The translations under genes were made by a program, and so were the position numbers. The notes below the pieces were generated by a model. That model had not been told where the DNA came from. It searched no databases and saw nothing but the letters and a program-made list of their open reading frames with translations. Below, one piece after another: positions 1 to 20,145 of a DNA stretch of 20,145 nt. Source of the stretch: Peptococcaceae bacterium (lineage in GTDB: Bacteria > Bacillota > Dehalobacteriia > UBA7702); assembly GCA_019415505.1 (NCBI GenBank), contig DXZC01000024.1, positions 1 to 20,145 of the forward strand. The letters are read 5' to 3'. How positions within the stretch are numbered: the stretch's first letter is position 1; every line of letters starts with the position of its first letter.

Positions 1-154
1 ATATTATATAAGAAAAAAATAGATTTGTCTATGTAATTTTCTGGCCAAAATACGGCCTGGCTGTAGCCTGGCGCATTAAGTAATTTTTCCGGGTAACGCA
101 TATTTAGGCCGGGTAGTCCAGTATGATAAAGGTAAGGTGGAAAGGAGTGAAATT

Positions 155-439
155 ATGTCCAAAAAAGAATTATTCCGCGCTGCGGTTGCCGATACGTTGG
201 AGCTGCCCGGTGATATTGTGGCTGGGTTACCCCGCCTGGTTATCACAGGCCGGGAAAGTATTCTGCTGGAAAATCACGGCGGTATTGTCCACTATGATGA
301 AGGCCGGCTGGTGGTAAGTTACGCTGGCGGTTATTTAGAGGTTAGAGGCGAAAACCTAGTTTTACCTTTACTGCGCAGCGATATCCTGGCAGTGGAGGGA
401 AATTTGCTTTCCTTAGGTTTTACATCTGGTAGGGAGTGA
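155..439 (+). CDS. yqfC: YqfC-family sporulation protein (YabP/YqfC superfamily)
   Basis: About 94 aa from the ATG at 155, with SD AAAGGAG (141-147) 7 nt upstream; the ORF-track GTG at 137 has no SD. The small size, the sequence (...LELPGDIVAGLPRLVITG...LENHGGIVHYDE...) and the position directly upstream of yqfD fit the family. Stop TGA at 437-439. Confidence 0.8.
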   Translation: MSKKELFRAAVADTLELPGDIVAGLPRLVITGRESILLENHGGIVHYDEGRLVVSYAGGYLEVRGENLVLPLLRSDILAVEGNLLSLGFTSGRE

Positions 440-441
440 CT

Positions 442-1635
442 ATGGGTATTAATAATTTTATTACTGGTTATGCTGTTATTAATATCAAAGGCGAAAATAT
501 AGAAGCCTTTGCTAACAGCGCTCTGGCGAGGGATATTACTATCAGGGGCTTAAAGCCGGGGGATAATGGTTACCGGGGTACGGTGGATGTGAAAAAATTG
601 GCGGAGTTGAGGTATTTGGCCCACCTCAACGCCGTGTATTTTACCGTGGTGAGCATTGGCGGCATGCCTAAATTTATCCGCTCCCTCAAGGCTTACCGGG
701 TACCTGCCCTTATTTTTGGTCTGACCCTCATCTTTTTAGTGTTTTATTGCCAGTGTATTTTAGGGGTACGGGTAGATACGGACGGCGATATTACCGCCTC
801 GGAGGAGGCCCGAATCTTATCCCTGGCAGAGGATTACGGTATTGCTCCGGGGATTTGGCGCCGCCATATAGACTGGGACGCCGCCGCCCATGCCATAATG
901 TCCCAATACTCTAACTTAGCCTGGGTGGGTTTTGAACGCAGCGGTGTAATTCTCACTGTGGAAATAGTGGCCAAGGATGTTAAGGACCCAGAGGCCGCCG
1001 TCCCAGGCGATGTGGTGGCCAACAAGGATGGGGTGATAAAATCGCTGTTAGTCCTTAATGGCCAGGCTAGGGTAGAGGTGGAAACCCCGGTAAAAAAGGG
1101 CGAGGTAATTATCAGCGGGGAGATATACTATTTGGACCCGGAGGGTAACACGGTCTCAGAACCCTCACAGGTACATGCCAAGGGCTTAGTGGAGGCGGCG
1201 GTGTGGTATACCGGTGAAGCTAGCGTAGCTTTAAAAAGGGTTGAGCCTGTTGCTACCGGACGTAAAAGCCAAACTGTAGTGCTGAACTGGCAGGGACAGG
1301 ATTATATGCTGTGGGGCGGCGAGGACCCCGGTTATGAGGATTGGCAAACAACGGAAAAAACCTTAAAAATATCGGAGAGTTTAAACTTTACCACTTTTCG
1401 CCAGGTGGAAGTAACGCCTAAGGTAGTTGAATCCAGCCAGGAAGAAGCCTTAACCGCCGCGAAAAAACAGGCTTACGCCGCTGCCATTGAGTCCATACCC
1501 AAGAAAGGGGAAATCGTGGATAAACAGGTGGAAATCTTGGACGACGCCGGGGAAAGCGGTAAGGTACGGGTGCGCGTAACTGTGGAAACCAGAGAGAGGA
1601 TAGGCAAATTCCAAGGTTTTACAGGTAATTTTTAA
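442..1635 (+). CDS. yqfD: Sporulation protein YqfD (stage IV sporulation membrane protein)
   Basis: 397 aa from the ATG at 442, with SD AGGGAG (431-436). The N-terminus NNFITGYAVINIKGENIEAF is typical of YqfD. A central hydrophobic segment (ALIFGLTLIFLVFY) and conserved yqfC-yqfD-phoH synteny support the call. Confidence 0.85.
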   Translation: MGINNFITGYAVINIKGENIEAFANSALARDITIRGLKPGDNGYRGTVDVKKLAELRYLAHLNAVYFTVVSIGGMPKFIRSLKAYRVPALIFGLTLIFLVFYCQCILGVRVDTDGDITASEEARILSLAEDYGIAPGIWRRHIDWDAAAHAIMSQYSNLAWVGFERSGVILTVEIVAKDVKDPEAAVPGDVVANKDGVIKSLLVLNGQARVEVETPVKKGEVIISGEIYYLDPEGNTVSEPSQVHAKGLVEAAVWYTGEASVALKRVEPVATGRKSQTVVLNWQGQDYMLWGGEDPGYEDWQTTEKTLKISESLNFTTFRQVEVTPKVVESSQEEALTAAKKQAYAAAIESIPKKGEIVDKQVEILDDAGESGKVRVRVTVETRERIGKFQGFTGNF

Positions 1636-1642
1636 ATTATTG

Positions 1643-1671
1643 TTGAGAATTTTCCGGAAAGAGGGTATAAT
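1643..1671 (+). promoter_or_regulatory. Sigma-A-type promoter candidate for phoH-pgpH-ybeY-dgkA
   Basis: TTGAGA (1643-1648), exactly 17 nt of spacer, then TATAAT (1666-1671), about 65 nt upstream of the phoH ATG. Confidence 0.45.
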
Positions 1672-1735
1672 AATATATTGAATTACAAAATGGTAAATTA
1701 GACAATTTATCCCAACTGGAGGCTCCCATTTCTCT

Positions 1736-2698
1736 ATGAAAGAAACTAAAATTTCCTTAGGCGACGATGCTACCGCCGCTGTGGTTTTGGGTCAACGAGA
1801 TGTTAATTTAAATCTGTTGGAACAAAAATTACCAGCCAGTATTATGGTCAGAGGCAATGAGGTGCATATTAACGGCGATTCTGGCCAACAGGCCCAGGCC
1901 CGCCATGTTTTTGAGCACTTAAAAACCTTAGCCGGCGCCCAGGTAGAAATAAATGAAAACGTGATAAATTACGCCATAGCCAGCGCCTCTGAAGGCGGCG
2001 GCCAGGTGGCGCGAACCCTAACTGGCAATGTTTACACCACCCCCCGGGGCAAGCAGATAAAACCGCGGACTATGGGGCAAAAAAAATATGTGGACGCCCT
2101 TAACCGCAACGATATAGTTTTTGCCATTGGCCCTGCCGGTACCGGCAAAACATACTTGGCTGTAGTTATGGCGGTGCTGGCCTTGAAGAAAAAAGAGGTG
2201 CGGCGGATAGTGCTTACCCGTCCCGCTGTGGAGGCCGGGGAAAAGCTGGGTTTTTTACCCGGCGATCTACAGGACAAGGTGGACCCTTATTTGCGCCCCC
2301 TCTACGATGGACTTTATGATATAATGGGGAGCGACGCTGCAGCTAAATTAATGGATAAAGGCATTATTGAGGTAGCGCCTCTCGCCTATATGCGGGGACG
2401 TACCCTTGACGACGCCTTCATCATCTTGGACGAGGCTCAGAATACTACGCCCCAGCAAATGAAGATGTTTCTCACCCGTATAGGTTTTGGTTCCAAGGCG
2501 GTAATTACCGGGGATATAACTCAAATTGATTTGTCTCCGGGGGAAAAATCCGGTTTGGTTCACGCTCAAAAGGTGTTGCATGAGGTACAAGGTATAGAAT
2601 TCTCCTATTTAAGTCATCTTGATGTGGTGCGCCATCCTTTGGTGCAAAAAATCATCAACGCTTACGAGCGGGAGGAAGTAAATGAAAAGACGCAGTAA
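1736..2698 (+). CDS. phoH: PhoH-family ATPase
   Basis: 320 aa with Walker A GPAGTGKT, Walker B-like FIILDEAQN and the ITGDITQIDL motif, all typical of PhoH. Conserved position before the 7TM-HD gene and ybeY. Confidence 0.9.
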   Translation: MKETKISLGDDATAAVVLGQRDVNLNLLEQKLPASIMVRGNEVHINGDSGQQAQARHVFEHLKTLAGAQVEINENVINYAIASASEGGGQVARTLTGNVYTTPRGKQIKPRTMGQKKYVDALNRNDIVFAIGPAGTGKTYLAVVMAVLALKKKEVRRIVLTRPAVEAGEKLGFLPGDLQDKVDPYLRPLYDGLYDIMGSDAAAKLMDKGIIEVAPLAYMRGRTLDDAFIILDEAQNTTPQQMKMFLTRIGFGSKAVITGDITQIDLSPGEKSGLVHAQKVLHEVQGIEFSYLSHLDVVRHPLVQKIINAYEREEVNEKTQ

Positions 2699-5111
2699 TT
2701 CCCTGTTGTCCCGAAGTAAGGTTATATCAAAAAAGGACGCGGCTAGGCTAAAAAAGGATTATGTCTGGCTATGGTGGCTGGCCATGGTGGTATTTACCGC
2801 CTTTATTCTTATGGTACCCGCTTTTGGCAGCGGCGACAGCTATGAAGTAGGGGAAATATGTGATAATACCATCTATTATGAAGGCAACACTATTTCCTAT
2901 ATGAGCGAAGTTAAATACCAACAGGCCAAAGAAGCGGTAGAAGAACAAGTAAGCCGAGTTTATGTCCTGGATGAAAACAAGCTGCCGGAAGCTAAGAATA
3001 AGATCTCCGCTGCCGCTAATGGTATAATTGACATAAAAAACAATGAATCCGAGGATCATACCGAATTATACAAAAGCTTTTTAGGGGATAACTATAGCCA
3101 AGAGCTGGCGGATGATTTGGAGAACCTGGATGTTTCCCGCCTTAGTGAACTGGCTTTGGCGGCTAATTCTTTCCTGGACAAGTATTACGCCACCGGCGTT
3201 AAAGAAAGCGATATGACCGTGTTCCTCGATGAGATAAACAGTTTGATTGAGGAAGGGGAATACAGTGAAGCTGAAAGGGCGGTTCTGCATTATTTTATTA
3301 ATGTCGCCCAGCTCACGCCTAATAATATTTATGATAGTAAAGCCACAGAGGCTATTATTGCCGCTCGGCAAGGCGAGCTGAACCCCATAGAAGTAACGGT
3401 GCGGCCCGGTCAAATTGTGGTGCAAAGGGGTACGGCAATTACCGAGGAACAAGTTGAAATGCTGGACAAGACCGGTCTTTTGACTGTAAGTAAGAGTAAG
3501 CTCTATTATCCTGGTATAGTCATACTCACTGTTATGCTGTATTTCCTAATGTACATTTATACCCGCCGTTTTTTCCCTGATTATGCCTATGATAAGCAGG
3601 GTGTACGGCTGTTGGCGACCTTTATGGTGTTCTTCCTTCTGGTTTGCCAGGGCATTATGATGTTTACCTCCAGTATGACAGGTCTGCTATACAGCGTATT
3701 GGGTTATCTCTTACCCTTGCCGGCTTTGGCCATACTTTTTGCTACCCTAACTAACCAGCGGTTTTCCTATTTTATTGTAGTTGTAACCTCTATATTTGTC
3801 TTTATACTCAGCTTAAATCAGCCCGCTTATGGCGTGGTAGCTTTGGTCAGCTCCCTTTACACTGTCCATATTGTGGGACGAATACGCGAACGCTACCAGC
3901 TCATTACCTTTGGTTTTTATATAGGGCTTTTTAATGTTATCAGCATTGTCGGCCTGGGTTTTGTCGGCGGACAAAATACAACCACTTTGATTGTGGGCGC
4001 GGTGGTAGGTATGCTATCCGGCTTTTTCTCCTCTTTACTGGCTTTAGGGGTGTTGCCTTTAGCGGAAACATTCTTTAAGGCTACCACTCCCATGAAGCTG
4101 TTGGAGTTGGCTAATCCCGGCCACCCTTTAATAAAACGGTTAATGACCGAAGCGCCGGGCACATACTACCACAGTGTGCTGGTTGGTAATTTGGCGGAGG
4201 TTGCCGCCGACGCCATAGGGGCTGATTCTAACCTGGTGCGGGTGGCTTCTTATTTCCATGATGTGGGTAAGCTGGAGCGGCCTAAATACTTTGTGGAGAA
4301 TCAGGAGCCAAACATGAATCCCCATGAAAAGCTCAACCCTTCCTTGAGTACGTTAATCATTATTTCCCACGTTAAAGACGGTGTGGAGATGGCGGAGGAT
4401 TACGCCCTCCCCCAAAGTGTGATCAATATTATTAATGAGCATCATGGCAACAGTGTGGTACAATACTTCTACCATAAGGCTAAGGCCAACGCCCACGGTG
4501 AGGACGTTAATATTGACGATTTTCGCTATCCTAATCCCAAGCCCCAATCTAAGGAAAGCGCTGTCGTTATGATGGCCGATAGCGTACAGGCAGCCTTGCA
4601 AAGCGTGACGCTGCACTCTAAGGGAGAGATGAAGGCAAAAATTCACGACATAATCCAGGGCCAGCTGGCGGCAGGACAGTTTGAAGAATGCGACCTAACC
4701 TTTAGGGACTTACATAAGGTCCAGGAAGCCTTTTACTCAGTGCTGAGCGGTCTTTCCCACTACCGCATTGAGTATCCCAGTATGTCTGATTTAGATAAAA
4801 AACAACTGGTTAAGGAATTGGCGGCGAAAAAGAAAATTGCCCCCGATGAAGTGGAGGCTTTGGTTAAGGAAACCCCGGCAACCGACTGGATTAGCCCCGA
4901 GGTGGGTATTGCTGTGGAAATGGACGCCCCCAAGGGCGAAAAGGCGTTTACCGGTATCAGTATAGATGCTATTAGTAAAGCTAATTCTTTAATAGATAAA
5001 AATTTCAGCGAAATAGTTAAGGAGCAACAGGAGATTACTTCGGAAATAAAAGAGGACGCTATTAAAGAGACTAGGGAGACTGGCGAAAATGAAGATAGAG
5101 ATACGCAGTAA
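2682..5111 (+). CDS. pgpH: 7TM receptor with intracellular HD hydrolase domain (YqfF/PgpH-type cyclic-di-AMP phosphodiesterase family)
   Basis: 809 aa with an N-terminal signal/TM segment, an extracytoplasmic domain, and multiple hydrophobic helices at about aa 285-470. The HD domain reads [34 protein letters not shown]...INEHHG. The 5' end overlaps the phoH stop. It carries about 90-100 aa of extra acidic C-terminal tail. Confidence 0.85.
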
Positions 5112-5562
5112 TTTAGCTAATTTTCAGTTAAGTTATGGGGATATGGACCTTCTGGCTCAGGTCTTAAAAAGCGCGGCCCGCAGTGAGGGCAAGTCCCAAG
5201 GCACTGAGGTTTCCCTGTTATTTACTGATGACATTACTATCAGAAAATACAATAAAAAGTACCGGGGGCTTGATAAAGCTACCGATGTGCTTTCTTTCCC
5301 CCTGTTTGAAAAAGGCGAGGCGGTTAAATTCCCCGCCTTACCCGGTATGTCTAGGGTATCTTTGGGAGATATTATAATATCTTTAGAGCGCTGCGAAGAA
5401 CAAGCCCAGGAATATGCACATAGCTTCCAGCGAGAGCTTTGCTTTTTAGGGCTGCATGGTTTTTTGCATCTCTTAGGCTATGACCATGTCCTGCCGGAGG
5501 AGGCTGAAATCATGGAAGGGCTGGCGGAAAAATACTTGAACTCAATGGGGGTAGGGCGATGA
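5089..5562 (+). CDS. ybeY: Endoribonuclease YbeY (rRNA maturation factor)
   Basis: 157 aa with the zinc-binding signature [11 protein letters not shown]. Conserved phoH-yqfF-ybeY-dgkA order. Confidence 0.9.
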
Positions 5563-5927
5563 GAAAGACCAAAAACCTGGCTGAGAGCTTTTATCATGCC
5601 GGAGAGGGCCTCATTCATTGCTTGAAGCACGAGCGAAATATCCGCATCCATTTGACAATGGGCGTTATAGCCTTGATTCTAGGCTTCTGCTTGGGGATAA
5701 ATCACTATGAATTTTTAGTTTTATTGCTCTTAATCGGCGCTGTGATTGTCAGCGAAATGATTAACACAGCCATTGAAAACGTGGTGGATTTAGTGACCTC
5801 GGAGTTTCATCCCTTGGCCAAAATAGTCAAGGATATCACCGCCGGCGCTGTGATGTTTTCCTGTATCATAGCGGTGTGCATTGGTTTAATTATCTTTATT
5901 CCTCATATTGTGGAATTATTTACCTAA
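5559..5927 (+). CDS. dgkA: Diacylglycerol/undecaprenol kinase (DgkA family)
   Basis: 122 aa with three TM helices and the [10 protein letters not shown] motif typical of DgkA. The start overlaps the ybeY stop (ATGA). Confidence 0.85.
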
Positions 5928-5961
5928 AGATAGATAAACTAAGGAAAAAGGAGTGAAAAAA

Positions 5962-7032
5962 ATGAAAAAAAGCGCCAGAGTTTTACTGTTACTGGGTTTA
6001 CTGGTTCTGACCTCGACCCTGATGTTAACCGGTTGCGGCAAGAGCGACGGTGACGCTACAGAGCCGTCCCCTGAGGCGGTGGAGGAAACTATCTACTGTC
6101 CCCTCGACCATGAAGAATTAAGCGCCCTGCCGGAGAGGGTTTTTGCGGTATCCATTGACAATGGGGCCAAATCTGAGCCACAGTCCGGACTCAGTATTGC
6201 TGATACTGTTTTTGAGCTGCCGGTTGAGGGCGGTATTACCCGGTTTTTAGCGGTGTTTTACCATAATCAGCTTGATACTATTGGCCCAGTACGCAGCGCC
6301 AGGCATTATTATATAGATTTAGTTCAGTCCTTTAACGGTATTTATGTCCATTGCGGCGGCAGCTATATCGCGAAGGAAGCCCTGTCCGCCGGCGCTGTGG
6401 CGGATATTGATGAAATGGCCTATGGCTCCGAGTTTTGGCGTGATGATAAGCGTCAGAAGCCGACAAACCTTTATACGTCTTGGGAAAACCTCAATGGTAT
6501 AGCGGAAAGCAAAGATATGCCTTTAGCTGGCGATATAAGCGGTTTTACCTTCTATGAGGACGATGAGTCGCAAGGGTTAAGCCAGGGTGACGTTACCACC
6601 ATTGATATACCCTATACCTACAAGCCCGTATCATATACTTGGGACGCCAAAAGTGGCAGTTATTTGCGGTTTTCCAATGGTTCACCCCATATGGACGCCG
6701 CTAACGATACGCAAATATTTGCGGATAATGTTGTGGTTTTACGCAATGCTATTTCTGTGATTGACCCTAACAGCGGTATTTTAGATATGAGTTTTGTCGC
6801 TAACAGCGGTAGCGGCATATTATTCCAGAAGGGCAACGCCACACCCATTACCTGGTCCATGGGGCAAGAGTATTCGCCTCTGGTTTTAACCTTGGAGGAC
6901 GGTACTGAGGCCAAGCTGGCGCCGGGCAAAACCATATTCCAGGTAGTTGATGAGGATATGGCGGTTGATTATGGCGGCGCAGCTCCTGCTGAAGGTGACG
7001 CCCCAGATGAAGGCAACAACAGCCAGGAGTAA
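5962..7032 (+). CDS. DUF3048-domain lipoprotein (YerB-like)
   Basis: The signal peptide carries a lipobox (LMLTGC). The ATG at 5962 lies 8 nt after GGAG (5950-5953); the track's GTG at 5953 sits inside the SD. Sequence such as ...ITRFLAVFY...GPVRSARHYY... resembles the DUF3048 family as I recall it. Confidence 0.7.
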   Translation: MKKSARVLLLLGLLVLTSTLMLTGCGKSDGDATEPSPEAVEETIYCPLDHEELSALPERVFAVSIDNGAKSEPQSGLSIADTVFELPVEGGITRFLAVFYHNQLDTIGPVRSARHYYIDLVQSFNGIYVHCGGSYIAKEALSAGAVADIDEMAYGSEFWRDDKRQKPTNLYTSWENLNGIAESKDMPLAGDISGFTFYEDDESQGLSQGDVTTIDIPYTYKPVSYTWDAKSGSYLRFSNGSPHMDAANDTQIFADNVVVLRNAISVIDPNSGILDMSFVANSGSGILFQKGNATPITWSMGQEYSPLVLTLEDGTEAKLAPGKTIFQVVDEDMAVDYGGAAPAEGDAPDEGNNSQE

Positions 7033-7064
7033 GAGAAAGAGGATAAGGGGACATTATTAACGAT

Positions 7065-7967
7065 ATGGAAAAATTCCGTTCGGGCTTTGTGACAATAATT
7101 GGCCGGCCTAACGCCGGTAAAAGTACCTTGATGAACACCGTATTGGGGCAGAAAATTGCCATTGTATCAAATAAGCCCCAGACCACGCAAAATAAAATAC
7201 GGGGATTTTATACCTCCGATAGCGCTCAGATTATTTTTATCGATACCCCCGGTATTCACAAGCCCAAGCATAAGCTGGGAGAATTTATGGTGGAATCGGC
7301 TAAAAGCGCTCTAGGCGGAGTGGACGTAATATTTTATATAGTGGACGCTGGGGAGAAATTTGGCGGCGGCGAGGAGTACATCATAAAAACCCTGCCCAGT
7401 GACGCGCCGGTTTTTTTGCTGCTCAATAAAATAGATCTTTTGACTCAGGCTGAGCTTTTTCAGTTGGTGGATTTTTATAAGGATAAATTTGACTTTGCTG
7501 AAATAGTCCCCATTTCCGCCCTTAAAAGTACCAATGTGGAGCGGCTTTTGGACACGGTTATAAAATACTTGCCAGAGGGTCCCTGCTATTATCCTGACGA
7601 TATGGTGACGGATCAGCCGGAACGGGCAATAATGGCGGAAATTATTCGGGAAAAGGTTTTAGAACTCACTGAGGACGAGGTGCCCCACGCTGTGGCTGTA
7701 GAAATGCAGGAAGTAAAAGAGCGGCCAGGGGGTAAGGTATATGCCAATGCTACCATTTATGTGGAGCGGGAATCGCAAAAGGGCATTATTATTGGCAAAA
7801 ACGGCGTTAAATTAAAGGAAATAGGCCGTCGCGCCCGGCTGGAGATGGAAAGGGCCTTGGGCTCCTCCTTTTATTTGGAGCTTTGGGTTAAAGTGAAAAA
7901 AGATTGGCGCAATAAAGAAATTTATTTGCGGAATTTTGGTTTTGATAAACGGCAAATAGAGGATTAA
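7065..7967 (+). CDS. era: GTPase Era
   Basis: 300 aa with G1 GRPNAGKST, G3 DTPG and G4 NKID, and a C-terminal KH domain (ESQKGIIIGKNG). Confidence 0.95.
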   Translation: MEKFRSGFVTIIGRPNAGKSTLMNTVLGQKIAIVSNKPQTTQNKIRGFYTSDSAQIIFIDTPGIHKPKHKLGEFMVESAKSALGGVDVIFYIVDAGEKFGGGEEYIIKTLPSDAPVFLLLNKIDLLTQAELFQLVDFYKDKFDFAEIVPISALKSTNVERLLDTVIKYLPEGPCYYPDDMVTDQPERAIMAEIIREKVLELTEDEVPHAVAVEMQEVKERPGGKVYANATIYVERESQKGIIIGKNGVKLKEIGRRARLEMERALGSSFYLELWVKVKKDWRNKEIYLRNFGFDKRQIED

Positions 7968-8005
7968 AGCTGTTAACTGAATGTTTGAGTAAGGAAGGTG
8001 AGATA

Positions 8006-8080
8006 ATGGACGGCGTCCCTCGATGGTGCAAGAGCGTAAATACAGTAGAAGAAAATACGGGGGACCTGCGCCCCCGTTAA
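8006..8080 (+). CDS. Candidate 24-codon upstream ORF / leader peptide of mgtE (MDGVPRWCKSVNTVEENTGDLRPR)
   Basis: ATG at 8006 is preceded by a strong SD AAGGAAGGTGAG (7991-8002). The TAA at 8078-8080 lies between the C5 tract and the mgtE SD. It is too short for the ORF track and I recognise no homolog. Confidence 0.35.
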   Translation: MDGVPRWCKSVNTVEENTGDLRPR

Positions 8081-8087
8081 AAGGGGG
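8057..8087 (+). promoter_or_regulatory. Mutually exclusive hairpins involving the mgtE ribosome-binding site
   Basis: ACGGGGG (8057-8063) can pair with CCCCCGT (8071-8077). The same CCCCC (8071-8075) can instead pair with GGGGG (8083-8087), which is the only SD-like element before the mgtE ATG at 8093. Confidence 0.4.
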
Positions 8088-8092
8088 TTATT

Positions 8093-9463
8093 ATGAATTT
8101 AAAAGAAAAAATGGAACGCCTGGAACCCTTTATTTTAACTAGGGATTATCCGGGCATTGCCGCAGTTTTGGCGCCCTCGGCGCCAATTGACATCGCCGCT
8201 GTTCTGGGTGAGCTGGATGAGGATTTTATCTCTTCGGTTTTACAGTATCTCCCCTCGGACATTACTGGCGAGGTTTTGAGTCATTTAGAACCGGAATTGG
8301 TGCCCCAAATTATGCGGGATTTAGGCGATGAAAAAAGCGCCGCCATTCTGGAAACCATGTTTTCCGACGACGTAGCCGACATTCTTGGTGAGTTAAGCGT
8401 CCATGAGCAGAACGAAGTCTTTGAATTGATGGAAGACGAGGATGTGGAGGACGTTAAGGGCCTGTTGGTATATCCTGAGGATACTGCTGGCTCCATTATG
8501 ACCACGGAGTTTGTGGCCCTGAATAAAAATGTTTCCACCGAAGAGGCTATAAATATTTTGCGGGAGAAATCTCCCTCCGCGGAAACTGTGTATTATGTGT
8601 ATGTAATAGATGATGATGATGTTTTAGTGGGTGTTCTTTCCCTGCGTGATTTGATTGTAACGCCGCCAAACTGGACGGTGGAGCACATAATGCATACTAG
8701 GGTAAAATATGTTACTGATTACATGGACCAGGAGGAAGTGGCTAATTTAGTATCTCGCTATGATATTATGGCCGTACCGGTTGTGGATAAAGAACACCGT
8801 TTAGTGGGGATTATTACCGTGGATGACGTGTTAGACGTTATTCAAGAAGAGGCTACCGAGGACGTTCTGCGTATGGCTGGCGTTCATGAAGATGAATTAG
8901 ACGAGGATGAATCCTTTGGCGAAAAAGTAATTACTTCCGTGAAGTCACGTCTGCCCTGGCTGGTTCTCACCTTATTTGGCGGTATACTTTCCGGTATTAT
9001 AATTGGTAATTTAGAGAGTGAGTTACAAGCTGTGGTAGCCCTATCTTACTTCATACCGCTTTTATGCGGCATGGGGGGGAGCACGGGGACCCAAAGCTCC
9101 ACTGTTACAGTGCGCGGTATTTCCACCGGCCAGTTAGACGCCTCGGAGTTTTTCACCAATATTTTTCGGGAATCCTGCGTGGGCTTTATTGTGGGCGGGT
9201 TCTGCGCCCTGGTATTAGCGTCGATAACTTATGTTTGGCAGGGCAGCGTTATTCTCGGTTTGTTAGTTGGCCTTACCTTGATATGTAATATGGTGTTGGC
9301 GGCGGCTATTGGCACTTTGGTACCCTTGGCTCTGAAAAAGTTTGGCGCTGACCCAGCTGTGGCCTCAGCACCCTTTATCAGCACCAGTATAGATGTTATT
9401 GGCCTGATAATTTATTCGATATTGGCATACCTCTTTATGCCCTTACTTTTGGGGATAGCATAA
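8093..9463 (+). CDS. mgtE: Magnesium transporter MgtE
   Basis: 456 aa with an acidic N-domain, tandem CBS domains (...VYVIDDDDVLVGVLSLRDL... and ...VPVVDKEHRLVGIITVDDV...), and a C-terminal 5-TM MgtE domain (GMGGSTGTQSS...PFISTSIDVIGL). Confidence 0.93.
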   Translation: MNLKEKMERLEPFILTRDYPGIAAVLAPSAPIDIAAVLGELDEDFISSVLQYLPSDITGEVLSHLEPELVPQIMRDLGDEKSAAILETMFSDDVADILGELSVHEQNEVFELMEDEDVEDVKGLLVYPEDTAGSIMTTEFVALNKNVSTEEAINILREKSPSAETVYYVYVIDDDDVLVGVLSLRDLIVTPPNWTVEHIMHTRVKYVTDYMDQEEVANLVSRYDIMAVPVVDKEHRLVGIITVDDVLDVIQEEATEDVLRMAGVHEDELDEDESFGEKVITSVKSRLPWLVLTLFGGILSGIIIGNLESELQAVVALSYFIPLLCGMGGSTGTQSSTVTVRGISTGQLDASEFFTNIFRESCVGFIVGGFCALVLASITYVWQGSVILGLLVGLTLICNMVLAAAIGTLVPLALKKFGADPAVASAPFISTSIDVIGLIIYSILAYLFMPLLLGIA

Positions 9464-10179
9464 TGAAATATTACCCGGTTGAAGCCCTGATAATTAAGGC
9501 TCTGGATTATGGTGAGAGCCATAGAATATTTACTTTATTCAGTAAAGAGCAGGGTAAATTTGCCGCCATAGCACGGGGCGTGAAAAAGCCAAAAAGCGCC
9601 TTAAAGGGGCATTTACAGTTAGGTAACCGCTGTGATTTTCTTTTATATCATGGCCGCGGTCTGGACACTATATCCCAGGCGGTGGCTAAAGATTCCTATC
9701 CCCATATCAGAGAAAATCCCAGGTCTTACCTTTACGCCTCATATTTTATGGAACTGCTCAATATATCCTTACCGGAAAGAGAAGCTGAGGCGGAAATTTT
9801 TTCCCTGGCTTGCCAGGTTTTCCAGGCTTTGGCTTATATTTCCCCGCCTACCTTAGCCCGATATTTTGAGTTAAGGCTCTTGGCGGCTCTCGGTTATGAT
9901 AGCGATTTTAAGCATTGCGCTGCCTGTGGCGGTGAACTAAAGGAGGGTTTCCTTTCGCCGCGTTTTCCCGGTGTAATTTGTGAAAAATGCGGCAGCGGCT
10001 ACCCTGTTTCCCCTCAAGCCTTATATGCCCTGAACTACTATCGGGGTAACGATTTAGAGACCTTGGAGCGTCTTAAAATTAGTTCGGAGACAGCGCGTCA
10101 GGCGTCTAACGCCACCAAGCACCTGCTTACCTACAACTTGGAGAAAAAGATTAAATCCCGTGATATCCTAGGGGAATAA
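9463..10179 (+). CDS. recO: DNA repair protein RecO
   Basis: 238 aa with an N-terminal OB-fold region (EALIIKALDYGESHRIFTLFSKEQGK) and a Cys4 zinc motif (CAACGG...CEKCG). The ATG overlaps the mgtE stop. era-recO linkage is conserved in Firmicutes. Confidence 0.9.
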   Translation: MKYYPVEALIIKALDYGESHRIFTLFSKEQGKFAAIARGVKKPKSALKGHLQLGNRCDFLLYHGRGLDTISQAVAKDSYPHIRENPRSYLYASYFMELLNISLPEREAEAEIFSLACQVFQALAYISPPTLARYFELRLLAALGYDSDFKHCAACGGELKEGFLSPRFPGVICEKCGSGYPVSPQALYALNYYRGNDLETLERLKISSETARQASNATKHLLTYNLEKKIKSRDILGE

Positions 10180-10191
10180 CTTGTTTTCTAT

Positions 10192-10228
10192 AGGGCGGTT
10201 TTTCGTTTTCCTCGCCCTTGTCTTTTCA
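10192..10228 (+). terminator. Weak candidate intrinsic terminator after recO
   Basis: AGGGCG (10192-10197) pairs with CGCCCT (10213-10218), followed by TGTCTTTT. The 15-nt loop is large, so confidence is low. Confidence 0.3.
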
Positions 10229-10325
10229 ATACCATGTTGGGTTCTTGAAAGCTTTACTCCGGAAGGATAAATTGGGCGTTTATGGTTAAACGTGGGTTAG
10301 CTTTGCAGGTAAATAGCAACGGCTG

Positions 10326-10401
10326 GTAGCTGTGCTACCTATAAATTTTCCTACTGTCTAGTTGTAGCTGCGCTGTTTATAAATTAATCCACTATCTAGA
10401 T
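10326..10401. repeat. Two tandem imperfect 38-bp repeat units in a non-coding gap
   Basis: Unit A (10326-10363) is gtagctgtgctacctataaattttcctactgtctagtt. Unit B (10364-10401) is gtagctgcgctgtttataaattaatccactatctagat. They match at 28/38 positions by hand alignment. Unit A starts inside a perfect hairpin GGTAGC-TGT-GCTACC (10325-10339). Confidence 0.6.
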
Positions 10402-10575
10402 ACCTTTAATTGCTAGAAAGGATTACTGGTGGGATTTATTTATACTTTTAGCAACGGCATTTTTTAATAGTTACTGCGGCGGAGATGGGGTATTTGATAG
10501 TTTCCGGCCCTGCTAAAGGAAAAACTACCGTAGCTTTAACTGCTGACATTTAGCGTTATATAATAATTTATCGTA

Positions 10576-10620
10576 GAAGAAAAAGCCGCCGCACCGTATA
10601 ATACGGCGCAGCGGCTTTTC
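10576..10620 (-). terminator. Rho-independent terminator of the mttB-permease operon (bidirectional architecture)
   Basis: A GC-rich hairpin GCCGCCGCACCG / CGGCGCAGCGGC (10585-10615, 2 mismatches) lies 25 nt after the permease stop. On the minus-strand transcript it is followed by TTTTTCTTCT. A4 and T4 flank it on the plus strand. Confidence 0.7.
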
Positions 10621-10639
10621 AGCGGTTACCTGGGGGTGG

Positions 10640-11593
10640 TTAGAGGCTTTTGGCAGCTTGCTGGGTCGGTTGATTATCCTCCCTTGTTTTCTGTTCTTTG
10701 CGTTCAATTAGCTGTAGCCAAGCTAAGGCGGCAATTACCACACCCATACCCAGTATTTGTATGAGGGACAAGGGCTGTCCTAGGACAAAATATCCCAGTA
10801 TAGCGGCAACTATAGGGTCTAAACTGTACATAATCACTACCAAAGGTGCTTCCAGGTTGGCAAAGGCTCTTAGGAGGAAGAAGTAGCTGCCTACCATGGG
10901 AATGAGACCTAAGCCCAATAGGGCTATAATAGATACTGCGCCATGATGTGACACGCTAACCGCTATTTCCGCAGCAATACCCCAGGGCGGCATTAAAAAG
11001 GAGAGGGCGACAATGGCAACTAGATTGGTCCAAAAGAGATAAGCGTCATAATCGTAACCTTCGCCTACGGCGTAATTGCAGAGGCTGTAACCTACGGCAA
11101 AGGCCACAATCACCGTTATCATCCACAGTAAGCCGGGAATGGTGATAGATAGGGTAGTCCAGACCTGTAGAATCAAAACTATACCGAATATGGCTACAAT
11201 ACCGGAGATTATTTTGGCCGGGGTTATCTTATTTTTCCAGACCACACGGGCTATAACCACAACTAAAAAGTAATTCAAAAAAGTTAGCACTGAAGCCACA
11301 GCTACCGGCGTGCCGGCGGTTATACCCTTGGCGTAGCACCAGTTAGAGCCAATAACCCCCACTAAACCAACTGCCAGATAAATTATGATACCTTTTTTAT
11401 TTAGCTTCAGTCCCGATGGATTCTTGACCAGGGCGCAAATGAGAAAGAACAATACCATTACAGCCGGGCCGCAAATGGCGATAGTGGTTTCCGAATAACC
11501 CATATTGCTGAGTATTGCCACAAAGGTACCGTAGGTTCCCCAGCAGATCCCAGCTAAGGCGGCGTAAATGATTCCCATTACAGATTTGCTCAT
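10640..11593 (-). CDS. DMT-superfamily permease (EamA-like, about 10 TM)
   Basis: 317 aa, almost entirely hydrophobic helices in two EamA-like halves with a hydrophilic C-tail. SD GGAAAGAAGG lies 7 nt before the ATG. It sits 58 nt downstream of mttB with no intervening terminator, so it is likely co-transcribed. Confidence 0.85.
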   Translation of the reverse strand: MSKSVMGIIYAALAGICWGTYGTFVAILSNMGYSETTIAICGPAVMVLFFLICALVKNPSGLKLNKKGIIIYLAVGLVGVIGSNWCYAKGITAGTPVAVASVLTFLNYFLVVVIARVVWKNKITPAKIISGIVAIFGIVLILQVWTTLSITIPGLLWMITVIVAFAVGYSLCNYAVGEGYDYDAYLFWTNLVAIVALSFLMPPWGIAAEIAVSVSHHGAVSIIALLGLGLIPMVGSYFFLLRAFANLEAPLVVIMYSLDPIVAAILGYFVLGQPLSLIQILGMGVVIAALAWLQLIERKEQKTREDNQPTQQAAKSL

Positions 11594-11651
11594 AATATAA
11601 CCTTCTTTCCTTGAGGTTAATTCTTCTGTTTAATTCATTAATTCAGCCTTT

Positions 11652-13115
11652 TTAGGTTAATGCAGCATCCGCGGCCTTTACGATGTTCGCAATTTCGGTC
11701 AACTGTTCATCTGACAGTATTTTGGGATAATGTGTTTCCAAAATACGGCGGGCTTCTGCGTTAGCGGCCTGAGACAGATCCATGGCGCCGTTCTGGAGCC
11801 ATTCCTCCCTGGTACATCTGTTCATGATACGAGGGCAGGACTGCAAGTTCCTGAAGTTTTCAAAGGTGTGTTGGGCGCCCAGGTATTCGCCTTTAATGCC
11901 CACTTCCTTAATGAGGTCAACCGCCAAGGTTTCGTCATTGACGGGAATACCCCCTAATACTGTTTGCATCATGCGTATAAAATCCGCATCGGCAACTATT
12001 TGCCCTAAATCCATGGTTAAGCCGCTTTCCAGCATGCCCGGGCCGTATATCATGTTGGCTCCTGCCAACATGGGGAGCATAGCTGTAATGCTTTTTTCGT
12101 AACCTGCTTGCAGGTCTGGCGCCTTACTGTCTGTCTAGGTACCGGCTACTAGGGTGGGTAACTTATACAGCCGGGCAATGGCGGCAATGCCGGCGCTGAT
12201 TAGACCCAACTCCGGACAACCCACCATGGCGGCGGCGTTGTGCCTCATATCCAAAGTGCCGGTGGAGCTGCCGTAGATAAAAGGCGCACCCTTGCGGACA
12301 ATTTGGGACAGGGTTAAGGCCGCTAATATTTCGGCGTTAGCTACCACCAAGCAACCTGCCAGGGTAACTGGGGCCATACCACCGGACATAGCCATGGTTA
12401 GAATCATCGCCGGAATATTGTATTTTGCCGCTGTTATGGTGGCGGCTACAGTGCTGTCGGGAATTGACAGGGGGCTAATGGTACAGCCGCCCAACATCAT
12501 AAGGGGCCGTTCCTGCAAGTTATGGTAGCCGCCGGCGGCCGCGGCCCCCATTTGCATGAGAGCCTCCGCTGTTTGTTTATTTTCCGGACTGGCTAAGGCC
12601 GGCTTTTGTGAATTGGTTAAATGGGCTTCAAACCCATGTAAACAGGCTGTTGCCTCTGGGACGTCACGAGCCACCATGGTATCAAAGAGAAAGTCGTATT
12701 CAGCTAGATAATCCACCAGGCGGGAGCAGTCGGCAATATCCTGTTTCGTGGTTTCTCGCAGTTTGCCGGTTTTAAGGTCATGGATAAATATGCCTAAACC
12801 AAAGGGACAGACATAAACCCGGCCATCCTCCAGAATTATGTCGTATTCGGGGCTTTTACCCGCTAAAAATACGCTGGCAGGGGCTGAAGCAATGGCGCTC
12901 TCTACTAAATGGGCGGGAATCTTTACAGTATCCTTTGCCACATAAGCCCCTGCTTCAGCAAAGTAGTTTAAGGCTTCTTTGTCGTTGACTTGCACACCGG
13001 TATAGCGTAACACCTCCAGAGTTGCCAGATGAATATGCTGTAAATCATCCTGGGAAAATAATTGCAACGCCGCACCGGTAAAATTGTTGTAACCGGCATT
13101 TTTTCTCCTAAGCAT
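11652..13115 (-). CDS. mttB: MttB-family trimethylamine:corrinoid methyltransferase with an in-frame UAG (predicted pyrrolysine at codon 327 of 487)
   Basis: ORFs 12135..13115 and 11652..12080 are in the same frame. They are separated by only TAG plus 18 sense codons (TDSKAPDLQAGYEKSITA). The context ...LPTLVAGT-[UAG]-TDSKAPDLQAGYEK...LAGANMIYGPGMLE... matches my recollection of the Methanosarcina MttB pyrrolysine region (...VAGS-O-SDAK...QAGHEK...LAGAN.IYG.GMLE). Total length and UAG position agree with archaeal MttB, which I recall as about 495 aa with Pyl near residue 334. Strong SD AAGGAGGG lies 5 nt before the ATG at 13115. Confidence 0.85.
12135..12137 (-). other. In-frame amber codon (candidate pyrrolysine codon)
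   Basis: Plus-strand cta is minus-strand TAG. It is the only stop in the 1464-nt reading frame before the terminal TAA at 11652-11654. Confidence 0.8.
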
Positions 13116-13170
13116 AATAACCCTCCTTAACTTTTAGTTAATGTAAAATTGTGTCTTTTCCCTTTATTAA

Positions 13171-13186
13171 AGCAAATACCATGCCA
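13171..13186 (-). promoter_or_regulatory. Sigma-54 (-24/-12) promoter of mttB
   Basis: The minus strand reads TGGCATGGTATTTGCT, against the consensus TGGCACG-N4-TTGCW. There is one mismatch and exact GG-to-GC spacing. It lies about 55-70 nt upstream of the mttB ATG and faces a divergent sigma-54 activator gene. Confidence 0.75.
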
Positions 13187-13250
13187 CAGGATTCGACGGA
13201 AAAAATGCCTGTACAGAGTTGTTGCACTACTTTGACGGCCTATTTTTGAC

Positions 13251-13342
13251 AAATTATATTTTACAGACTTGGGGGAAAGTTACCAAAAGACCACCAAGCT
13301 TTGTAAAAATAAAATTTAATTATTGTTAAATTATATTTTACA
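13251..13342. promoter_or_regulatory. Candidate enhancer (UAS) repeats for the sigma-54 activator
   Basis: A perfect 15-bp direct repeat AAATTATATTTTACA occurs at 13251-13265 and 13328-13342. An inverted related element TGTAAAAATAAAATTT lies at 13302-13317. These sit about 65-155 bp upstream of the -24 element, the usual enhancer distance. Confidence 0.45.
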
Positions 13343-13451
13343 AATAACATTTTTCTTAACATAGAGCAAAAAATCTATATTATTATAATTTCATCTTTAC
13401 AAGCAACCGGATAAATTATAATATTAAAGTTGAGAGAGGTGGAAAAAATCT

Positions 13452-14900
13452 ATGAAAAAAGAAGATATGTTATTGCAGCTTAAGGAGTTAAAAAAAGAAA
13501 ACAAGGTTTTACGTTTTGCCTTGGATAATATCCATGAGGGTGTGTTAATTACAGATGAGAAGGATGTTATCGTTGTTTACAATAAGGAGGTGGAAAAAAC
13601 CGAAGGAATAGCCAGAGAAAAAATGTTGGGCCGAGTGGAAAAAGAAGCTTATGGCAATATTTATAATTATAATTTTGACCAGCTTTTTACCAAGGCGGTA
13701 CGGAAGTCCGGCGAGGCGATTATTGGCGCTTACCATGAATATGATTTAGGGCGAGGCAACAAAACTGCCATTTTATTTGATGTAAAGCCCGTGGTAGACA
13801 AGGATAAGGTGATTGCGGTATGCACCATTGGCCGCAATATTAACCAAATAAAGGAATTTATTGTCGATACCTTGGAAACCCAGCAGAAATTTAACCGCCA
13901 GCTTGGTAAGGAAATATCGGGGGCCAAATATTTCTTTGAGGATATCATTGGCGAGAGCGCAACAATGAAGCGTTTAATTGCCCAAGCTAAAAAGGTGGCC
14001 TTGCGGGACTCGCCCATTTTAATTTATGGGGAAACCGGAACCGGCAAAGAATTGCTGGGCAGCAGCATACATAATCATAGCTTATATTGCGACGGTCCCT
14101 TTGTCACATTAAATTGCGCCGCCATTCCCGAAGCCTTGCTGGAGAGTATTTTATTCGGGGTGGCCAAGGGCTCTTATACCGGGGCGGTAGAAGGGGCGGG
14201 GTTATTCGAGCAAGCCAATAACGGCACTTTATTTTTAGATGAAATAAACTCTATGCCCCTTAATTTACAGGCTAAGTTACTTCGGGCCGTGCAAGAAAAA
14301 CGAGTGCGGCGGCTGGGCGGCAGCAAGGAGATACCGGTGAATTGTCGCATAATTAGCGCCTGCAACCAAAGCCCCCAGGAGATGCTACATTCCAATGTAA
14401 TACGGGAGGATTTATTCTTCCGTTTAGCCACCGTAGAATTGACTATTCCACCCCTGCGAGAGCATAAAGAGGATTTGGAATACTTAATTGGTTACTTTTT
14501 ACAAAAGTGTAATATCCGTTTTGGCCTCTTTGTGGAGGATATTTCCCAGAATTTGAAGGAGTTATTGCATCAATATGATTGGCCCGGCAATGTACGGGAA
14601 TTAGAAAATTTTATTGAAAGTTCTATGAACCTGGTAGAAGCCAGGGAGCGAGTTCTCGCTTTGCGGCATCTTTCCGATTATTTCCGCGATAAGTTCAACA
14701 GTATGGAGGCTAATTCAAATTGCCATCATAATTTGGGCCAAGAAATCAAAGATAAAATGAGGGCGTACGAAAGAAATCTCTATAAAGGTTTATTAATTAA
14801 ATATAATTACGGTATTGCTAATTTGGCTAAGGACTTAGGTATGACTCGGCAGAATGTTTACATTCGTTTGAAAAAGCTGGGTATTCAGTTACCACAATGA
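13452..14900 (+). CDS. Sigma-54-dependent transcriptional activator (PAS sensor, AAA+ domain, C-terminal Fis-type HTH)
   Basis: 482 aa with an N-terminal PAS-like region (LDNIHEGVLITDEKDVIVVYNKEVEKTEGI). It has Walker A GETGTGKE, Walker B LFLDEI, a GAFTGA-loop variant GSYTGA, and ...RLGGSKEIPVNCRIISA...REDLFFRL... The C-terminal HTH reads IANLAKDLGMTRQNVYIRLKKLG. Confidence 0.9.
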   Translation: MKKEDMLLQLKELKKENKVLRFALDNIHEGVLITDEKDVIVVYNKEVEKTEGIAREKMLGRVEKEAYGNIYNYNFDQLFTKAVRKSGEAIIGAYHEYDLGRGNKTAILFDVKPVVDKDKVIAVCTIGRNINQIKEFIVDTLETQQKFNRQLGKEISGAKYFFEDIIGESATMKRLIAQAKKVALRDSPILIYGETGTGKELLGSSIHNHSLYCDGPFVTLNCAAIPEALLESILFGVAKGSYTGAVEGAGLFEQANNGTLFLDEINSMPLNLQAKLLRAVQEKRVRRLGGSKEIPVNCRIISACNQSPQEMLHSNVIREDLFFRLATVELTIPPLREHKEDLEYLIGYFLQKCNIRFGLFVEDISQNLKELLHQYDWPGNVRELENFIESSMNLVEARERVLALRHLSDYFRDKFNSMEANSNCHHNLGQEIKDKMRAYERNLYKGLLIKYNYGIANLAKDLGMTRQNVYIRLKKLGIQLPQ

Positions 14901-14927
14901 AGACAGTAAGAACGCTAAGTAGAAGAT

Positions 14928-14966
14928 AAAGGTTCAGAGGAAACAACCTCTGAACCTTTATTTTAA
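14928..14966 (+). terminator. Rho-independent terminator after the sigma-54 activator gene
   Basis: A perfect 13-bp stem AAAGGTTCAGAGG / CCTCTGAACCTTT with loop AAACAA, followed by ATTTTAATTT. Confidence 0.8.
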
Positions 14967-15099
14967 TTTGTTAAGTGGCTGGTGGCAGCAGTATAGCTTG
15001 GCCTCTAGGATGTGGCGTTTAGCTCTGTTTGCCGCCGATTTTTCCCGACCAGAACGAAAAACCAACCACAGCGGCCCAGGTGGGTTTTGGCGGACATAT

Positions 15100-15166
15100 T
15101 GTCGAAAGATTCTTCCATGTTTACTTGCCGTTCTCGACAATTATCTTGGCTGCCAGGAACTATAAT
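15100..15166 (+). promoter_or_regulatory. spoIIG-type promoter with Spo0A boxes and an over-long spacer
   Basis: A perfect 0A box TGTCGAA lies at 15100-15106. An inverted near-box (minus strand TGTCGAG, 15133-15139) overlaps a -35-like TCGACA (15134-15139). After a 21-nt spacer comes TATAAT (15161-15166), about 90 nt upstream of spoIIGA. Confidence 0.6.
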
Positions 15167-15258
15167 ATGTACATGGATTGATGTTACCTCAACCTGAGTT
15201 ACTTATATTTATATGGCCGGGGTCAGGTGGAGGGCTAGAAAAAAGGGGTTGAAGCGCC

Positions 15259-16146
15259 ATGACGTCTTATGTAGTATACGGTGATTTACTGTTTTTAATG
15301 AATTTACTCATGGATTTTACACTCCTCTATGGCGTGGCCCGTTTTGGCAATTTCCCAACCAGGTTATTGCGGCTATTTTTGGCCTCCTTGTTAGCGGCCT
15401 TTTATGGGGTGGCGGCAGTTTATCCCCAGTACGCGGTATTAAACGGTATATTTTGTAAGACCTTAGCTTCCCTTGCCATTGTAAAATTGGCTTTTTGGTC
15501 CTGCCAGGGTAAAAAGTATCTCCGGGCAGTGGCTTATTTTTATCTTTTAAGCTTCCTAATGGCCGGGGCTGTAATGGGGGTAACTTGGTTCTTTAATGAA
15601 AAGGGCTGGTCCGGCCAAGTTATGTCCTTCACCGCTATGGCTTTGGCTTTCGCCGTGCTCTTGGCCTTAATGCTATCTCGCTGGGGCATGGCTTATGTAA
15701 AGGGTAACCTCCGGCGCAATGAGGGCAGTGAGGAAATAGAAATTTGTTTAGGCGGTAAGTCCGTGCGGGTTAGCGCCTTATTGGATACAGGTAATGAGCT
15801 GTTGGACCCTGTAACTAGGTGTCCAGTGGCTGTAGTGGAGTTTGAGGCTCTTAAACCCTTGCTGCCCCTGGACTTTGCCGATTCTTTCCGGGGCCAGACC
15901 GATGTTGGCGGTATTCTCAGCAAGTTTATAGATACGCCCCTTGGTAAGCGAATGCGCCTTATTCCCTTTTCCAGCATTGGTAAACGCAACGGTATGCTGT
16001 TAGGGGTTAGGCCCGACTGTATTAGGTTACCGCAAAGAAAAGGCGCTGTAGTGGAAAATGCCGTGGTTTGTTTGTACAAAGGCTCCCTCCATACCAGAGA
16101 GTCCTGCCGCTGTATTGTTAATCCCGCTATTTTGGATTCCCTATAA
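15259..16146 (+). CDS. spoIIGA: Sigma-E processing peptidase SpoIIGA
   Basis: 295 aa with an N-terminal multi-TM region and a C-terminal aspartic protease motif LLDTGNEL. It sits immediately upstream of pro-sigma-E. Confidence 0.9.
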   Translation: MTSYVVYGDLLFLMNLLMDFTLLYGVARFGNFPTRLLRLFLASLLAAFYGVAAVYPQYAVLNGIFCKTLASLAIVKLAFWSCQGKKYLRAVAYFYLLSFLMAGAVMGVTWFFNEKGWSGQVMSFTAMALAFAVLLALMLSRWGMAYVKGNLRRNEGSEEIEICLGGKSVRVSALLDTGNELLDPVTRCPVAVVEFEALKPLLPLDFADSFRGQTDVGGILSKFIDTPLGKRMRLIPFSSIGKRNGMLLGVRPDCIRLPQRKGAVVENAVVCLYKGSLHTRESCRCIVNPAILDSL

Positions 16147-16167
16147 AGATAAACAGGAGGAAAAACC

Positions 16168-16890
16168 ATGGAAGTGAAAAGTCTGCGCAATTTTATGGTA
16201 CTTTTTTTACCGGTGCTTTTACAGCCGCCGGAGGAGAAGTCCGTATTTTATGTGGGGGGGAGCGACGTCCTACCGCCGCCGTTAGAATCCGAGGAGGAAA
16301 GAAAGATGCTTTTGCGGCTTGGCGAGGGCGACGGTGAGGCTCGGGATATTTTAATAGAGCATAATTTGCGCCTTGTGGTTTACATTGCCCGGCGTTTTGA
16401 AAATACCGGTATTAATATTGAGGATTTAGTCTCCATTGGCACTATTGGCCTGATTAAGGCGGTAAATACCTTTGATATTTCTAAAAAAATTAAATTAGCT
16501 ACATACGCTTCCCGCTGTATTGAAAATGAGATTCTCATGTATTTGCGGCGCAATGGTAAAACCAAAGGGGAAATATCGTTAGATGAGCCCTTAAACGTGG
16601 ACTGGGACGGCAATGAACTGCTGCTTTCAGATATTATGGGCACAGATAGCGACCTTTGTTCACGGGAATTAGAAAGCGAGGTGGATAAGGCTTTACTGCG
16701 TATGGCTATGGAAAAACTCAGCCCCCGGGAAAAGGTAATAGTAGAGCTGCGTTATGGTATTGACGCCGAAGGGGAGGAAAAAACCCAAAAGGAGGTGGCA
16801 GAGGTTTTAGGTATATCCCAATCTTATATTTCCCGTTTGGAAAAACGCATTATCAAGCGCTTACGCAAGGAGATAATGAAAACAATCTAA
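16168..16890 (+). CDS. sigE: RNA polymerase sporulation sigma factor SigE (pro-sigma-E)
   Basis: 240 aa. The pro-sequence is followed by [12 protein letters not shown], then [62 protein letters not shown] and [21 protein letters not shown]. These are nearly identical to B. subtilis SigE blocks as I recall them. SD AGGAGG. Confidence 0.95.
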
Positions 16891-16897
16891 ATAAAAT

Positions 16898-16937
16898 AAG
16901 GCGTTTCCTAAGCTCTAAGAGGCTTGGGAAACGCCTT
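16898..16937. terminator. Shared hairpin terminator between convergent sigE and the DUF881 gene
   Basis: An 11-bp perfect stem AAGGCGTTTCC (16898-16908) / GGAAACGCCTT (16927-16937). A T-rich tract follows on the minus-strand transcript (TTATTTTATTT). Confidence 0.7.
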
Positions 16938-16939
16938 AA

Positions 16940-17599
16940 TTATAGGGCGGCTGGTAAATTTAACTCTACCATTTCTGTGGTATCATAAACCAGCTCCATT
17001 TCCGTAGCTAGATTTGCCATAACGCCGCCGGGAAAGCTAAGGGCCGCACTGAGGGCTTTGCTGTCGCCAATAGCCTGTATAGTCAGGGGAAAGGTTAAAG
17101 TAGTGTTATTTAGTTTAATTTTAACTCCCGACCCAGTACCCGCGGTTGTAAATCCTGAAGCTGTGGTTATGCGTATGTTATTAACAGCTATAGCCTCGGC
17201 TCCGGCGTTCCAAAGCTCGTTAAGAATTAGCACCAAATCATTTGCTATTAGCTTCTTTTGGCTGGGGATATTAAGGTTTATTCCCGGTCCCTGGACGTCT
17301 ACAGTGCCGGTTGCTGCCGTAAGAATAGCATATTCTTCTTTTAAAGTGTCTATGGCGGAGCTTTCCGAGGTGCTGGCCTCTGAGAGAATCGTCAGTTCCT
17401 CCCTTAAATCCCTTTCTTGGCTGGCTAAATTTGCCCGCTGCCGGTTCATTTCCCCTAGGATTACCACCAGGTCGCTGTTGCTTTGTAGACTTAGGTCAGA
17501 AAAAGCCGCTGCATTAGTATGGTATTGTACGGAAATAATAAAGCCGAGAAGTAGGCAAATAATAGTTAAGCTGGCGGCAGCTTTGGTTTTAGTCCTCAA
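16940..17599 (-). CDS. DUF881-domain protein (YlxW/YlxX family, division-cluster associated)
   Basis: Has an N-terminal TM anchor, a coiled-coil region, and a C-terminal block LNELWNAGAEAIAVNNIRIT typical of DUF881. I place the start at TTG 17599, with SD AAGGGGG 8 nt upstream, overlapping the sbp stop. The track's upstream extension to 17722 would overlap sbp by 134 nt. Confidence 0.72.
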   Translation of the reverse strand: MRTKTKAAASLTIICLLLGFIISVQYHTNAAAFSDLSLQSNSDLVVILGEMNRQRANLASQERDLREELTILSEASTSESSAIDTLKEEYAILTAATGTVDVQGPGINLNIPSQKKLIANDLVLILNELWNAGAEAIAVNNIRITTASGFTTAGTGSGVKIKLNNTTLTFPLTIQAIGDSKALSAALSFPGGVMANLATEMELVYDTTEMVELNLPAAL

Positions 17600-17981
17600 T
17601 TTGACCGCCCCCTTTGGCGTTGGTTTGCCGCCTTTTTTTATACCGCCGCTTCTGAATGAGCAAACGCCGCATAATACCAAAGTTGGTAAAAATCCGGAAG
17701 ATAAAGACGAATACCACGGCAATAAATAGCTCTACGCCTAAATGGTCGCCTAAATATATGAAGGCTGCCCCTAAAAGGGTGTTGAAAATAAAACCGCTGA
17801 GGAGAATTAGACTGTCAAACTTTTTTTCTAGCATACCCAGGTAACCGCCTAAAAGGGAATCTAAGGCGCTGAGTAGGAGTACGGAAAGGTATTGGGCAAA
17901 AGCCAAGGGGATAATAATATTGGCATAAATGCCTAAGACAACGCCAATAATAAGACCGAAAAGCGGCAGTAGCCATATCAT
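17589..17981 (-). CDS. sbp: Small basic protein Sbp (DUF1290)
   Basis: 130 aa with hydrophobic helices followed by a very basic tail (QKRRYKKRRQ). It lies between two DUF881 genes, as in the Bacillus ylxW-ylxX-sbp arrangement. SD AAAGGAG. Confidence 0.8.
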   Translation of the reverse strand: MIWLLPLFGLIIGVVLGIYANIIIPLAFAQYLSVLLLSALDSLLGGYLGMLEKKFDSLILLSGFIFNTLLGAAFIYLGDHLGVELFIAVVFVFIFRIFTNFGIMRRLLIQKRRYKKRRQTNAKGGGQIED

Positions 17982-17982
17982 A

Positions 17983-18777
17983 TTAGTAATCTCCTTTCTG
18001 TTCTTGCCCTGATTCCTGTTCTTGTCCGGCTGCGGTTAGATGGTTGTGAGGTATTGTGCCGGTATAAGCTGGCACAATTATTTCTTCCTGGGGAATTGCG
18101 GTAAATAAAACTTGGGAATCTAGGAGGTCGCTATAAATTGAGCTGTTTTTTAGGGCTGTCATAAGTTCATTTTTATCCCCGGCTACCATTATTTGGTAGG
18201 GTGGAGCCAGGCGGGTTTGGTCAATCATGATTACCGTACCCACGCAACGAATGGCTGTAGAGGCCAAAACCCTTTGGCCGTTAATGGCAATGGCTTGGGC
18301 GTAGGGCCGTAAATCGTTGATTAAGAATAAAAGCGTTGTGTCGTGGATAATGTAAAGCTCCGGGTCGTAGTCCTCCGGCGAGGTTTCCTGGGCAATGGCC
18401 GCGGCCTCGCTATTATCGTTGAGCTCCAGTAAGAGGCCAGGCGAGATAATTTCTGTATAACCTGCCTGTGCCTTAAGGTTTTTGTTGGCGTCCTCCAGCT
18501 CTTTAATGATTTGTGCGTCAAAATTTTGGGCTAAGGAATAGCTCTCCCTTTGGTTAAGCAGAGAGGAGACGCTGGCGGACAAACGGCTGTTTTCTTCGTC
18601 CAGCTCTTCTATTTGGTCTATTAAATTTTCCTGCACTGTATTATTACCGGAGTCGGCAGCGAAATGGGAGCGCAGCGTGGCAACGCCAAAAAAACCAAGG
18701 GTCAGCAATATTAAAAAAATCGCTACCCCGGCCCACAGCCGCTTAAAATTATGCCGTCGCTTTTTTCCTGGGGGCAA
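17983..18777 (-). CDS. DUF881-domain protein (YlxW/YlxX family)
   Basis: 264 aa with a TTG start, an N-terminal TM anchor, a coiled coil, and a C-terminal block INDLRPYAQAIAINGQRV typical of DUF881. Confidence 0.8.
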   Translation of the reverse strand: MPPGKKRRHNFKRLWAGVAIFLILLTLGFFGVATLRSHFAADSGNNTVQENLIDQIEELDEENSRLSASVSSLLNQRESYSLAQNFDAQIIKELEDANKNLKAQAGYTEIISPGLLLELNDNSEAAAIAQETSPEDYDPELYIIHDTTLLFLINDLRPYAQAIAINGQRVLASTAIRCVGTVIMIDQTRLAPPYQIMVAGDKNELMTALKNSSIYSDLLDSQVLFTAIPQEEIIVPAYTGTIPHNHLTAAGQEQESGQEQKGDY

Positions 18778-18803
18778 ATCCTCTCACCTCTAATGTATAA
18801 TTA

Positions 18804-18924
18804 TGTCGAATTTACGCATTAGCCGCTTTGTGTTTTTATTATAAACCAAGATAGGGCATTTTTCCAGCAAAACGCCATTATTTTTTTATCTTAAATTGAA
18901 AGGTATTTTTTAAATATTGTCGAA
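18804..18924 (+). promoter_or_regulatory. Two perfect Spo0A-box heptamers in the divergent DUF881 / cdaA control region
   Basis: TGTCGAA occurs at 18804-18810 and at 18918-18924, in the same orientation. This is motif-only evidence. Confidence 0.35.
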
Positions 18925-18966
18925 TAAAATACAAGTGATACCCATTTATCTGAACAGAGGAAATTT

Positions 18967-19758
18967 ATGACTGGGAATATTTTAACCGTAATCATATCAG
19001 CCTTGGATATTTTTATAATGGCCTTTGTCATTTACAAAATACTCATGCTGTTGAAGGACTCCCGGGCAATGCAACTCCTCAAGGGTGTATTAATATTATT
19101 TATCGCTTATATCGTCAGCGGTTGGCTAAATCTTACCACCGTACATTGGATTTTGGGCAAAAGTTGGAGCGTCATAGTTTTGGGTATTGCCATTATTTTT
19201 CAACCGGAATTGCGTAATGCCCTGGAAAAGCTAGGCCGTAGCCACCCTCTATTTTTTGGCGCCAAACAACCCAGCGCTATGACGGCGACCGCCGCCGCTT
19301 TGGAGGAGGCTATTTTAGTAGCTGCCAACCATAAAATGGGGATGCTTTTAGTCTTACAGGGCGCTACGGGGCTTAAACAACAAATGGAAACCGGAGTTTT
19401 GTTAGACGCGAAAGTCAGCAGTGAGCTGCTTTTAAATCTATTTTTTAAAAACTCGCCCTTGCATGACGGCGCCGCTATTCTCAGCGGCAACCGGGTGGTA
19501 GCTGCCGGCTGCATTATGCCCCTCACCTTAAAAGAGGATGTAGCTTCAGATTTAGGTACCAGACATCGGGCTGCTATTGGCACCTCGGAAATGTCCGACG
19601 CCTTGATTTTAGTCGTTTCTGAGGAAACCGGCATAATATCCTCAGTGCGCCACGGCCACATACAACGTAATTTATCGCCGCGAAGCCTGAGGCGGACTTT
19701 ATATGATTTTTATAATATACCTGCCCTGAAAAAGAGAAAGAAGAAGCAAAATGTTTAA
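18967..19758 (+). CDS. cdaA: Diadenylate cyclase CdaA (DisA_N/DAC domain, membrane-anchored)
   Basis: 263 aa with three N-terminal TM helices and DAC-domain motifs (...LHDGAAIL... and ...GTRHRAAIG...SEETG.IS). The cdaA-cdaR-glmM context is conserved. Confidence 0.92.
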   Translation: MTGNILTVIISALDIFIMAFVIYKILMLLKDSRAMQLLKGVLILFIAYIVSGWLNLTTVHWILGKSWSVIVLGIAIIFQPELRNALEKLGRSHPLFFGAKQPSAMTATAAALEEAILVAANHKMGMLLVLQGATGLKQQMETGVLLDAKVSSELLLNLFFKNSPLHDGAAILSGNRVVAAGCIMPLTLKEDVASDLGTRHRAAIGTSEMSDALILVVSEETGIISSVRHGHIQRNLSPRSLRRTLYDFYNIPALKKRKKKQNV

Positions 19759-19873
19759 AGGACTATGGCGGCGTTTGGAAAGGAATAATTTAATATATAA
19801 AATAATTTCCTTGGCTCTGGCCGTATTGCTGTGGCTTTTTATAGCCCAACCGTTTCCCCAGCTTATTCCTTAA
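19751..19873 (+). CDS. 40-codon remnant or mini version of CdaR (YbbR-like); only the N-terminal TM anchor is present
   Basis: The ATG at 19751 overlaps the cdaA stop by 8 nt, the usual cdaA-cdaR coupling. MFKGLWRRLERNNLIYKIISLALAVLLWLFIAQPFPQLIP resembles the N-terminus plus TM helix of YbbR/CdaR proteins. TAA follows at 19871-19873, and only 68 nt remain before glmM, so no YbbR domains are encoded. Confidence 0.5.
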   Translation: MFKGLWRRLERNNLIYKIISLALAVLLWLFIAQPFPQLIP

Positions 19874-19941
19874 ACTATATACTTAACCCATATATAAATA
19901 GATAAAGAGATAGAAATAAAAGAGAAACAGAGGTGTGTCTT

Positions 19942-20145
19942 ATGAAAAAGCTTTTTGGAACTGACGGTGTGCGGGGTGAAGCTAATAAAGTTGTTACACC
20001 GAGCTTAGCCTTTGAAATAGGGGCCGCCCTAGCCTTAGTTTTACAGGAAAAACAGCCAAAACCAACGGTGCTGGTTGGGCGGGATACCCGTCTTTCCGGC
20101 TCTATGATTGCCGGGGCCATTATGGCGGGGGGGGGTTCTTATTAA
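19942..20145 (+). CDS. glmM: Phosphoglucosamine mutase GlmM, 5' portion (in-frame TAA at the last three bases of the window)
   Basis: MKKLFGTDGVRGEAN...VLVGRDTRLSGSM is the canonical GlmM N-terminus. SD GAGGTG lies 7 nt before the ATG at 19942; the track's GTG at 19933 is inside the SD. The frame ends ...AGGGSY-TAA at 20143-20145, right after a G9 run. Confidence 0.85.
   Translation: MKKLFGTDGVRGEANKVVTPSLAFEIGAALALVLQEKQPKPTVLVGRDTRLSGSMIAGAIMAGGGSY

Follow-up and report, generated by a model that had tools for sequence, protein, structure and literature searches.

A conserved sigma-54 promoter and a divergent PAS-domain activator as the probable control of a UAG-containing mttB operon in a Peptococcaceae bacterium

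What switches on a gene that carries an in-frame UAG codon? The question is raised by a 336-nt intergenic region in a 20,145-nt stretch of Peptococcaceae DNA (the window, meaning the whole stretch analysed), in which mttB, encoding a trimethylamine:corrinoid methyltransferase of the type that requires pyrrolysine (Pyl), the 22nd amino acid, lies divergent from the gene for an enhancer-binding protein (EBP). A first-pass annotation had placed a near-consensus sigma-54 promoter with exact spacing and one mismatch about 55–70 nt upstream of the mttB ATG, and had proposed that this promoter and the divergent activator form an uncharacterised switch for conditional expansion of the genetic code. 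From the results presented below, we consider it highly probable that the region controls an mttB(UAG)–eamA operon, whose sigma-54 promoter would stay silent until the divergent PAS–AAA+–HTH activator fires. The order of the cassette is activator gene, two palindromes, −24/−12 promoter, mttB(UAG), eamA and terminator (Table 1). It is flanked by ybeY, dgkA, era, mgtE and recO on one side and by spoIIGA, sigE and cdaA on the other; since these are housekeeping and sporulation genes, the host is taken to be a spore-forming member of the Bacillota.

Table 1. Features of the mttB cassette and its control region, in window coordinates
Feature	Position	Strand	Basis or detail
Enhancer-binding protein, 482 aa	13452–14900	plus	PAS, sigma-54 AAA+, AAA lid, putative C-terminal HTH
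Candidate UAS2, palindrome TGTTAAATTATATTTTACA	13324–13342		10/10 to TGTNAA-N7-TTNACA
Candidate UAS1, palindrome TGACAAATTATATTTTACA	13247–13265		9/10 to TGTNAA-N7-TTNACA
Conserved box TACAGGCATTTTT	13213–13201	minus	27 nt upstream of TGGCA
Sigma-54 (−24/−12) promoter TGGCATGGTATTTGCT	13186–13171	minus	GG 13185–13184, GC 13173–13172
Predicted transcription start	13159–13161	minus	sigma-54 geometry, ~11–13 nt downstream of the −12 GC
Ribosome-binding site AGGAGG of mttB	13127–13122	minus	
mttB, pyrrolysine-type trimethylamine:corrinoid methyltransferase	13115–11652	minus	TIGR02369, 7xcl alignment
PYLIS_3 (Rfam RF02510), begins at the UAG	12137–12038	minus	70.2 bits (gathering score 38), E 2e-13
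eamA (DMT-family) transporter, second operon gene	11593–10640	minus	PF00892
Terminator-like hairpin and T-run	10608–10587	minus	32 nt past the eamA stop

The −24/−12 element has the canonical GG/GC spacing and departs from TGGCACG-N4-TTGCW at one position only, a T for C at position 6, in agreement with the first reading of this site. It is an exact match to the Clostridial core TGGCAT-N5-TTGCT, and the T at position 6 is the base preferred in Clostridia, as judged by the consensus TTGGCATNNNNNTTGCT that Nie et al. (2019) used on 57 Clostridiales genomes (PMC6615313). On both strands of the 20-kb window this is the sole site with at most one mismatch; the chance expectation per window is 0.14 such sites, and one or more occurred in 13 of 100 shuffled windows. 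When two mismatches were allowed, the window held four sites as against 2.7 expected, a level that represents noise, and the further sites found in this way (11315–11300, 12361–12346 and 18070–18085) were rejected, being within coding sequence and lacking TTGC or a correct GG/GC pair. We also scored the element with a position weight matrix (PWM), as the first-pass annotation had proposed. With the matrix built from 29 sigma-54 sites of other genomes and the window site excluded, the promoter scored 21.5 bits, close to the comparator median of 21.0, and the runner-up among approximately 40,000 window positions reached 12.0 bits. The measured distance from the mttB ATG (13115–13113) is 56 nt to the end of the element and 71 nt to its start, which bears out the earlier estimate. 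Sigma-54 promoter geometry predicts a 5′ UTR of about 45 nt for mttB; no leader or riboswitch was detected in it by an Rfam scan of 10400–15300 at E up to 1, which gave only PYLIS_3 inside mttB.

To place the element in a comparative setting, 185,579 species genomes were scanned with an alignment of Pyl-type MttB, giving 31 loci that were annotated with phmmer and then scanned for sigma-54 sites; more loci were added via PylS and EBP homologues. The closest locus in the species-genome scan belongs to Peptococcaceae UBA7702, with an MttB 75% identical to that of the window. Contigs with EBP homologues of 62–72% identity carry the same cassette of EBP, mttB split by TAG and eamA, sometimes three in a row, and in some cassettes the MttB is of the non-Pyl type, its gene being unsplit and Trp taking the place of Pyl. 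Our comparison set comprised 25 non-redundant mttB-type operons from Bacillota, each adjoining an EBP of the window activator's family. They come from the window organism, Peptococcaceae UBA7702, Dehalobacterium, Ca. Formimonas warabiya, three Sporomusa species, Thermincola ferriacetica, Zhaonella and several Clostridiales and Bacillota MAGs. In all 25, a GG-N10-GC sigma-54 element was present within about 200 nt of the first gene, on its upstream side, with at most two mismatches in 22 cases and three mismatches in the other three; the promoter type originally proposed for Pyl-mttB is thus shared by every EBP-adjoining operon in this set. By comparison, a sigma-54 site lay directly upstream in none of 16 full Pyl-mttB loci without a family EBP, which belong to Desulfovibrionaceae (Bilophila, Mailhella and Desulfovibrio), to further MAGs of the Thermodesulfobacteriota, and to two other MAGs, one from Blautia and one from an unclassified member of the Bacillota. 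Moreover, in an alignment of four orthologous intergenic regions (MttB 75–83% identical), the −24/−12 block forms the clearest conserved island.

These comparisons bear on whether the match could be fortuitous, with mttB read from sigma-70 promoters and the EBP regulating something else. In favour of this stands the chance expectation given above, and the mttB strand of the AT-rich spacer does contain sigma-70-like hexamer pairs at 13359–13330, 13286–13258 and 13141–13114, because of which some activator-independent transcription of mttB is possible. However, these pairs are without conservation in the intergenic alignment, whereas every related cassette preserves the −24/−12 element, both its position and its sequence, between flanks that diverge. 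A gap of 9.5 bits separates it from the PWM runner-up, the adjacency of EBP and mttB is maintained across at least six genera, and the homologous promoter in Sporomusa has an experimentally mapped start (see below). Overall, we regard a chance match as extremely improbable and retain the sigma-54 promoter as the one that serves mttB.

The divergent gene encodes a predicted activator, with the PAS and AAA+ domains first ascribed to it and a putative HTH. A PAS domain occupies residues 21–124 (PF00989, 24.9 bits) and is followed by a Sigma54_activat domain at residues 165–330 (PF00158, E 7e-62) and by AAA_lid_14. The Walker A motif, GETGTGKE, is intact. The L1 loop reads GSYTGA rather than GAFTGA; among the closest 120 EBP homologues GAFTGA occurs in 78, GSFTGA in 26 and GSYTGA in five, and judging from these sequences the window variant is within the natural range of the family. 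The effect of an F-to-Y change in this loop on activity has been addressed in other EBPs. Pfam HTH_8 falls short of E 0.001 on the window protein, a level that most homologues reach; the C-terminus IANLAKDLGMTRQNVYIRLKKLGI is a putative Fis-type HTH sequence and aligns with homologues that carry PF02954. The top NCBIfam match is PrdR (NF041552) over residues 11–475 and profile positions 127–575, with a score of 347.3 bits that lies below the equivalog cutoff of 795 bits. Full-length homologues number in the hundreds, often with several per contig, and many members of the family bear the JGI label ‘arginine utilization regulatory protein’. Orthologous EBPs share only 33–53% identity in their DNA-binding domains, and across cassettes identity falls as low as 27–48% in the PAS domain, compared with 49–77% in the AAA+ core. 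MttB identity correlates with that of the DNA-binding domain at a Spearman coefficient of 0.48, compared with 0.23 for PAS and 0.08 for AAA+. Since the value for PAS is weak, we did not adopt sensor–enzyme co-evolution as evidence for the ligand.

Where might this activator bind? Across the 20 kb of the window only two palindromes agree with TGTNAA-N7-TTNACA in at least nine of ten positions, and both fall inside the 336-nt intergenic region, each within one copy of a 24-nt direct repeat (13242–13265 and 13319–13342). The centre of UAS1 is 71.5 nt from the GG of the promoter and approximately 96 nt upstream of the predicted start; UAS2 is 77 nt from UAS1, and its centre is approximately 173 nt upstream of the predicted start. 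Orthologous regions contain the palindrome at 1748–1766 (locus L007), 6964–6982 (L008) and, in two copies 79 nt apart, at 7819–7837 and 7898–7916 (L010). In total, the four orthologous intergenic regions hold six palindromes where dinucleotide-preserving shuffles predict 0.185, an enrichment that is optimistic because the sequences scored are also those that yielded the motif; the mttB–EBP intergenic region is AT-rich (28% GC). Geometry is the stronger argument. The proximal palindrome is centred 71.5 nt from the GG in the window, L007 and L008, and 82.5 nt from it in L010, the shift of 11 nt corresponding to one more helical turn. In three Sporomusa loci, the divergent sigma-54 promoters also have a similar palindrome between them. 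We infer from the sequences that the TGTNAA-N7-TTNACA palindromes are candidate binding sites of the activator.

A further conserved element, the box [TA]AC[AT]GG[CT], was present in 12 of the 25 mttB-cassette promoters, either 27 nt or 17–18 nt upstream of TGGCA, the latter position being about one helical turn closer. In L012, L016, L020, L021, L023 and L025 the box fits an insulating terminator (z −1.7 to −5.3). A hairpin of this sort, placed immediately before the promoter in several genomes, could strengthen the off-state. The box of the window was considered as an insulating terminator of this kind and rejected, with a z score of −0.76; values for the window and three orthologues range from −0.76 to +0.43.

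The target gene itself contains a single in-frame TAG at 12137–12135 (codon 327), which aligns with Pyl334 of Methanosarcina MttB in the context VAGT-X-TDSK, compared with VAGS-X-SDAK in the M. barkeri protein (7xcl). The read-through product matches M. barkeri MttB with an E value of 4e-92 and, at 609.9 bits, passes the NCBIfam equivalog cutoff of 525 for TIGR02369. The TAG is kept in seven relatives. In most related cassettes mttB is followed by eamA, and the hairpin downstream of eamA in the window is likely to mark the end of the operon. The 20-kb window, nearly the whole of its 20,170-nt contig, contains no tRNA gene, including tRNA-Pyl, no pyl gene and no mttC.

The missing genes, together with the island-like position of the cassette between recO and spoIIGA–sigE, might be taken to mean that the UAG is a true stop and that the cassette is a remnant, either decaying or acquired by horizontal transfer, in a genome devoid of pyl genes, its switch controlling nothing useful. 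Against this, both halves of the reading frame are intact and in frame, the TAG occupies the exact Pyl position in orthologues and paralogues, and the full-length protein and PYLIS_3 score as described above. Furthermore, six independent metagenome assemblies contain an identical copy of the locus, and TAG ends none of 22 genes of the window organism, as expected if UAG is read. It therefore seems very unlikely that the UAG of mttB acts as a stop, and we treat it as a Pyl codon in a genome that presumably supplies rpoN and the pyl genes outside the window.

On the basis of these features we propose the following mechanism. The activator would be made constitutively from a sigma-70-type promoter of its own and would occupy the two palindromes upstream of the predicted start. 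An inducing signal, for which trimethylamine or a near relative among the methylated amines, imported by the EamA permease, is the most likely candidate, would then act at the PAS domain and cause the activator to assemble into its active ring. Through looping of the DNA and hydrolysis of ATP, this ring would open the closed sigma-54 holoenzyme complex at the −24/−12 element. It would follow from these steps that the UAG-containing mttB mRNA appears only when the substrate is present.

A homologous arrangement for which expression data have been published is found in Sporomusa. In S. sphaeroides DSM 2875, an EBP of the same family, 43% identical to the window EBP, lies beside mttB(Pyl)–mttC, and a divergent pylT–pylS–pylB–pylC–pylD–pylSn–mtbB cluster adjoins mttB–mttC. 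The flanking gene order is that of the locus around KIAC18_001665 in strain KIAC, which also has sigL (KIAC18_001702; PMC12456013). Differential RNA-seq of strain KIAC assigned a SigL-motif start to each of the two units, that of corrinoid/mttB being at 1680559(+) and that of pylS at 1680199(−) (PMC12456013, Data S2). We located sigma-54 sites in DSM 2875 at 13919–13904 on the minus strand and 14222–14237 on the plus strand; the divergent starts predicted from these by the sigma-54 rule are 355 nt apart, compared with the 360 nt published for KIAC. In the same data set, mttB reads rise from 16 on H2/CO2 to 1,636 on methanol, 10,648 on formate and 66,790 on betaine, and reads of the pyl genes from 0–2 to approximately 150–225, 900–1,000 and 2,400–5,000, respectively (PMC12456013, Data S1). 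Relative to H2/CO2, the operon is thus induced approximately 100-fold on methanol, 650-fold on formate and 4,000-fold on betaine. Reads of the EBP gene were 543 on H2/CO2, 289 on formate, 261 on methanol and 115 on betaine. This is the pattern that a constitutively present, signal-gated activator acting on a tight promoter should produce.

Since the Sporomusa operon is also up on formate and methanol with no trimethylamine added, the signal may not be the amine itself. The switch could be real and yet its PAS domain could report redox, energy, one-carbon or methyl supply, or relief from growth on H2/CO2, or else a partner protein could control the activator. Both the mttCB and the pyl operons of S. 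sphaeroides respond to formate and methanol, the PAS domains of Clostridial EBPs have been proposed to sense redox or energy status besides ligands (PMC6615313), and PAS identity follows MttB identity only weakly. On the other hand, each MttB paralogue has its own EBP, and the greater divergence of the PAS domains than of the AAA+ cores fits paralogue-specific ligands. Several cassettes side by side in one genome would be redundant for one global signal, and the co-transcribed permease suggests induction linked to the substrate. We regard control by such a general signal or by a partner protein as possible but somewhat unlikely, and favour a methylated amine as the inducer of the window cassette.

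Does the switch extend to the machinery that decodes UAG? The window promoter drives only mttB and eamA and, because there is no pyl gene or tRNA-Pyl in the window, cannot alone be a switch on code expansion; to that extent the original proposal goes too far for this locus. In relatives, it gains ground. A sigma-54 site was found upstream of pylT in six of seven Bacillota loci, with 25–50 nt between the end of the site and pylT. These are the loci of Sporomusa sphaeroides, S. acidovorans, Sporomusa sp. KB1, Desulfosporosinus meridiei, Formimonas warabiya (L047) and Thermincola ferriacetica, the last with a weaker site; a sigma-54 site was absent upstream of pylT in Zhaonella. The pylTSBCD genes and mttC are adjacent to mttB in the Formimonas and Sporomusa relatives. 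In a second Formimonas locus (L015), one sigma-54 site is followed, all on the same strand, by a Pyl-mttB, the orthologue of the window gene (70% identical), eamA, a second pylT, pylB, pylC and mttC. A search of the proteomics supplement for Formimonas gave nothing on the orthologous genes. Since activators of the same family and sigma-54 promoters drive pylT, pylSBCD and mttC in related Bacillota, the window cassette is best read as a satellite of a sigma-54 methylamine/pyrrolysine regulon.

A wider reading would make the whole Pyl trait of Pyl-decoding Bacillota one sigma-54 regulon, comprising pylT, pylSBCD, mttC and the UAG-containing methyltransferase genes and run by a dedicated, paralogue-rich family of PAS activators. 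The near-zero basal activity of sigma-54 promoters would prevent UAG suppression before a methylamine signal arrives, and such a regulon would account for the code expansion, dependent on carbon source, that has been described for Acetohalobium. We judge that this reading could equally well prove right or wrong. Were it correct, the mttB–eamA operon of the window would be a satellite of a Pyl regulon, and a tRNA gene under enhancer-dependent control would be an unusual case. A tight off-state of the suppressor is needed because Pyl-decoding bacteria keep UAG as a stop; in the Sporomusa locus TAG ends four of 17 genes. A sigma-54 promoter, which is unable to fire without its activator, offers a natural route to such a state.

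The route had also been described as uncharacterised, and this requires qualification. A Pyl-mttB cassette controlled by sigma-54 and an EBP is real and well supported, and much of its wiring is already contained in published data: MttB is listed among sigma-54-regulated families in PMC12316311 and the SigL starts in PMC12456013. Our literature search found no explicit link between pyrrolysine and sigma-54 or RpoN. A sigma-54 switch for conditional code expansion is thus plausible and largely unstated in print, and the idea rests on loci other than the window and on data already in published supplements. The part that deserves follow-up is the regulon-wide reading that includes pylT. The window provides a clean, fully annotated example of the switch, with activator, two candidate enhancers, promoter and UAG target, and since cultivable relatives have the same switch on pylT and the pyl genes, conditional code expansion in bacteria becomes directly testable. 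In practical terms, the cassette is a candidate amine-responsive expression module of very low leak, and it offers a rule by which split mttB genes, together with their regulators, can be annotated.

Among known systems, the Sporomusa locus is the nearest. It shares with the window a PAS–AAA+–HTH EBP of one family, a Pyl-type mttB target, the promoter type (TGGYAT-N5-TTGCA) and a palindrome, which in Sporomusa reads TGTAAA-N7-TTCACA and is located between the promoters. In contrast to the window, where the EBP gene is divergent, the Sporomusa EBP gene lies tail-to-tail with mttB, and the operon starts with the corrinoid protein gene mttC and is without eamA, whereas that of the window consists of mttB and eamA only. 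A second, divergent sigma-54 promoter, reading pylT–pylSBCD, is likewise a difference, and the two MttB proteins are 47% identical and belong to different Pyl-MttB clades. The study of strain KIAC frames its finding as betaine metabolism, and pyrrolysine is absent from its main text (PMC12456013).

A PSSM survey lists MttB (COG5598) as sigma-54-regulated in the class Clostridia and, like our analysis, ties sigma-54 promoters to MttB-family genes in that group (PMC12316311). The survey is computational and at the COG level, does not include the activator, the enhancers, the division into Pyl and non-Pyl proteins or the pyl genes, and reads MttB as an enzyme of cobalamin biosynthesis. Among one-component sigma-54 activators of catabolic operons in Firmicutes, RocR of Bacillus subtilis and PrdR of Clostridioides difficile resemble the window EBP in combining a PAS sensor and a sigma-54 AAA+ core with a C-terminal HTH, which is putative in the window EBP, in having the activator gene adjoin a single target operon, and in the presence of inverted-repeat enhancers, candidates in the window, approximately 100–200 nt upstream. 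RocR has arginine or ornithine as its effector, and PrdR is associated with the proline reductase operon. Unlike PrdR, the window EBP is without approximately 126 N-terminal PrdR residues, and its target and presumed ligand are different. Lastly, the PylS of Acetohalobium arabaticum was absent among the best 120 PylS matches. According to the summary of Prat et al. (2012) given in PMC11467909, expression of pylTSBCD in A. arabaticum is dependent on trimethylamine. To judge from that summary, the likeness to the window is that of a conditional Pyl trait in a bacterium, with a methylamine substrate as the trigger in A. arabaticum.

We observed a σ54 -24/-12 site 25-50 nt upstream of pylT, the gene for the amber-suppressor tRNA-Pyl, in six of the seven Bacillota loci examined; the Zhaonella locus was the sole exception among them. 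Enhancer-dependent control is unusual for a tRNA gene, and in the searchable literature we found no paper linking pyrrolysine (Pyl) with σ54. Strong terminator-like hairpins with U-runs were seen directly upstream of σ54 promoters. The pylT promoters of Sporomusa are also preceded by hairpins, although no co-directional gene there requires termination. Hairpins in this position may insulate the Pyl genes from read-through transcription.

A choline-kinase/APH-like kinase gene recurs in these Pyl and methylamine loci, lying after pylS in Desulfosporosinus and Thermincola and first in a σ54-driven EamA/MttB operon of Zhaonella.

Features at the window and comparison loci (L-numbers)
Feature	Locus	Position	Remark
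σ54 site + pylT	L012 (Sporomusa sphaeroides)	14222-14344	
σ54 site + pylT	L016	4759-4639	
σ54 site + pylT	L017	3140-3025	
σ54 site + pylT	L044	7841-7976	
σ54 site + pylT	L045	about 7863-7976	
σ54 site + pylT	L047 (Formimonas)	7822-7957	
Hairpin + U-run	L012	14171-14215	
Hairpin + U-run	L016	about 4770-4805	
Hairpins + U-runs	L020, L021, L023, L025		just upstream of respective σ54 sites
Kinase gene	L044	8908-9861	
Kinase gene	L045	8969-9925	
Kinase gene	L046 (Zhaonella)	13181-14419	
Box	window	13201-13213, minus strand	offset common to L007, L010, L023, L021, L022
Box	L007b, L024, L025, L040		about 10 nt nearer promoter

When 25 mttB-cassette promoters were scanned (non-redundant Bacillota operons adjoining an enhancer-binding protein (EBP) of the window's family), 12 showed a conserved box, [TA]AC[AT]GG[CT], upstream of the TGGCA of the -24 element. 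The box is located 27 nt from TGGCA or, about one helical turn nearer, at 17-18 nt, and is usually followed by RTTTT. Where a same-strand gene is present upstream, the box forms part of a terminator hairpin; no hairpin is formed at the box in the window and its orthologues.

In the window cassette (10640-13115) and most related cassettes, mttB is paired with an EamA/DMT permease gene, a candidate methylamine importer, in the absence of mttC (corrinoid protein) or a methylcobamide methyltransferase gene; both proteins must be borrowed from elsewhere. The cassette lies between recO (9463-10179) and spoIIGA-sigE (15259-16890), in otherwise housekeeping and sporulation surroundings. Its intergenic region has 28% GC, compared with 46% for the window. 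This setting and composition would fit the insertion of a mobile-like module, although mobility genes are absent.

None of 22 genes from the window organism (all 19 annotated in the window, plus L002 7604-11661) ends in TAG, with 19 TAA and three TGA stops; this small sample suggests that UAG stops are avoided, which, if true, would lower the cost of Pyl decoding. At the Sporomusa locus, TAG terminates 4 of 17 genes.

Each MttB paralogue typically occupies its own EBP/σ54 cassette, eamA usually included, and Formimonas and Sporomusa sp. KB1 carry two Pyl-MttB clades in tandem within one operon. This hints that the Pyl-MttB paralogues differ in substrate. Trp occupies the Pyl position in non-Pyl members. 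Comparison of the window protein (11652-13115) with those of L007, L008, L010, L015, L017, L025 and L040 resolved at least three Pyl-type clades of 44-50% mutual identity, as distant from one another as each is from archaeal MttB.
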